Below, one piece after another: positions 1 to 64,000 of a DNA stretch of 64,000 bases (within the stretch, counting starts at the first letter, position 1; every line of letters begins with the position of its first letter). The translations under genes and the position numbers were made by a program. This DNA comes from Patescibacteria group bacterium (GTDB lineage: Bacteria; Patescibacteriota; Minisyncoccia; Minisyncoccales; UBA10102), in contig JANBVJ010000001.1 of the NCBI GenBank assembly GCA_024239055.1, positions 129,277 to 193,276 of the forward strand. Reading direction: 5' to 3'. The notes beneath the pieces are model-generated. The model saw only the letters and a list, made by a program, of their open reading frames with translations. It ran no database searches and was not told the origin of the DNA.

Positions 1-1264
1 TTTCAGCAACCGTTGTTTTGTTTGCGAGAGAAAAGACTACGTGACTAGATCCAATCCATTGAAGAGAGGATACTGGATCTGAAAATCGAGTCAGGAAGAT
101 TAAGTCTCCTTTATTATGTTTTGGTTGGTCGTTTTCTTCTTGTAAAAAATAGAGCAAGATTTCTGTATTCGTTAAAATACCAAGCTTTTTATTGTCCGGG
201 CTGAGACGAAGTTCTGAAACCTCTCCTGTGATATTTTGAAATTCTCTCTGTTCTTTTAGTACAAATAGAGTGTTATATTCTTGTAAAAATATTTCATTTG
301 AAAGAAGATGAAGTTTATATTCCACCTCTTGTCTTATTGGGAATCCAACCTCGTTTATTTGTTCAGCCAGAGCGTCTGAGGAAAGGTTTTGTTTCCATAG
401 AATTCCTTTACCATCAAGCCAGATAAGGTCTGAGTTTCTGATTCCAAAGGCTACGGCGTTATTTGTGAAAAAAGTAACTATTTCCTCTGTCTCATAATCC
501 GCTTCAAGAAGTGTTAGAGATGTTCCGGCTTGTTTGGTTGCAATAATACGGGTGGGGTGAGTTGGATTAAATAATATATTGGTTATGTTTTCCAAATAGG
601 ATAGGGTGCATTCTATCTCATGGCAAGCTGAACTTTCTGATCCCTCAAAGGATATAATACGGTGCTCTATGGTTTCTCCAATCCCAAGGCGTAGAATAAC
701 GCGTTCTCCTTTTTTACCCCACTGAACACTCTGTAGTTCTTGGTTTTGATGCGTTTGTTTAAGAAGTTGCACCTGTTCATTATTGGAAAGGTTCAGACGC
801 ATAAGCTCCCATCTGGTGTTTGGCATGGTGCGCTGCAGCAGTACTTCTTTCTCATTTGGGGACGGCCAGAGAGTTCGTATTTGTCCTACTATACTTTTAA
901 AGGAGACAGAATCTGGAAAGAGGATGATGTTTTTAGCTTCCGTTACTTCATGCTGAGCTGTCTGGAGTATTTTTTCCCAAGTAATGTATCCTTGTTTTTG
1001 GACACTTATGTGATATATGTCCGGCAGAAGATTTTCCAAGAGTGTTGTTCCAAAAAGAAAGTTTGTTGTAGTAGTTAGTTTTCCTTCTATATATACCTCA
1101 GCTGAGTTTGGTACAGCCTTAATATATAAACCACCTGTTCTTGTGAAAGAACGGGTTTGGAAATCTATTCTCCATCCCTGAGAGTAAAAGATAAGGGATG
1201 GGGTGATAATCAAGAATAAAGTAGTTAATCCAATAAAGAGAATCCTTCTGGTTTTTCTATTCAT
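1..1264 (-). CDS. PEGA-domain protein with N-terminal membrane anchor (partial; continues past the left window edge)
   Basis: Own reverse-strand translation from ATG at 1264: MNRKTRRILFIGLTTLFLIITPSLIFYSQGWRIDF..GGLYIKAVPNSAEVYIEGKLTTTTNFLFGTTLLENLLPDIYHISVQKQGYITWEKIL.. There are 421 codons without a stop down to base 1. It is missing from the ORF track only because it is open at the edge. A signal-anchor helix is followed by a PEGA-type motif. Confidence 0.6.
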   Translation of the reverse strand, partial: MNRKTRRILFIGLTTLFLIITPSLIFYSQGWRIDFQTRSFTRTGGLYIKAVPNSAEVYIEGKLTTTTNFLFGTTLLENLLPDIYHISVQKQGYITWEKILQTAQHEVTEAKNIILFPDSVSFKSIVGQIRTLWPSPNEKEVLLQRTMPNTRWELMRLNLSNNEQVQLLKQTHQNQELQSVQWGKKGERVILRLGIGETIEHRIISFEGSESSACHEIECTLSYLENITNILFNPTHPTRIIATKQAGTSLTLLEADYETEEIVTFFTNNAVAFGIRNSDLIWLDGKGILWKQNLSSDALAEQINEVGFPIRQEVEYKLHLLSNEIFLQEYNTLFVLKEQREFQNITGEVSELRLSPDNKKLGILTNTEILLYFLQEENDQPKHNKGDLIFLTRFSDPVSSLQWIGSSHVVFSLANKTTVAE

Positions 1265-1305
1265 ATCACTGTCAGTATAGATGAGTTTTATGCGGGGAGC
1301 AAGGG

Positions 1306-1334
1306 TTGACATTTCATTCGTTTTGTTATATGCA
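1306..1334 (+). promoter_or_regulatory. sigma70-like promoter for the 1380 gene
   Basis: TTGACA at 1306-1311; TATGCA at 17-nt spacing (or TATATG at 15 nt). Confidence 0.35.
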
Positions 1335-1379
1335 TAAACCAGCAACTAAAGCTACGAATACTGGATTAAGGAAAACATC

Positions 1380-2207
1380 GTGTTTTTAATTACAGAAGCT
1401 GGGCAGCCAGTTGATGCACTATGTGCTCTTGTCGAGAGGCATAGCGCCATTAGTTCGTCATCATACAGTGATGCCTCAGATCTTTCAGACGGAATTCAAA
1501 AATCTTGGATTAGGAAAACTCCTCATCAGTATCAAATTCCAGGAGGTCCTCCTAAACTGGAAGATGTTGCTATTTTGAGGCAGCTTGGAATGATTTCTGA
1601 AGTTCCAGCTCCTAGAGGTGAATTCGATGGTGCTCTTGTTCTTGGGGGAACTCTTCTCGCCGTTCGAAAGCGTATTCTTTTTCTGAAAGAGCAGTACGAG
1701 AAAGGTACACAGGTAGATAAAATTTATCTGCTTGGCGGAGCTCGTGTACTGAATTCAGAGACTGAGGATATCGGAGCTCTGAATACTCCTCTTCCAGGAT
1801 TACCTTTTGGAAAAGTAGGATGGAGAGTCACAGAAGAACATCTTTCTTATCTTCAGACTGAGGCTGATATGATGGCATTTATTCTTGCACAATCAGATTT
1901 GCCTTTGAGCTGGACGGGTATTCCAGTTAAGACTCCTCTTTGCGAAGATGGATCTGTTCCGGATACGACAGATACGGTAAAGAGATTTCTTTTCCAAGAG
2001 AATCCAGAGCCGGGAGAATACCTTGTTGTTTCCGGGCAACCGTATGTGGCTCGGCAAACGTACAATGTGCAGGAATGCATGCGTGCGCTTGACTTCAGCA
2101 TCACCCCAAGTGGGTATCAGGTTACTCCAACTTTGCCACTAAATGCACATCTTGATGAAGTAGCCAAACTACTTTTTGAAGAAGTCAGATTGTTTAAAGG
2201 TTTATAG
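1380..2207 (+). CDS. hypothetical protein, weak YdcF/DUF218-like pattern; higher-GC islet gene
   Basis: 275-aa ORF with GTG start and AAGGA 8 nt upstream. GC is clearly above the flanks. The pattern GALVLGG..IYLLGGAR..TEADMM..YLVVSGQPYVARQ resembles the DUF218 Rossmann-like layout (recognised by eye only). A terminator follows. Confidence 0.6.
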   Translation: MFLITEAGQPVDALCALVERHSAISSSSYSDASDLSDGIQKSWIRKTPHQYQIPGGPPKLEDVAILRQLGMISEVPAPRGEFDGALVLGGTLLAVRKRILFLKEQYEKGTQVDKIYLLGGARVLNSETEDIGALNTPLPGLPFGKVGWRVTEEHLSYLQTEADMMAFILAQSDLPLSWTGIPVKTPLCEDGSVPDTTDTVKRFLFQENPEPGEYLVVSGQPYVARQTYNVQECMRALDFSITPSGYQVTPTLPLNAHLDEVAKLLFEEVRLFKGL

Positions 2208-2230
2208 GGAATTCACAGCCCTGTGAAATT

Positions 2231-2264
2231 ATGCCCCCTGTATTCGTATGGCGGGCATTTTTTA
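2231..2264 (+). terminator. intrinsic terminator after the 1380 gene
   Basis: ATGCCC..GGGCAT stem followed by TTTTTT. Confidence 0.55.
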
Positions 2265-2304
2265 TTGCAAAAGTAGTAAATATAAGCTAATATACAGTCG
2301 TATT

Positions 2305-3579
2305 ATGGAGAAATTCGTTATTAAAGGGGGCAATTCATTGAAAGGCGAGATAGCGGTTGGAGGCGCCAAAAACGCAGCATTTCCTTTGCTTGCTTCCTCT
2401 ATTCTTACAAAAGAAGACGTTATTATTGAGAATCTTCCTTTGATTGAAGATGTTTTTCGTATTATTGAGATTTTAGAAGGTATGGGGGCAAAGGCTGAAT
2501 GGATAGATAAGAGAACTATAAAATTAAATACTAAGAAATTGGATCCCAAAAAGATAGACAAGGATATTGTGGAACTTCTCAGAGGATCTGTCCTTTTATT
2601 TGGACCTCTACTTGCGCGCTTTGGAAAGGTATATCTTCCGCAACCCGGCGGATGTGTTATTGGAGCTCGTCCCATCGATACTCATTTAGACGCCTTCTCT
2701 CAGTTAGGAGTAAAGGTGAAACCTATGAAAGATGGTTTTGAGTTAAGTTTAAAGAAAAAGCCAAAAGAGGTGGAGGTTATATTAAACGAGTTTTCACCTA
2801 CCGCCACAGAAAACATTCTATTGTTTGCAAGTTTGATGCCAGGTCCCATTACTATAAAGACCGCAGATCAGGATTATCAGGTACAGGAGTTAGTCACGGT
2901 TTTAAAAAAGATGGGGGTTAAGGTATCAATGAAAGGAGCGCATACTCTGGTTATTAAAGGTAAGGCTACATTGAAAGGATACAAGCATAAGCTTATGTAT
3001 GATCCTATCGAAGCTGGAACTTTTATTATTATGGGAGCTGCTACTTTAGGAACCATTACGGTAAAAAACTGTGAACTAGATTTCTTAGAACTTCTTTTAA
3101 AGAGACTTGCTGACTTTGGTGTCCAGTTTGATATTACAAAAAGGCAGGGGAGGAGAGGGGACGTAACAATGTATGAGTCTGGTGATATAAAAATTGATAA
3201 AATACAGACCCTTATCTTTCCTGGGTTGGCTTCTGACTTTCAGAGCGCATTTGGAGTCTTAGCTACCAAGTCACCCGGCTCCACTTTACTTCATGACCCT
3301 ATGTATGAAGGAAGATTAAAGTATTTGGAAGAGTTGAATAAAATGGGAGCTGAGATTTACTTTACTGATCCGCATCGGGCCATTATTAACGGTCCTACAC
3401 AACTCTACGGAACTGATTTGGGTACATATGACTTAAGAGGAGGGGCCGCTCTCATTATTGCTGCCTTAATAGCTCGTGGCACAAGCACTATTAAGAATAT
3501 CTATCAGGTGGACAGGGGATATGAGCGAATTGAGGAGCGACTCCAAAAATTAGGAGCTGACATTCAACGTGTTTCTTAA
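2305..3579 (+). CDS. murA: UDP-N-acetylglucosamine 1-carboxyvinyltransferase
   Basis: MEKFVIKGGNSLKGEIAVGGAKNAAFPLL.. and the active-site context LPQPGGCVIGARPID. I place the start at the internal ATG 2305, because the 2248 extension overlaps the upstream terminator. Confidence 0.93.
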   Translation: MEKFVIKGGNSLKGEIAVGGAKNAAFPLLASSILTKEDVIIENLPLIEDVFRIIEILEGMGAKAEWIDKRTIKLNTKKLDPKKIDKDIVELLRGSVLLFGPLLARFGKVYLPQPGGCVIGARPIDTHLDAFSQLGVKVKPMKDGFELSLKKKPKEVEVILNEFSPTATENILLFASLMPGPITIKTADQDYQVQELVTVLKKMGVKVSMKGAHTLVIKGKATLKGYKHKLMYDPIEAGTFIIMGAATLGTITVKNCELDFLELLLKRLADFGVQFDITKRQGRRGDVTMYESGDIKIDKIQTLIFPGLASDFQSAFGVLATKSPGSTLLHDPMYEGRLKYLEELNKMGAEIYFTDPHRAIINGPTQLYGTDLGTYDLRGGAALIIAALIARGTSTIKNIYQVDRGYERIEERLQKLGADIQRVS

Positions 3580-3627
3580 CTCTTTGCATTTTTTTACTCT
3601 TGTGCTATATTGAATTCAGTGTGGTTT

Positions 3628-3789
3628 ATGGGAAACCGCAGAAGTCACAAGGGGGACGAAATGGCAGCAGAGCAGTATCATTGCGATACATGTGGACTAA
3701 AGATGCGAGAAGATCAGAACACAGGAACTGTATGCCCAGGGGGCATACTTCCATGTGGTGGAAAGTTTAAAAGCTCAAATCAAAACTGA
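3628..3789 (+). CDS. 53-aa Cys-rich (zinc-ribbon-like) mini-protein, below the ORF-track cutoff
   Basis: Own translation: MGNRRSHKGDEMAAEQYHCDTCGLKMREDQNTGTVCPGGILPCGGKFKSSNQN (CxxC ... CxxxxxC). It lies in a local higher-GC patch between murA and mreB. TTGCAT-16-TATATT sits upstream at 3588-3615. Confidence 0.4.
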   Translation: MGNRRSHKGDEMAAEQYHCDTCGLKMREDQNTGTVCPGGILPCGGKFKSSNQN

Positions 3790-3918
3790 TTTCTTGCTCT
3801 TACTCTCAGCAACCGGCTGATTTGTGCTTTACTGCGTAGCCAAAGAACTTGAAAAAGTTCAATCGACAAAAAGCAAGGGGGGAAGGCAAGTTGCTCTCCT
3901 CCCTATAGTTTTATAAAT

Positions 3919-4935
3919 ATGGGTATTTTTATTACAAAAATTGGAATTGATCTCGGTACCGCAAATTCTCTGGTATTCGTGCCGAGAAAGGGAATTGTGT
4001 TGCAGGAACCGTCTGTTGTGGCGGTTTCTCTTGATGATAACAAGATATTAGCGGTTGGGGAGGAGGCAAAAGAAATGACAGGGCGTACTCCTGATACTAT
4101 TCGGGTGTATCGTCCTATGCGAGACGGAGTCATCGCTGACTTTCGGGTGACACAAGCTATGATTCGCCATTTTCTCACGCGTGTTATTCCTCGCTTTCAA
4201 CCAATGAAACCAGAAGTGTTAATCTCAGTTCCAGCTGGTATTACCTCAACAGAAAAGAGAGCAGTCATTGAGGCTACTGTAAACGCAGGAGCTCGTTCAG
4301 CTTATGTGGCGAAAGAACCTATCTTGGCCGCCATTGGAGCTGGTATTCCCATTAACTCTTCTTCAGGACACATGATTGTTGATATTGGTGGAGGGACATC
4401 TGAGGTTGCCGTTATCTCGTTGGGAGGTATTGTGGTTTCTTCCTCGCTGCGCGTCGCAGGAGACAGGTTGGACCGTGCAATTTCAGATTTTATTAAAAAG
4501 AAGTATAACCTTGCTATTGGTGAGAAAACAGCAGAAGACATTAAGATAAAAATTGGGACTGCGGTTCCAGAAAAAGAGGAATTGACCTTTGAAATTAGAG
4601 GACGAGACCTATTACAGGGGTTGCCACGAACAATAAAGATATCTTCAAATGAGGTTGCTCAAGCCATTGCAGAACCATTGGAAGATATTCTGCAGGTGAT
4701 TAAGACTTTGCTCAGAGATACTCCCCCAGAGCTTTCAGCTGACATTATGGATAAAGGTATGGTTCTCTCAGGAGGCGGTGCTTTGCTTCGTAATATTGAC
4801 CAGTTGATTTCCGAATCCATCGGTGTTCCATGTTTTGTGGCTGACAACCCAATGCTTTGCGTTGCAAAAGGTACGGGAGCTGTTTTAGATAATCTGGACG
4901 TGTACAAACGTAGCATTATGCAAAAAAGGAAGTGA
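3919..4935 (+). CDS. mreB: rod-shape actin homolog MreB (paralog 1)
   Basis: IGIDLGTANSLVFV..EPSVVAV..DIGGGTSEVAVISLGG.. actin-fold phosphate motifs. Confidence 0.92.
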   Translation: MGIFITKIGIDLGTANSLVFVPRKGIVLQEPSVVAVSLDDNKILAVGEEAKEMTGRTPDTIRVYRPMRDGVIADFRVTQAMIRHFLTRVIPRFQPMKPEVLISVPAGITSTEKRAVIEATVNAGARSAYVAKEPILAAIGAGIPINSSSGHMIVDIGGGTSEVAVISLGGIVVSSSLRVAGDRLDRAISDFIKKKYNLAIGEKTAEDIKIKIGTAVPEKEELTFEIRGRDLLQGLPRTIKISSNEVAQAIAEPLEDILQVIKTLLRDTPPELSADIMDKGMVLSGGGALLRNIDQLISESIGVPCFVADNPMLCVAKGTGAVLDNLDVYKRSIMQKRK

Positions 4936-5702
4936 TGCAACACTATTCTTTTGAAAAGCAGTTAGCTCAGATTGCCCACTCAATTAATGAAGGAAGGATA
5001 TCACATGCCTATTTGTTTTCAAGGGGGGATATAGAGCAGATGAAGGAGTGTGCTTTGAGTGTTGCAGGTCTTTTATTGGAGCAAAAGATTGGGGAGGGCA
5101 TAAATCCTGATCTTACAATTGTGAGTCCTGAAACTGATTCAGGACGTATTAGCGTTGAACAGATACGGCAATTCCGTTCCTATCTGAGTTTAGCTCCGCA
5201 TAGTTCTACTTATAAAGTAGCTGTTATAGAGTCAGCAGAACGCATGGGAGAGGATGCTCAATCAATGTTCTTAAAGTTATTGGAGGAGCCAAAAGGGCAA
5301 GCTGTTATTATCTTAATCGCCAAACAGCCAGATATTTTGTTATCTACTATTCGTTCCCGCACCCAAGAGATACGTTTTGCTTCCCAACAAGTTAGTTTGG
5401 ATGTAAAAAGATATGAGGAGTCGGAGACCATCAGAAAATTCAGGGATTTGAGAAAGGTTTCACTGAGTGAGCGCTTTCAATATGCAGCAACCCTATCAGA
5501 AGACAACAAAGAATCTCTTTTTATGTGTTCAGAATGGCTGGGATATTTGAGGGCTTTGATGATTGGAGAGGTTAAGAAAAAGTCTTTGCACACAAAGCGT
5601 TTAAAGAGATTGGTAGAACTAGTTGACGATACTATGTCTTGCCTTTCCTCTACAAACGTGAATGCCAAGCTGTCTTTGGAGAGAATTATGTTAGCATTAT
5701 AA
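4935..5702 (+). CDS. holB: DNA polymerase III delta-prime subunit
   Basis: HAYLFSRGD.. (degenerate P-loop, typical of delta-prime), FLKLLEEPKG, STIRSRTQEIRF. Its ATG overlaps the mreB TGA (TGATG). Confidence 0.7.
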   Translation: MQHYSFEKQLAQIAHSINEGRISHAYLFSRGDIEQMKECALSVAGLLLEQKIGEGINPDLTIVSPETDSGRISVEQIRQFRSYLSLAPHSSTYKVAVIESAERMGEDAQSMFLKLLEEPKGQAVIILIAKQPDILLSTIRSRTQEIRFASQQVSLDVKRYEESETIRKFRDLRKVSLSERFQYAATLSEDNKESLFMCSEWLGYLRALMIGEVKKKSLHTKRLKRLVELVDDTMSCLSSTNVNAKLSLERIMLAL

Positions 5703-5703
5703 T

Positions 5704-6258
5704 ATGTATCAAGAAATTATTGACAATATAAAGCCGGAGCTGGATAAAACCATAACATATATTGCGACAGAGTTTGCAAAGATTAGAACCGGGCAAGCGA
5801 GCCCTGCTCTTATTTCAGATATTGTAGTGGATGTCTTCGGGGAAAAGATGGTGTTAAAACAGTTGGCCGCAATTACAACGCCAGAACCTCGTCAGCTTCT
5901 CGTTGACCCCTGGGATAAGTCTTATCTGGAAGCAATTGAAAAAGCGCTTCATGCTTCCTCGTTAGGAACTAGTCCTATTGTGGATAAAGGTGTAATTCGT
6001 ATTACGCTTCCAGAAATGACGCAGGAATATCGTACACAACTTATGCGCATTGTTTCAGAAAAGGCAGAAGAGGGAAAGAAAACCCTTAGGCGGTGGAGAG
6101 AAGAGGCATGGAATGAAATACAGGATAAGACTCGAGGAGGAAAGATACGGGAGGATGATAAGTTTAAGGGAAAGGAAGAATTACAGAAAGTGCTTGACGA
6201 ATATACAACAAAGATTGATGAGTTGGTGACAAAAAAGACAAATGAAATAACCTTGTAG
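5704..6258 (+). CDS. frr: ribosome recycling factor
   Basis: 184 aa with ..FAKIRTGQASPALISDIVVDVFGEKMVLKQLAAITTPEPRQLLV.. typical of Frr. Confidence 0.93.
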   Translation: MYQEIIDNIKPELDKTITYIATEFAKIRTGQASPALISDIVVDVFGEKMVLKQLAAITTPEPRQLLVDPWDKSYLEAIEKALHASSLGTSPIVDKGVIRITLPEMTQEYRTQLMRIVSEKAEEGKKTLRRWREEAWNEIQDKTRGGKIREDDKFKGKEELQKVLDEYTTKIDELVTKKTNEITL

Positions 6259-6264
6259 ACCATT

Positions 6265-7332
6265 ATGCTTTTTGTTATTGCATTGTTTTCTTTGCTTCTT
6301 CTTGTGCTTTTACACGAGCTTGGGCATTTTTTTGTGGCAAAAAAGTATGGAGTTAAAGTGGAGGAGTTGGGTATTGGAATTCCACCCCGCATATTCGGTA
6401 TAAAAGTTGGTGAGACCCTATATTCTTTAAATTGGCTTCCTCTTGGTGCCTTTGTACGATTAGAAGGTGAGGAGGACAGAGAAGGAGGTCCACGTTCTTT
6501 TAACTCAAAAAGCATATTGCAGAGATCTCTTATTATTGCCGCTGGCGTTATTGCCTTTTGGATTATTGCGGCTTTCATCTTTGGTATTCTGGGCGCGGTT
6601 TCGGGTATTCCCATGCAGGTTTCAGATGACGAAATAGCAGTAACCAATGCAAAGGTGCAGATTGTAGGCATAGCTCCTGATTCTCCAGCTGAGGCTGCGG
6701 GTATTGAATTGGGTGATTTTCTTGTAGAGATACAGGGAGAGAAGTTCAGCACGGTTGGGGGTATACAAGACAGTATTTCAGGATATCTTGGTGAGGCAAC
6801 ATCTTTTGTTTTTGAAAGGCAGGGAGATGAGATTGAGTTGTCTTTAATACCAAGGGAGAATCCTCCGGAGAGCGAAGGAGCGATAGGCGTGGCACTTGCG
6901 AGAACAGCTTTAGTGCGGCATTCCTGGTTGCAAGCCCCCTATAAAGGAGTACAGTTATCGGGAAATCTGACCCTTACAATTCTTAAAGGATTTGGTTCTC
7001 TTATTACTTCTGTATCAAAAGGAGATGGTCTGCCAGCTGGCATGCAGGTGATGGGACCTCTTGGTATTGTGGATACTTTAAAGAATGCTTTTTCTCTTGG
7101 AGTTCCCTATTACTTCTACTTTTTAGGTCTTTTGTCTATTTATCTTGCAATATTCAATGCGCTTCCTATCCCAGCTGTTGACGGAGGACGTCTGCTGTTT
7201 CTGGCAATTGAGGCTATTCGTAGAAAACCCCTGCCCGAACGCATTGAACGGGGTACTAATAATATCGTTTTTATCGCATTGATAATTCTTATGATTTGGG
7301 TAACAATAAAGGATATTATCCGCATCTTTTAA
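6265..7332 (+). CDS. rseP: site-2 (M50) intramembrane zinc metalloprotease RseP/RasP
   Basis: HELGHF motif in TM1, a central PDZ-like segment, and a C-terminal NALPIPAVDGG motif. Confidence 0.9.
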   Translation: MLFVIALFSLLLLVLLHELGHFFVAKKYGVKVEELGIGIPPRIFGIKVGETLYSLNWLPLGAFVRLEGEEDREGGPRSFNSKSILQRSLIIAAGVIAFWIIAAFIFGILGAVSGIPMQVSDDEIAVTNAKVQIVGIAPDSPAEAAGIELGDFLVEIQGEKFSTVGGIQDSISGYLGEATSFVFERQGDEIELSLIPRENPPESEGAIGVALARTALVRHSWLQAPYKGVQLSGNLTLTILKGFGSLITSVSKGDGLPAGMQVMGPLGIVDTLKNAFSLGVPYYFYFLGLLSIYLAIFNALPIPAVDGGRLLFLAIEAIRRKPLPERIERGTNNIVFIALIILMIWVTIKDIIRIF

Positions 7333-7333
7333 T

Positions 7334-8575
7334 ATGAGACAGTCTCAACTTTTTACAAAAACTTTAAGATCCGCTCCCAAAGACGAGGAAAGCATAAACG
7401 CGCAGCTTCTTATTAGGGCTGGCTTTATACACAAGGAGATGGCAGGGGTGTATACATTCCTTCCATTGGGTTTTCTGGTTTTAAGGAAGGTTGAAAATAT
7501 TATCAGAGAAGAGATGACGGGAGTTGGGGGAATGGAGATGTTAATGCCTTCTCTGCAGCCCAAGAAAAACTGGGAGACGACAGGAAGATGGGATGATTTA
7601 GATAACCTGTTTCGTTTTAAAAGCTTTTATTCAAAGAATGACTATGCTTTAGGTCCTACACATGAGGAGATAGTCACTCCTTTAATGAAAAGGTATATTG
7701 TTTCCTATAAAGACCTTCCTTTTTCTATCTTTCAAATCCAGACAAAGTTCAGAGATGAAAAAAGAGCAAAAGCCGGACTCTTGCGGGGACGGGAGTTTAT
7801 TATGAAAGATCTTTATTCTTTTCATGCGACAGAAAAGGATTCAAATGAATACTATGAAAAAGTAGCTCAGGCCTACAAAACAATATTCAAACGCGTTGGT
7901 CTTGGAGATATTACATACTACACAACAGCTTCAGGCGGAACGTTTTCTGATTACTCCCACGAGTTTCAGACACTGACTGAATCGGGGGAGGATACTATAT
8001 ATACAGTTAAAGGAAAGAAGCTTGCGGTTAATCAGGAAATTGTAAAAGAAGAGAAAACATGGTTTGGAGTTCCCAGTGCAAAGTTAAAAAAAGAAAAGGC
8101 GATTGAGGTTGCAAATATATTCAAGTTAAAGACAAAGTATTCCAAGGCCTTTGGCCTTCAATGGCGGGACAAAAAGGGTAAAGTGCAGGACGTGATTATG
8201 AACTGTTATGGTATTGGTCTACCTCGACTTATTGGAGCGGTTGTTGAGGTATTTCATGATAAAGAAGGCATTATCTGGCCTGAGAATTTAGCTCCCTATG
8301 CAGTTCACTTAATATCTTTGAAGGGAACAGAAAAAGAAGCAGATAGACTATATGATGATTTAGTAAAACAAGGAGTTGAGGTTTTGTATGATGACAGAGA
8401 TGTCTCGCCAGGAGAAAAGTTTGCGGATGCCGACCTTATTGGTATTCCAAAACGTCTTGTGATAAGCTCAAAGACGTTAGAAAAAGATTCGATTGAGTTG
8501 AAGATGAGAAATAAGGTAAAGGGAAAGCTTGTGAAGATAGAAAAAGTACATGAAAGTTTTAAAAAGACAATTTAA
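7334..8575 (+). CDS. proS: prolyl-tRNA synthetase, short form without the INS editing domain
   Basis: MRQSQLFTKTLRSAPKDEESINAQLLIRAGFI.. class II motifs. It is only 413 aa. Confidence 0.88.
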   Translation: MRQSQLFTKTLRSAPKDEESINAQLLIRAGFIHKEMAGVYTFLPLGFLVLRKVENIIREEMTGVGGMEMLMPSLQPKKNWETTGRWDDLDNLFRFKSFYSKNDYALGPTHEEIVTPLMKRYIVSYKDLPFSIFQIQTKFRDEKRAKAGLLRGREFIMKDLYSFHATEKDSNEYYEKVAQAYKTIFKRVGLGDITYYTTASGGTFSDYSHEFQTLTESGEDTIYTVKGKKLAVNQEIVKEEKTWFGVPSAKLKKEKAIEVANIFKLKTKYSKAFGLQWRDKKGKVQDVIMNCYGIGLPRLIGAVVEVFHDKEGIIWPENLAPYAVHLISLKGTEKEADRLYDDLVKQGVEVLYDDRDVSPGEKFADADLIGIPKRLVISSKTLEKDSIELKMRNKVKGKLVKIEKVHESFKKTI

Positions 8576-9620
8576 TAAAGCTCTTTCATATCTTGGTTAT
8601 GATATTGCAATTGACCTTGGGACAGCAAACTCTCTGGTTTATGTAAAAGACAGGGGTATTGTGATTCAAGAGCCCTCTGTAGTTGCGATTAACCAGAAGA
8701 CAGGACAGGTTCTTGCTATTGGGGAAGCCGCAAAAAAGATGGTTGGCAGGACTCCAGCCCATATTGTAGCTACGAGACCCTTGGTAAAGGGAGTTATCTC
8801 TGACTTTGAGGTGACAGAACAGATGTTAAAGTACTTCATCTCCAAGGTTTATAAGAAACGCTTTCTTTTTGCTCCAGGACCCAGAGTGATTGTCGGCATT
8901 CCATTTGGCGTGACCGAGGTTGAGAAAAAGGCAGTACGGGACGCAACCTTAAACGCAGGAGCAAGAGAGGTATATCTGGTGGATGAACCTATGGCTGCCG
9001 CCATTGGAGCTCGTATGGAGGTGCAGGAAGCGGGAGGAAACTTTATTGTTGATATTGGCGGAGGAACCACCGAGGTTGCCGTTATTTCATTGGGTGGCGT
9101 GGTCTATGCAAAGTCCTTAAGAACCGCAGGAGACAAGCTGTCTGAAGACATTATTGACTTTGCGCAAGACCAGTTCAAACTATTAATAGGGGAGAGGACA
9201 GCTGAAGCCGTAAAGATAGGTATTGGTTCGGCCTATCCGTTAAAGGAAAAACGGGCTATACCTCTGCGCGGCAGAAACATTGTAACAGGGCTTCCCGAGG
9301 AGATTATGGTAACAGATACCGATATTAGAAAGGCGATGCAAAAGTCAGTAAAGATGATTGTGGATGAAGTAAAGAACACGGTAGAAGAAACACCTCCTGA
9401 GTTATTGGCCGACATTATGGCACGGGGCATTTATATGGCAGGAGGAGGATCTCTGCTACGCGAACTGGATACTTTAATTACCAAGGAAACTAAGATTCCA
9501 ACTAAGTTAGTGGAAGATCCGATGACCGCTGTAGTAAGAGGAGCAGGGCTCGTTTTGGAGAACTTAGACGAATTGTACGAGGTTTTAGCTGAAACAGGGG
9601 ATATGGAACCACCAAAATAA
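8550..9620 (+). CDS. mreB: rod-shape actin homolog MreB (paralog 2)
   Basis: IAIDLGTANSLVYV..EPSVVAI..DIGGGTTEVAVISLGG.. The ORF overlaps the proS end by 26 nt. Confidence 0.9.
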   Translation: MKVLKRQFNKALSYLGYDIAIDLGTANSLVYVKDRGIVIQEPSVVAINQKTGQVLAIGEAAKKMVGRTPAHIVATRPLVKGVISDFEVTEQMLKYFISKVYKKRFLFAPGPRVIVGIPFGVTEVEKKAVRDATLNAGAREVYLVDEPMAAAIGARMEVQEAGGNFIVDIGGGTTEVAVISLGGVVYAKSLRTAGDKLSEDIIDFAQDQFKLLIGERTAEAVKIGIGSAYPLKEKRAIPLRGRNIVTGLPEEIMVTDTDIRKAMQKSVKMIVDEVKNTVEETPPELLADIMARGIYMAGGGSLLRELDTLITKETKIPTKLVEDPMTAVVRGAGLVLENLDELYEVLAETGDMEPPK

Positions 9621-9621
9621 T

Positions 9622-9912
9622 ATGGTTTTAAAAAAAGACGTAATCCGTATAGCTCAGCTTGCGAGGATACAAGTTTCCAATAAAGAGGTTGAAAAGTTTG
9701 TTGGTGAGTTTTCAGATATTCTCACTTATTTTGATACATTAAAAAAAGCAAAACTCAAGGGTATTCAACCAATGACACATTCTGTAACTTCGCAAAATGT
9801 TGTGCGCAAGGATGAAGGAAAAAAGGTAAGCGTAGAGGTAAAGAATAAATTGGTTGCAATGACCGAAACGACAAAAGGGGGATTTTCTAAGGTAAAAGCT
9901 ATTCTTCAATAG
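9622..9912 (+). CDS. gatC: Asp/Glu-tRNA amidotransferase subunit C
   Basis: 96 aa, sits directly upstream of gatA, with ..IAQLARIQVSNKEVEKF.. Confidence 0.85.
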   Translation: MVLKKDVIRIAQLARIQVSNKEVEKFVGEFSDILTYFDTLKKAKLKGIQPMTHSVTSQNVVRKDEGKKVSVEVKNKLVAMTETTKGGFSKVKAILQ

Positions 9913-9913
9913 T

Positions 9914-11332
9914 ATGGCAGATATTCTTTCCTATACCATAGAAGAGTTGAGTCAGAAGTTGGCAAAGCAAGAGATATCTTCTCTTGAGCTGACAAAGGCA
10001 TATCTGGACAGTATTAAAAAACAGGATAAGAATATTCATGCCTTTCTTTCTGTGGATGAAGCGTTAGCTTTAGCAGATGCCAAGAAGGCAGACACTCTAT
10101 TAAAGGATGCAAAGAATATTACAAAGCTCACAGGTATTCCCTATGGCGTGAAAGATGCTATTTTAGTTGAGGGTATGGTCTGCAGTGCTGGCTCAAAAAT
10201 GCTCAAAGATTATATTGCTCCATATGACGCTACGGTTATAATAAAGTTAAAGAAAGCCGGTGCTGTTATTTTAGGTAAAACCAATATGGATGAGTTTGGC
10301 ATGGGAGCGTCTACAGAGAACTCTGCCTTTGGCGTAACTAAGAACCCGCATGATGTAACACGTGTTCCAGGAGGCAGCTCTGGGGGTTCTTCAGCCGCTG
10401 TTTCAGCACATGAAAGCGTCTTTGCGCTAGGAGAGGACACAGGAGGCTCAATACGCCTTCCTGCCTCTTTTTGCGGGGTTGTTGGATTAAAGCCAACGTA
10501 TGGGGCGGTATCCAGGTATGGTATTATTGCCTTTGCCTCTTCTTTAGATCAGGTAGGACCTATAACAAAGACCGTGGATGATTGTAAGATTGTGTTTCAG
10601 GCTATTTCAGGACAAGATCCAATGGATTCAACCACAGTGGAATTAAAACTTAAGAAACCCGAGCGAAAGAAATTACGCATTGGTGTGCCAAAGGAATTTT
10701 TTACAAAGGGATTAGATAAGGATGTGGAAAAAGTTATAAAGGATACTATTGGAAAACTTGGGAACAAAGGAGCTATAATAAAAGAAGTGAGTCTCCCAAA
10801 TTTACAGTATGGCCTTGCAGCTTACTATATTATTAATATGTCAGAAGCTTCCGCGAACTTAGCACGATATGATGGCATTCGGTATGGACATAGGGGAAAG
10901 AAAGCCAAGAACTTAAGAGAGATGTATGAGGAGAATAGGGGAGAGGGATTTGGTGAAGAAGTAAAGCGTAGAATAATGCTTGGAACATATGCGCTTTCTG
11001 CGGGATACTATGATGCCTACTATTTGCAAGCCCAGAAGATGCGCACACTCCTACTCTCTGACTTTGAAAAGGTATTTAAGGACGTAGATGTGGTGGCGGG
11101 TCCCGTAAGTCCAGTACTTCCATTTAAGATAGGGGAGCGAATAGGAGATCCAATGTCCATGTATCTTGTAGATGCATATACAGTCCCAGCTAATCTTACT
11201 GGACTGCCAGCACTATCTGTTCCAGCGGGCAAGGTTGGAAAGCTTCCTGTTGGTATGCAGTTTATTTCAGGGAAATTTGAAGAGCCCACATTGTTTGCCG
11301 CAGGTAAAATGCTTGAAAAAATATATGTTTGA
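9914..11332 (+). CDS. gatA: Asp/Glu-tRNA amidotransferase subunit A
   Basis: Amidase signature GGSSGGSSAAV and GEDTGGSIRLPASFCG. Ends with TGA at full length, which supports the standard code. Confidence 0.94.
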   Translation: MADILSYTIEELSQKLAKQEISSLELTKAYLDSIKKQDKNIHAFLSVDEALALADAKKADTLLKDAKNITKLTGIPYGVKDAILVEGMVCSAGSKMLKDYIAPYDATVIIKLKKAGAVILGKTNMDEFGMGASTENSAFGVTKNPHDVTRVPGGSSGGSSAAVSAHESVFALGEDTGGSIRLPASFCGVVGLKPTYGAVSRYGIIAFASSLDQVGPITKTVDDCKIVFQAISGQDPMDSTTVELKLKKPERKKLRIGVPKEFFTKGLDKDVEKVIKDTIGKLGNKGAIIKEVSLPNLQYGLAAYYIINMSEASANLARYDGIRYGHRGKKAKNLREMYEENRGEGFGEEVKRRIMLGTYALSAGYYDAYYLQAQKMRTLLLSDFEKVFKDVDVVAGPVSPVLPFKIGERIGDPMSMYLVDAYTVPANLTGLPALSVPAGKVGKLPVGMQFISGKFEEPTLFAAGKMLEKIYV

Positions 11333-11834
11333 AATATTTTCTGTCATTAACTTACCCGAGATTCAGAGTTCTTTGCTTTTCATTAAGATTCCTATGGGCA
11401 TTATAGCTGTGCTGTTTGCGGGTTTCATAATTTTTGGCTTGATTAGGACGAGTTGGTTATTGAATGCCTACTTTTCAGATTTTGCCGAATTTTTTACTTT
11501 TCGTTCTTTTGGCATTCGGAGAATGACACGAGCTTGGCAGAATATTCAGGTACGCCTGGAAACACAGAACGAAGATGAATATAAGCTTGCGGTTACCGAG
11601 GCCGATCATCTTCTTTCCAATGTCTTAAGGAGAATGAATATAAGCGGACAAGAAACTGAGGAAAAGCTAAATACACTGACTCCAGCTATTATTACTAATT
11701 TAGAAGACTTAAAGCGAGCGCATATATCCAGGAACAATATTGTCCACGATCCTGATTACCGTTTAAGTTTGGATAAGGCAAAGAGTATACTTGAGGTTTA
11801 TGAAAAGACATTTCAGTCTCTTGATTTAATCTAA
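11325..11834 (+). CDS. hypothetical membrane-anchored protein (169 aa)
   Basis: The internal ATG at 11325 overlaps the gatA stop by 8 nt. There is one TM helix (IPMGIIAVLFAGFIIFGLI) and then a helical soluble part. The 11172 extension lies inside gatA. Confidence 0.6.
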   Translation: MFEIFSVINLPEIQSSLLFIKIPMGIIAVLFAGFIIFGLIRTSWLLNAYFSDFAEFFTFRSFGIRRMTRAWQNIQVRLETQNEDEYKLAVTEADHLLSNVLRRMNISGQETEEKLNTLTPAIITNLEDLKRAHISRNNIVHDPDYRLSLDKAKSILEVYEKTFQSLDLI

Positions 11835-11849
11835 AAAGTATCGTATAAT
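11821..11849 (+). promoter_or_regulatory. promoter of the tRNA cluster
   Basis: TTGATT (11821-11826), 17 nt, then TATAAT (11844-11849), about 15 nt before the first tRNA. Confidence 0.6.
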
Positions 11850-11864
11850 GATGCGCATACGTCA

Positions 11865-11935
11865 CGCGGAGTAGTGGAGTAGTACCATACGAGGCCCATA
11901 ACCTCGAGACCCAGGTGCAAATCCTGGCTCCGCAA
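11865..11935 (+). tRNA. tRNA-Met(CAT), initiator type, non-canonical loops
   Basis: Hand fold: acceptor CGCGGAG/CTCCGCA with the C1xA72 mismatch (near-identical to the E. coli tRNA-fMet acceptor); anticodon stem CGAGG/CCTCG; loop CCCATAA (C33); D-loop AGUAGUA without GG; T-loop TGCAAAT (G55). Confidence 0.75.
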
Positions 11936-11943
11936 CATATTTG

Positions 11944-12017
11944 GCCGGGGTAGCTCAGCTGGTTAGAGCGCTGCCTTCATAAGGCAGAGGTCGCGAGTTC
12001 AAATCTCGCCCCCGGTA
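11944..12017 (+). tRNA. tRNA(CAT), elongator Met or Ile2 (lysidine); cannot be distinguished by eye
   Basis: Hand fold: GCCGGGG/CCCCGGT acceptor (G1-U72), D arm GCTC AGCTGGTT AGAGC, anticodon loop TTCATAA, T arm GCGAG TTCAAAT CTCGC. Confidence 0.85.
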
Positions 12018-12023
12018 CTAGAT

Positions 12024-12097
12024 GCGGGCGTAGCTTAGTGGCTTAAAGCGCCTCCCTGTCACGGAGGAGATCGTGGGTTCAAATCCCATCGCCCGCG
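12024..12097 (+). tRNA. tRNA-Asp(GTC)
   Basis: Hand fold: GCGGGCG/CGCCCGC acceptor, anticodon loop CTGTCAC, T loop TTCAAAT. Confidence 0.9.
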
Positions 12098-12105
12098 CAG
12101 AGAAG

Positions 12106-12133
12106 CATCCCCTTATAGGGGGTGTTTTATTTT
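12106..12133 (+). terminator. intrinsic terminator after the tRNA cluster
   Basis: CATCCCCT-TAT-AGGGGGTG stem followed by TTTTATTTT. Confidence 0.6.
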
Positions 12134-12199
12134 AGACCTCATGGTATATTTAATATGGTTCTTTAAATGACAACACAAAATCTTACCGGAGAGGTAACC

Positions 12200-12769
12200 A
12201 TGGGGTCTTTAGATAGACTTGCAGAAATTGCAAATAAACATGGAAGACCTCCTGGAGAGCATGGTCTTTCGGCTGGAGGAACATCCAATACTTATTTTGA
12301 CGGCAAACATGTTATTGGATTCTCAGAAGTACTTAAAATCACAGTAGATACTCTTTTGAACATTCTTCCTCAATACTATATTGTAGGGATTGGAGGTCCA
12401 GCGGTAGGCGCAATTTTAGTGGTTGGAGCTACTGCTGACCGTTATGGACAAGGTGGATGTTCTATTGATACATTCTATATTCGTTCTGAAGAGAAATTAC
12501 ATGGCACCAAGCAGCGATTAGAAGGCTATCTTCCAGAGAATGGAAAAGTTGCACTCTTTGATGACACCATCACTACTGGCAATTCACTTCTGAAAACTAT
12601 TGAGTTTGTGGAAGATCGAGGATGTGAGGTTGTGATAGTGACAGCTCTATTAGACCGTCAAGAGGGAGGTCTTGAGCGTATTCGCGATGCTGGTTACGAT
12701 GCTCTTGCTCTTCTTAAAATGGAACCAGATGGAAATATTATTCCTGTTGATATCTGGAATCGTCCATGA
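12200..12769 (+). CDS. type I phosphoribosyltransferase, orotate-PRTase (PyrE)-like; higher-GC islet gene
   Basis: PRPP loop VALFDDTITTGNSLLKTIEFVEDRGCEVVIVTALLDRQEGG and LSAGGTSNTYFD. The ORF opens at 12167, but GGAGAGG sits 5 nt before the ATG at 12200. Confidence 0.75.
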   Translation: MGSLDRLAEIANKHGRPPGEHGLSAGGTSNTYFDGKHVIGFSEVLKITVDTLLNILPQYYIVGIGGPAVGAILVVGATADRYGQGGCSIDTFYIRSEEKLHGTKQRLEGYLPENGKVALFDDTITTGNSLLKTIEFVEDRGCEVVIVTALLDRQEGGLERIRDAGYDALALLKMEPDGNIIPVDIWNRP

Positions 12770-12823
12770 GCCGCTGGTTAATTATTGGTGGCTTTTTTCT
12801 TTGTTCATGTGGATAAATATGGG

Positions 12824-12852
12824 TTGAATTTACCTTTATTTTACGCTATAAT
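12824..12852 (+). promoter_or_regulatory. pheST promoter; transcript predicted leaderless
   Basis: TTGAAT, 17 nt, TATAAT (12847-12852), and only 6 nt to the GTG start at 12859. Confidence 0.55.
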
Positions 12853-12858
12853 GAAGAG

Positions 12859-13884
12859 GTGGAAAACAACCTAAAAACACTTAAAAATACGGCTGAAAAA
12901 GGGATAAAACAGGCTAAAAATCTTAAGGATTTGGATGGTGTTTTTCGTTTATATTTAGGACGTAAAGGAGAGCTTACTGGTATTCTGCGTTCTCTTAAAG
13001 ATATGCCTTCAAAGGAACGTTCTGCATTTGGGAAGGAGGCTAATGAAGTAAGGCAGGTTTTACAGGAGGCATTTGATAGCAGACAAAAAGAGCTTGGCTG
13101 GAGCAATGAAACACAAGAAGGATCGATTGACGTGACAGCCCCAGGCCAGAAAATTCAGGCAGGACATCTACATCCCATTACGCAAACTAGGCGCAAGGTG
13201 GAAGAAATCTTCGGTTCTATGGGTTTTGTGGTGGCAGACGGACCTGAGGTAGAGGATGAGTGGCATAATTTTGATGCTTTAAATATTCCCGCTGGCCATC
13301 CAGCACGGGATCTATGGGATACCTTTTGGTTGAAAGCTGAAATAAACAAGAAACCTTTGCTATTGCGTACCCACACATCCCCAGTTCAGATACGGTATAT
13401 GCAAGAACACAAGCCACCAATCCGCATTATTGCTCCAGGACGTACTTTCAGATATGAGGCAACCGATGCGGGCCATGAGATTAACTTTTATCAGGTGGAG
13501 GGGCTAATGATAGATGAAAATATCTCAGTTGCAAACTTCAAAGCTGTTATTCAGGAGTTCTTCAAGAGATTCTTTGAAAAGGATGTCACTATTCGTCTGC
13601 GGCCAAGTTATTTTCCGTTTACCGAGCCCTCTTTTGAAGTTGATATCTCCTGCGTTCTCTGTGAAGGAAAAGGGTGCAGCAGTTGCGAACACACAGGATG
13701 GTTTGAAATGCTGGGGGCTGGCATGGTTCATCCAAAGGTATTGAAAGCAGTAGGATATAACCCAAAGAATCTACGTGGATTTGCATTTGGAATGGGCATG
13801 GACCGTCTAGCTATGATGAAGTACAAGATTCCAGATGTCAGAATGTTCTTTGCTTCTGATTTAAAGTTTCTTAAACAGTTTTAA
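12859..13884 (+). CDS. pheS: phenylalanyl-tRNA synthetase alpha subunit
   Basis: ..LYLGRKGELTGILRSL.., HPARDLWDTFW, FRYEATDAGHEINFYQVEGL, GFAFGMGMDRLAM. Confidence 0.94.
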   Translation: MENNLKTLKNTAEKGIKQAKNLKDLDGVFRLYLGRKGELTGILRSLKDMPSKERSAFGKEANEVRQVLQEAFDSRQKELGWSNETQEGSIDVTAPGQKIQAGHLHPITQTRRKVEEIFGSMGFVVADGPEVEDEWHNFDALNIPAGHPARDLWDTFWLKAEINKKPLLLRTHTSPVQIRYMQEHKPPIRIIAPGRTFRYEATDAGHEINFYQVEGLMIDENISVANFKAVIQEFFKRFFEKDVTIRLRPSYFPFTEPSFEVDISCVLCEGKGCSSCEHTGWFEMLGAGMVHPKVLKAVGYNPKNLRGFAFGMGMDRLAMMKYKIPDVRMFFASDLKFLKQF

Positions 13885-13885
13885 T

Positions 13886-17948
<4,063 letters not shown>

Positions 17949-17975
17949 TAATAAAGGAGATATACTATGGGCATA

Positions 17976-17995
17976 AAGCCCAAACGGGCTTTTTA
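17976..17995 (+). terminator. intrinsic terminator after gyrB
   Basis: AAGCCC-AAAC-GGGCTT followed by TTTT. Confidence 0.5.
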
Positions 17996-18007
17996 AATAG
18001 CTTCCAT

Positions 18008-18190
18008 ATGAGATTATTTACATTCTTAAAAGAGGTACATCTTGAGATGAAGCGGGTCAACTGGCCCACGCAAAAAGAGGTTCTGCAAAACACCATGCTG
18101 GTTCTTGCTATTTCCATTGCCGTGGCTATCTTTTTGGGAATGATGGATTTCATCTTTGTTTCTTTACTAGAACGTTTCATCATAAGATAG
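18008..18190 (+). CDS. secE: preprotein translocase subunit SecE
   Basis: 60 aa with FLKEVHLEMKRVNWPTQKEV plus a single TM helix; sits directly upstream of nusG. Confidence 0.88.
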   Translation: MRLFTFLKEVHLEMKRVNWPTQKEVLQNTMLVLAISIAVAIFLGMMDFIFVSLLERFIIR

Positions 18191-18192
18191 TT

Positions 18193-18738
18193 ATGGCAAA
18201 ACAACAGACCGAGCAAAACAGAAACTGGTATGTACTTCACACCTATTCTGGATATGAGGATGCTGTTTCCAGAAACCTGAAGCAGCGTATTGAATCTTTG
18301 GGCATGGAAGATAAGATTTTTAATGTTATTGTTCCAAAGGAAAAGAAGATTCGTATTAAGAACGGACAGAGAAAGACTATTGAAGAGAAGATTTATCCAG
18401 GATATGTTTTAGTGGAGATGATTGTTACGGATGACTCCTGGTATGTGGTCAGAAACACGCCAAATGTTACGGGATTTATTGGGGCGGGTACCGTTCCAAT
18501 TCCAGTGTCTGGAGCTGAGATTGAGATGCTGCAGTCCCGCATGGGATCTGATGAACCGGAGTACGAAATTTCAGTATCTGTTGGAGATGCTGTCAAGATA
18601 ATGGATGGTCCTTTCAAAGAGTATGATGGAAAGGTTTCAGAAGTGGATGCATCTAAAGGAAAGGTAAAAGTTTTGGTTAATCTTTTTGGAAGAGATACTC
18701 CAGTAGAATTGGATTCCCTACAGATTCAAAAATTATAA
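18193..18738 (+). CDS. nusG: transcription termination/antitermination factor NusG
   Basis: [11 protein letters not shown].. NGN domain and a C-terminal KOW ([18 protein letters not shown]). Confidence 0.94.
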
Positions 18739-18742
18739 TATC

Positions 18743-19165
18743 ATGGCAAAAACAATTACAGCCGTAGTAAAGTTACATATTCCTGCCGGGCAAGCCACCC
18801 CTGCTCCTCCTGTCGGGCCGGCTTTAGCACAGCATGGCATTAACATCGGGGAATTTACACAGAAGTTTAACGAGGCTACAAAAGAAAAGTCAGGATTTAA
18901 GATTCCCGTAGATATCATTGTTTATGAAGACAGGACCTTTGACTTAAAACTCCATGAGCCACCAGCATCTGAACTCATCAAAAAAATTCTTGGTATTGAA
19001 AAGGGATCTGGTGAGCCAAATAAAAAGAAGATAGGGACTATTACACAAGCCCAACTGCGTCAGGTAGCGGAACAGAAGATGTCAGACTTAAATACTACGG
19101 ACGTTGAGCAGGCAATGAAGATTATTGAGGGTACAGCAAAGAATATGGGTCTGGAGATTGAATAA
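18743..19165 (+). CDS. rplK: 50S ribosomal protein L11
   Basis: [29 protein letters not shown].. Confidence 0.96.
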
Positions 19166-19170
19166 CAGGA

Positions 19171-19198
19171 ACTCCGCAGTATGCGGGGTTTTTGTTTT
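19171..19198 (+). terminator. intrinsic terminator after rplK
   Basis: ACTCCGCA-GTA-TGCGGGGT followed by TTTTGTTTT. Confidence 0.6.
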
Positions 19199-19220
19199 CA
19201 AGAATGCTATAATCTTACGT

Positions 19221-20054
19221 ATGGACAAAAAAACTCTCATTATTCACATTCCAGTTATTCATAAAGGATATTTAGATTTTCTTCAAAAACAAAAAGATAG
19301 AATATCGCGCGTGTTTGTTTTTGATAACGCGCTCCTTCAGAATCTTGGAGTTACGCAGGATATTGCATCTATTGATGCTGAAACTATAAAACAATTATTG
19401 AGTAACATGGGATTCCAGCATGTTTCAATACTTTCAAAAGATAATATTGGAGAAATTGGAAGTCAAGGATTAATTTTGATCCAGGATGAAATTTCAAGGA
19501 AATTTTACGAGACACATCTTAAAAAACAAGATGTGGAATGGGTCTCTGTATTTTTGAGATGGGACAAGGATTCTGTGGCGTCAGATGATCTTTCTAATCT
19601 CAAAGGAGTGCCCACTACTTCAGGTTCCTTGGATATGGAGATGATGGGGGAGGCATACAAAGAGTCTGAAAAGAGTGGGGACTGGTGGCGTCAGGTTGGG
19701 GCAGTATTGGTAAAAGACGGAAATATTGTTCTGCGCGCATACAATCAGGGCATGCCAAGCGACCACACGCCATACCAAACAGGGGCTGTTAGAGATCTTT
19801 TCAAAGCAGGAGAGAAGCCAGAACTCGCAAACACTATTCATGCAGAACAAAGTATTGTGGCGGAAGCGGCAAGAGAGGGGATTGCGCTAGAGGGGACTTC
19901 TTTATACGTTACTCATTTTCCTTGTCCGGTTTGTACAAAGTTGATTGTTCACTCTGGTATTGCAAGTCTCTATTTTAAAGAGGGCTCTGCCGTATTTGAT
20001 GGCAAGATAGTGTTGGAAACAGGAGGTGTGAAACTTTTTATAATTCCAAGGTGA
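19221..20054 (+). CDS. dCMP deaminase (C-terminal half) fused to an about 140-aa N-terminal domain of unknown function
   Basis: Zinc deaminase motifs HAEQSIV and PCPVCTKLI in residues about 150-277. The N-terminal MDKKTLIIHIPVIHKGYLDFL.. is unassigned. An extended -10 TGcTATAAT (19208-19213) lies 7 nt before the ATG. Confidence 0.8.
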   Translation: MDKKTLIIHIPVIHKGYLDFLQKQKDRISRVFVFDNALLQNLGVTQDIASIDAETIKQLLSNMGFQHVSILSKDNIGEIGSQGLILIQDEISRKFYETHLKKQDVEWVSVFLRWDKDSVASDDLSNLKGVPTTSGSLDMEMMGEAYKESEKSGDWWRQVGAVLVKDGNIVLRAYNQGMPSDHTPYQTGAVRDLFKAGEKPELANTIHAEQSIVAEAAREGIALEGTSLYVTHFPCPVCTKLIVHSGIASLYFKEGSAVFDGKIVLETGGVKLFIIPR

Positions 20055-20057
20055 GTA

Positions 20058-20086
20058 TTGACCAGCGGATTATTCCGTGGTATTTT
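20058..20086 (+). promoter_or_regulatory. promoter of the GC-rich HIT gene
   Basis: TTGACC, 17 nt, TATTTT, with TGg immediately upstream of the -10. Confidence 0.5.
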
Positions 20087-20126
20087 ATTAAAACAAACAA
20101 GTATGCACATACTGGAGGTGAGTTGA

Positions 20127-20615
20127 TTGTCTGCTACGAATGAAATAACGAATTCAGGGGAACTTGTCGATACAAAATACGCTGGCGAAGCTGGGGAAGG
20201 CGCCTCAGAATACCGCCGGATACTCGATAGAGCAGAGGAAAGACAAGAGTGTCCTTTCTGCCCCGAGTTCCTCCAGCAGGGGAATGAGGTTCTCCACAAG
20301 GTGTCTGGATGGAGCGTAATCTCCAACAAGTGGCCTTACGAGAACGCAGAGACCCATCTGCTGTTTATTCCAGACCGTCACATCACCGACATCGTGGATG
20401 TGGTGCTCAGGGATTGGTTCGCAATCAGAAAGGCGACTGCCTGGGCGCGAGAGCAATACGGGGCCCTCATGGATGGTGGCGCCCTCGTCGTAAGGTATGG
20501 CCTGCGTTCTGGGGTTACAGTGCGCCATCTCCATTTCCAGCTCATTACCGCAAGGGTGGATCCTGAGACTGGAGAGGTGCCAGAAGGTAAACACGTCGTC
20601 TTCCCAATTGGATAA
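20127..20615 (+). CDS. HIT-superfamily protein, GalT-branch-like (CPFC knuckle + HxHxQ); higher-GC islet gene
   Basis: TTG start 6 nt after GGAGGTG. It has ECPFCPEF.., WPYENAETHLLFIP, and RHLHFQLI. GC is about 55% against about 40% in the flanks. Confidence 0.75.
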   Translation: MSATNEITNSGELVDTKYAGEAGEGASEYRRILDRAEERQECPFCPEFLQQGNEVLHKVSGWSVISNKWPYENAETHLLFIPDRHITDIVDVVLRDWFAIRKATAWAREQYGALMDGGALVVRYGLRSGVTVRHLHFQLITARVDPETGEVPEGKHVVFPIG

Positions 20616-20632
20616 GCTACTGGGGTGGCTGC

Positions 20633-20668
20633 GAAGAGTCGGTTGGAAACTTCCGACTCTCTTCTTTT
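20633..20668 (+). terminator. intrinsic terminator after the HIT gene
   Basis: AGAGTCGG..CCGACTCT stem followed by a T-rich run. Confidence 0.6.
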
Positions 20669-20696
20669 ACCGGTAAATATGCTATCTTATGTTTAT

Positions 20697-21518
20697 ATGA
20701 AGCAGTATCAAGATTTATTGAGACACGTGTTGGAAAATGGGGAGCGGAAGGGTGACCCTCAGGGAGTAGGGAACCTTGCGGTCTGTGGTTACCAGATGCG
20801 TTTTAATATGGATGATGGTTTTCCATTGATTACTACAAAAAAAGTACACCTAAAATCCATTATTTATGAACTCCTGTGGTTTATTAAAGGAGATACTAAT
20901 GTAAAGTATCTTAACGACCACGGAGTTACCATTTGGGATGAATGGGCAACTCCAGAGATGGCAGCCAAGTACGGTAACAAGCCAGGAGAGCTTGGCCCGA
21001 TTTATGGCGAGAAGTGGCGTCGTTGGAAGACGAGAGAAGGAGGGACGATTGATCAGCTGAGTGAGGCCATAAAAGAGATAAAGAACTTTCCTGATTCAAG
21101 ACGTCTGGTTGTGACATCCTGGGATCCAGAAGACGTAGATAAGGTATTTGTTGCTCCTTGTCACTGCTTCTTTAAGTTCTTTGTTGCTCAAGATAAGCTC
21201 TCCCTTCATCTTTTTCAGAGAAGTGCAGATACCTTTTTAGGTGTTCCTTTTAATATTGCTTCTTATTCTTTGCTTTTGATGATGGTAGCTCAAGCTACGG
21301 GTTTGAAAGCTCATGAATTTGTGCATACGCTCTCTGATACTCATTTGTACACCAACCACATTGAGCAGGCAAAGCTTCAAATAGCGCGAGAGCCGAGACC
21401 TTTGCCTAAAATGATTCTAAATCCAAAGGTAAAAGATATCTTTGACTTTAAATACGAAGACTTTACGCTTGAGGGATATGATCCTCATCCAGGGATTAAA
21501 GCGCCAATAGCAGTATAG
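20697..21518 (+). CDS. thyA: thymidylate synthase (ThyA type)
   Basis: Collinear with E. coli ThyA as I recall it: MKQYQDLL.., [53 protein letters not shown] place the start at the internal ATG 20697. Confidence 0.95.
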
Positions 21519-21520
21519 CT

Positions 21521-21967
21521 CTATCCTCCAATAGAGAGACTTACTTTCTTTGTACGTTTTGTTTTTTTGTCTTTCTTGGGAGAGAAGAGATGAAAATGGA
21601 GGTGGGTTACAGAGGCTCCAGTCACGCTTGTTTTGCCGAATCTTCCCATAAAGAGTCCGCCCTTGATTTTATATTCTCTAACAGCCCATTTCGCAAGGCC
21701 TAGGATAGTTTGCAGGTCTTTTGTTGTTAGTTCTAATAGGGTCTCTTTGTGCGTGAAGTTTAAGATAATAAAGTGATGGTTCGTGTTTTTGTAAGGCCAG
21801 CTGTTTTTCGTAATAAACCATCCTTCTTTGCGTTTAAGGATAGGGTTTTTGTGATACTTGAAATTCTCCTTGCAGAACGGACACTTTCCTCTGGATTGTA
21901 TCTTTGCAATAACTTTCTCGTACTCTCCCTTCCGAGCGTTTTTGAGGTTTACTACCTCTTTAGTCAT
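21521..21967 (-). CDS. HIT-family protein (CPFC knuckle + HxHxH), native-composition paralog of the 20127 gene
   Basis: KCPFCKENF.., WPYKNTNHHFIIL, THLHFHLF. Its start ATG 21967 overlaps the upstream stop by 8 nt (ATGACTAA). Confidence 0.8.
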   Translation of the reverse strand: MTKEVVNLKNARKGEYEKVIAKIQSRGKCPFCKENFKYHKNPILKRKEGWFITKNSWPYKNTNHHFIILNFTHKETLLELTTKDLQTILGLAKWAVREYKIKGGLFMGRFGKTSVTGASVTHLHFHLFSPKKDKKTKRTKKVSLSIGG

Positions 21968-22499
21968 TCTGTTTTTTGAGTCCTGCAAGCATGGTCTCAA
22001 GATGCTTTTTTACAGTTCCTTCCACAATGGCGGTTGAGGATGTATCTTCTGCCTGACGCGGAAGAACTAAAACTTCCTCCACATACTGTTTTATTTCATT
22101 GATTTGATCTTCTGGATAGCTATCTGGGGTGGTGACAAACAAATGAGGTCTAATAGTATCAACCAAGCTATACTGCCATCTTCCTTTCTCATCAATATCA
22201 TCAACTAGGGTAACATAGTCAACACAGTCCTGATACTGAAGCATTTCCATTCGTTCGTCCTGTGGGATGATGGGTCTTAATTCATTCTTGTATATCTTAA
22301 TTCCCCGATCACTGTCTGCTCCGACCACAAGAACATCTCCCTGTTCTTTTGCCTTTATTAGATAGCGAAGATGACCCACATGAAGCATATCCCAAGACCC
22401 TATTGTACATATAATTCTGTGTCCCAGCGTCTTGTGTGCATTAATCACATTTTTGAGCGCGTCGTAATCCAAAATTAGAGTATTTTTTGAGGTTTTCAT
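21960..22499 (-). CDS. cytidylyltransferase-like nucleotidyltransferase (HxGH family; TagD/RfaE-domain-II-like)
   Basis: IGSWDMLHVGHLRYLIKAKEQGDVLVVGADSD. Confidence 0.75.
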   Translation of the reverse strand: MKTSKNTLILDYDALKNVINAHKTLGHRIICTIGSWDMLHVGHLRYLIKAKEQGDVLVVGADSDRGIKIYKNELRPIIPQDERMEMLQYQDCVDYVTLVDDIDEKGRWQYSLVDTIRPHLFVTTPDSYPEDQINEIKQYVEEVLVLPRQAEDTSSTAIVEGTVKKHLETMLAGLKKQND

Positions 22500-22572
22500 A
22501 GATAATCGTATTTTTATTATCCCTTTAATTATGCTATTATATCATAATTATATTGAGCAAGCAATTTCTATA

Positions 22573-23064
22573 ATGACTACTTTTATAATAGCGGCCCTCA
22601 CCGCTGACGGATTTATTGGAAAGGATACCGATCATCTAGCTGATTGGACAAGTAAGGAAGACAAAGTCTTTTTTTCTGAGAAATCCAAGAAAGCGGGAGT
22701 TCTTGTGCTGGGTCACAATACTTTCAAGACCATTGGAAAGCCATTGCCTGATAGGCTTAATATTGTGTATGCGCCAGAAGGTACTGTAATTGAAGGCGTT
22801 GAGGTTACACAGAAAGAACCAAAAGAGCTTATAGAAGATTTAGAGAGCAGAGGTTTTACAGAAGTTGCAATTGGCGGAGGTTCTCAGATATATACTATGT
22901 TTATTAAAGCTGGAGTTGTGGATACGTTATACTTAACAGTGGAACCTGTTATCTTTGGTGCTGGAATTAATCTTTTTAATGAACAAATAGATGTTCGTTT
23001 AAAACTTGAGTCGGAAAAGAAACTAAATGATAATACAATTCTGTTGGAGTATAAGGTTTTATAA
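22573..23064 (+). CDS. dihydrofolate-reductase-family protein (RibD C-terminal/DHFR-like)
   Basis: MTTFIIAALTADGFIGK..LVLGHNTFKTIGKPLPDRLNIV..IGGGSQIY; sits between the thyA and tmk genes. Confidence 0.7.
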   Translation: MTTFIIAALTADGFIGKDTDHLADWTSKEDKVFFSEKSKKAGVLVLGHNTFKTIGKPLPDRLNIVYAPEGTVIEGVEVTQKEPKELIEDLESRGFTEVAIGGGSQIYTMFIKAGVVDTLYLTVEPVIFGAGINLFNEQIDVRLKLESEKKLNDNTILLEYKVL

Positions 23065-23078
23065 AGAATAAAAGACCC

Positions 23079-23690
23079 ATGGAAAATGAATATCCTGGAA
23101 AATTTATTGTTTTTGAAGGACTGGATGGCTCTGGTCAATCAACGCAGACAAACCTCTTGAAACATTTTCTGTCAAAGCAAGGATATAGTATACTTATTAC
23201 AAAAGAACCAACATTAGATTCGCAAGCCGGTAAACTTATTAGATCGGCTTTAGACAAAGAGAAGGAATTATCTCCAAAGGAGTTGCAGCAGCTCTTTGCT
23301 GAAGATAGAAAGGAGCACGTTAATAATGTTATTATACCCGCATTAGAAGTAGGAACCTGGGTAATTAGTGATAGGTATTTCTTCTCAAGTTTTGCATTTG
23401 GTGCGTCTGATGGTATTGATATTGAATGGCTTATTGAAATAAATAAGGGGTTTCCTTTGCCAGATGCCACCTTTCTTTTGGAGGTGAGGCCAGAGATATG
23501 TGTACAAAGAATTCAATCCAGAGGTAAACCACAACAGCTTTTTGAATACGAAGAAAAACTTAAAAATGTATGGGAAGGATATAAAAAAGTGGCAGATCGA
23601 TTTAATGGAATTCACATAATAGATGGAGAACAATCAATAGAAAAGGTTGCAGAGGATGTTACAGGTATAATTCAGGATACTCTATTTTAA
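23079..23690 (+). CDS. tmk: thymidylate kinase
   Basis: FIVFEGLDGSGQSTQ P-loop and DRYFFSSFAF. Confidence 0.92.
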   Translation: MENEYPGKFIVFEGLDGSGQSTQTNLLKHFLSKQGYSILITKEPTLDSQAGKLIRSALDKEKELSPKELQQLFAEDRKEHVNNVIIPALEVGTWVISDRYFFSSFAFGASDGIDIEWLIEINKGFPLPDATFLLEVRPEICVQRIQSRGKPQQLFEYEEKLKNVWEGYKKVADRFNGIHIIDGEQSIEKVAEDVTGIIQDTLF

Positions 23691-23691
23691 T

Positions 23692-24231
23692 ATGGTACTA
23701 GGCATAAAAGAACTGCATAAGTTAGTAAAAGAAGACAAGCTCGTAGAGAATTTGTCTGAGAGAGAGCTTACGAATCCGGAAGGCGCTGGGTTTGATTTGA
23801 GAATAGGGGAGTTATATGAGGTTTCAGGTCAGGGTTACCTTGGTATAGAACAGAGAGATACTCCTGATATGAAGCTTATTGCTACATTTAAGGAAGGGGA
23901 GAAGAGTGAGATATTGCTAAAGCCCCATACATATTACGCAATAAAGACAGTGGAGGATGTGAATCTACCTGATAATATTTTAGCTATGATGACAGCTCGC
24001 TCAACCCTGTTTCGTTCCGGGATTTCTCTTTTTGGAGGACAAGTACCTCCAGGATACCAAGGAGGTTTAGTTTTAGGAGTTTATAACTTCAGAGATACTG
24101 ATTTTCGTCTTGAAATGGGAGCTCGCGTGGTGCATATTATGTTTTTTGAGGTCAAGGGTACAGGCAACATGTACCGTGGACAATGGAAGGGTGGACGTGT
24201 TACAACTGATGGTAGGGAGACGCAGGTTTAG
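23692..24231 (+). CDS. dcd: dCTP deaminase / dUTPase-superfamily protein
   Basis: 179 aa with GAGFDLRIG.., ARSTLFRSGI, GGQVPPGYQGGLVLGVYN. Confidence 0.75.
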   Translation: MVLGIKELHKLVKEDKLVENLSERELTNPEGAGFDLRIGELYEVSGQGYLGIEQRDTPDMKLIATFKEGEKSEILLKPHTYYAIKTVEDVNLPDNILAMMTARSTLFRSGISLFGGQVPPGYQGGLVLGVYNFRDTDFRLEMGARVVHIMFFEVKGTGNMYRGQWKGGRVTTDGRETQV

Positions 24232-24256
24232 TACCTTAAGTTTAAGGGGTAGTAGG

Positions 24257-24487
24257 ATGAGTAAATCGAAACATTTACATAATGTGGATGAAGGAGTCAT
24301 CGACCTTGGAGATAGACTTCCCATACAAGGGGGTGGAAGTACTACCGTCTTGTTGCATGCTTGTTCTTGTGGTGTAGCGGTGCCCTGGCCAGCAGGAAAT
24401 TTCCTGCTTATTGCCAAGGAGACCCGACGATGGATTATTGAGGAAGTGCTCCCTACCAATGGGCTCACACTAGCTGCAACATTCTGA
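24257..24487 (+). CDS. hypothetical 76-aa protein; higher-GC islet gene
   Basis: ATG at 24257 preceded by AAGGGG: MSKSKHLHNVDEGVIDLGDRLPIQGGGSTTVLLHACSCGVAVPWPAGNF.. A terminator follows. The longer 24110 ORF overlaps dcd. Confidence 0.45.
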   Translation: MSKSKHLHNVDEGVIDLGDRLPIQGGGSTTVLLHACSCGVAVPWPAGNFLLIAKETRRWIIEEVLPTNGLTLAATF

Positions 24488-24506
24488 CTCTAATTAGAGT
24501 CTCATG

Positions 24507-24539
24507 GGCGTCTAAACACACTAGGCGCCTCTTTCTTTT
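24507..24539 (+). terminator. intrinsic terminator after the 24257 ORF
   Basis: GGCGTCTA..TAGGCGCC stem followed by TCTTTCTTTT. Confidence 0.55.
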
Positions 24540-24566
24540 AAAAGATAAATTTGATACTCTAATTGT

Positions 24567-26018
24567 ATGAAATATAGTCCTGTCATAGGGTTGGAAATTC
24601 ACGCAGAACTTAAGACAAAGTCAAAGATGTTTTGTTCTTCTTTGAATGATCCCTTAGAACAGCATCCCAATGTAAATGTCTGTCCTATTTGCATGGGGCA
24701 TCCGGGAACCTTACCTGTGGCTAACAAGGAAGCAATAAAAATGGTGCAAAAGGTAGGACTGGCCTTGAACTGCACAATAGTTGAACACTCAAAGTTTGAT
24801 AGAAAGAACTACTTTTATCCTGATCTCCCAAAGGGGTACCAGATAAGTCAGTTTGATATGCCTTTTTGTGAGAATGGGTATTTGGTGGTGGACGACAAAA
24901 AGATACGTATCACGCGTATTCATCTAGAAGAAGATGCAGCGCGCTTGATGCACCCAGAAGGCAAGGACTATTCTTTAATTGATTTTAATAGAGCAGGGGT
25001 TCCTTTAATGGAGTTGGTTACAGAGCCCGACATTACTACATCTATTGAGGCACGGCGTTTTGCAGAGGAGCTACAGCTTATTTTGCGATATCTTGGAGTT
25101 TCTGATGCCAATATGGAAAAAGGACAGATGCGGGCTGAAGCCAACATATCAATTAAAAAGCAAAACGCGAAACAGCTTGGTACAAAAGTTGAGATAAAGA
25201 ATCTGAATTCCTTCAGGTCTTTGGAACGTGCTTGCGACTTTGAGATAAAACGGCAAGAGGAGGAGTTGGAGGGGGGAGGCGAGATTATACAAGAAACTAG
25301 AGGTTGGCATGATGTAAAGCAGATAACTTTCCCGCAGCGTCAAAAAGAAGAAGCACATGGCTATAGGTACTTCCCAGAGCCCGACATTCCAACGCTGAGC
25401 TTTAAAAAAGAAGAGATAGAGGCATTACGCGCAGATATACCAGAACTCCCTGCCCAACGCCGTATAAGGCTCTCAGAGGAGTACGTAATTAGTTCTGATG
25501 ATACAGAAATGTTTGTCAGGAATAAGGATTTAGGAGAGTTTTTCGAACAGTCAGTTTCAGAATTGGGTTCTGGTATTCCACATAAAAAATTAGAGAAGCT
25601 TATTCAGCTCACCGCAAATTATATTGCCTCTGACCTTCAGGGACTCTTAAAGTCAAAAGATGTTCGGGGAGAAGATTTTCTTATCACCCCAGAGAACTTT
25701 GCTGAGCTTATAAATCTTATTGAACAAGGAAAAATATCTTCTGCGGCCGCAAAGGAAGTTTTACGCGAGATGTTTTCTAAGGGAGCTGATCCGTCTCATA
25801 TAATTGAGGAAAAAGGATTAACCCAGGTTTCCAATGCAAAGGATTTAGACAAGATTGTAGAAAAGGTAATTTCCGACAACGAAGACGCAGTAGAGGATAT
25901 ACGAAAAGGAAAGACTACGGTTATTAAGTTTCTTGTGGGAAAAGTAATGGCAGAGTCAAAAGGACAGGCAAATCCTCAGGTTGCAGAAAAATTACTGTCT
26001 GAGAAACTTTCTAACTAG
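24567..26018 (+). CDS. gatB: Asp/Glu-tRNA amidotransferase subunit B
   Basis: MKYSPVIGLEIHAELKTKSKMFC.., HLEEDAARL, C-terminal YqeY-like tail. Confidence 0.95.
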   Translation: MKYSPVIGLEIHAELKTKSKMFCSSLNDPLEQHPNVNVCPICMGHPGTLPVANKEAIKMVQKVGLALNCTIVEHSKFDRKNYFYPDLPKGYQISQFDMPFCENGYLVVDDKKIRITRIHLEEDAARLMHPEGKDYSLIDFNRAGVPLMELVTEPDITTSIEARRFAEELQLILRYLGVSDANMEKGQMRAEANISIKKQNAKQLGTKVEIKNLNSFRSLERACDFEIKRQEEELEGGGEIIQETRGWHDVKQITFPQRQKEEAHGYRYFPEPDIPTLSFKKEEIEALRADIPELPAQRRIRLSEEYVISSDDTEMFVRNKDLGEFFEQSVSELGSGIPHKKLEKLIQLTANYIASDLQGLLKSKDVRGEDFLITPENFAELINLIEQGKISSAAAKEVLREMFSKGADPSHIIEEKGLTQVSNAKDLDKIVEKVISDNEDAVEDIRKGKTTVIKFLVGKVMAESKGQANPQVAEKLLSEKLSN

Positions 26019-26864
26019 ATTCTCAGCTTCTTTTCTTTGGGTTATCCAATGAATGCGTTTATCTTTACTAAACCATGTGAGCTGGCGCTTTGAGAATTTT
26101 ACTATTGCTGTGAGAAGTTGTTCCTCCATCTCCTCCTTTGATAACTTACCTTGCAGGTATAGAGCTATATACTTGGCTTCCAGACCAAGTTCTTCTAATC
26201 TTTTGTATGAAACTCCCAAAGCATGGAGTTTTTCTATTTCAGCTACCATGCCTTTTTCAAGACGTATATCTAAGCGCTTTGTTATTCTTTTTTGCAGATC
26301 TTTTGTATCTGTCTTTATTCCGATAAGAAGAGTTTGAAAGAGAGGTGTAGATGCTGGTTGTTTTGGTACTGGACGTCCAGTTGCATAAATGATCTCCAGG
26401 GCTCTTATTAAACGTCTTTTATTCTTTGTTTCTATGCTTTTTACTCTTTCAGGATCAAGTTTCTTAAGGCGTTTCAATAGAGTTTCTGTATTGAGTTTTT
26501 CAAGCTGTTTTCTTAGTGTTGGATTTGCTTTTATCTCAGGAAAATTAAGATTATCTACAACTGAGTATACATAGAATGGACTTCCTCCTACGAGAAATGG
26601 GATTTGTATCTTTTTTATTGTTTCTATGGCTGTCTTTTGGTATTGAGCTACAGTGTACGTGCTCTTTGAAGAAATAATATCTATAAGATGATGGGGGATA
26701 CCCTCCATCTCTTTTTTAGTTATCTTTCCAGAAGCGAGATTTAGGCCTTTATAGACTTGTCTTGAGTCAGCTGAAATAACCTCACCATTAAATTTCTTGG
26801 CAAGGTATACTCCCAAATCTGATTTGCCCGAAGCCGTTTGGCCAACAATTGCAAGGAGTTTCAC
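25992..26864 (-). CDS. miaA: tRNA dimethylallyltransferase
   Basis: IVGQTASGKSDLGVYLA P-loop, ADSRQVYKGLNLASGK, TWF near the C-terminus. Its 3' end overlaps gatB convergently by 27 nt. Confidence 0.9.
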   Translation of the reverse strand: MKLLAIVGQTASGKSDLGVYLAKKFNGEVISADSRQVYKGLNLASGKITKKEMEGIPHHLIDIISSKSTYTVAQYQKTAIETIKKIQIPFLVGGSPFYVYSVVDNLNFPEIKANPTLRKQLEKLNTETLLKRLKKLDPERVKSIETKNKRRLIRALEIIYATGRPVPKQPASTPLFQTLLIGIKTDTKDLQKRITKRLDIRLEKGMVAEIEKLHALGVSYKRLEELGLEAKYIALYLQGKLSKEEMEEQLLTAIVKFSKRQLTWFSKDKRIHWITQRKEAENLVRKFLRQ

Positions 26865-26866
26865 TG

Positions 26867-28465
26867 TTAGTGAATTTCTTCTTTTTTCTCTTTAAGAAAG
26901 GCACGCCACTGCTCAAAGAATTCAACAAAGAACTGAAATGGAACCTCAAGTATAAAGTTAAAGAGGACTACTAAGATATTATACCGGGCTAGTTGTCCTG
27001 AAAGCCACTTTCCAACCTGAATCATAGGGAGGAAGAATATATCTAAAAAGCCATGGAGTATTCCTTCTTTTTCAGGGAGTACCAACAGCTCTCTGCCGCG
27101 TTGTCTGATTATTGTTCCCGCAAACGCAACTAAAGAGAGGAATATAAGGAATATAACAATGGAGGTTGGAGAGAAGTATAAGAAATTAAGCAACCAGGCG
27201 AGCAGGCCAAAGGAAACAATGAAACTTAGGGCATATAATGTATATACAATCGTTCCAAAGAAAGGACTTTTGCGTTTTGGAAGAGGAATATCTATTGTTT
27301 CTTTCTTTTCATTTTTATAAATGAGTTTCATTACTCCAAATACAACCTGTTGAAAGTTAGTGACAGAGGTAGGTTTTACGGTAGCTACCAATAGAATCAT
27401 TAAGAGCGGCGGTATTAGGATACTCAATGCAACGGCCAGTACATTGATTCCAGATAGGAGATATTGGTCAAGTGGTATCTCAATAACAAGGGCAATGAGC
27501 ACCTTTGAGAGTAATATAGATAGAGTGGAATATACTGCAGCTCTTTTTATTCTCTCTTTTAATCTTAAAAGACGCAGGTTATATGCCTTCTCAATAGCAC
27601 TTTCTGTCTTTTTTGGATTTTCAGATATGTCTTTAAAACCATTTGGGTCTTCTGAAATAATATCTCCTAGAATAAGATAAGGAGTGTCTTGGCGTTCTGC
27701 AACCCTATAGAGACGCTCTGATATTGGATGTCTAAGTACATTTTCAATACTTTTTCTAACTGCATGAATATTTTCTGCTAGTGATATTAAGGTCTTTCTG
27801 GGAAGATTTTGCCATTTAGGATAAAAGCGTTCTAAAAGATGGTGTGAAATAGTTGGAGCATCTAGTTTAAACAATGCTTTTTGTACTGCTGCAAAAATCT
27901 GGTTATCCATTTCTTCTGAAGAAAGCTGTCCTCCTTGAAGCTGTATTTTATCTGCCATTTCAGATGTCATATAGCTAATAAGAGCCCGCTCACGGATTGG
28001 AGGGGAAAGAGTTTCTTCAATTTCGGAAGCCGCAATTCCCAAAAGCCAGTCTTCTAGCGTGCGCTTGTCTTTTGTCCTGAACTCAGATGGTGTTTTTTCA
28101 GAAGAGTTGTTTAAGATATACAGGTACTTATCAATAATCTCTTGCGTTATCTGAATAAGTGAAAGGGGTACTTGATTGTTTGGAAGATGTCCCCCTCGAA
28201 CTAAATCTTCAAGCAGGGGACCTGAAATGCCTTCCCCGTCTGGTTGCAGGAGCAGTCTTCTTCTAAGAATTCTTCCGATAGCTGTCTTTCGCAGTAAATG
28301 CTCTTCTTTCCAGTCAACAACACCCCGTATCTTTTCGTAAAAGGCGGCAACCTGCGAAGCTACCTCATCAACCTCAATAACCCTGCCTCCTTCTTTGGGT
28401 TGTAGACTTGCCTTCCATTCTTTATGTCTTTGTACCAATTCTTTGGTACGTTCTGTAATTTCCAT
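26867..28465 (-). CDS. hypothetical 532-aa protein: about 300-aa cytoplasmic helical part plus a C-terminal polytopic membrane domain
   Basis: Long ORF tightly packed between thrS and miaA (4- and 2-nt gaps). There are several hydrophobic helices after residue about 310. I recognise no motif. Confidence 0.7.
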   Translation of the reverse strand: MEITERTKELVQRHKEWKASLQPKEGGRVIEVDEVASQVAAFYEKIRGVVDWKEEHLLRKTAIGRILRRRLLLQPDGEGISGPLLEDLVRGGHLPNNQVPLSLIQITQEIIDKYLYILNNSSEKTPSEFRTKDKRTLEDWLLGIAASEIEETLSPPIRERALISYMTSEMADKIQLQGGQLSSEEMDNQIFAAVQKALFKLDAPTISHHLLERFYPKWQNLPRKTLISLAENIHAVRKSIENVLRHPISERLYRVAERQDTPYLILGDIISEDPNGFKDISENPKKTESAIEKAYNLRLLRLKERIKRAAVYSTLSILLSKVLIALVIEIPLDQYLLSGINVLAVALSILIPPLLMILLVATVKPTSVTNFQQVVFGVMKLIYKNEKKETIDIPLPKRKSPFFGTIVYTLYALSFIVSFGLLAWLLNFLYFSPTSIVIFLIFLSLVAFAGTIIRQRGRELLVLPEKEGILHGFLDIFFLPMIQVGKWLSGQLARYNILVVLFNFILEVPFQFFVEFFEQWRAFLKEKKEEIH

Positions 28466-28469
28466 TATT

Positions 28470-30212
28470 TTATAGTTTATCCTCTATCTCCTTTGAAATC
28501 TTTTTAATAAACTTTTCTTTTGCCATGACTCCCAAGTCACCCTTGCCTCGTTCCCGTACACTTATGGTATTTTGTTTTACTTCTTTTTCACCTAGTACCA
28601 GGATATAGGGGATTTTCTGAAGCTCTCCCTCTCTGATTTTGCGGCCAAGTGTTTCTGATTCATCTTTTACTATAATCCTTAAACCACCAAGTTCAGAGAG
28701 CAGCTCAGTCTTTAATTCTTCTGCTTTTTTGTTGTATGTATCTGAAAGTGGTAGTATCCATATCTGTTCTGGAGACAACCACAGAGGAAAGGCTCCAGTA
28801 TAGTGCTCAATTAAAATACCAATGAAACGTTCAAGAGAGCCGAAAATCGCCTTATGGATGGTTACCGGTGTTTTATCCTTTCCATTACTGTCTGTGTAAG
28901 TAAGCTTAAAGTTCTTTGGTATCTGAAAGTCTGTTTGAATAGTACCTGTTTGCCAGTCGCGACCAAGAGAGTCTTTCATAAGAATATCTATTTTGGGGCC
29001 ATAGAAAGTTCCGTCTCCCTCAGATACAGTGAAGGGTTTCTTGGAAGACTTTAGTATTTCTTTTAATTCTTTTTCTGCCTTATTCCAGGATTTTGCGTCC
29101 CCCATGTATTTTTTAGGCCGTGTTCCAAGACGTAAGGAGTAGGAAAGGTTAAATGCAGAGTAGAATTTCTCTACTAACTCTAAAATGTTTTTATACTCAT
29201 CTTTTACTTGCTCTTCAGTTAAAAAAGTATGTGAATCATCCTGACGAAACTCCCTGACTCGAAAAAGTCCATTAAGAGTTCCTGATCTCTCGTATCTGTG
29301 CAGAATACCAGCATCAGAAAGGCGCAGAGGGAGATCTCTATATGAACGTTTCTCAAAGTCGTAGACAATCATGGCATTAGGGCAGTTCATAGCTTTTAAT
29401 CCATACACTTCATCTTCCTGAGTTGTGCTAACAAACATATTCTCTAAATAATGTTCCCAATGTCCTGATATCTTATATAGAGCATCCTTATTTAAAAGGG
29501 GAGTGGTAATTTCTTGATATCCATTCTTTTCATGTTCTTTCCTCCAGAATGAAATAAGTTCGTTATATAGTTTTAGTCCCTTAGGCAGCCAGTATGGCAT
29601 TCCGGGAGCGGTCTCATGGAAAAAGAATAATCCAAGCTTCTGCCCAAGTTTTCTATGGTCTTTTTTTTCTGCTTGTTTTAGTATGTTTAAGTATTCAGAA
29701 AGCTCTTTTTTCGTTTGAAAGGCTACTCCATATATACGGGTCAACTGCGGACGCTTTTCATCTCCCTTCCAGTAGGCCTTAGCTATACTTGTTAACTTAA
29801 AAGCATCTTTGGCAAGCTCGTTGGTACTTTTTACATGTCCTCCACGACATAAATCCAAGAATAACTCTCCCATATGAACCATACCAACTTTAAAGTCTTT
29901 CTTCTTTGAATCTTTTTTTAGATCTTCAATAAGTTCTACCTTATATAGAGCTTTTTCTTTTTTGAAATGATTTTTCGCCTTTAAATATGGCCAGAGTTGT
30001 TTTTTAAATGGATTATCTTTAGAGATAATCTTTCTCATCTCCTTTTCAATTGCAACAAGGTCTTTATCAATAATTGTTATATTATCAAAGTCATAATAAA
30101 AGCCATTCTCTATGGTAGGGCCAATGCCAAACTTTGCCTTAGGATAGAGGTTTTTTATGGCTGCGGCCAATACGTGCGCAAGTGAGTGTCTAATATGGTC
30201 AATGTCTTCCAT
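28470..30212 (-). CDS. thrS: threonyl-tRNA synthetase lacking the N-terminal TGS region
   Basis: Starts MEDIDHIRHSLAHVLAAA (SAD HxxxH) and carries class II motifs. An extended -10 TGaTAGTAT lies 8 nt upstream of ATG 30212. The ORF-track extension to 30266 is unsupported. Confidence 0.9.
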   Translation of the reverse strand: MEDIDHIRHSLAHVLAAAIKNLYPKAKFGIGPTIENGFYYDFDNITIIDKDLVAIEKEMRKIISKDNPFKKQLWPYLKAKNHFKKEKALYKVELIEDLKKDSKKKDFKVGMVHMGELFLDLCRGGHVKSTNELAKDAFKLTSIAKAYWKGDEKRPQLTRIYGVAFQTKKELSEYLNILKQAEKKDHRKLGQKLGLFFFHETAPGMPYWLPKGLKLYNELISFWRKEHEKNGYQEITTPLLNKDALYKISGHWEHYLENMFVSTTQEDEVYGLKAMNCPNAMIVYDFEKRSYRDLPLRLSDAGILHRYERSGTLNGLFRVREFRQDDSHTFLTEEQVKDEYKNILELVEKFYSAFNLSYSLRLGTRPKKYMGDAKSWNKAEKELKEILKSSKKPFTVSEGDGTFYGPKIDILMKDSLGRDWQTGTIQTDFQIPKNFKLTYTDSNGKDKTPVTIHKAIFGSLERFIGILIEHYTGAFPLWLSPEQIWILPLSDTYNKKAEELKTELLSELGGLRIIVKDESETLGRKIREGELQKIPYILVLGEKEVKQNTISVRERGKGDLGVMAKEKFIKKISKEIEDKL

Positions 30213-30278
30213 ATTTACCAATACTATCATAAGATATCTAAAGAAAAAAGCCCTCAACGAAGGCATTGAATGGAAATT

Positions 30279-33200
30279 TTATCTCGAAATGAGTTCCTCT
30301 ATTTCTTCTGCTACAAACTTTTTCTCTCCGTTTCTTTCGTCCAACCTGCCTGTGACAAGTACAATCTTATTCTCTTGTAATGCTTCTGGGTTTTTCTCAA
30401 TCATTCTTGGGAAGACCACAACCTCAATGCTGTCTGTAAGGTCTTCTAAGTTAAGAAAGAGCATTGGCTTTCCGTTCTTTGTTATTATTCTCTTAGCTGA
30501 AGAGATAATACCACCAATTCTAAGACGTGGCTTGTAGGAACCGTGTTCAAAGGAGTACTTTGGCTTCATTAATTCGTCCCCCCCTGCAATAATTTTTGAT
30601 ATAGAAAGTGTCTGACGTTCCAGAAGGGTCTTTATGCTTTTTAGTGGGTGTGAAGAAACATAAAGCCCGAGAAGTTCTTTTTCCCAGCTGAGACGTTCTG
30701 TCTCCGTTGCCGGTTTTGTTTCCTCAAGCTTCATCTCGGTTTTTGTAATTTCTGTACCTTCGAATAGGCCTCGTTGTCCATTTTCTAATGCCCTTTGTTT
30801 TTCTCTAGACGCTTCCAAAAGACGGTCTACGTTGTGTATGAGTTTATTTCGTTCAGTAAAGTTATCAAATACTCCTGCCTTTATCATACTCTCCATAGCT
30901 TTTCTGTTCATGTCTTTGCTACCAACTCGTGATGTAAAGTCATGAATGGAGGCATAGTTTCCATTAGCCTTTCTTTCCTCAATAATAGCTTCCACCACAC
31001 CTTCCCCTACGTTTTTAATGGCGGCCAACCCAAAACGTATTTTGTTTTGTTTGGGTACAACAGAAAAGAAGCTGAAACTTTCATTAATATCCGGGGCCAG
31101 AACCTCAATCCCCATTTTTCTTGTTTCCTCAATAAGAAATGAAGTACGGTCACTGTCGTTTCTTTCTAATGTTAAGAGCGCTGACATAAACTCCACTGGA
31201 TAATGTGTTTTTAACCATGCTGTCTGATATCCAATAATAGCGTAGGCTGCTGAATGAGCACGGTTAAAACCATAACTTGCAAATGGTTCTATGAATGCAA
31301 AGAGTTGTTTTGCAATTGATTCTTCAATGCCATTAGCTATTATTCCTTTTACGAACTTCTCTCTTTGTTCTTCAAGTAATTCTTTAATTTTCTTTCCAAT
31401 GGCCTTTCTTAATACATCGGCTTCAGAATAGGAAAACCCAGCTAACTCTCGTGCTATCTGGAGTACTTGTTCCTGATAAACAGCAATGCCATAGGTGCTC
31501 TTTAGTATGGGTTCTAACTTCGGGTGGAGATATGTGATTTTTTTCTTTCCGTGTTTTCTTGCAATAAAGTCTGGAATAAATTCCATGGGACCGGGACGAT
31601 ATAGAGCTATCATTGCCATAATATCCTCAAACTTTGTTGGCTTTAACTCTTTTAAGTACCTTCTCATTCCCGCACTCTCCAACTGAAATATTCCTGTACT
31701 GTCACCTTTTTGCAGGATTTCATATACCTTTGGGTCATCATGAGGAAGATTTTCAATATCTATATTCTTTCCTGAAATAGCGTAGATACGCTTTAAGGTA
31801 TCCTCAATAATACTAAGGTTTTTTAGCCCTAAAAAGTCCACTTTCAAGAGTCCAATATCTTCAATACTATGCATTTCATACTGCGTTACAATATTTGTAT
31901 CATTCTGGCTTGGATGCTGGACAGGTACCAAGTTGTCTAAGGGTTCAGGTGAGATTACAACCCCGCAAGCATGAGTGGATGCATGGCGAGCTACTCCTTC
32001 CAGCTTCTTTGCAAGGTCAATTAAGCGCTTTGCCTTTTCATCTGTTTTATATAAGTCTTTAAACTCACTTACCTTAGTTAACGCGTCATCTAAGGAATGG
32101 CCAAAGGGTATCATCTTAGCCACTCGGTCGCAGTAACCGTATTCGTATTCAAGGGCACGTCCTACATCTCGTATGACGGCTCGGGCCGCCATTGTTCCAA
32201 AGGTAATAATCTGAGCTACATGATCTTTCCCATACTTTTTGGCGACATATTCAATAACCTCGTCTCGCCGTGAGTCTGCAAAGTCAATGTCAAAGTCAGG
32301 CATCTCGTTTCTGTCTTTATTTAAAAATCTTTCAAAAACAAGGTTATATCTTAGAGGATTTACATTTGTAATATTCAATACATACGCTACCAAAGAGCTT
32401 CCAGCTGACCCTCTTCCAGGTCCTACCACGATACGTTGAGATTTAGCCCAGTTTACAAAGTCCTGGACAATGAGAAAGTATGGAGCAAATCCGGTTTGCG
32501 CAATAACATCTAACTCATGCTCTAACCTGTCTGTAGCTTCCTTTGAGTCAACTAATTCAGATTTTTTCTTTAATCCCTCAATGCAAAGCTGCTTTAGATA
32601 TTTATCAGCTGTTATATTTTCAGGAAGAGGAAAGACAGGAAGACGGTTTTTACCAAGTGTAATTTCAAGATTGCACTTTTCGGCAATTATTTGGGTATTT
32701 GCGATGCTTTCCGGTATATCTTTGAAGAGTTCCACCATATCTTCTGAAGACTTTAATGAGAAGTCATTTTCTTTTAAGGTGAGACGTTCTGGATCATTTG
32801 ACTTGGCTCCTGTATTTATCAGCATTAAGATATCCTGGGCTTCTGCGTCCTCAGGTCTTAAGTAATGTGAGTCAGCTGTTGCAACAACTGGAATGCCGGT
32901 CTTCTTTGATATTGCTAATAACCCATCTGTTACTTTCTTCTGTTGCGGAAGATTTTCATGACGCTGCAACTCTAAATAAAAGTTTCCTTTACCGAACATA
33001 TCCTCATACTTTTTAGAGAGTGCTTCTGCCTCTTCCATTTTATTGGCATGAATAAGACGGGGGATTTTCCCTGACAAGCAGGCAGATAGAGCAATAAGGC
33101 CTTTTGAGTGTTTTGCTAATAGTTCTTCATCTACCCGGGGTTTATAATAAAAGCCCTCAAGGTGCGCTTTCGTGAGAAGTTTGACAAGGTTACGGTATCC

Positions 33201-33494
33201 TTCCTCATTCTTTATTAAGAGAATCATATGGTATCTTACGTCGTCTATTCCAGGCTGCATGTCTGTCATCTTGCCAACTGAGATATAAATCTCAGCTCCT
33301 ATAATAGATTTGATACCTTGTTTCTTAGCTTTCTTGTAAAACTCTATTGCTCCGTATATATTTCCATGGTCGGTAATGGCAAGAGAATCCATTTTTAGTT
33401 CTCTGACGCGTTCCAAAAGCTGGTCAATTTTTGGAAGACCATCTAAAAGAGAGTAATGGGAGTGCACGTGCAGGTGCGTAAACTTTGGTGTCAT
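30279..33494 (-). CDS. dnaE: DNA polymerase III alpha subunit
   Basis: PHP domain HLHVHSHYSLLDG, palm/fingers motifs, OB fold near the C-terminus; 1071 aa. Confidence 0.96.
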   Translation of the reverse strand: MTPKFTHLHVHSHYSLLDGLPKIDQLLERVRELKMDSLAITDHGNIYGAIEFYKKAKKQGIKSIIGAEIYISVGKMTDMQPGIDDVRYHMILLIKNEEGYRNLVKLLTKAHLEGFYYKPRVDEELLAKHSKGLIALSACLSGKIPRLIHANKMEEAEALSKKYEDMFGKGNFYLELQRHENLPQQKKVTDGLLAISKKTGIPVVATADSHYLRPEDAEAQDILMLINTGAKSNDPERLTLKENDFSLKSSEDMVELFKDIPESIANTQIIAEKCNLEITLGKNRLPVFPLPENITADKYLKQLCIEGLKKKSELVDSKEATDRLEHELDVIAQTGFAPYFLIVQDFVNWAKSQRIVVGPGRGSAGSSLVAYVLNITNVNPLRYNLVFERFLNKDRNEMPDFDIDFADSRRDEVIEYVAKKYGKDHVAQIITFGTMAARAVIRDVGRALEYEYGYCDRVAKMIPFGHSLDDALTKVSEFKDLYKTDEKAKRLIDLAKKLEGVARHASTHACGVVISPEPLDNLVPVQHPSQNDTNIVTQYEMHSIEDIGLLKVDFLGLKNLSIIEDTLKRIYAISGKNIDIENLPHDDPKVYEILQKGDSTGIFQLESAGMRRYLKELKPTKFEDIMAMIALYRPGPMEFIPDFIARKHGKKKITYLHPKLEPILKSTYGIAVYQEQVLQIARELAGFSYSEADVLRKAIGKKIKELLEEQREKFVKGIIANGIEESIAKQLFAFIEPFASYGFNRAHSAAYAIIGYQTAWLKTHYPVEFMSALLTLERNDSDRTSFLIEETRKMGIEVLAPDINESFSFFSVVPKQNKIRFGLAAIKNVGEGVVEAIIEERKANGNYASIHDFTSRVGSKDMNRKAMESMIKAGVFDNFTERNKLIHNVDRLLEASREKQRALENGQRGLFEGTEITKTEMKLEETKPATETERLSWEKELLGLYVSSHPLKSIKTLLERQTLSISKIIAGGDELMKPKYSFEHGSYKPRLRIGGIISSAKRIITKNGKPMLFLNLEDLTDSIEVVVFPRMIEKNPEALQENKIVLVTGRLDERNGEKKFVAEEIEELISR

Positions 33495-33547
33495 TGTATA
33501 ATTGTAGCTGATTTATTGAGGAAGGCAAAGCATGATATAATTTTAGC

Positions 33548-34165
33548 ATGAGATTAACTAAAGAGCTGCGGCTCTGGAAAAAAGGATATACAGGAGTTGT
33601 TGGAATAGACGAAGTCGGAAGGGGGCCCTTTGCCGGACCCGTGGTTGCCGTTGCCCTTATGGTGTATCCAGAATCCAAGAAAAAGATTGCAACTGCTTTT
33701 AGGGGACTAGCTGATTCAAAAAAGTTAAGTGAAAGAAAAAGAGAATATTTTTTTAAGTTGGCTTTTGAGCATTCAGGGATTGAGTGGGGGATTGGAAAGT
33801 CTTCTGAAAAGAAGATAGACAAGATGAATATCCTTGAGAGTACAAAGAGAGCTATGGAAAAGGCAGTTGTAGCGCTCAACAAAAAGAAGAAGATAGATTA
33901 TTTGTTATTGGATGGAAACTTTTCTATTGTCTCTACACTTCAACAAGAAAGTGTTATTCGCGGGGATGAGAAGATATTCTCATGCGCTCTTGCATCTGTG
34001 ATAGCTAAGGTGACCAGAGATAAAATGATGGTTAAATATCATCAACACTACCCTAAATATCGCTTTGATAGAAATAAGGGATATGGAACTGCTTTTCATC
34101 GTCTTGTGATTAAAAAACACGGACTCTGTCCAATTCACCGCAAGAGTTTTCGTATCAAGACTTGA
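33548..34165 (+). CDS. rnhB: ribonuclease HII
   Basis: GIDEVGRGPFAGPVVAVAL and LLDGN. TATAAT (33536-33541) lies 6 nt before the ATG. Confidence 0.92.
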   Translation: MRLTKELRLWKKGYTGVVGIDEVGRGPFAGPVVAVALMVYPESKKKIATAFRGLADSKKLSERKREYFFKLAFEHSGIEWGIGKSSEKKIDKMNILESTKRAMEKAVVALNKKKKIDYLLLDGNFSIVSTLQQESVIRGDEKIFSCALASVIAKVTRDKMMVKYHQHYPKYRFDRNKGYGTAFHRLVIKKHGLCPIHRKSFRIKT

Positions 34166-34199
34166 AAGAAGTAAATATTTATGGTATATAAAAGAAGAT

Positions 34200-34484
34200 A
34201 TGGCTGTACCAAAACAACATAGATCAAAGTCCAGACAAGGACAGAGAAGAATGCACATTCACTTAAATGAGGTTAAAAGCAATGTTTGCCCAAAGTGCGG
34301 AAAGGCAGTGCTACCTCATATTGTATGTAAAGAGTGTGGCTTTTATCGTGGAAAGGAGGTATTGAATGTTTTGGAAAAGTTAGATAAGAAAGAGCGTAAA
34401 GCAAAAGAAAAAGAGATGAAAGAACAGGGTACTCAAGAGCCGACAGGGGAGGTATCAGCAGAACAACTCTCAAGAAAATCATAA
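34200..34484 (+). CDS. rpmF: 50S ribosomal protein L32 with a K/E-rich C-terminal extension
   Basis: MAVPKQHRSKSRQGQRR..CPKCGKAVLPHIVCKECGFY. Confidence 0.9.
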   Translation: MAVPKQHRSKSRQGQRRMHIHLNEVKSNVCPKCGKAVLPHIVCKECGFYRGKEVLNVLEKLDKKERKAKEKEMKEQGTQEPTGEVSAEQLSRKS

Positions 34485-34487
34485 TCT

Positions 34488-34922
34488 ATGGCATCTCGGC
34501 ACCTTTCACGTTCAATAGCAATGCAGTCTCTCTATGAGTGGGATTTTGCAGGTAAACAAGGTAATCTTAAAAAGATAATAGACAGGAATCTTGATGAGTT
34601 TGGACCAGGTCTTGAAGATAAAAAGTTTGCTCATACTTTAGTTGCAGGAGTTATAGATAATATTGCCCAACTTGACAAGATTATTGAAAAGGCGGCTCCG
34701 GAGTGGCCTATCGACCAAATTACTATTGTAGATAGGAATGTTCTGAGACTTGGATTATATGAACTCTTGTACGCAGACAAAGATGAGGTTCCACCTAAGG
34801 TTGCCATTAACGAGGCAATTGAACTGGCAAAGAACTTTTCTGGAGAGTCATCTGGAAAGTTTGTGAATGGAGTATTAGGAACAGTATTTCGAGAATTGGG
34901 AGGAGAAAATACAAAAAAATGA
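34488..34922 (+). CDS. nusB: transcription antitermination factor NusB
   Basis: [13 protein letters not shown].., [23 protein letters not shown]. Confidence 0.9.
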
Positions 34923-35608
34923 AAGACTTAAAAGAATTAGAGAAAAAACTTAAGATTAAATTTAAGAATAAGGATCTGTTGACCCAGGCTTTTGTACATC
35001 GTTCTTATTTAAACGAAAATCCCGAGTTTGCACTTTCAAATAATGAACGTTTAGAATTTCTGGGGGATGCGGTTTTGGAACTTGTAGTTACCAAAGAACT
35101 TTTTAAAAAGTATCCAGATAAGTCAGAAGGTGATCTTACTGCCTGGCGTGCATCTTTAGTAAATGCAAAGATGTTGGTGACTATGGCAAATGAGATGAAT
35201 TTCTCTTCTTTTCTATTGCTTTCTCGTGGAGAGAAAAAAGAACAAGGAAAGGGACGCGACTATATTTTAGCTAATACCTTTGAGGCCTTTATAGGAGCCA
35301 TATATCTAGATCAAGGTTTAAAGACTGCAGAAAAGCTCATTATTGAGCATTTAATGCCAAAGCTTCCTGATATTATAGATAATGGACTGTTTATGGATGG
35401 AAAGTCCACCTTTCAAGAAAAAGCTCAGGAAAAGGTGCAGATTACCCCAACCTATAAGGTTTTGAAAGAATGGGGACCAGACCACGCAAGACATTTTACA
35501 ATAGGGGTATTCTTAAATAAAGAAAAAGCAGGGGAAGGAGAAGGTTCTTCCAAACAAGAGGCTGAAGTCAAGGCCGCAGAAAACGCAATAAAAGAAAAAG
35601 GATGGTAA
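34919..35608 (+). CDS. rnc: ribonuclease III
   Basis: [16 protein letters not shown] signature plus a C-terminal dsRBD. Confidence 0.94.
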
Positions 35609-35612
35609 TACT

Positions 35613-36110
35613 ATGTTAATGATAAGATTATTTAGAACGGGAAGAAAGAATCAACCCTCATATAAGGTAGTAGTGACAGAGAAAACTAATGCTTCAGCTC
35701 GTGGAAGGTTTGTTGAGGAGGTTGGATTTTACAATCCACTTACAAAAGATAAAAAGTTTAATGCAGAACGTATTAAGTACTGGATTTCTGTAGGAGCTCA
35801 ACCCTCAGATACGATTCACAATATGCTAGTGAAGGAAAAGATTATTGAGGCAGCTTTGATTCCAAAACATGGAAAGGCAAAGAAGAAAAAAGAGGAGGAA
35901 TCAGTAGCCCAGACTCCTGAACAACCAAAAGAAGAGAGTGAAGTAAAGATAGAGAAGGCACCGGCAACAGAAGAAAAGAAAGCAGAACCAGAAATTAAAG
36001 AAAAGGTTCCAGAAGCTGAAAAACCAGCAGAGGAACCAATACCAGAACCAGAGGCAAAAGAAGAATCTAAGGCAGAGGAACCTCCAAAAGAAGAAAAGAC
36101 AGAAGAATAA
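35613..36110 (+). CDS. rpsP: 30S ribosomal protein S16 with an about 80-aa K/E/P-rich tail
   Basis: MIRLFRTGRKNQPSYKVVV..FYNPL.., followed by a low-complexity PEAEKPAEEP tail. Confidence 0.92.
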   Translation: MLMIRLFRTGRKNQPSYKVVVTEKTNASARGRFVEEVGFYNPLTKDKKFNAERIKYWISVGAQPSDTIHNMLVKEKIIEAALIPKHGKAKKKKEEESVAQTPEQPKEESEVKIEKAPATEEKKAEPEIKEKVPEAEKPAEEPIPEPEAKEESKAEEPPKEEKTEE

Positions 36111-36120
36111 AATAATACAG

Positions 36121-36147
36121 CCCGCCGTCATGGCGGGTTTTGGTTTG
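36121..36147 (+). terminator. intrinsic terminator after rpsP
   Basis: CCCGCC-GTCAT-GGCGGG followed by TTTTGGTTT. Confidence 0.65.
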
Positions 36148-36229
36148 GCTCTTGACAAATAAATAATTGTATGTTAGCATATAATTATTGAGACTTCCTC
36201 ATTGCCGGTCTATTCAGAAGGGGAATGTA

Positions 36230-36442
36230 ATGGCCAGCTCTTCTAGCACAAATAACGTCACACGCAAGTTCATAGTAAGCGCGAAAGCGAATGAAGTACC
36301 ATCAGATACTGAGATTCTCCGCGCAGAACTTCTTGCAATATCATGGGTTGAAACAGTAGTAACTCTCCCAGGTGGATTTGCCGGTTTTTCAGCTGATGGA
36401 AATCTAGATCTTGTTGTGAAGACGGGGTCATTGGATGACTAG
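36230..36442 (+). CDS. hypothetical 70-aa protein; higher-GC islet gene
   Basis: ATG at 36230 after GAAGGGG: MASSSSTNNVTRKFIVSAKANEVPSDTEILRAELLAISWVETVVTLPGGFAGFSADGNLDLVVKTGSLDD. TTGACA at 36152. Confidence 0.45.
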   Translation: MASSSSTNNVTRKFIVSAKANEVPSDTEILRAELLAISWVETVVTLPGGFAGFSADGNLDLVVKTGSLDD

Positions 36443-36492
36443 TAGGAAGGTTTGAGCGATGAAGATATATTTAATTAATCTGTCACTCAAAC

Positions 36493-36538
36493 CCAATCAC
36501 TTGAGTATATAATATAGATTGTATTTTCAAGTGATTGG
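36493..36538. repeat. perfect 12-bp inverted repeat CCAATCACTTGA / TCAAGTGATTGG enclosing a TATAAT-containing 22-nt spacer
   Basis: Read directly from the sequence. It lies 34 nt upstream of the 36572 ORF. The ATCACTTG core recurs at 36901. Confidence 0.8.
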
Positions 36539-36571
36539 AACGCAAATTAACAATTCAAGGGGAGGGGACTT

Positions 36572-36853
36572 ATGTCCTTTATTATTATTGGGATTATTGC
36601 TTACTTTATAGTAGGTATAATCCTCGAAATTCTTCAATATTTTCACATTCCGTGGATTTTCCGACCAAAACGAGGATGGAAATTATTAAGGGATTTCTTA
36701 CTTGGCATTTCATTGTGGCCTTTAACGGCTATTGGTATGGCAATTTTTATGCTCAGGGGAAAGAATCCCTGGGTCGGAAAAAACATGATGGTAAGTATAA
36801 AAGAGACTATCCACCATGGAGATGGCACCACAACTGAAACCAGTTGGCCATAA
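36572..36853 (+). CDS. hypothetical 93-aa membrane protein
   Basis: Very strong SD GGGGAGGGG 5 nt before the ATG, and two hydrophobic helices (FIIIGIIAYFIVGIILEIL; LLGISLWPLTAIGMAIFML). I prefer it to the overlapping 36535 frame. Confidence 0.55.
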   Translation: MSFIIIGIIAYFIVGIILEILQYFHIPWIFRPKRGWKLLRDFLLGISLWPLTAIGMAIFMLRGKNPWVGKNMMVSIKETIHHGDGTTTETSWP

Positions 36854-36983
36854 AATTCTAGCTAGTAGAATAACAAAAAAAGAGGAAGTCAATTAGCTAT
36901 CACTTGTGATATGACTTCCTCCTATACTTGAGTTCATAACAATAGTTATGAATTGAAATATAGGAATATTAAAATTAGATATA

Positions 36984-37017
36984 GGGGAGCCTTAATATGG
37001 CTCTCCTTTGGGTTTTC
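36984..37017 (+). terminator. intrinsic terminator closing the inserted segment
   Basis: GGGGAGCC-TTAATAT-GGCTCTCC followed by TTTGGGTTTT. Two further hairpins lie at 36882-36921 and 36933-36952. Confidence 0.55.
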
Positions 37018-37018
37018 C

Positions 37019-37047
37019 TTGACATATCTGTATTACATCACTAAAAT
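37019..37047 (+). promoter_or_regulatory. promoter of the KH-protein/trmD unit
   Basis: TTGACA, 17 nt, TAAAAT. Confidence 0.55.
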
Positions 37048-37106
37048 ATATAGCATCTAGTAATCAGAAAAGGTCGTAAAAGAAAAACATATCTGAATAT
37101 ACAGTC

Positions 37107-37454
37107 ATGGCAGAAAAAGATCAGGAACTTTTAGAGTTCATCGTAAAAGCTTTAGTGGATAGCCCAGATAAAGTACAGGTGAAACGTTCAGTTGACGAAA
37201 TGGGCACACTTCTTAGCTTAACAGTAGATGCGGCAGATATGGGTCAGATTATCGGTCGAGACGGTTCAACCGCTCGAGCCATTCGAACCCTTATTCGCAT
37301 CATTGGTTTAAAAAACCATGCCAGAGTGAACCTCAAGATTGAGGAGCCCGAGGGAGGACGCAGAGCACCGGCATCTGAAAAGACAGAAGAGAAACCAGCT
37401 GAAGCTCCAAAGGAGGAAGAAAAGAAAGACTCTTTGGAAGATTTGAAGCTCTAG
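37107..37454 (+). CDS. KH-domain RNA-binding protein (YlqC/UPF0109-like) with a K/E-rich tail
   Basis: LVDSPDKVQVKRSVDEMGTLLSLTVDAADMGQIIGRDGSTARAIRTLIR. It occupies the classic position between rpsP and trmD. Confidence 0.88.
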   Translation: MAEKDQELLEFIVKALVDSPDKVQVKRSVDEMGTLLSLTVDAADMGQIIGRDGSTARAIRTLIRIIGLKNHARVNLKIEEPEGGRRAPASEKTEEKPAEAPKEEEKKDSLEDLKL

Positions 37455-37476
37455 GTTTTATTGAGAAAACAGGAGA

Positions 37477-37514
37477 ACGGTGCTACATTACATCTGTAGT
37501 CCGTTTTCTTTTTT
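37477..37514 (+). terminator. strong hairpin plus U-run ending exactly at the trmD start codon (terminator or attenuator)
   Basis: AACGGTGCTACA-TTACATC-TGTAGTCCGTT followed by TTCTTTTTT, with the ATG at 37515. Confidence 0.5.
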
Positions 37515-38192
37515 ATGGAATTTAATATAATTACAATATTCCCTGATTTCTTTGATTCTTTTAAAAAAGAGTCGCTTTTGAAAAGAGCTCAGGAAAAGAA
37601 GCTACTAAGTATCAATGTTTATAATCTTAGAGATTTTTCCGATGGAAAACATAAAGTAGTAGATGAAAAACCTTTTGGCGGGGGATTGGGCATGGTAATG
37701 AAGGTAGAACCTGTATATAAAGCAGTGAAGGCCATTAAGAAGAAAAAAACAAGAGTAATACTATTTACCCCAAGAGGAAAGAAGTTTACTCAAAAAATAG
37801 CTTCAGAATACGCAAAGTATGATCAGCTCATCTTTATCTGTGGAAGATATGAGGGGGTGGATGAAAGAATTGCAAAGTATGTTGCAGATGAGGAGTTGTC
37901 CATAGGGGATTATGTCTTAATGGGAGGTGAGGTGCCAGCTATGGCGGTTATCGAGACGGTTTCGAGGTTAATCCCAGGAGTTATAGGGAAGCAAGAGTTC
38001 TTAAAAGAACGTATTTCAAAGATAAAAGGCAGAGGAGGAAATGCATTTGTTGAGTATCCTCAGTATACAAGACCTGAAGTTTTTAACCCCAAAAAAGGCA
38101 GTTCATGGAAAGTTCCTAAGGTTTTAATGTCTGGAGATCATAAAGCTATCGCAGAATGGAAGAAGAAACGAGGAAAGGTTATTGGCAAATGA
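37515..38192 (+). CDS. trmD: tRNA (guanine37-N1)-methyltransferase
   Basis: FNIITIFPDFF.., CGRYEGVDERI, SIGDYVLMGGEVPAMAVIE. Confidence 0.95.
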   Translation: MEFNIITIFPDFFDSFKKESLLKRAQEKKLLSINVYNLRDFSDGKHKVVDEKPFGGGLGMVMKVEPVYKAVKAIKKKKTRVILFTPRGKKFTQKIASEYAKYDQLIFICGRYEGVDERIAKYVADEELSIGDYVLMGGEVPAMAVIETVSRLIPGVIGKQEFLKERISKIKGRGGNAFVEYPQYTRPEVFNPKKGSSWKVPKVLMSGDHKAIAEWKKKRGKVIGK

Positions 38193-38210
38193 GATAAAAT
38201 GTGGTACAAT
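38182..38210 (+). promoter_or_regulatory. promoter of the tRNA-Tyr/Thr-rpmG-tRNA-Trp unit
   Basis: TTGGCA, 17 nt, TACAAT with TGg upstream; overlaps the trmD stop. Confidence 0.55.
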
Positions 38211-38221
38211 ACTGTTTGTCA

Positions 38222-38305
38222 GGGTCGGTGACAGAGCGGCCAAATGTACGTGGCTGTAAACCACGCGGCTTTATGCCTACGGGGGTTCGAATCCCTCCCG
38301 GCCCA
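38222..38305 (+). tRNA. tRNA-Tyr(GTA), long variable arm
   Basis: Hand fold: GGGTCGG/CCGGCCC acceptor, anticodon loop CTGTAAA, class II variable arm, T loop TTCGAAT. Confidence 0.9.
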
Positions 38306-38313
38306 CACAACCG

Positions 38314-38386
38314 GCCACGATAGCTCAGTTGGTAGAGCAACTCCATGGTAAGGAGTAGGTCGCCGGTTCAAATCCGGCTCGTGGCT
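38314..38386 (+). tRNA. tRNA-Thr(GGT)
   Basis: Hand fold: GCCACGA/TCGTGGC acceptor, anticodon loop ATGGTAA, T loop TTCAAAT. Confidence 0.9.
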
Positions 38387-38411
38387 CACAATAAGAATAA
38401 ACAAGAATATT

Positions 38412-38588
38412 ATGGCAGCAAAAAGAAAACCATACGTAAGAATGAGATGTGAGGAGTGTAAAAACATAAATTATTATCTTCACAAGTCCAAGATGTTAAA
38501 GCTAAAAGAGGAAGAGCAGAAGTTAGGGTTAAAGAAATTCTGTTCTACCTGCAGAAAGCATCTTGCGCACGTAGAGTTAAAGAAATAG
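38412..38588 (+). CDS. rpmG: 50S ribosomal protein L33 (zinc-binding form), 58 aa, below the ORF-track cutoff
   Basis: Own translation: MAAKRKPYVRMRCEECKNINYYLHKSKMLKLKEEEQKLGLKKFCSTCRKHLAHVELKK. Confidence 0.88.
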   Translation: MAAKRKPYVRMRCEECKNINYYLHKSKMLKLKEEEQKLGLKKFCSTCRKHLAHVELKK

Positions 38589-38592
38589 GGGA

Positions 38593-38664
38593 GGGGGTGT
38601 AGTGTCAGCGGTAGCACGATGGTTTCCAAAACCATTAGCCTGGGTTCGAATCCTAGCACCCCTG
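38593..38664 (+). tRNA. tRNA-Trp(CCA)
   Basis: Hand fold: GGGGGTG/CACCCCT acceptor, anticodon loop TTCCAAA, T loop TTCGAAT. The CCA anticodon is consistent with UGA being a stop. Confidence 0.9.
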
Positions 38665-38712
38665 CGGATTATTGACAGTACCACAGAGATGTGGTATTGT
38701 TTTTAGAGAACC
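38642..38712 (+). repeat. direct repeat copy 1: tRNA-Trp 3' end plus promoter/operator (TTGACA-17-TATTGT)
   Basis: TCCTAGCACCCCTGC..TTATTGACAGTACCACAGAGATGTGGTATTGTTT. The palindrome ACCACA-GAGA-TGTGGT lies at 38680-38695, with -35 at 38672-38677 and -10 at 38695-38700. Confidence 0.8.
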
Positions 38713-38736
38713 ACCTGTTTCATCGGAGGAGCAGAA

Positions 38737-38931
38737 ATGATAGAAGAAAGGCCGAGCCTTAAAGCTGTCTTTGATGCTCGTACCTGTGACAGCTCGATTG
38801 ACGGATGTGACCCTGACTGGCGAGACTGGGTCTTAAGAAACGCTGACCCTGAGCACATGGCAGCAATAGATGAAGCTTTTCGTCAAGGCACGGAAAGTGA
38901 AGCAAAACTCAATCTTGGCATCTGGCCATAG
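38737..38931 (+). CDS. hypothetical 64-aa acidic protein (cassette gene 1)
   Basis: GGAGGAG SD 5 nt upstream; higher GC; MIEERPSLKAVFDARTCDSSIDGCDPDWRDWVLRNADPEHMAAIDEAF.. Confidence 0.6.
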   Translation: MIEERPSLKAVFDARTCDSSIDGCDPDWRDWVLRNADPEHMAAIDEAFRQGTESEAKLNLGIWP

Positions 38932-38941
38932 GAGGTAAGAA

Positions 38942-39325
38942 ATGGTTAAAGAAACCGAAGTACAGGAAAGCCCAGTTTTGACACTCCCCGAAGATGCTGA
39001 GCGAGTTGAGATGCTTCGCAGAAAACTCGGGGAGTACGAAGAACGTATCGAAACCTACCATGACGAGAACCAAAGTCAACATCCTGCATTCAGAGCGTTG
39101 CAGTTAGCAACCACGACCTGCAAGATGACCATCCTCAAGCAATTACTGGATGAAGGTAGGGTGGTTGCCTGGGATGCTTCCAAGGCGTTTATAGATGAAC
39201 GTCTGGAAGAAAATAAGAGCTCAGGAGCTCATTTCGCCGAAGCATGGATGACAGCATTTGAGGTCATCAATGACTACTGCGAAACAGGAGGTGCAAATGT
39301 AGGCGGTGGAACTGGACTGCGTTAG
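38942..39325 (+). CDS. hypothetical 127-aa helical acidic protein (cassette gene 2)
   Basis: GGAGGT SD; higher GC; I recognise no motif; followed by a terminator. Confidence 0.6.
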   Translation: MVKETEVQESPVLTLPEDAERVEMLRRKLGEYEERIETYHDENQSQHPAFRALQLATTTCKMTILKQLLDEGRVVAWDASKAFIDERLEENKSSGAHFAEAWMTAFEVINDYCETGGANVGGGTGLR

Positions 39326-39347
39326 CTTCCTGTATCAACTCGTAACA

Positions 39348-39385
39348 AGCCCCAACGAGTATAAATAAGGGGCTCTTTTCTTTTA
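39348..39385 (+). terminator. intrinsic terminator after cassette gene 2
   Basis: AGCCCC..GGGGCT stem followed by CTTTTCTTTT. Confidence 0.6.
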
Positions 39386-39432
39386 AACAAAACTTAATTC
39401 TTCTAGTTCTCCTTTTATCCTAATCCAATCAA

Positions 39433-39510
39433 GAGTTCTGAACTTGTCCAAGAACCCCTGCTATTTATTGACGATACCGCAGAGATGTGGTATTGTTTGT
39501 TTAGAGACAA
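39433..39510 (+). repeat. direct repeat copy 2: degenerate tRNA-Trp 3'-end relic plus promoter/operator (TTGACG-17-TATTGT)
   Basis: GAGTTCTGAA..TCCAAGAACCCCTGC (13/15 identical to tRNA-Trp positions 38651-38665), then TTATTGACGATACCGCAGAGATGTGGTATTGTTT. Confidence 0.75.
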
Positions 39511-39531
39511 AGGGAGACAAGGAGAAACATC

Positions 39532-39756
39532 GTGGATATCCCTAGGGATAAAACCTATCCAGAAGAAAGCGTTCAATGTCATGGATGCGGTGGGAATGGA
39601 TGTCAGAAGTGCGACAATCGTGGATGGTTAACTCCTCAAGATCATCCAGACGGGCGACGATGTGCATACTTAAAATGTAATCGTCCGCTTCCTCCAACAC
39701 TGGTTGCCGTCTATCATTCTGATGAATGCGCAAAATTGGACGCACAAGTTCTTTGA
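39532..39756 (+). CDS. 74-aa DnaJ-type zinc-finger mini-protein
   Basis: GTG start after AGGAGA. CHGCGGNGCQKCDNRGW (CxxCxGxG-type) plus a second Cys/His cluster CAYLKC..HSDEC. Confidence 0.55.
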   Translation: MDIPRDKTYPEESVQCHGCGGNGCQKCDNRGWLTPQDHPDGRRCAYLKCNRPLPPTLVAVYHSDECAKLDAQVL

Positions 39757-39769
39757 AAAGGAGGTTATC

Positions 39770-39961
39770 ATGGCAAAAGGCTGTGAAGAGCGAATATGCA
39801 GATGTGGCTATTCAGTTGTCTGCACATGGATGGCAGAAGCTTGGAGTCCATTTCCTGTAATTATTAGGGCAGTAAAAAAACAGGAAGAGGAAGAGATTCC
39901 TGATCAAATCTGCCCAAACTGCAAGGAACCCATTAATATGCAGAATACGGTTCTCGTGTAA
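39770..39961 (+). CDS. 63-aa zinc-ribbon mini-protein
   Basis: AGGAGG SD 6 nt before ATG 39770: MAKGCEERICRCGYSVVC..ICPNCKEPINMQNTVLV. Confidence 0.55.
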   Translation: MAKGCEERICRCGYSVVCTWMAEAWSPFPVIIRAVKKQEEEEIPDQICPNCKEPINMQNTVLV

Positions 39962-40062
39962 TGCAACTGCTCCTTGGAAGGCTAACCTGCAATAGGTCGG
40001 CCTTTTTCTTTGTATAAGAAAACACCCCTATTAAGAGGTGCTTTCTACAATGTGTGTAACTC

Positions 40063-40383
40063 TTACATCTTTGCTGAACCCGGCAAAGCTATACCCATCT
40101 TGTTTAAGTTTCGAAAGATGGAGGCTAACAGGGCTACGGCAACAAGAACAAAGACAACTGGGACTATGAATCCAAGAGAAGGAATAGCTTGTCCTACGAG
40201 TGAGATTACTGCAAATCCAAAGACATATCCTACAATTCCTTTTTTCATAAATCCAGCTACTTTGCCAAACCGGAACTGTTTTTTCATAACAGCTCCCACT
40301 AGTCCCAATATGACGTCAATTCCTATTAAGATGACAATATACTGGGTGAAGTTGCCTGCAAGTATATCTGTTAATGTTGGCAT
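40063..40383 (-). CDS. phage-holin-family membrane protein (holin_4 / toxin-secretion-lysis holin-like)
   Basis: 106 aa with 3 TM segments. IDVILGLVGAVMKKQFRFGKVAGFMKKGIVGYV and the C-terminal ASIFRNLNKMGIALP match, by eye, the ..D.ITG...A.K...S..G..G..KK.. and ..NE.ISILEN...G..IP pattern of that family. A minus-strand hairpin plus T-run lies at 40017-40045. Confidence 0.55.
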   Translation of the reverse strand: MPTLTDILAGNFTQYIVILIGIDVILGLVGAVMKKQFRFGKVAGFMKKGIVGYVFGFAVISLVGQAIPSLGFIVPVVFVLVAVALLASIFRNLNKMGIALPGSAKM

Positions 40384-40484
40384 TTTATTGTATACGTACT
40401 ACTATTGGTTATAATATATCAATTCTCGACCTTTATGGTATTATACAGGTCTTCAAGCTGATACTAAAAGCGTTTTATCCACAT

Positions 40485-40985
40485 ATGGCATCTTTAGAGA
40501 TTACAATATATCCTAATCCTATTCTTGCAAAGAAAGCAGAAGCGGTAGGAGACGTTACACCAGGAATAAAAGAGCTTATGCCTCAGATGGTTTTTGCCAT
40601 GCAAGAGAATGATGGAATTGGCCTTGCAGCCCCTCAGGTTAATGTTTCCAAACGCATTATTGTTATTCAGGACGGGGAAGAGGTAAAGACATACATTAAT
40701 CCTAGGATTATACATAAATCTCGTGAAAAGCACCTAGACGAAGAAGGATGTTTGAGTCTACCTGGTATATTTTTTGATGTGAGGCGTCCATCCTCAATTG
40801 AGGTTGAGGTTCAGACTCCAGAAGGCAAACTGGTCAAAATTAAGGCCGAAGGTCTCACTGCCCGTATTCTTCAACACGAGATAGATCACTTAGAAGGGAA
40901 ACTCATTATTAACCGTATTCCATTCTGGAGGAGATGGAAGCTACGGGAACAACTACAAGAGCTTAAAAATTATGCCATTCGCTGA
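40485..40985 (+). CDS. def: peptide deformylase
   Basis: GIGLAAPQV, EGCLSLPG, HEIDHLEG. I place the start at the internal ATG 40485. Confidence 0.94.
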   Translation: MASLEITIYPNPILAKKAEAVGDVTPGIKELMPQMVFAMQENDGIGLAAPQVNVSKRIIVIQDGEEVKTYINPRIIHKSREKHLDEEGCLSLPGIFFDVRRPSSIEVEVQTPEGKLVKIKAEGLTARILQHEIDHLEGKLIINRIPFWRRWKLREQLQELKNYAIR

Positions 40986-41595
40986 TACTCTTGTTTCCCA
41001 GGGTGTGTTAAAGACCCCTGAAATCATTTCAGCATTTAACACAATTAAAAGGGAGGATTTTATAGAGGAGGAGGTAAAGGAATTCGCAGAGTATGACCAG
41101 GCGCTTCCTATAGGTTCAGGCCAGACAATCTCACAACCCTATGTTGTGGCTTTTATGCTGGAACACCTTCAACCTAAAAAAGGAGATAGAATATTGGATA
41201 TTGGAGCGGGTTCAGGGTGGACAACAGCTCTTCTTTCCCATATTGTAGGGGAGCGAGGCCGTGTTATTGGTATTGAGATTATTGGAAAACTTATGCAGAC
41301 AGCAAGAAAACACGTGGATACCTACTCTTTTATAAAAAAGGGTATAGCTGAGATTATTGAAGGGGATGGACGTAAAGGATATGAACAGGAAGCTCCGTAT
41401 GATGGAATATTAGTTTCAGCTGCCATGGAAGAGGAGGAACTACCCTCAGCATTAAAAAAACAGCTCAAGGTTGGTGGAAAGATTGTCATCCCCATAAAAG
41501 AGTCTATCTGGGTTTTTGAAAAGACAGGAGAGAGTCAGTTTAAAGAACAAGAGTATCCGGGTTTTGTATTCGTTCCTCTGGTAAAAGAATCATGA
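40972..41595 (+). CDS. pcm: protein-L-isoaspartate O-methyltransferase
   Basis: GQTISQPYVVAFMLE and the SAM motif ILDIGAGSGWTTALL. Confidence 0.88.
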   Translation: MPFADTLVSQGVLKTPEIISAFNTIKREDFIEEEVKEFAEYDQALPIGSGQTISQPYVVAFMLEHLQPKKGDRILDIGAGSGWTTALLSHIVGERGRVIGIEIIGKLMQTARKHVDTYSFIKKGIAEIIEGDGRKGYEQEAPYDGILVSAAMEEEELPSALKKQLKVGGKIVIPIKESIWVFEKTGESQFKEQEYPGFVFVPLVKES

Positions 41596-42605
41596 AAAAG
41601 ATTATATTTATTGTCATTATTATTGGGGTATTAGTAATAGCACTTCTGCCTCTTAATCCTTTTTCTGAAAAGGAGATTGAGTTCGTAGTTACAAAGGGTG
41701 AAGGAAGCCGGGATATTGGATTTCACTTAGAACAACAGAAATTGGTGCGCTCAACTGTTCTCTTTCGTATTTATGTCCTCACAACAGGACGTTCTGAGAA
41801 ATTACAGGCAGGTACTTATCTTTTAAGTCCTGGGATGTCTATGATTGAGATTGTAGAAAAGTTTGCACAGGGAGATGTAGTAAAGGAATATATTACTATT
41901 TTGGAAGGTTGGAACATTAGAGATATTGGCCGGTATTTGGAGAATCAAGGAAGATTTCAGGCAGAAGAGTTATTTGAACTCGCTGGATTCCCTGCTGTAG
42001 ATTACCGTACTGTTACAGATCTTCCTGCTCTTACTAGTTTTTCTTATGACTTTCTTTTAGACAAGCCTTTGTATGTGGGATTGGAAGGATATCTTTTTCC
42101 AGATACATACGCAATAACTCATGGTGAGGGGTTAAGGGATATTGTGAAAAGAATACTTCAAAACTTTAACACAAAGTTTACTGGAGAACTACGAGAAAAA
42201 ACTGCACAGCAAGGAAAGAGTATCTTTGAAGTTATAACTATGGCCTCTCTTTTAGAAAAGGAGGTTAGGACTTACCAAGATAAACAAAAAGTTGCGGGAA
42301 TTCTACAAAAGCGCCTGGATATTGGTATGGCCCTACAAGTAGACGCCACAGTTAACTATATAACTGGTAGAACAGATCCTGGAGTTTCATTAAAAGATAC
42401 AGGAATCAATTCTTTATTTAATACTTACAGGTATCCTGGACTTCCATTAGGTCCTATTGCCAACCCCGGAAGTGAAAGTATAGAGGCTGCTTTAAATCCT
42501 ATTGAGAATCCATACTGGTATTATCTTTCAACACCAGAAGGGAAAACTATATTTAGTACCACGTTGGAAGAACATAATATTGCAAAAGCAAAATATCTAA
42601 AATGA
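41592..42605 (+). CDS. mltG: endolytic murein transglycosylase MltG (YceG-like)
   Basis: N-terminal TM, then ILEGWNIRDIG, LEGYLFPDTY, SLLEKEV, YNTY..GLPLGPIANPG. Confidence 0.88.
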   Translation: MKKIIFIVIIIGVLVIALLPLNPFSEKEIEFVVTKGEGSRDIGFHLEQQKLVRSTVLFRIYVLTTGRSEKLQAGTYLLSPGMSMIEIVEKFAQGDVVKEYITILEGWNIRDIGRYLENQGRFQAEELFELAGFPAVDYRTVTDLPALTSFSYDFLLDKPLYVGLEGYLFPDTYAITHGEGLRDIVKRILQNFNTKFTGELREKTAQQGKSIFEVITMASLLEKEVRTYQDKQKVAGILQKRLDIGMALQVDATVNYITGRTDPGVSLKDTGINSLFNTYRYPGLPLGPIANPGSESIEAALNPIENPYWYYLSTPEGKTIFSTTLEEHNIAKAKYLK

Positions 42606-43072
42606 TATTTGGAGGTCTTGAATCTTACTTTGATTTTCTTATGCAGAACTTTGGGTATGGGGGAGTATTTCTAATATCTCTAATATCAGCAGCCACCATT
42701 ATCTTTCCTATTCCAGGATTTGCTGCAATTCCAATAGGAGCTCATTTCTTACATCCATTACTCGTGGCTATTGTGGGAGCTTTGGGTTCTTCTATTGGAG
42801 AATTGGTTGCGTACGGAGCTGCACGAGGAGGTATATCCATAGGAGATGGTAAGTTCATTAAATGGTCAGAACGCCTTGCAAAATGGTTTGAAAAGATAAA
42901 TGGATTCACTATTATTATACTCTTTGCCGCCACCCCTCTGCCACATGATGTAGTAGGACTGTTTGCCGGCATTATAAAGTATGATATCAAAAAGTTCTTT
43001 TTAGCCACTCTTATTGGAAAGTTTCTAATGTTTCTTGTTTTGGCCTATGGTATTGGTTTGATTTTCCCTTGA
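42602..43072 (+). CDS. small DedA/VTT-family membrane protein
   Basis: 156 aa, polytopic, with YGGVFLISLISAATIIFPIPG..GSSIGELVAYGAARGG. Confidence 0.65.
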   Translation: MIFGGLESYFDFLMQNFGYGGVFLISLISAATIIFPIPGFAAIPIGAHFLHPLLVAIVGALGSSIGELVAYGAARGGISIGDGKFIKWSERLAKWFEKINGFTIIILFAATPLPHDVVGLFAGIIKYDIKKFFLATLIGKFLMFLVLAYGIGLIFP

Positions 43073-43096
43073 CAAAATATATAGATTAAGTAATAT
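43069..43096 (+). promoter_or_regulatory. rplJL promoter
   Basis: TTGACA (overlapping the upstream stop), 16 nt, TAATAT. Confidence 0.55.
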
Positions 43097-43102
43097 AGAG
43101 AT

Positions 43103-43208
43103 ATCGTAAATCTGCAGACAGTAGGCGAACAATAAGACCTGCCGAGGATAGACTAATATATTTTATATTTGAGCTGTCTGTGTGTCTGCGGATTCACAGA
43201 TTTAATTT
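43103..43208 (+). promoter_or_regulatory. candidate ribosomal protein L10 leader (autoregulatory RNA)
   Basis: About 105-nt structured 5' UTR. AATCTGCAGACAG pairs with CTGTCTG..TCTGCGGATT, enclosing a GGCGAAC..GCCGAGGA internal segment. It sits directly upstream of rplJ. Confidence 0.45.
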
Positions 43209-43727
43209 ATGCCAAAAACAAAGATACAAAAACAAGAGATTTCTAAAAATCTTGCTGAGAAACTTAAGACTCAGCAGGGGATTGTGTTTGTGGATTATAA
43301 AGGACTGAATGTGGGAGATATGACAGAATTGCGTGCAACAATTAAGGAAAATGAGGGGAACCTTACGGTTACTAAAAAAACCATACTTTCCCGTGTGTTA
43401 AAAGAAAAAGGGATTGATATAAATCTTAAAGAGATGAAGGGGCAGATTGCAGTAATATTTGCCTTTGGAGATTCAATAGCTCCGCTTCAGGCACTTCATA
43501 CCTTTGCAAAAGTTCATGAAAACGTAAAGATTCTTGGTGGATATTTAGAAAATGAAATACAATCTGCATCCGCAATGATTGCAATAGCTCAGCTTCCTTC
43601 GAGAAACGAGCTGTTGGCCGAAGCAGTTGGTTCTATAGCTGCCCCAATGTCAGGATTTGTGCGGGTGTTGAATGGTAATGTAAAAGGTCTGGTGATGGCA
43701 TTAAACGCCATCGCGCAAAAGAAATAA
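43209..43727 (+). CDS. rplJ: 50S ribosomal protein L10
   Basis: 172 aa with ..[19 protein letters not shown]..; upstream of rplL. Confidence 0.93.
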
Positions 43728-43740
43728 TAATATAACTATC

Positions 43741-44199
43741 ATGGCAGAAGAAATAAAAGATACTCCTCAAGAGGAAAAAGAAGAGGAGACAAAAACAAAA
43801 GAGGTTGAGGTTCCCGCTAAGTTTGCAAGCTTAGTTGAGAGCATTGAAAAGCTTTCTGTACTGGACTTAGCTGAGTTAGTTAAGATTCTTGAAGAGAAGT
43901 TTGGTGTCTCAAGTGCCGCTCCCGTGCAAGTTGCAGCCGCAGCTCCGGGTAACGGAGAGGAGGCAGCAGATGATGCAAAGAGTTCCTACAACATTGAATT
44001 AACTGTGGTAGGGGAAAAGAAGATTGAGGTCATTAAAGCCGTACGTGATGCTACAGGCAAAGGACTTAAAGAAGCCAAAGATCTAGTTGACGCCGCAGCA
44101 GCCTCCCCCCAGATGGTTTCAGAGAACGTAAAAGCAGAAGAGGCAGAAGAGCTAAAGAAAAAGTTCACGGAAGCTGGAGCTACTGTTGAACTAAAGTAG
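43741..44199 (+). CDS. rplL: 50S ribosomal protein L7/L12 with an acidic N-terminal extension
   Basis: ..[19 protein letters not shown].. and [24 protein letters not shown]. Confidence 0.94.
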
Positions 44200-46144
44200 T
44201 AATATCTATTTGGTAGACTTTCTTATTATTAAGAATGAAGATGGTCTGACCGTCTTTGGAAACAGCAAAGTCTTCTATGGCATTTAATTCAGGAGACATG
44301 TACTGTCTGACTACATCTCCAAATTTTGTAAGTATAACTACTCTATTCTCTTTTTTATCCAGAATATATAAGTGAGGAAGGTCTGCTTTTGTATAAAGCT
44401 TCTCTATACTTGTTAAAAAGGGAAAAAGCGCTGGGTTTAAGGTTTCGCGATACGTACCCTTAAAGTAACGCTGAAGTTCAGCCAAACCCGATACAATCCA
44501 TACATTTCCATCGACAGCAATGGCATTCCCACCCTCATATGGGGTGGGTTTTTGTTTTGTTTGCGAACTCAACCACAGGATTCCTACCGCTGGAGCCCTG
44601 GAAGATGAAAGAGGGGAGGTATATTTAATAATCTCATGGGATGAAATGTCATATGTATACAAACTTCCTTCAAAACTCTCAAAGAGTTCAAAATGCGTAT
44701 CAGATGAAGAAAACTGGAGCTGTCGTTCACCCCATTGGTTGTTTTCATAGAAAAGAATAAGATTGGGTTCTGCAAAAAAAGTTGGAGTTCCTTCAACTAC
44801 GGTAGCAAACTTAAGATTACGAGATGCACTAGTTTCCTTTAACTCTTGTGTACTTGTGTTGTATGTAATGACTAAAGAGCTAAATGGGTTTGAGAAATAT
44901 AATACTCCTTTGGCAAGTATCATATGTTTAGGACTTGAGTTTAATGTAAGTATAAGTTCTGGATCCTCAATAAATTCAATATTGTTTAATGGAGCTAGTT
45001 CTCTTTCCAAGTTCTGCTTGAACTGCGCAATCTTAAGTCCCATTGCGTTTCCCAGTGTTGTATATGGTTCAACCAGCTGCCAAGCTTCCTGCATAAGAGC
45101 ATTTGCTCTGGCACCCTGTTCTTTGTTAAGAGCCCGAGTGGCCTCTACTTGAAGAGCTTCAGCCCGTTTTAAACTAGAACTTGCCTGGCGTAGTTCTGAG
45201 CTTTGTTCTTCTTTAAAGAGAAAGAAGCCCGCAATTAAAATAAGAATAAATAGAGAAGCAAATATTGCTGTTCTTTTTGGTATAGGTAGGGTAAAGGAAG
45301 GAAGTTTTGAATTAAAAACATTTGGAAGGGACACTTGCGGCTTTTGTATTTGTGGAATTCTAAAAGATGATGGAAGTGAGATTTGAGGAAGTTTCTTTGG
45401 CACGAGAGTTTTCTTTTCTTGTTTTACTGCAACTATAAGTTCTTCCACTAATAGAACAAATAAAATACCTGAAACACCTGTTAATTCTTTTTTCTTTGTC
45501 TCAAATAAAGCCTTGAGCTGTCCCTCTTCTGTTGCAAATACAAGGTCTGAGAGGAGTTTTTGTTTTGAGAGAGCGTCATATAGTTCTTTTGTAATGATAA
45601 ATACTTTATCTCCGGGAGTAACTTCTCCTGCAATAATGCTACTAAACTGCTTTAACCTTACTGCATCCTTCTCAGACTTCTCTATATTCTCTCCAATATT
45701 AGTAAACTTGCCTCGTCTTGCCAGTAACATGACAACAGAACCTGTTTTGGAAACATTAAGTATCTGATTATCTGCAGCTCTTGGAATAATAGTACATATG
45801 GCTACATTGAGATTACCCAACCAATCTACATTACCTTTATTAATTTCGGCAGACAGAAACTCATTTACTTTTTGAAGAGTTCCTTTAAAGATAATCTCAG
45901 CTGTTTCCTTTTTCTTTCCTTTTGCTATTTGAGCTAAAGAGCGAGAAGAGTAGTACTGAGTTTTTACAATACTCGAAATGCGCTGAATGAGCCGTGCATT
46001 CTTTGGAATGGCATTAACTAATTCCCCAACAACGTACATATTCCCAAGCTGCTGTTCTCTCTGGGTTGCTGGTTCATAAAATATGCTTTTGAACAAGCGG
46101 TTACTTTTAGACTTTGGATTGAAGTGAAACTCAAATATTTTCAT
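44180..46144 (-). CDS. hypothetical 654-aa protein: N-terminal globular domain, one TM helix, C-terminal repeat/beta-rich ectodomain
   Basis: The long ORF opens at 46216 (GTG). I prefer ATG 46144 (MKIFEFHF..) because TATAAT lies 6 nt upstream. TM helix: [18 protein letters not shown]. It overlaps the rplL end convergently by 20 nt. Confidence 0.7.
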
Positions 46145-46274
46145 TCCTCTATTATATTCTATATTTCCATATACTTCAAAATAAGAGGACACTAGTTCAA
46201 GTCCAGTTACGTCCACATTTTTCTATAGTATAATCAATGTAGCTACAGATACAGGAAAGGATCTAAACAGGATT

Positions 46275-46403
46275 ATGTTAGAAAAGATTTGCGGTCGGAT
46301 TCTATGCAAACTAGGGTGGCACGATCAACCGCTCGATTGGCGGGGATATGGAGATCTGTACTGCAATAGAAGAGCTTGCAGACACATAATGATAAAAGGT
46401 TAA
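46275..46403 (+). CDS. 42-aa Cys-rich mini-protein, below the ORF-track cutoff; higher-GC islet
   Basis: Own translation: MLEKICGRILCKLGWHDQPLDWRGYGDLYCNRRACRHIMIKG (CxxxxC ... CxxxxC). TATAAT at 46229-46234; a terminator follows immediately. Confidence 0.35.
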   Translation: MLEKICGRILCKLGWHDQPLDWRGYGDLYCNRRACRHIMIKG

Positions 46404-46440
46404 CACCGTACCTTCAAACAAACGGTGTTTTTCTTTATTT
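46402..46440 (+). terminator. intrinsic terminator after the mini-ORF
   Basis: AACACCGT..ACGGTGTT stem followed by TTTCTTTATTTT. Confidence 0.6.
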
Positions 46441-46496
46441 TATTATTTTCAACTGTAATATAGGTACATATTTGTGTTGTATGGTACAATAACGCA

Positions 46497-46880
46497 ATGA
46501 GACAACCTATAATTTTGCTGTACATTCAGTGGCATTTTCTAGAAGCTCCAATAACTGTTCTTAAGGCGGTTAAGAACGTTCTTCTTTTTAACTTGGAATA
46601 CTTTTCTGTACTCTTATTATTTAAGACCTTATTTGCTCCTTGGAAACGGTACCAATGGGCGCACAAGGGAAGTTTTGACATTAAAAAGACTATCGAGGCC
46701 TTAGTTTCCAACCTCATATCTCGCAGTCTGGGGGCCTTGATACGTGGGTTTATCATTGTAGCAGGACTTATAAGTGAGATCATCTTATTTGGAGCGGGTA
46801 TTCTTGTATTTATATTTTGGATAACCCTCCCTCTGCTTATTATTTTAGCTTTGTTTTATGGCATACAACTTCTTATTTGA
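46497..46880 (+). CDS. hypothetical 127-aa membrane protein upstream of and overlapping the AAA+ gene
   Basis: An extended -10 TGgTACAAT (46485-46490) lies 6 nt before the ATG. Hydrophobic helices occur at both ends. It overlaps the next gene by 23 nt. Confidence 0.65.
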   Translation: MRQPIILLYIQWHFLEAPITVLKAVKNVLLFNLEYFSVLLLFKTLFAPWKRYQWAHKGSFDIKKTIEALVSNLISRSLGALIRGFIIVAGLISEIILFGAGILVFIFWITLPLLIILALFYGIQLLI

Positions 46881-49386
46881 TATTACAAAATCTCCAAAGC
46901 TTCAGGCAGTACGCTTTGAGAGAATATTCAATAGGCGGTTTTTAAAATTGAAGGTTCTAGGATTAAAGTGGGCATTGTGGACTTTACTTCCATTATTTGT
47001 CGTTGGATTTCTTACTAATATTATTTCAGAGAAAGCGCTATCTCTTATTCTTGCTTTTACACTACTTTCTTTTGCTGGATACTTTGTTGCACTTATTCTT
47101 CAGAGATTTGGGGAACGACTTTCGAGCATTCAAGGAAAAGAGTCTGAAAATATAGCTGAACTTCTAAGTTTTGAAGCGACAAGAGCAGTGTTGAAAGCTG
47201 AAAAGTTAGCTGGGGAGGAAAAACTGAACTCTTCTCATTTACTATATACTGTACTCAGAGAGGCTGTGCCATCTTTTGTCTTTCAAAAGGCGCTTCTGGA
47301 CATTAAAGCATTTAGAGAAGAGGTAGGGGAGGAAATGAAAAAAGAAAGCAAAGTAAATGTTATTGCGGAGAATACACACACAGAAGATTTTAAAAACACA
47401 ATTCTTCGTGCAGTAGAGATAGCAAAGACTGATAATAGACAAGAGGTTTTACTGGGAGACATCTTTATTGCTCTATCTTCTGAAAACATTGTCTTTCAGC
47501 GCATGCTTATTCAGGCAAATCTTACTTCCAAAGACATGCAACACATAGTCGATTGGTATAGAAGGCTAGAAAAGAGATACAAAAAAAACAGAGATACCTG
47601 GAACCCAGTAAATCTTAGAAGAATGGGTTCTCTTGGGAGAGCGTGGGCCGCAGGGCATACCATAACTTTGGATCAATTCTCTACAGATCTAACGAAAGAG
47701 GTACGGACACAGCGCTTCCCTCAGATTGTCGGGCATAAGGAAGAGGTTAGTTTAATAGAACGAACCCTATCTCGACAAGAAATGAATAATGTTCTTTTAG
47801 TTGGTGAGCCGGGATCTGGAAGAAGAAGTATCATTATGGACTTTGTCTCCAGATCTGCCTTGGGAGAAAGTTTGGCGAATCTAAATTATAAAAAGGTTGT
47901 AGAGTTGGATCTTCCTGGTTTACTCTCTCAACTTGATACTCCTTCAGAAATTGAATCTGTATTAGATCGAATCTTTGCGGAAGCAAGAAGGGCTGGAAAT
48001 ATTGTTCTCGTTATAGACGAGTTCCATAACTTTGTGGGCGGAAGTGAATTGCAGAGACCCGGTACCATAGACATTACCGGACTCATATCAAAATATCTCA
48101 AATCTCCTGAATTTCAGGTTATTGCCATTACCTCATTCACAGGACTGCACCGCTATATTGAACAGAACCCTGCGTTATTACAAACATTAGAGAAAGTAGA
48201 GGTTTCTGAAATATCCCAAGAAGAAACTTTAGAGCTTTTGGAAAACCTTATACCTTCCCTTGAACACAGATACCGGCGCGCTGTGGCATATCCTGCCCTC
48301 AAAGCCATTATTGAGCTTTCAGGAAAGTATATTCAGGCTATACCCATGCCAAAAAAGGCCTTAGATCTGTTAGACGAAGCTATGGTGTATCTTTCTGAAA
48401 CTAAAGAAAAGATACTTTTGAAAAAACATATTGAGGAGATTATATCTCACAAAACTCAGATTCCAGTAGGAGAAGTTAAAGAACAAGAAAGAGAAAAACT
48501 ACTGAATCTTGAGGATTTGATTCATAAACGTTTAATAAACCAAGATGAGGCAGTAAAAGAAGTTGCCTCTTCCTTGCGTCGTGCCCGAGCTGAGATATCT
48601 TCTCGAAAAGGTCCAATGGGAAGTTTCTTGTTCTTGGGGCCTACTGGAGTAGGAAAGACCGAGACCGCAAAGGCATTAACCTCTATTTACTTTGGTTCGG
48701 AATCGCGCATGATACGATTAGATATGTCAGAGTTTCAAAATGTATCTGATATCCCGCGTCTATTGGGGACAGCCAAGGAACCCGGACTCTTTACAACACA
48801 AGTCAGGGAGAATCCATTTTCCCTTATTTTGTTAGACGAACTTGAGAAAGCACATCCTAATATATTAAACTTGTTTCTTCAGATATTAGATGAGGGACAC
48901 ATTACAGATGGCATGGGAAGAAAAATATCTTTTGAGAATTCTATCATAATTGCTACCTCAAACGCAGGATATATGATTATCTTGAAAGCCCTAAAAAGTA
49001 AACAACCATTATCTGAGGTAAAAGAAAAATTACTTAATACTTTATTTGAGGAGGCAACCTTTCGCCCTGAGTTTATCAACCGCTTTGACGCAGTTGTGCT
49101 CTTTCAATCTCTTACAAAAGAGCACCTTTTATCTATCTCGCAACTCATGCTTAATAAGTTAGTAAAGAATCTGGACAAGCAAGGTATTGAGTTTGTTATT
49201 ACAGAAGCTTTAAAGGCAAAGATTGTAGAGCTTGGATATAATCCAACTTATGGCGCTCGAAATATGCAAAGAACAATACAAGACAAGATAGAGAACGTAT
49301 TGGCTTCCTCACTTTTAGGAGGAAAGATAAAAAGAGGGGATAGAGTGAGTTTAGATGCTCAAACCTTTGAGATTACGAAACACTAA
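46858..49386 (+). CDS. membrane-anchored two-ring Clp/Hsp100 AAA+ ATPase (ClpC/ClpB-like)
   Basis: Two N-terminal TM helices, then Clp_N-like repeats. D1 has Walker A GEPGSGRRS (Lys replaced by Arg) and Walker B VLVIDEFH. D2 is canonical, with GPTGVGKTE and LLDELEKAH. Confidence 0.85.
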   Translation: MAYNFLFDITKSPKLQAVRFERIFNRRFLKLKVLGLKWALWTLLPLFVVGFLTNIISEKALSLILAFTLLSFAGYFVALILQRFGERLSSIQGKESENIAELLSFEATRAVLKAEKLAGEEKLNSSHLLYTVLREAVPSFVFQKALLDIKAFREEVGEEMKKESKVNVIAENTHTEDFKNTILRAVEIAKTDNRQEVLLGDIFIALSSENIVFQRMLIQANLTSKDMQHIVDWYRRLEKRYKKNRDTWNPVNLRRMGSLGRAWAAGHTITLDQFSTDLTKEVRTQRFPQIVGHKEEVSLIERTLSRQEMNNVLLVGEPGSGRRSIIMDFVSRSALGESLANLNYKKVVELDLPGLLSQLDTPSEIESVLDRIFAEARRAGNIVLVIDEFHNFVGGSELQRPGTIDITGLISKYLKSPEFQVIAITSFTGLHRYIEQNPALLQTLEKVEVSEISQEETLELLENLIPSLEHRYRRAVAYPALKAIIELSGKYIQAIPMPKKALDLLDEAMVYLSETKEKILLKKHIEEIISHKTQIPVGEVKEQEREKLLNLEDLIHKRLINQDEAVKEVASSLRRARAEISSRKGPMGSFLFLGPTGVGKTETAKALTSIYFGSESRMIRLDMSEFQNVSDIPRLLGTAKEPGLFTTQVRENPFSLILLDELEKAHPNILNLFLQILDEGHITDGMGRKISFENSIIIATSNAGYMIILKALKSKQPLSEVKEKLLNTLFEEATFRPEFINRFDAVVLFQSLTKEHLLSISQLMLNKLVKNLDKQGIEFVITEALKAKIVELGYNPTYGARNMQRTIQDKIENVLASSLLGGKIKRGDRVSLDAQTFEITKH

Positions 49387-49414
49387 TATATAAGTAGTAA
49401 ATACTCTCTTTACT

Positions 49415-49705
49415 AAAAAATCTACGAGCTTATGCCGTAGGGTTTGTTGGAGTGGGCCACAGAGAAATGTTTCCGCTGTGGCCCACAACTTTCAGCTGAT
49501 GCAGATGCCTTATCCGACCCGCTCGTTTGGTTGTGGCTTAAACCTGTCTTCGCGCACCCGGGGAGAACCCTAAGTATGCGAAACAACAACCCTCGTTGGC
49601 GGTCTTACTCTCATGCATTAAGCCAATCTGCACTAGAGTTCCACAAGTGCCATCGATCCGATTTCACCTACAGCGCCATTGCGACTTCTGACATCAGCTT
49701 CTAAC
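49415..49705 (-). ncRNA. rnpB: structured about 280-nt RNA, probably a minimal RNase P RNA (class A-like)
   Basis: Minus-strand promoter TTGACA (49738-49733), 15 nt, TATAAT (49717-49712). The 5' end GAAGCUGAUGUCAGAAGUCGC resembles E. coli M1 GAAGCUGACCAGACAGUCGC. GAGAGUAAGACCGCC resembles GAGAGCAAACCGCC; GGGUGCGCGAAGA resembles GGGUGCGGUAAGA; ACAAACCCUACGGCAUAAGCU resembles ACAGAACCCGGCUUAUCGG. It ends with a hairpin plus a U6 terminator. GC is far above the flanks. Confidence 0.55.
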
Positions 49706-49773
49706 CTCAATATTATACGGTTAACGATATTTTGTCAATAAACTAAGAAATATACCTACTCTTTATTGGTACT

Positions 49774-49921
49774 GTGGAAAACGTGTGGAAAAACATATAG
49801 CTTTAGCTTTATTTTAAGTGTGTACATTTGTGGTTGACTGAGGTGTATAGGTGGGATATAGTGGATAGCAAATGGGGATATGTGGATGAAAGTGGGGAAA
49901 ACTAAGCTCAACTGTGGATAA
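49774..49921 (+). promoter_or_regulatory. array of nine helically phased (G/A)TGG(G/A) boxes (candidate MraZ operator) spanning the mraZ promoter and 5' UTR
   Basis: Boxes start at 49774, 49785, 49830, 49851, 49861, 49872, 49882, 49892 and 49914 (spacings 11, 45, 21, 10, 11, 10, 10, 22). The promoter TTGACT (49834-49839), 17 nt, TATAGT (49857-49862) is embedded in the array. Confidence 0.55.
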
Positions 49922-49927
49922 CTACTT

Positions 49928-50359
49928 ATGTTCATCGGAGAATACACATACTCAATAGACGCAAAAAAACGATTAGCATTACCTCCAAAGTTCAGAAAGA
50001 GCCTTGGAGAACAAGCTGTTATTACAAGGGGTTTGGATCAATGTTTGTTCCTTTATTCAATGAAAGAGTGGGAAAAGCTGGCTCAGAAATTGAGTGAGCT
50101 ACCCTTATCTCAAGCTGACGCAAGGGGATTTGGAAGGTTAATGTTGGCTGGAGCTATGGATGTAAATATTGATAACTTAGGGCGCATCTTAATGCCAGAT
50201 TATTTAAAGAATTACGCTACCTTAAAAAAGAAAGTTATTGTGGCAGGTTTGTATAATCGAATAGAAATATGGGATGAGGCTAAGTGGAATACATACAAAG
50301 AAAAGACTGAGAAAGATGTGGGGGATATAGCAGAAAGATTAAAGGAACTGGGGATATAA
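49928..50359 (+). CDS. mraZ: transcriptional regulator MraZ
   Basis: MFIGEYTYSIDAKKRLALPPKFR.. and the second SpoVT/AbrB-like half GRILMPDYL. Confidence 0.94.
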   Translation: MFIGEYTYSIDAKKRLALPPKFRKSLGEQAVITRGLDQCLFLYSMKEWEKLAQKLSELPLSQADARGFGRLMLAGAMDVNIDNLGRILMPDYLKNYATLKKKVIVAGLYNRIEIWDEAKWNTYKEKTEKDVGDIAERLKELGI

Positions 50360-50363
50360 GGAT

Positions 50364-51236
50364 ATGCATGTTCCAGTATTAACAAAAGAACTCATAGAGC
50401 TACTGGAACCAAGAGCCAGTCAGAATTTTATTGATTGTACAGTAGGTTCTGGCGGACATACAAAAGCCATCTTGGAGAAAACAGCACCACGAGGAAAAGT
50501 ATTGGCGATTGATCAGGATATAGAAAGTATAAAGATAGCAAAAAAAACATTACGAAATAGTCATAGCAGAGTCACATTCATACAGGGAAACTTTGCAGAT
50601 CTTTCAGAAATAGCGAGGAAAGAAAAATTTCGGAAGGTGAAGGGTATCATCTTTGATCTCGGCTACTCCTCAGATCAGCTACAAGAAGGAGGTAAGGGAT
50701 TATCCTTTCAAAAAACAGAACCCCTGGATATGAGATATGACGCACAAATCCAGAAGACAGCTGCAAAGATAATCAATTATGCAAGCAGACAGGAATTGGA
50801 GAGGATTCTCAAAGAATACGGAGAAGAGAAGTTTGCCAGACAAATTGCAGAAACAATTGTTCAAAAAAGAAGAGATAAACAAATAAACACAACAACAGAA
50901 CTTGTAAACATTATTGAAGAAGCGGTTCCAGGATTCTATAAGAGAGAAAAGATACATCCTGCCACCAGAACATTCCAAGCCCTAAGGATTGCTGTAAACA
51001 AAGAATTGGAGAATCTAAAGTTGGCACTACCCCAAGCTCTAGAGATTGTGGAACCCGGAGGAAGAATAGGTGTCATCTCATTTCACTCTTTAGAAGACAG
51101 AATAGTAAAGCGCTTCTTTCAAGGCACAGACAATATAGAGATTATTACGAAAAAACCAATTATTCCAAGTGAGAAAGAAATAAGTGAAAATCCAAGATCA
51201 AGATCAGCTAAACTGCGAATTGCAGAAAAACAATGA
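50364..51236 (+). CDS. rsmH: 16S rRNA (cytosine1402-N4)-methyltransferase
   Basis: HVPVL..DCTVGSGGH.., DLGYSSDQL, ISFHSLEDRIVK. Confidence 0.94.
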   Translation: MHVPVLTKELIELLEPRASQNFIDCTVGSGGHTKAILEKTAPRGKVLAIDQDIESIKIAKKTLRNSHSRVTFIQGNFADLSEIARKEKFRKVKGIIFDLGYSSDQLQEGGKGLSFQKTEPLDMRYDAQIQKTAAKIINYASRQELERILKEYGEEKFARQIAETIVQKRRDKQINTTTELVNIIEEAVPGFYKREKIHPATRTFQALRIAVNKELENLKLALPQALEIVEPGGRIGVISFHSLEDRIVKRFFQGTDNIEIITKKPIIPSEKEISENPRSRSAKLRIAEKQ

Positions 51237-51547
51237 ATATTCTTCTATCATTCTCATATCAACGTAAGTTAGTCTGGGTGGCATCTATCCTCTTAATAGT
51301 GCTTTTGCTCTCCTTATATATTGTTCAGGTAAACCTATTAACAGGTTCTGCCTTCAATATCTCCTCTTTAGAAGGTCAGCTAAAGGAGTTGCGTGAATCC
51401 AATAAGAGCTTGGAGAGGACATATATGGAGACCATTCAACTTCGTAACTTGGATGAATTGGCATCAGTTATGGGATTTGAAAAAATCGGCTATGTATCCT
51501 ATATTAAAGTAATAGATACTGCCGTTGCCCAGAACTTATCTGAATAA
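51233..51547 (+). CDS. ftsL: FtsL-like bitopic cell-division protein
   Basis: 104 aa, one TM helix then a coiled segment. It sits between rsmH and ftsI, with ATGA and TAATG overlaps. Confidence 0.5.
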   Translation: MNILLSFSYQRKLVWVASILLIVLLLSLYIVQVNLLTGSAFNISSLEGQLKELRESNKSLERTYMETIQLRNLDELASVMGFEKIGYVSYIKVIDTAVAQNLSE

Positions 51548-53238
51548 TGCAAAACTGGAGACTTAATCTTGTCTTTCTACTATTATTTCTTTTAGGGGCG
51601 GCCACCGTAGGCCGCTTGGTTTTTTTACAGATTATTGACCATGGATTTTACAAGGCCATGGCGCAAGGACAGCAAAACTTAAGTTCTTTTGTAAAAGGGG
51701 ATAGGGGAGACATATTTGTACAAGATAAAGATGGGAATCTATATACCATAGCGACAAATTATTCTATTCCTTTTATATTTATCTCCCCCCCTGAAATTGA
51801 GAACAGTGACGCAACAGCTGCAGGGATTGCCGAGGTACTGGATATATCAGAAGAGTTTATTGTAGAACGTATAGGAAGATCTAATAGTTTATTTGAGGTT
51901 CTTAAAAAGAATATCTCAGATAAAGAGCAGGCAGAGATTGAGGCTTTAGAACTGCCGGGTGTCTATGTAGGAAAAGAAACCACACGCCTATATCCTCAAA
52001 AAGAATTTGCCTCGCACGTTATAGGCTTTACCAATCAAGATGATATTGGCCAATATGGTATTGAGGAATACTATAACGACGTTCTTGAAGGAGAAGAGGG
52101 ATTAGAAATCTCTGCAACCAGTGTAGGAGGATATCTATTTTCAGATAAGAAAACTCCTAAAGCCGGAGCTGACGTCATATTAACCTTAGATTATAATATC
52201 CAGGTTCAAGCAGAGAAAATACTTAAAGATACAGCCCGAGCTTTAAAGGTAAAAGAGGGAAGTATTGTTGTACTTGACCCAAATACAGGAAAGATTTTGG
52301 CCTTGGCCAACATTCCTGCTTTTAATCCAAATTCCTATGGAAGTATAAAAGATCTGGATATCTTCCAGAACGCAACTCTTCAAAAGCTCTTTGAGCCCGG
52401 TTCCGTATTTAAACCTATTACCATGGCTTCAGCCATTGACGCGGGAAAGCTAACTCCAGACACTAGCTATATTGATAAAGGAAGTTTAACTATAGGGATA
52501 TATACCATAAAGAACTACAACGAACGCATATTCGGAGAAAGTACAATGTCAGAGGTTCTTCAGTTCTCCATTAACACAGGGGCTGTCTTTGCGGAAAGCG
52601 AATTAGGACATTCAGATTTTATAAAGTATATAGAACAATTTGGGCTATTTAAACCAACAAATATAGATCTAACAGGAGAGATTTATTCTCAGAACAAAGA
52701 GCTCAAAAAGGGATATGAGATAAACTATGCAACAGCTTCCTTTGGACAGGGTATTGAAATTACACCTATACAGTTACTGCGCGCTTTTGGAGGTATTGCA
52801 AATAATGGATTAATGCATACTCCTTATATTGTAGAAGATGTAAAAGATACAACAGGTATTCCTTTTGAAAGATTAGAAACACAATCTACTCGTGCTATTT
52901 CCAAAAGAACCTCTTCTCAAATTACCTCTATGTTGGTTTCTGTAACAGAGGATGGATTTGGAAAGGCAGCCAGGATACCAGGATATTACGTTGCTGGTAA
53001 AACAGGAACGGCTCAGATATCAAACTCTGCTCTGGGGATAGCCAAATCTGGATATTCTGACGAAACAGTCCAGTCATTTGTTGGATATATTCCTGCTTTC
53101 AATCCAAAATTCCTAGTCTTAGTAAAACTTCACAATCCTCAGACGAAGACCGCAGAATACTCTGCTGTCCCAGCCTTTAAGGAACTGGCGAGCTATATTA
53201 TTGATTATTACCAGATACCTCCAGATTACACGCCTTGA
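51547..53238 (+). CDS. ftsI: class B penicillin-binding protein (FtsI/PBP2-type transpeptidase)
   Basis: N-terminal TM and dimerisation domain; SVFK (SxxK), SIN (SxN) and KTGTA motifs. Confidence 0.9.
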   Translation: MQNWRLNLVFLLLFLLGAATVGRLVFLQIIDHGFYKAMAQGQQNLSSFVKGDRGDIFVQDKDGNLYTIATNYSIPFIFISPPEIENSDATAAGIAEVLDISEEFIVERIGRSNSLFEVLKKNISDKEQAEIEALELPGVYVGKETTRLYPQKEFASHVIGFTNQDDIGQYGIEEYYNDVLEGEEGLEISATSVGGYLFSDKKTPKAGADVILTLDYNIQVQAEKILKDTARALKVKEGSIVVLDPNTGKILALANIPAFNPNSYGSIKDLDIFQNATLQKLFEPGSVFKPITMASAIDAGKLTPDTSYIDKGSLTIGIYTIKNYNERIFGESTMSEVLQFSINTGAVFAESELGHSDFIKYIEQFGLFKPTNIDLTGEIYSQNKELKKGYEINYATASFGQGIEITPIQLLRAFGGIANNGLMHTPYIVEDVKDTTGIPFERLETQSTRAISKRTSSQITSMLVSVTEDGFGKAARIPGYYVAGKTGTAQISNSALGIAKSGYSDETVQSFVGYIPAFNPKFLVLVKLHNPQTKTAEYSAVPAFKELASYIIDYYQIPPDYTP

Positions 53239-53263
53239 GGAATGTCTTAAATTATGGTATAGT
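53235..53263 (+). promoter_or_regulatory. tRNA-Glu promoter
   Basis: TTGAGG (overlapping the ftsI stop), 17 nt, TATAGT with TGg upstream. Confidence 0.5.
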
Positions 53264-53273
53264 ATGCTCTATT

Positions 53274-53345
53274 GGCCCTATCGTCTAGTGGCTAGGACGC
53301 TGCCCTCTCACGGCAGAAACGGGAGTTCGACTCTCCCTAGGGTCA
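53274..53345 (+). tRNA. tRNA-Glu(CTC)
   Basis: Hand fold: GGCCCTA/TAGGGTC acceptor, anticodon loop CTCTCAC, T loop TTCGACT. Confidence 0.9.
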
Positions 53346-53352
53346 CAGATTG

Positions 53353-53381
53353 TTGACAAAGCATATAATATATGCTTTTAT
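53353..53381. promoter_or_regulatory. TTGACA followed by a perfect 19-bp palindrome AAGCATATA-A-TATATGCTT (operator/promoter, or a weak tRNA terminator)
   Basis: Read directly from the sequence: palindrome at 53359-53377, followed by TTTATTT. Confidence 0.5.
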
Positions 53382-53454
53382 TTGTTTAGCGATATATAAA
53401 AAATGAAACAGTTCATCGATTGGGTATCTGGCTATACTGAGAAGGAGAGAACTT

Positions 53455-53931
53455 ATGCCGCAGATTAATTTGGACGCACCAATTAGCTGGTACGAAAACA
53501 GGAAGCTGAGTCTTGTAGAAGGCTTGACTCTAAGAAAAGAACTGAAACCTGTATTCTTTTTAGAAACAGGTCCCATAAGAGAAGAAGACGAGCTAGGGCG
53601 ACTTCCAGTATCCCTCATAATAAGAGAGAGAGAAAGTAACAAATCTCTTCTAGCAGTCTCCTTTATAGAGTTCATTGAGTCATCAGAGCTCACATGGATA
53701 AGTGTTCCAATATCAGCTCTCTTGGAAAAAGATATCCAAACACTTATCAGTGCTGGGATTGTATCCCTATCAAGTCTCGAGATTGGCATAGTGGACGGAA
53801 GTGATGAGGTCTACTTCGACATCAAACTTCAAAATCCAACCATGGAAAGACTGAGTCGAATACTGGAAGCACGATGCTCCCTTAAAGAAGCGTCTGCGGT
53901 ATTCGTAATCGAAAACCCTCTTTTTTCGTAG
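53455..53931 (+). CDS. hypothetical 158-aa protein; islet gene next to tRNA-Glu
   Basis: GAAGGAGAG SD 5 nt upstream. Higher GC than the flanks. I recognise no motif. A hairpin plus T-run follows at about 53945-53980. Confidence 0.6.
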   Translation: MPQINLDAPISWYENRKLSLVEGLTLRKELKPVFFLETGPIREEDELGRLPVSLIIRERESNKSLLAVSFIEFIESSELTWISVPISALLEKDIQTLISAGIVSLSSLEIGIVDGSDEVYFDIKLQNPTMERLSRILEARCSLKEASAVFVIENPLFS

Positions 53932-54004
53932 TCAAACGCCATGCAGCGGTAAGATCATTAAAATCATGCCGCTTTTTCTTTTGGTTTTATGATATAATAT
54001 TGGA

Positions 54005-56611
54005 ATGTCAGAAAAACAAACTCAACTTCCCTTTACTGCTTGGCATGCAGTTCCAATAGAGGAAGTAATTAGAAACTTAAAGACCAATATAAAAACTGGC
54101 CTTGATGCGCTTTCTGTTAAGAAACGGCAAAAAGAGTATGGATTAAATAAACTACCTGAGGAGAAAATAATATCTCCTTTATTAATATTTGCCAGACAAT
54201 TTAAGAGTCCTTTAATACTCATCTTGGTTGTGGCTGGAGTAATAACAATAGCTCTAGGTGAATATGTGGATTCATCTGTAATATTTGGAGCTGTGTTATT
54301 AAACACGTTAATTGGTTATTTTCAAGAATATAAGGCAACGCAAGCACTTTCTGCATTAAAGAAAATCCTTACTTTTACTGCTACCGTATTACGGGAAGGA
54401 CGGGTAAAAGAAATTCCTCAAGCCCAACTCGTACCCGGAGACATTATGATATTAAATCCAGGGGTAAAGGTTCCAGCTGATGGCAGAATCCTCCGGACTT
54501 TAGGAATGCAAATAGGGGAGGCAATCTTAACTGGAGAGTGGATATCTTCTCAAAAGAATACCAAGGTGCTTAAAGCTTCCACTCCATTAGCTGACAGAGA
54601 TAATATGGTGTATATGGGAAGTGTGATTGAGAACGGAGAGGGAATGGCTGTTGTTACTAATACAGGGGAGCAGACAGAACTAGGACGAATAGCTTCTTTG
54701 GTAAGTGAGATTGAGGAAGAGAAGACTCCGTATCAGAGACGCTTATCTCGTCTCTCTTGGATTATTGGAAGTGTAGTTTCAGCTCTAGCATTCTTTATCT
54801 TTATTGAGGGAATACTTACCAATATAGGTTTTGCTGAGATGTTTATTGTAGCTGTAGCGATAGCTGTAGCTGCAATTCCAGAAGGGCTGCCGGTAGCTAT
54901 GACTATTATTTTAGCTATTGGAATGCAGAGAATATTAAAGGAAAATGGATTAGTCAGAAACCTATCTTCTGCTGAAACATTGGGTTCCACCACAGTTATT
55001 GTAACAGATAAAACCCTAACTCTTACAGAAGGAACTATGGAGGTAGCAGAGGTTTATACATACGCTTCATTCAATAAAGAAGCTGTGCTTGTGGGTTCAG
55101 CCTTAGCTAACGAAGCATATGTTGAGAATCCAAATGAAGTCTTTGAGAAACAGATTATTAGAGGAAGACCTACTGATAAAGGATTGCTAGAAGCTGCGCT
55201 AAATATAGGTTTATCAAGCATAGAACTGGAAAAGAAGTATCCTTTACAGCAACGCATTCCATTTGACCCGCTCAATAAATATATAGCCTCATTCCATACA
55301 TACAGAGGTGGCACGAGAGCCTATATATCAGGAGCTCCCGAAGCCATTATATCTCTCTCAAAATGCACAGAAGAAGAAAAAGAAGATATCCAATCTGAGC
55401 TAAACAGACTAAGCAGTCAAGGATTACGTGTTATTGCGGTAGCTCAAAAAGATATTAAGAAAAAAGAAGGTAGTAAGGCAGATCTTACTAATCTTGTGTT
55501 CCTAGGATTTGTTGGCTTGAAAGATCCAATACGAAAAGAAGCTAAAAGCGCAATAAAGGAAGCTAAAAAAGCAGGTATACGTACTATTATTGCAACAGGA
55601 GACCATATGCTTACAGCTTTAGCTGCCGCCAAAGAACTTGGGCTTCCATGGAAACCAAAGAATATCCTAGAAGGAAAGGAGATGGAAAAGATGTCAGATG
55701 AAGAACTAAATGATGTGCTTGAGAATATATATGTATACGCAAGAGTAGAGCCCATTCATAAACTGAGGATTATTGAAGCCTGGCATAGGAAAGGAGAGAC
55801 CATTGCAATGACAGGAGACGGAGTTAACGATGCTCCTGCATTAAAACGAGCTGACATTGGAATTGCAATTGGTTCGGGTACCGACGTGGCAAAAGAAGTT
55901 GCTGATCTTATTCTACTGGGAGATAACTTTAATATAATCCCAGCTGCCGTTCGTCAAGGAAGGATTATTATAGATAACATACGTAAGGTAATCACCTACC
56001 TTTTATCTGGTTCGTTTACCGAAACTATACTTATTGGGACCGCTATTATCTTGGGATTTCCATTACCAATTACCGCTCTACAAATACTTTGGATTAACAT
56101 TGTAGAAGATGGTCTTCCGGGTATTGCTCTTGCCTTTGAAAAGGGAGAAAAAGACGTAATGGAGAGAAAACCAGAGGCCAAAAACGCAGGGCTCCTGACA
56201 AACGAAATGAAGGTAATAATCTTTGCCATCAGCTTTATTACCGACATTATCCTACTGGCTCTCTTTTTCTTCCTCTTTAAGACAGAGTATACAATAGAGC
56301 ACATCCAAACAGTCATATTTGTTGCACTTGGTCTAAGCTCCTTATTTTATGTATTTGCCTGCAAATCCCTTAGAAAAAATATCTGGGAGTATAACATCTT
56401 CTCAAACAAGTTCCTTACAGGTAGCGTTATTCTTGGTATCTTTCTACTTTTGCTACCTATATACGTTCCAGTTCTTCAGAATGTCTTTCATACCGTTCCC
56501 CTAAGTCTCCTTGACTGGGTAGTACTTTTGGCGCTTGCTATTCTTAATCTCCTTTTGATTGAGGCAACAAAGTGGTACTTTATCCAAAAGATGAGAAGAA
56601 AATCTGCATGA
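54005..56611 (+). CDS. P-type cation-transporting ATPase (type II, Ca2+-ATPase-like)
   Basis: TGEW (actuator), phosphorylation site VTDKTLTLTEG (canonical DKTGT with G replaced by L), TGDGVNDAPAL, and 10 TM-like segments. TGaTATAAT lies 6 nt before the ATG. Confidence 0.9.
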   Translation: MSEKQTQLPFTAWHAVPIEEVIRNLKTNIKTGLDALSVKKRQKEYGLNKLPEEKIISPLLIFARQFKSPLILILVVAGVITIALGEYVDSSVIFGAVLLNTLIGYFQEYKATQALSALKKILTFTATVLREGRVKEIPQAQLVPGDIMILNPGVKVPADGRILRTLGMQIGEAILTGEWISSQKNTKVLKASTPLADRDNMVYMGSVIENGEGMAVVTNTGEQTELGRIASLVSEIEEEKTPYQRRLSRLSWIIGSVVSALAFFIFIEGILTNIGFAEMFIVAVAIAVAAIPEGLPVAMTIILAIGMQRILKENGLVRNLSSAETLGSTTVIVTDKTLTLTEGTMEVAEVYTYASFNKEAVLVGSALANEAYVENPNEVFEKQIIRGRPTDKGLLEAALNIGLSSIELEKKYPLQQRIPFDPLNKYIASFHTYRGGTRAYISGAPEAIISLSKCTEEEKEDIQSELNRLSSQGLRVIAVAQKDIKKKEGSKADLTNLVFLGFVGLKDPIRKEAKSAIKEAKKAGIRTIIATGDHMLTALAAAKELGLPWKPKNILEGKEMEKMSDEELNDVLENIYVYARVEPIHKLRIIEAWHRKGETIAMTGDGVNDAPALKRADIGIAIGSGTDVAKEVADLILLGDNFNIIPAAVRQGRIIIDNIRKVITYLLSGSFTETILIGTAIILGFPLPITALQILWINIVEDGLPGIALAFEKGEKDVMERKPEAKNAGLLTNEMKVIIFAISFITDIILLALFFFLFKTEYTIEHIQTVIFVALGLSSLFYVFACKSLRKNIWEYNIFSNKFLTGSVILGIFLLLLPIYVPVLQNVFHTVPLSLLDWVVLLALAILNLLLIEATKWYFIQKMRRKSA

Positions 56612-57576
56612 TTCTCAATATTCTTTTATTAATAGCTTCGGGAGCCATACTTTTTTGGTCAGCAAACCAGATTGTGAAAGGAGTTACATTTGCCGCCAAC
56701 TACTTTAAATGGAGTGAGTTTGTTATTGCTTTTTTTGTCATGGCATTGGCCGGAGCTCTTCCCAACCTATTCGTAGGACTTTCTTCTGTTGCACACGGCA
56801 TTCCAGAACTATCTTTTGGAGATGTGGTAGGAAGTAGTGTTGTAGACTTGACCTTGGTAGTTGCTATTGCGGTCTTTATAGGAGGGGGATTGAGCGCCAA
56901 GGGAAAGACAGTACAGGCATCCTCTGTCTTTGCTATTTTTATTGCCATACTCCCATTACTTCTGATTTTAGATGGTACACTGAGCCGAGGGGATGGAGCT
57001 GCCTTAATTCTAATCTTCATTGCATATACTGCCTGGCTGATTACTAAAAGAAGAAAATTTTCTGCAACCTTTAATAATAATGAGGAAGAACGACCAACGG
57101 TTAAATTTCGTGCTTTGTTTCTAAACTTCATTAGAATGCTAATAGGAATGGCGCTCCTTTTGGTAGCCGCTGAAGGTATGGTGAGATCTATGACGTTCTT
57201 TGCCACGGCTTTTCGGCTTCCTGTTATCCTTTTGGGAATTCTTGTAAGCGGTCTGGGCACGTCTTTACCAGAAGCTTACTTTGCAATAACTGCTGCTAGA
57301 AAAGGGAAAGGAGATATTATTATGGGAGACTTAATGGGTTCTGTTATTGTTGCCTCTTCTTTAGTTTTGGGTATTGTAGCTATACTTCAACCTATTATTA
57401 TTGAAGACTTTTCCCCATTTGCCATAGCCCGTTTCTTTGTCTTTTTTGCCGCCCTCTTTTTCCTCTTGTTTGTGAGAACCGAGCGCAGAGTAACTAAAAA
57501 AGAAGGTATATTCCTTCTTGGGATTTATATTGCCTTTGTTGTTGCAGAAATCATCTCTCATTCCATTGGAATGTAA
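56608..57576 (+). CDS. CaCA-family Na+(H+)/Ca2+ exchanger (YrbG-like)
   Basis: Two alpha-repeat motifs, GDVVGSSVVDL and GDLMGSVIVASSL. ATGA overlap with the ATPase stop. Confidence 0.8.
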   Translation: MILNILLLIASGAILFWSANQIVKGVTFAANYFKWSEFVIAFFVMALAGALPNLFVGLSSVAHGIPELSFGDVVGSSVVDLTLVVAIAVFIGGGLSAKGKTVQASSVFAIFIAILPLLLILDGTLSRGDGAALILIFIAYTAWLITKRRKFSATFNNNEEERPTVKFRALFLNFIRMLIGMALLLVAAEGMVRSMTFFATAFRLPVILLGILVSGLGTSLPEAYFAITAARKGKGDIIMGDLMGSVIVASSLVLGIVAILQPIIIEDFSPFAIARFFVFFAALFFLLFVRTERRVTKKEGIFLLGIYIAFVVAEIISHSIGM

Positions 57577-57598
57577 TAATGTGATAAGCTAAAGACAT

Positions 57599-58651
57599 AT
57601 GGATATAATCTTTATATTGATTGCCTCTATATTGGTTATTGGAGCTGGAGTTTCAGCTGGAGTATTTTTCCTGCGCCGTGAAATAAGAAGTTCAAAGACA
57701 ACAGTAGAGAATACGAGTTTCCTTATGCTCCAGAACCAATTGAATGAACTGCAGCGGTCTGTAGATAGCAAACTGGGGGATTCTTCCAAGATGCTCCACC
57801 AACAGCATTCAGAGTCCACAAAGATTATTCAAAACCTTACTGAAAAACTTACCCAATTAGACGAGACCAATAAACAGGTCTTAAACTTTTCTGACCAGTT
57901 ACGAAACCTGCAGGATATCTTAAAAAACCCAAAGCATAGGGGAATGCTGGGGGAGTATCATTTGGAAACTCTCTTGAAAAATGCGTTTAATCCGACGCAG
58001 TATGAAATGCAGTATAGATTTAAGGATGGCAAAACCGTAGATGCAGTGCTATTTATGGGAGATAAGATAATTCCTATTGATTCTAAATTCTCTCTTGAAA
58101 ACTACAATAAAATTGTAGAAGAAAAAGATGAAAACATTAGAGCTGAGTATGAAAAAGCATTTCAGCAGGATTTAAAGAATAGAATTGACGAAACTGCAAA
58201 ATATATACGCCCAGAGGAGGGGACTATGGAGTTTGCCTTTATGTTTATTCCCGCAGAAGGCATATTCTATGACCTCTTGGTAAATAAGATAGGAGCTATT
58301 AAGTCTAATACCCGAGATTTGATTGATTACGCTATTAACGAAAAAAAGGTACATATTGTCTCCCCAACAACGTTCTACGTAACTCTGCAGAGTATGTGGC
58401 AGGGAATGCGAGCGTATCAGATACAGGAATCTACAAAAGATATATTAAAGAACATCACTCTGCTAAGCCGTCACCTAAAGGCGTATGACGAACATATGCA
58501 GCGTCTTGGGAATCAAATGGGTACTATTGTAAGAACATATAACACAGCCTCAAAAGAGTTTGGCAAGATAGATAAAGATGTCTTAAAGCTTACAGGTTCC
58601 TCTAATAAAACAGATGTACTAGAGCTTGACTTGCCTCATAAAGAGGAGTAA
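57599..58651 (+). CDS. rmuC: DNA recombination protein RmuC
   Basis: N-terminal TM, coiled coil, then ..RGMLGEYHLETLL..VDAVLFMGDKIIPIDSKFSL.. typical of RmuC. Confidence 0.85.
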   Translation: MDIIFILIASILVIGAGVSAGVFFLRREIRSSKTTVENTSFLMLQNQLNELQRSVDSKLGDSSKMLHQQHSESTKIIQNLTEKLTQLDETNKQVLNFSDQLRNLQDILKNPKHRGMLGEYHLETLLKNAFNPTQYEMQYRFKDGKTVDAVLFMGDKIIPIDSKFSLENYNKIVEEKDENIRAEYEKAFQQDLKNRIDETAKYIRPEEGTMEFAFMFIPAEGIFYDLLVNKIGAIKSNTRDLIDYAINEKKVHIVSPTTFYVTLQSMWQGMRAYQIQESTKDILKNITLLSRHLKAYDEHMQRLGNQMGTIVRTYNTASKEFGKIDKDVLKLTGSSNKTDVLELDLPHKEE

Positions 58652-58693
58652 ACAAAAGGAAGGTACCTAAACAATCAAGATCGGAGATCACAG

Positions 58694-59254
58694 TTGACTG
58701 ACGTTTCTATAACTACAGAAACAGCCTACGAGCCCGAACTACGGGGCTCAATACCGTGGGTCATACAGTTGTATCCAGGGGTTCGGGGAGAAAATCTTGA
58801 GTTCTACGCCATTCATCTTTGGAATAGAATCCAGGAAGAAGCGCGTGTTCATCCGCCAGATCCGTATGCGCAGATGGCTTGTAACCAGACATTGGGGCTG
58901 TTTGGCACCTTCTTGGTGCTACTCCCTGGAGGTCAAACTTCAACAAAGGGCATACGGGATCTACTTGAAGACAGGAGTCAAAAGTGGCCTTGGAACGGAG
59001 CATCACCCCCAGGTCCACATACTGTTCTTTTGGCACCCAAACAAGCCAGGCGCAAGACCTCGTTCTTTAACGCCCTTCTGGAAGTGCTCATCAGTTCAGA
59101 ATCTACGGGACAAGCAAAGGAAAAGCAAAAGCTTGCTGCAAGTCTCGTGGCCATGTTCTTTAGTGGACATCCCAGTAAAATGCGGGAGCTTGCAAAGCTT
59201 GTATCTTCTGGAGTACACTATGGAGGTCACTCCAGTATTTCAGTGGATGATTAA
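58694..59254 (+). CDS. hypothetical 186-aa protein; higher-GC islet gene
   Basis: TTG start 6 nt after GGAGA. GC is about 50%. The frame was chosen over two overlapping alternative-frame ORFs on amino-acid plausibility. I recognise no motif. Confidence 0.5.
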   Translation: MTDVSITTETAYEPELRGSIPWVIQLYPGVRGENLEFYAIHLWNRIQEEARVHPPDPYAQMACNQTLGLFGTFLVLLPGGQTSTKGIRDLLEDRSQKWPWNGASPPGPHTVLLAPKQARRKTSFFNALLEVLISSESTGQAKEKQKLAASLVAMFFSGHPSKMRELAKLVSSGVHYGGHSSISVDD

Positions 59255-59273
59255 CCGTCAAACAGGCATTCAA

Positions 59274-59310
59274 GAGGTACGTTCCATTTATGGAAAACGG
59301 CCTCTTTTTT
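59274..59310 (+). terminator. intrinsic terminator after the 58694 gene
   Basis: GAGGTACGTT..AACGGCCTC stem followed by TTTTTT. Confidence 0.55.
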
Positions 59311-59311
59311 A

Positions 59312-59339
59312 TTGACTTTCTCCATATTTCCCATATAAT
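59312..59339 (+). promoter_or_regulatory. rplU promoter
   Basis: TTGACT, 16 nt, TATAAT, and 9 nt to the ATG. Confidence 0.6.
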
Positions 59340-59348
59340 ACTTCTTGT

Positions 59349-59660
59349 ATGTTTGCAGTAATAAAAACAGGGGGAAAGCAATATATTGTTGAACCTGGAA
59401 CAAAACTAAAAATAGAGAAACTCAAAGAAACTGAGGGTGATATTGTATTTAACGAAGTACTTTTAGTTGAAAAGAACAAAAAGCTTCAAATAGGGGAGCC
59501 TACGGTTGAGGGAGCTAAGGTTATAGGAAAGATGATTGGAGAGGGCAAGAGAAAGAAAGTAGTTATTATGAAATACAAGGCAAAGAAGCGTCAGCGCACA
59601 AAAACAGGGCACAGACAACTATATACTGAGGTGGAAATTACAAAGATTGATACAAAATAA
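59349..59660 (+). CDS. rplU: 50S ribosomal protein L21
   Basis: MFAVIKTGGKQYIVEPG..KVVIMKYKAKKRQRTKTGHRQLYTEVEI. Confidence 0.95.
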   Translation: MFAVIKTGGKQYIVEPGTKLKIEKLKETEGDIVFNEVLLVEKNKKLQIGEPTVEGAKVIGKMIGEGKRKKVVIMKYKAKKRQRTKTGHRQLYTEVEITKIDTK

Positions 59661-59709
59661 AGAAGGCCGTCCGTAAGGATCAGCCCTCTTCTTTTTTTTC
59701 TCTGGAAAG

Positions 59710-60243
59710 CTATAGTCGATAGCGCTTTGCCACAAAGTCTGAGATCAACGTAGCAAAGTAGCCAAAGCCTGCGACAAAAGCTACAAAGACGGCAGGAGAC
59801 CACTGCCGTTCACCCATTATCATGAGAACGACCATCGCTATACCCATGAAACCCAGAATGTACTGAGCTGCAAAGTAAGCCAGGTGGATTCTCCCGACGA
59901 GTGATACTGCCCCAATGTAGGGGTATAAGGAATTTGGTATCTGCCGCGGCCCCAGATAAATCCGGTGCCACAGTGCAGTCCAAGCAATTCCTACCAGGAA
60001 GCAGACGGTTACTACCCAAATTGGCAAAGGCCATCTCTCCACTAGGACAAATGCTATTGCAAAATCCATAATAGAAAGAAACCATCTATCTCCCCATTTA
60101 AAGAAGTTTAAATCCTGCAAATACAGAATTTCTCCTCTTGGGGGAATTGTGCCCTTTGCAACCGACCTCCGCTCCGAAGAAAGGAGGAGGAAAACAAAGA
60201 GAAAATTCAAGACTACAGCTAGGGCTCCAATAAATATACCCAC
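59710..60243 (-). CDS. hypothetical 177-aa polytopic membrane protein; higher-GC islet gene
   Basis: GTG start 7 nt after AAGGAG. There are 5-6 hydrophobic helices. GC is about 50%. Confidence 0.6.
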   Translation of the reverse strand: MGIFIGALAVVLNFLFVFLLLSSERRSVAKGTIPPRGEILYLQDLNFFKWGDRWFLSIMDFAIAFVLVERWPLPIWVVTVCFLVGIAWTALWHRIYLGPRQIPNSLYPYIGAVSLVGRIHLAYFAAQYILGFMGIAMVVLMIMGERQWSPAVFVAFVAGFGYFATLISDFVAKRYRL

Positions 60244-60297
60244 GTTCTATCTCCTTCTGGCACTTATGCCCCAACAAATTGTATTCGAACTAAATAA

Positions 60298-60326
60298 ACA
60301 ATATCACATATTGTAATATTTGTCAA
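60298..60326 (-). promoter_or_regulatory. promoter of the 60243 gene with an inverted repeat over the -10
   Basis: On the minus strand: TTGACA, 17 nt, TATTGT. ACAATAT-GTG-ATATTGT (60298-60314) overlaps the -10. Confidence 0.55.
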
Positions 60327-60351
60327 CTCTTTAAAATTTCTTAAATTAAGG

Positions 60352-60981
60352 CTAGCGGCGAGATTCAAGAGCTGAGGTTAAGGTCTCCTCATCTGCGTAT
60401 TCCATCTCGCCTCCCATTGGAAGTCCTCTTCCAAGACGTGTAGTTTTTATCTTTAAAGGTTCAAGCATCCGTTCAAGATACAGCATTGTTGCTTCACCCT
60501 CAGTTGTGGGATTTATTGCTAAAATAACCTCATCAAAAGTAGTGGAGGAAAGACCTGCTTTTGTTGGATTTACAATATACTCTTTAAGAATTTGAACCCT
60601 AAGCTTTTTTAAATCCTCACGTCGCAACTGGCCTACCGTGCCACCCAAGATGAAATACAGACCACTGTACTTCTTTGTCTTTTCCAAGGCCTCCAAATCA
60701 CTTTCTTTTTCCACTACGCAGAGTAGGGAAGTGTTCCGTTGTGAGTTGCGACATATAGTACAGAGAGTTGTATCTCCATTTTCTCTCTTATCAAATGGAT
60801 TAAAGCAGAAAGAACAGAGCGCAGTATTTGCTCTCAGTTCTGTAATTGAAGACATGAGCTGTTCTGCATCTTCTTTAGAGGCTTTTAAAAGATAAAAAAC
60901 AAAACGAGCCGCTCCTCTGCGGCCCACTCCCGGAAACTTAGAGAATATTTCAATGAGATTCTGTACGGCTTTCGGATACAT
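60352..60981 (-). CDS. recR: recombination protein RecR
   Basis: FSKFPGVGRRGAARF (HhH), a Cys4 zinc finger CSFC..CTIC, and a Toprim region. Confidence 0.93.
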   Translation of the reverse strand: MYPKAVQNLIEIFSKFPGVGRRGAARFVFYLLKASKEDAEQLMSSITELRANTALCSFCFNPFDKRENGDTTLCTICRNSQRNTSLLCVVEKESDLEALEKTKKYSGLYFILGGTVGQLRREDLKKLRVQILKEYIVNPTKAGLSSTTFDEVILAINPTTEGEATMLYLERMLEPLKIKTTRLGRGLPMGGEMEYADEETLTSALESRR

Positions 60982-60986
60982 TGATA

Positions 60987-62393
60987 TTAAAATGGTTCTT
61001 TTGTTGGCTCCTCACCGTTTATGGGCTCTTGCATATCTTTTCCCAAATCACTAAAACTAACTGTTTTTTCATTAAAGAATAACTTTACTCCACCTACTGG
61101 TCCATTTCTATGCTTTGCCACAATAATATGAGCTATATTCTTATCTGGTGTATCAGGTCGATACTTATCTTCGCGGTATATAAACATGACGACATCGGCA
61201 TCCTGTTCTAAAGCACCAGACTCCCTAAGATCAGGTAGACGAGGTATTGGAGGAATTCTCCGTTCCACTTCTCTAGATAATTGAGATAATGCTACAACAG
61301 GAATGTTTAACTCCCGTGCCAACTGCTTTAAGGAACGGGATATCTCTGTAATCTGTTGAACGATAGGGGCTTGTGAGTTTCTTGGCTCAATAAGCTGTAG
61401 ATAATCAATAATAAGTAGACCAAGTCCCTGATTTGCCTGCAGGCGCCTTGCCATAGCCCGCATCTGCAAAATATTTATGCCAGGGGTATCATCTACAAAT
61501 ATAGGGGCTTCCGATAAAGTACCTAAAGCTGTCTGTATTCTCTCAAAGTCATTATCCTGACCTTGATGAGATAGCTTTCCTGTGCGTAACCTCCACAAGT
61601 CTACACCTGCTTGAGCGGCAATAAATCTATCCACCACCTGATCTTTTGACATCTCCAAACTAAATATACCAACTGGAATCTTGTGATTTAATGCCACACG
61701 TCTTCCAATATCCATAGCTAATGCTGACTTCCCTAAAGAAGGACGAGCAGCTAGTATAATTAAGTCTGACTTCTGGAATCCTGAAAGTATATTATCTAAA
61801 TCCTTAAATCCAGTTGGAACTCCTCTTGTGCCACCATCATTCTTTGAGAGTCTGTCTATTCTCTCAAAGGCCTCTTCTAGGGCATCTTTAATCTTTGTAA
61901 AGTTCTTAGAAAGGGATTTTTGAGAAAGAGCAAAAAGACTCGCCTCAGCCTTATCTAATAAAATATCTGATTCTTCTTTTTCATCGTACCCCATTAACTC
62001 TATTTCTTGAGAAACACTAATCATATCACGTAAGATACGCTTTGACTGGACTATTTTGGCATACGTAAGAATATGAGAAGCAGTGGGTACCATATTAATA
62101 AGATCTGTAAGATATGCCTGACCTCCAATACTCTCTAACTGTTTCTTTTCTTTTAATCTTGATGCCACAGAAAGTAAATCTATAGGATCTGATCTATCAA
62201 ATAACTCTTCCATGGCGGTATAAATAATGCCATGATTACCTTTATAAAAATCTCTCGATTCCAATAAATCTATAACTTTAAGAATTGCATCCTTATCTAA
62301 CATTAAGGCACCCAAACATGACATCTCAGCCTCAATGTTTTGAGGAGGAAGTTTAATAATACTTTGTGTTGTTTGCGTTTGAGAATCTGGCAT
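60987..62393 (-). CDS. dnaB: replicative DNA helicase DnaB
   Basis: PPQNIEAEMSCLGALML, Walker A ARPSLGKSA, Walker B IIDYLQL. Confidence 0.95.
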   Translation of the reverse strand: MPDSQTQTTQSIIKLPPQNIEAEMSCLGALMLDKDAILKVIDLLESRDFYKGNHGIIYTAMEELFDRSDPIDLLSVASRLKEKKQLESIGGQAYLTDLINMVPTASHILTYAKIVQSKRILRDMISVSQEIELMGYDEKEESDILLDKAEASLFALSQKSLSKNFTKIKDALEEAFERIDRLSKNDGGTRGVPTGFKDLDNILSGFQKSDLIILAARPSLGKSALAMDIGRRVALNHKIPVGIFSLEMSKDQVVDRFIAAQAGVDLWRLRTGKLSHQGQDNDFERIQTALGTLSEAPIFVDDTPGINILQMRAMARRLQANQGLGLLIIDYLQLIEPRNSQAPIVQQITEISRSLKQLARELNIPVVALSQLSREVERRIPPIPRLPDLRESGALEQDADVVMFIYREDKYRPDTPDKNIAHIIVAKHRNGPVGGVKLFFNEKTVSFSDLGKDMQEPINGEEPTKEPF

Positions 62394-62447
62394 ATTTATA
62401 TTTTTAGATTAACAAAAATAAATTTTTATAACAACCATATAACAATT

Positions 62448-63818
62448 TTATATTTTTTGAATTTTATACCCACTATTTGTATCTTGTAGTTTCCAACCCA
62501 TATCAATTAATTTATTTCGTACTAAATCAGCTTCTTTATATTTTTTTTGGTTTCTTAAATCTTCTCTTTTTTGAGCTAATTTCTTTATATTTTCTGGAAT
62601 TGATAAATCTTTTTCTTTAATTATAAATCCAAATATTTTATCTATTTTTTTTATGTATAAAAGAATTTCCTGTGAATCTTTTGTTGAAAACTTTTCTTTT
62701 GCAATTAACGAATTACTTTTTTTAATTAAATATAGTAAAGAAGTTAAAACAAGTGGAGTATTAAAATCATCTTCCATAGATCTTTTAAAAATTAATTTAA
62801 ATTCTTTTAATATATTATTATTTTCTTTTCCTTTTTGAGAATCATTTAATTTTCCAATAAATTCATCTATACGTTCTAATTCTTTCTCTGCTTGTTCTAT
62901 TCTTCTTTCTGAGTATTGAAGAGGGGAGCGATAGCTAGTCTTTGAGACAAGATAGCGTAGTAGACGGGCTGGGTGATCTTTTAAGAACTCTTCAATGGTA
63001 ATGAAGTTATTTAATGACTTTGACATCTTTTGCTTCTCCATACGCAGAAGCCCTGAATGTATCCAGTATCTAACAAGAGGGGATTTACCTGAGATTGCTT
63101 CCATCTGAGATATCTCAGCCTCATGATGAGGAAAGATAAGATCTATTGCTCCTCCATGCATATCATACTGCACTCCAAACTCCTTTTCTGTAATGGCTGT
63201 ATCCTCAATGTGCCAACCAGGACGTCCCTCTCCCCATGGACTATCCCATTTGGGTTCTCCTTTCTTTGAGAGCTTCCACAAGGCAAAGTCGCCTTTGTTT
63301 CTTTTGTCTTTTGCTTCGTCAATACGAGAGACTGCATCCTCAGCTCCCTGCTTTGTTCTACCAGATAGCTTACCGTAGTCTTTAAACTTTGAAATATCGT
63401 AATAAATACCGTCTTTCAACTCATATGCGTATCCTTTTTTTATTAATCTCTCAATTTGGGAGATAATCTCTTTTATGTATGAAGTAGCTCTGGCATATTT
63501 GTCAGGGCTATCAATACCAAGACTTTTCATGTCTTTTAAGAATGACTTTTCAAACTCCAAAGCTAACTTATTTGGTTCTTTATTCTGTTCTTTTGCCCGC
63601 TGAATTATCTTGTCATCAATATCTGTAATGTTTATAAGATAGGAAACATTAAAACCAGCATATCGAAGGTATTTTACAATGATGTCAAAGATAATATATG
63701 TTCTGGCATGGCCAAGATGCGAGGAATCATAGACTGTAGGCCCACAAACAAAAAGTTTAAGCTTCTTTGGCTTTATAACTTCCTTTTTTCTGGAAATAGT
63801 ATTAAAGATTCGTATCAT
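62448..63818 (-). CDS. cysS: cysteinyl-tRNA synthetase
   Basis: MIRIFNT.., CGPTVYDSSHLGHAR (HIGH), KMSKS. TGaTAGAAT lies 7 nt upstream of ATG 63818. The last about 155 codons are about 20% GC. Confidence 0.92.
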   Translation of the reverse strand: MIRIFNTISRKKEVIKPKKLKLFVCGPTVYDSSHLGHARTYIIFDIIVKYLRYAGFNVSYLINITDIDDKIIQRAKEQNKEPNKLALEFEKSFLKDMKSLGIDSPDKYARATSYIKEIISQIERLIKKGYAYELKDGIYYDISKFKDYGKLSGRTKQGAEDAVSRIDEAKDKRNKGDFALWKLSKKGEPKWDSPWGEGRPGWHIEDTAITEKEFGVQYDMHGGAIDLIFPHHEAEISQMEAISGKSPLVRYWIHSGLLRMEKQKMSKSLNNFITIEEFLKDHPARLLRYLVSKTSYRSPLQYSERRIEQAEKELERIDEFIGKLNDSQKGKENNNILKEFKLIFKRSMEDDFNTPLVLTSLLYLIKKSNSLIAKEKFSTKDSQEILLYIKKIDKIFGFIIKEKDLSIPENIKKLAQKREDLRNQKKYKEADLVRNKLIDMGWKLQDTNSGYKIQKI

Positions 63819-63880
63819 TAACAACATTCTATCACATTTTTCATGATTGAGCATGGAATCGCAGTATGCTACGATAAGAA

Positions 63881-64000
63881 ATGATGTTGAAAAAAGATCT
63901 CGTTAACAGCGGCATAATAGGATTCATTATTGCCGTTATCTTATTAGGAATATCAAAAAATATTTCAATTGAAGTTCCGAATCTATGGATGGCTCTTTTT
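63881..64000 (+). CDS. start of a membrane-protein ORF (partial; runs off the right edge)
   Basis: Own translation: MMLKKDLVNSGIIGFIIAVILLGISKNISIEVPNLWMALF.. with no stop before the window end. Confidence 0.35.
   Translation, partial: MMLKKDLVNSGIIGFIIAVILLGISKNISIEVPNLWMALF

Follow-up and report, generated by a model that had tools for sequence, protein, structure and literature searches.

What is a holin-family gene doing in the tiny genome of an episymbiotic Patescibacteria bacterium, facing two genes for zinc-finger mini-proteins? The window that we analysed, a 64-kb stretch of a single contig, contains the three ORFs of the original prediction, and we confirm their positions: zf74 (39532..39756) and zf63 (39770..39961), on the plus strand, converge on a gene for a 106-aa protein with three transmembrane helices (40063..40383), on the minus strand. 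This arrangement had been taken to suggest a lysis or secretion switch, a domesticated phage remnant or a small toxin module. We consider it likely that two unrelated things abut here: a resident holin-family gene, and an insertion hot-spot that holds two self-contained units.

The assignment of the 106-aa protein to a holin_4-type family is upheld. The profile search that had been proposed as a check is positive: the protein scores 31.9 bits against PF05105 (Phage_holin_4_1; Pfam cut-off 22.2), with a match that spans residues 12–101 and profile positions 13–104 of 116, and all 57 homologs that we collected (104–107 aa) carry a precomputed PF05105 label. The AlphaFold model (mean pLDDT 81) consists of long helices at residues 11–33, 39–66 and 73–95, in agreement with the hydropathy profile, and in BFVD the structures closest to it all belong to phage holins (TM-scores 0.7–0.8). 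TIGR01593 (holin_tox_secr), the “toxin secretion/phage lysis holin” profile, covers phage holins of Firmicutes, TcdE and UviB; here the protein reaches 27.6 bits, under the NCBIfam cut-off of 40.2. A PDB sequence search with the holin profile gave no match. Like members of Phage_holin_4_1 and TIGR01593, the protein has three transmembrane helices and a positively charged first loop and C-terminus (+6 in loop 1, +3 in the tail), and the distribution of charge suggests an N-out/C-in orientation. It differs from Phage_holin_4_1 members in its length (106 aa versus 117–172 aa), in its weakly charged tail of 17 residues, and in its setting: endolysin, antiholin, toxin and prophage are all missing from its surroundings, and the gene occupies a conserved housekeeping position instead.

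We collected 41 loci with a holin relative, and 29 species-level genome loci; that position is evident from their comparison. In several distantly related Patescibacteria the gene lies in a fixed neighbourhood, with khpA-trmD-tRNAs-rpmG-tRNA-Trp on one side and def-pcm-mltG-rplJL on the other. The tRNA-Trp/rpmG/trmD/khpA flank is present in 12 loci and the def-(pcm)-mltG-rplJL flank in eight; in four, tRNA-Trp is only 60–70 bp from the holin stop codon. This placement is kept across genomes whose shared proteins are just 45–70% identical, although only about half of the loci show the synteny; in others the gene is part of a gas-vesicle cluster or lies elsewhere. In the window, the holin-family gene and the def-pcm-mltG operon (40485..42605, plus strand), its conserved neighbour to the left in relatives, are divergently oriented; we identified no convincing promoter or ribosome-binding site for the holin-family gene in the locus sequence. 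The gene's terminator hairpin, as read from the sequence (40014..40042, minus strand; CACCTCT-TAAT-AGGGGTG followed by a T-run), is conserved with it in congeners.

Could the stretch from tRNA-Trp to the holin-family gene be a single decayed prophage, of which the holin is the last lysis gene? The family is typical of phages, the stretch adjoins a tRNA and carries an att-like repeat, and one zf74 homolog is on a viral contig. Nonetheless, we regard this explanation as highly unlikely. The holin-family gene lies beside def-mltG and tRNA-Trp also where the genome lacks any insert; purifying selection acts on it, and strains differ by only one or two changes, all synonymous; the closest relatives from viral contigs share just 32–33% identity with it; and its conserved terminator falls outside the variable region. 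The gene has neither a lysis cassette nor a prophage context, its neighbours being def, pcm, mltG, rplJ/L, rpmG and trmD. As originally noted, no endolysin, capsid or integrase gene is present, to judge from Pfam labels within ~10 kb, and we saw no phage genes in the relatives' holin loci that we inspected. Judged by sequence comparison, the 106-aa gene is a chromosomal and probably vertically inherited member of Phage_holin_4_1. The earlier suggestion of a domesticated phage remnant survives in part: “domesticated” is a fair word for a holin gene that sits in a CPR genome without lysis partners, but a position conserved across distant genomes is not that of a recent prophage remnant.

What might such a protein do? 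We propose that it forms a small oligomeric, three-helix membrane channel that would serve the cell's own physiology, for example in controlled permeabilisation or export, and not phage lysis. In Clostridia, the holin-like proteins TcdE and UviB are used in non-lytic toxin export. The CidA/LrgA-type murein hydrolase regulators offer a possible analogy, since they too are small chromosomal holin-type membrane proteins, and the gene described here lies beside the murein-active mltG in several genomes. However, the 106-aa protein comes from another protein family, and has neither a LytSR-type regulator nor a paired lrgB-like gene. In a tiny genome such as this episymbiont's, the label “phage holin” marks neither a prophage nor a lysis switch; here it marks a conserved core-neighbourhood membrane protein with a testable cellular role.

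Are the zinc-finger genes part of the same system? In a single functional unit of all three genes, the membrane protein would be under the control of the zinc-finger proteins, or would have them as partners, in a lysis or secretion switch or a toxin module. The genes are indeed adjacent and convergent, their terminators are back-to-back, both zinc-finger genes have strong expression signals, and the clostridial proteins provide a precedent. Against this, zf74 and zf63 are found beside a holin relative only in three contigs of the same species among the 41 holin loci, other genes fill the corresponding slot in congeners, zf74 homologs elsewhere have neither a holin gene nor zf63 nearby, and PADLOC matched none of the five small proteins of the locus to a family. 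We therefore think a single module very improbable, and the proposed wiring of the holin to the zinc fingers, as a switch or a toxin module, finds no support in these data. Half of what the original prediction staked itself on is borne out: the holin-family profile match is there, and the co-occurrence outside this species is absent. With the holin-family gene a conserved resident and the zinc-finger genes strain-specific, imported cargo, the pairing looks like a positional accident. Convergent transcription may nevertheless provide a regulatory link between the two.

It is the gap between tRNA-Trp and the holin terminator that varies. The tRNA-Trp (CCA) gene (38593..38665, plus strand; ARAGORN; 57.4 bits against the Rfam tRNA family) is the anchor of this slot, and the terminator at 40014..40042 is its right edge. 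Congeners whose holins are 84–92% identical have different genes between the two: six other genes and an IS in one (locus L165), and a gene for a 66-aa protein in another (L167). In both, the variable region ends at the same conserved holin terminator sequence. We take the gap to be an insertion hot-spot.

In the genome studied here, the slot appears to contain two self-contained transcription units. The last 15 nt of tRNA-Trp form the start of a 59-nt direct repeat whose first copy (38651..38709, plus strand) comprises the tRNA acceptor end and a promoter-like site (38672–38700), and lies ahead of module 1 (38737..39325, plus strand; orf64, 38737–38931, and orf127, 38942–39325). A hairpin and T-run follow at ~39347–39385. 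The second copy (39447..39505, plus strand; 81% identical to the first) comprises a degenerate tRNA-Trp acceptor end and another promoter-like site (39468–39496), ahead of the zinc-finger genes. Both promoter-like sites are σ70-like, TTGAC(A/G)-17-TATTGT with a TG extension. The 796 bp enclosed by the repeat have a raised GC content (0.47–0.50 in module 1, versus 0.34–0.43 in the flanks). Homologs of orf127 (44–59% identity) occur at other genomic sites in other Patescibacteria; a single-protein viral scan with orf127 found nothing. Module 1 would thus be bounded by tRNA-Trp on one side and, on the other, by a scar at 39388–39461, just beyond which the zf74-zf63 unit would lie behind a displaced copy of the tRNA-end-plus-promoter leader.

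The expectation that the second repeat copy precedes two ORFs with Shine-Dalgarno sequences is confirmed, and promoter-like site, ribosome-binding sites and terminator were all located. The gene zf74 (74 aa) starts with GTG, 7 nt downstream of an AGGAG box (39520–39524); zf63 (63 aa) starts with ATG, 14 nt past the zf74 stop and 5 nt downstream of an AGGAGG box (39759–39764). A hairpin and T-run that we read from the sequence (39978..40012, plus strand), and that a simple terminator scan did not list, close the unit. We propose that zf74 and zf63 are made as a two-gene mRNA from the copy-2 promoter, and that their own hairpin, which faces the holin terminator, ends this transcript.

The protein encoded by zf74 contains CHGCGGNGCQKC and a second, C-x4-C...H-x3-C cluster, which gives two candidate zinc clusters, C16/C19/C24/C27 and C44/C49/H62/C66. 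The DnaJ-type finger that had been proposed for it holds only in part: there is one CxxCxGxG knuckle, as opposed to the four repeats of the DnaJ zinc finger, and Pfam returned no match to DnaJ_CXXCXGXG (PF00684) at E ≤10 for zf74 and none in 30 family members. The first knuckle matches that of PheRS-alpha (PDB 4p71, E 9e-5), with the stretch QCxxCGGxGCxxCxxRGW aligned to residues 257–279; alignments to BSD2 and DnaJ are weaker. What sets the zf74 family apart from both DnaJ and PheRS-alpha is its second cluster, C-x4-C...C/H-x3-C (YCSxxC-like), and hence eight ligands of its own. At least 81 homologous clusters belong to this family, and in an alignment of 30 sequences all eight ligand positions are ≥90% conserved and six are invariant. 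Pfam, PHROGs, PADLOC and 50,697 GenBank phages all lack the family. Homologs are found on a 96-kb IMG/VR contig, amid Cro/CI-type HTH genes, and on an integrase-bearing contig. An AlphaFold model from a two-sequence alignment has a pLDDT of 38, too low to be of use. The alignments suggest that zf74 is a member of an undescribed eight-cysteine family. We picture it as a mini-protein that binds two zinc ions through its eight ligands and whose family is carried by mobile elements; its most likely role is that of a small regulator or of a factor that interferes with the host. It would define a small two-zinc family, of at least 81 clusters and missing from these collections, that travels on mobile DNA.

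The second protein, zf63, has six cysteines, including a CxC (10/12) and a CxxC (49/52). It is a Cys-rich orphan, and a putative zinc ribbon: its profile matches are weak (PHROG 5905, E 0.0014; Pfam zf-RING_4, E 0.057), and we found no homologs beyond the same species in 5.8 billion clusters, viral contigs and 50,697 GenBank phages. Is zf63, and possibly zf74, then a chance ORF in a transcribed spacer? A public gene caller passed over both ORFs in the same genome, zf63 lacks homologs, and its copies in two strains, with 11 differences in 192 nt, show four non-synonymous and five synonymous codon changes. For zf74 this explanation is already excluded by the 81 clusters and the conserved ligand positions. 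For zf63, the near-perfect AGGAGG box at ideal spacing, so close behind the zf74 stop, argues against it, as does a frame that is kept intact in a second strain (L002) with a cysteine-to-histidine swap (C5 to H). We judge a chance ORF to be improbable. An apparent rearrangement in contig L003, with a truncated zf63 and another gene in place of def, was discarded, since the gap in zf63 is a run of Ns in the scaffold and an assembly join probably accounts for the other break.

How did the zinc-finger unit come to lie behind a second copy of a tRNA end? The boundary in front of it (39388..39461, plus strand) contains the motif GTTCTGAACTTGTCCAAG at 39435–39452, followed by the tRNA-Trp acceptor copy AACCCCTGC. 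On the minus strand the junction reads GFLDKFRTLDWIRIKGELEELSFV and a stop, similar to the tail of large serine recombinases (..LLGxLDDVRT..), and a short recombinase-tail-like remnant extends over 39388–39453. The junction pattern occurs once in the window; by chance, 0 occurrences are expected. In local alignment against 131 instances of the same type of site, the junction scores 33, compared with a mean of 17.3 and a maximum of 29 for shuffled sequences (0 of 100 shuffles reach its score). The junction is diverged, and a profile HMM detects it at no better than E ~0.2–1. Two features expected of a tRNA-targeted element are present, a direct repeat that takes in the last 15 nt of tRNA-Trp and flanks a foreign segment, and, by the match to the site library, the arm sequence of a known attP. 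No intact gene for an Xer-like tyrosine or large serine recombinase lies within or beside the putative element, or anywhere in the window, by phmmer. We read the boundary as an integration scar, composed of a conserved arm motif and a copy of the tRNA acceptor strand. It would be the type of junction left by large-serine-recombinase elements that have their attachment site inside the recombinase gene and that integrate into tRNA 3ʹ ends. A structured RNA or tRNA-like fold at the junction was rejected: there is no Rfam family, the tail is unpaired with nearby sequence and the motif is unable to form a T-arm.

An alternative origin of the repeat is local duplication of the promoter region, by replication slippage or gene conversion, with the likeness of the motif due to chance and no integration at all. 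The repeat runs on for 44 nt beyond the acceptor copy and takes in a promoter, for which an att core has no need. This extension is left unexplained by a simple serine-recombinase crossover, and the weak profile match and the lack of a recombinase nearby point the same way. However, the start of the repeat falls exactly in the tRNA acceptor strand, the sequence just upstream of copy 2 matches the site family better than any of the shuffles, the same site lies behind the orf127 homolog in another locus (L040), congeners have the same type of junction in the same slot, and the enclosed segment has a raised GC content. We consider local duplication rather unlikely, and retain the reading of the boundary as a scar. 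The right end of the zinc-finger unit (39978..40012) has no recognisable integration-site signal in the site-library alignment, and a candidate third scar after zf63 was rejected, as its score of 20 is inside the shuffle range.

Sites of the same type occur 171 times in metagenome loci, always on one strand. They recur in same-strand arrays downstream of tRNA genes, with tails that match tRNA acceptor strands; seven of the 14 tRNA-bearing loci have a co-oriented tRNA-Gln upstream of the site. For most sites in these arrays we rejected a protein-coding origin of the motif, since reverse-strand ORFs stop within ~10–15 codons. Elsewhere, the same arm with a tRNA-type tail is found within large serine recombinase genes that are intact. 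In L144, L081, L119 and the viral contig L172, the site is located in the 3ʹ end of such a gene, which integration would split off. A single-protein viral scan with the L119 recombinase returned nothing. Between scars, many of the units are small sets of genes that have promoters but no recombinase.

These observations lead us to a tentative proposal, which we offer as a possibility: that the sites mark a platform for gene acquisition, widespread among Patescibacteria and certain other bacteria, comprising serine recombinases with attP in their genes, tRNA targets, and mobile, scar-bounded units. It is undescribed as far as we could find, and a literature search for the motif string gave no match. 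Large serine recombinases with attP in the 3ʹ end of their own gene would target tRNA acceptor ends (Gln, Tyr, Arg, Trp) and leave same-strand arrays of ~35-nt scars. Units that bear promoters but no recombinase could then be cut out (attL with whichever attR lies downstream) and re-integrated in trans, in the manner of integron cassettes; orf64/orf127 and zf74-zf63 would be two examples. Both the holin-family gene and the zinc-finger genes are additions to already known kinds, and the tRNA-anchored scar arrays are a more interesting by-product than their pairing. The junction ties strain-variable genes behind Patescibacteria tRNAs to a specific recombinase family and site, a tie that would give a handle on how accessory genes are gained and swapped in reduced genomes.

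Parts of this scheme have precedents. tRNA-anchored islands, built by repeated site-specific integration and with partial tRNA 3ʹ ends inside them, are known from Prochlorococcus; direct tRNA 3ʹ-end repeats and strain-variable content in the same slot are shared with the locus described here. SSV-type archaeal integrases and those of integration-dependent immunity phages have attP inside their own gene, just as the site family lies inside a recombinase gene. In contrast to both, the enzyme in our case is a large serine recombinase and not a tyrosine integrase, and many of the units between scars have no recombinase of any kind.

Integron arrays are a further point of comparison. As in integrons, short gene units are co-oriented and a recurring site follows the stop codon, and, in its left half, the site looks like the R''/L'' half of attC (TCTAACA..TCGTYCAA). 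A canonical attC was nonetheless rejected. No intI-like (Xer-type tyrosine recombinase) gene is present in the window, most sites lack the paired R'/L' half, and the tail is unpaired, with no complement nearby. A right-hand attC partner is found at only one or two sites (L141, L079). The arrays described here differ from those of integrons also in being anchored at tRNA genes, and in that their units have promoters of their own.

The ORFs, Shine-Dalgarno boxes and Cys motifs of the original prediction are all present in the sequence. Along the window, trmD (37515-38192) is followed by tRNA-Tyr and tRNA-Thr, rpmG (38412-38588), tRNA-Trp (38593-38665), orf64 (38737-38931) and orf127 (38942-39325), the last two of which form module 1, and then by the Cys-rich ORFs zf74 (39532-39756) and zf63 (39770-39961), which form the zinc-finger unit. 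The 106-aa holin-family gene (40063-40383) is on the opposite strand to zf74 and zf63, and beyond it are def (40485-40985), pcm, mltG, a VTT-domain gene, rplJ and rplL. The first copy of a 59-nt direct repeat (38651-38709 and 39447-39505; 81% identity) starts within the final 15 nt of tRNA-Trp, and each copy contains a promoter-like site, TTGAC(A/G)-17-TATTGT. As read from the sequence, a hairpin and T-run terminate orf127, zf63 and, on the minus strand, the holin-family gene. The GC content is 0.47-0.50 between 38600 and 39350, and 0.34-0.43 in the flanks. Both zf74 and zf63 (39532-39961; 10426-10852 in L001, the ENA scaffold of the same genome) were missed by the public gene call; because they are skipped in this way, small proteins like these are under-represented in protein databases. 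The holin-family gene and def share a divergent region of 100 bp (40384-40484), in which the ATG of the holin-family gene is not preceded by a Shine-Dalgarno box (..gtatacaataaaATG), whereas all neighbouring small genes have one.

The 106-aa protein was predicted to belong to a holin family, and its Pfam score and predicted-structure matches show that this is correct. It scores 31.9 bits against Phage_holin_4_1, above the threshold of 22.2; matches to PHROG holin families are weaker, and the score against TIGR01593 (27.6) is below the cut-off (40.2). An AlphaFold model based on an alignment of 18 relatives has three long helices (pLDDT 81). The predicted viral structures that match it best are without exception phage holins (TM-scores 0.7-0.8; modest E-values); these proteins are longer (117-172 aa). 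No sequence-related solved structure was found.

A search of 5.8 billion clusters yielded 57 homologs, with few exceptions 104-107 aa long. Reading gene order by tblastn with the proteins of the window itself, in 29 loci representing one genome per species (labeled Wildermuthbacteria, Nealsonbacteria, Parcubacteria and other Patescibacteria), we found a recurring arrangement: the holin gene converges on khpA-trmD-(tRNA-Tyr, tRNA-Thr)-rpmG-tRNA-Trp on one side, and def-(pcm)-mltG-rplJ-rplL is divergent from it on the other. Proteins common to loci with this order are just 45-70% identical. Between strains, the holin gene differs by 1-2 changes, all synonymous. No endolysin or phage structural gene adjoins it in any locus. 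Since its position is kept in relatives and no phage genes are adjacent, the holin gene is not a recent prophage remnant but a conserved, long-standing chromosomal resident. In four Patescibacteria genomes (L009, L012, L030 and L031), the gene of this same holin subfamily is instead located within gas-vesicle gene clusters, with neighbors that we take, by eye, to be GvpA-like, GvpL/F-like and ArsA-like.

What varies is the slot between tRNA-Trp and the holin terminator. The holin stop is 60-70 bp from tRNA-Trp in four relatives (L004, L023, L025 and L027), and 0.5-2.9 kb of unrelated genes are inserted there in other loci. In four other genomes the slot is filled by a small, conserved membrane protein that contains an HLHHWL motif and is 107-129 aa long (L015 4168-4506, L022 588-911, L024 2041-2385, L029 1674-2063). 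In the slot of another relative, L014, the tRNA-Trp region is overlapped by an ORF (6869-7348) that looks, by eye, like a GIY-YIG-type nuclease, and a repeated segment resembling a tRNA flank lies near it. The seemingly odd arrangement of L003 is explained by a scaffold with an N gap.

Are the holin and zinc-finger genes functionally wired together, as originally suggested? Among 41 loci with a holin relative, zf74 and zf63 adjoin it only in three contigs of the species that the window comes from, and in two congeners, whose holins are 84% and 92% identical, different genes fill the slot. It holds six genes and an IS in L165, and a 66-aa membrane protein in L167; in all three genomes (that of the window, L165 and L167) the variable stretch ends at the identical conserved holin terminator. 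Downstream of zf74 homologs elsewhere are other genes or a terminator, never zf63 or a holin. These comparisons lend no support to a functional link: the zinc-finger genes are mobile cargo, and their adjacency to the holin gene is one of position.

A joint search with zf74 and zf63 found a single zf74 relative (P0058, 64% identity), and the resulting two-sequence profile retrieved 81 cluster representatives, 70 of them with E-values of 1e-10 or better. The family has a core of ~70 aa, usually starts with MDIP(K/R)DK, and has eight ligand positions (C16, C19, C24, C27, C44, C49, C62 and C66), each at least 90% conserved and six of them invariant. Position 62 is His in the zf74 of the window, a swap that, judged from sequence, fits a metal ligand. 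Among solved structures, the top match of the first knuckle is the knuckle with four Cys residues in bacterial PheRS alpha (4p71, E 9e-5); alignment to DnaJ-like fingers, the type originally predicted, is only weak. There is no model for the family in Pfam, PHROG or PADLOC, and no match in 50,697 GenBank phages. Cro/CI-type HTH genes surround one member on a 96-kb IMG/VR contig, and another shares its contig with a tyrosine integrase and numerous small ORFs. The only relative found for zf63 is its counterpart in a second strain, where the ORF is intact and differs by five synonymous codon changes and four non-synonymous ones, the latter including Cys5 to His.

Homologs of orf127 occupy unrelated sites in other Patescibacteria. 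In locus L040, one belongs to an array of at least nine small gene units, all on one strand, with a ~90-nt repeat between them. This repeat combines the motif ACAGGTTCTAACATCGTCCAA with a short tail rich in G and C and with a hairpin and promoter. The sole copy of this motif in the window (GTTCTGAACTTGTCCAAG, 39435-39452; 0 expected by chance) immediately precedes the tRNA-Trp acceptor copy that starts the second repeat copy, and local alignment of this junction to 131 site instances scored above 100 of 100 shuffles. An exact-match scan with the 18-mer gave at least 120 metagenome stretches, covering 114 or more distinct contexts. The recurrent site (metagenome loci L043-L162; L040 5638-12151; L044 4194-7200) is ~35 nt long, AAACA-GGTTCTAACATCGTCCAA and then a tail resembling a tRNA acceptor, often 4-25 nt past a stop codon. 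In the loci listed, further copies were always on the seed strand (171 profile hits, none on the opposite strand), 50 of 122 loci had two to seven copies, and a co-oriented tRNA-Gln lay upstream of the site in 7 of 14 tRNA-bearing loci. The tails match acceptor strands mostly of tRNA-Gln, and also of tRNA-Arg, tRNA-Tyr and tRNA-Trp. A canonical integron attC was rejected: the right-hand half is missing at most sites, and the tail does not pair. The site matched no Rfam family, and a literature search found no paper containing the motif.

One group of loci carries the motif, with a tRNA-Tyr-type tail, within the 3ʹ end of an opposite-strand gene, which its Pfam domains (Recombinase and recombinase zinc-ribbon) identify as a large serine recombinase; the site encodes ..P(R/H)LLGxLDDVRT.. 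there. A fragment of such a recombinase, whose tail is of the tRNA-Gln type, is homologous exactly as far as this point, and a full-length copy of the gene is on an IMG/VR viral contig. Across the recombinase genes with this site (L144 4676-5914, minus strand; L081, oriented, 12474-13550; L119; L172 4221-6254), the motif and a tail of the tRNA-Tyr or tRNA-Gln type fall in the last ~30 codons. The recombinase-body side diverges straight after the tail in at least eight further loci, where the tail-side flank is conserved, which suggests that attP is inside the recombinase gene. Such a recombinase, integrating at a tRNA 3ʹ end, would leave a far junction of recombinase C-tail, arm and acceptor copy. 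The minus strand of the window at 39388-39461 reads ..GFLDKFRTLDWIRIKGELEELSFV*, plausibly a decayed recombinase tail. Given this pattern and this tail-like stretch, we interpret module 1 (38666-39461) as what is left of an integration of this kind into tRNA-Trp, before which the zinc-finger unit would have been next to the tRNA. However, we found no recombinase in the window and no site at the right end of the zinc-finger unit, the site in the window matches the profile only weakly, and the repeat runs 44 nt beyond the acceptor copy. The long repeat could reflect an excision that had the tRNA junction at one end and a downstream scar at the other, and that would have taken the tRNA-proximal leader along with the unit. 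Arrays of tRNA-anchored scars, and a recombinase with an internal attachment site, merit separate study.

Some sites (L078, L080, L085, L088, L147, L158, L160, L162 and L040 8819-8925) are interrupted by an insert of 70-85 nt with a second motif copy at its end. Read from the other strand, the inserts give short peptides such as ..WDDFRTLRWEEVFKCPEVALGQIRELV..., and they may be stacked scars. One locus, L116, has a LOOT RNA (Rfam RF03000, 80 bits; 5168-5288) ~1.3 kb upstream of a motif site. In L040, a 57-aa Cys4 zinc-ribbon gene is duplicated with its leader (5784-5957 and 9712-9885; 90% over 279 nt), each copy being the first gene of a different array unit, and one precedes the orf127 homolog.
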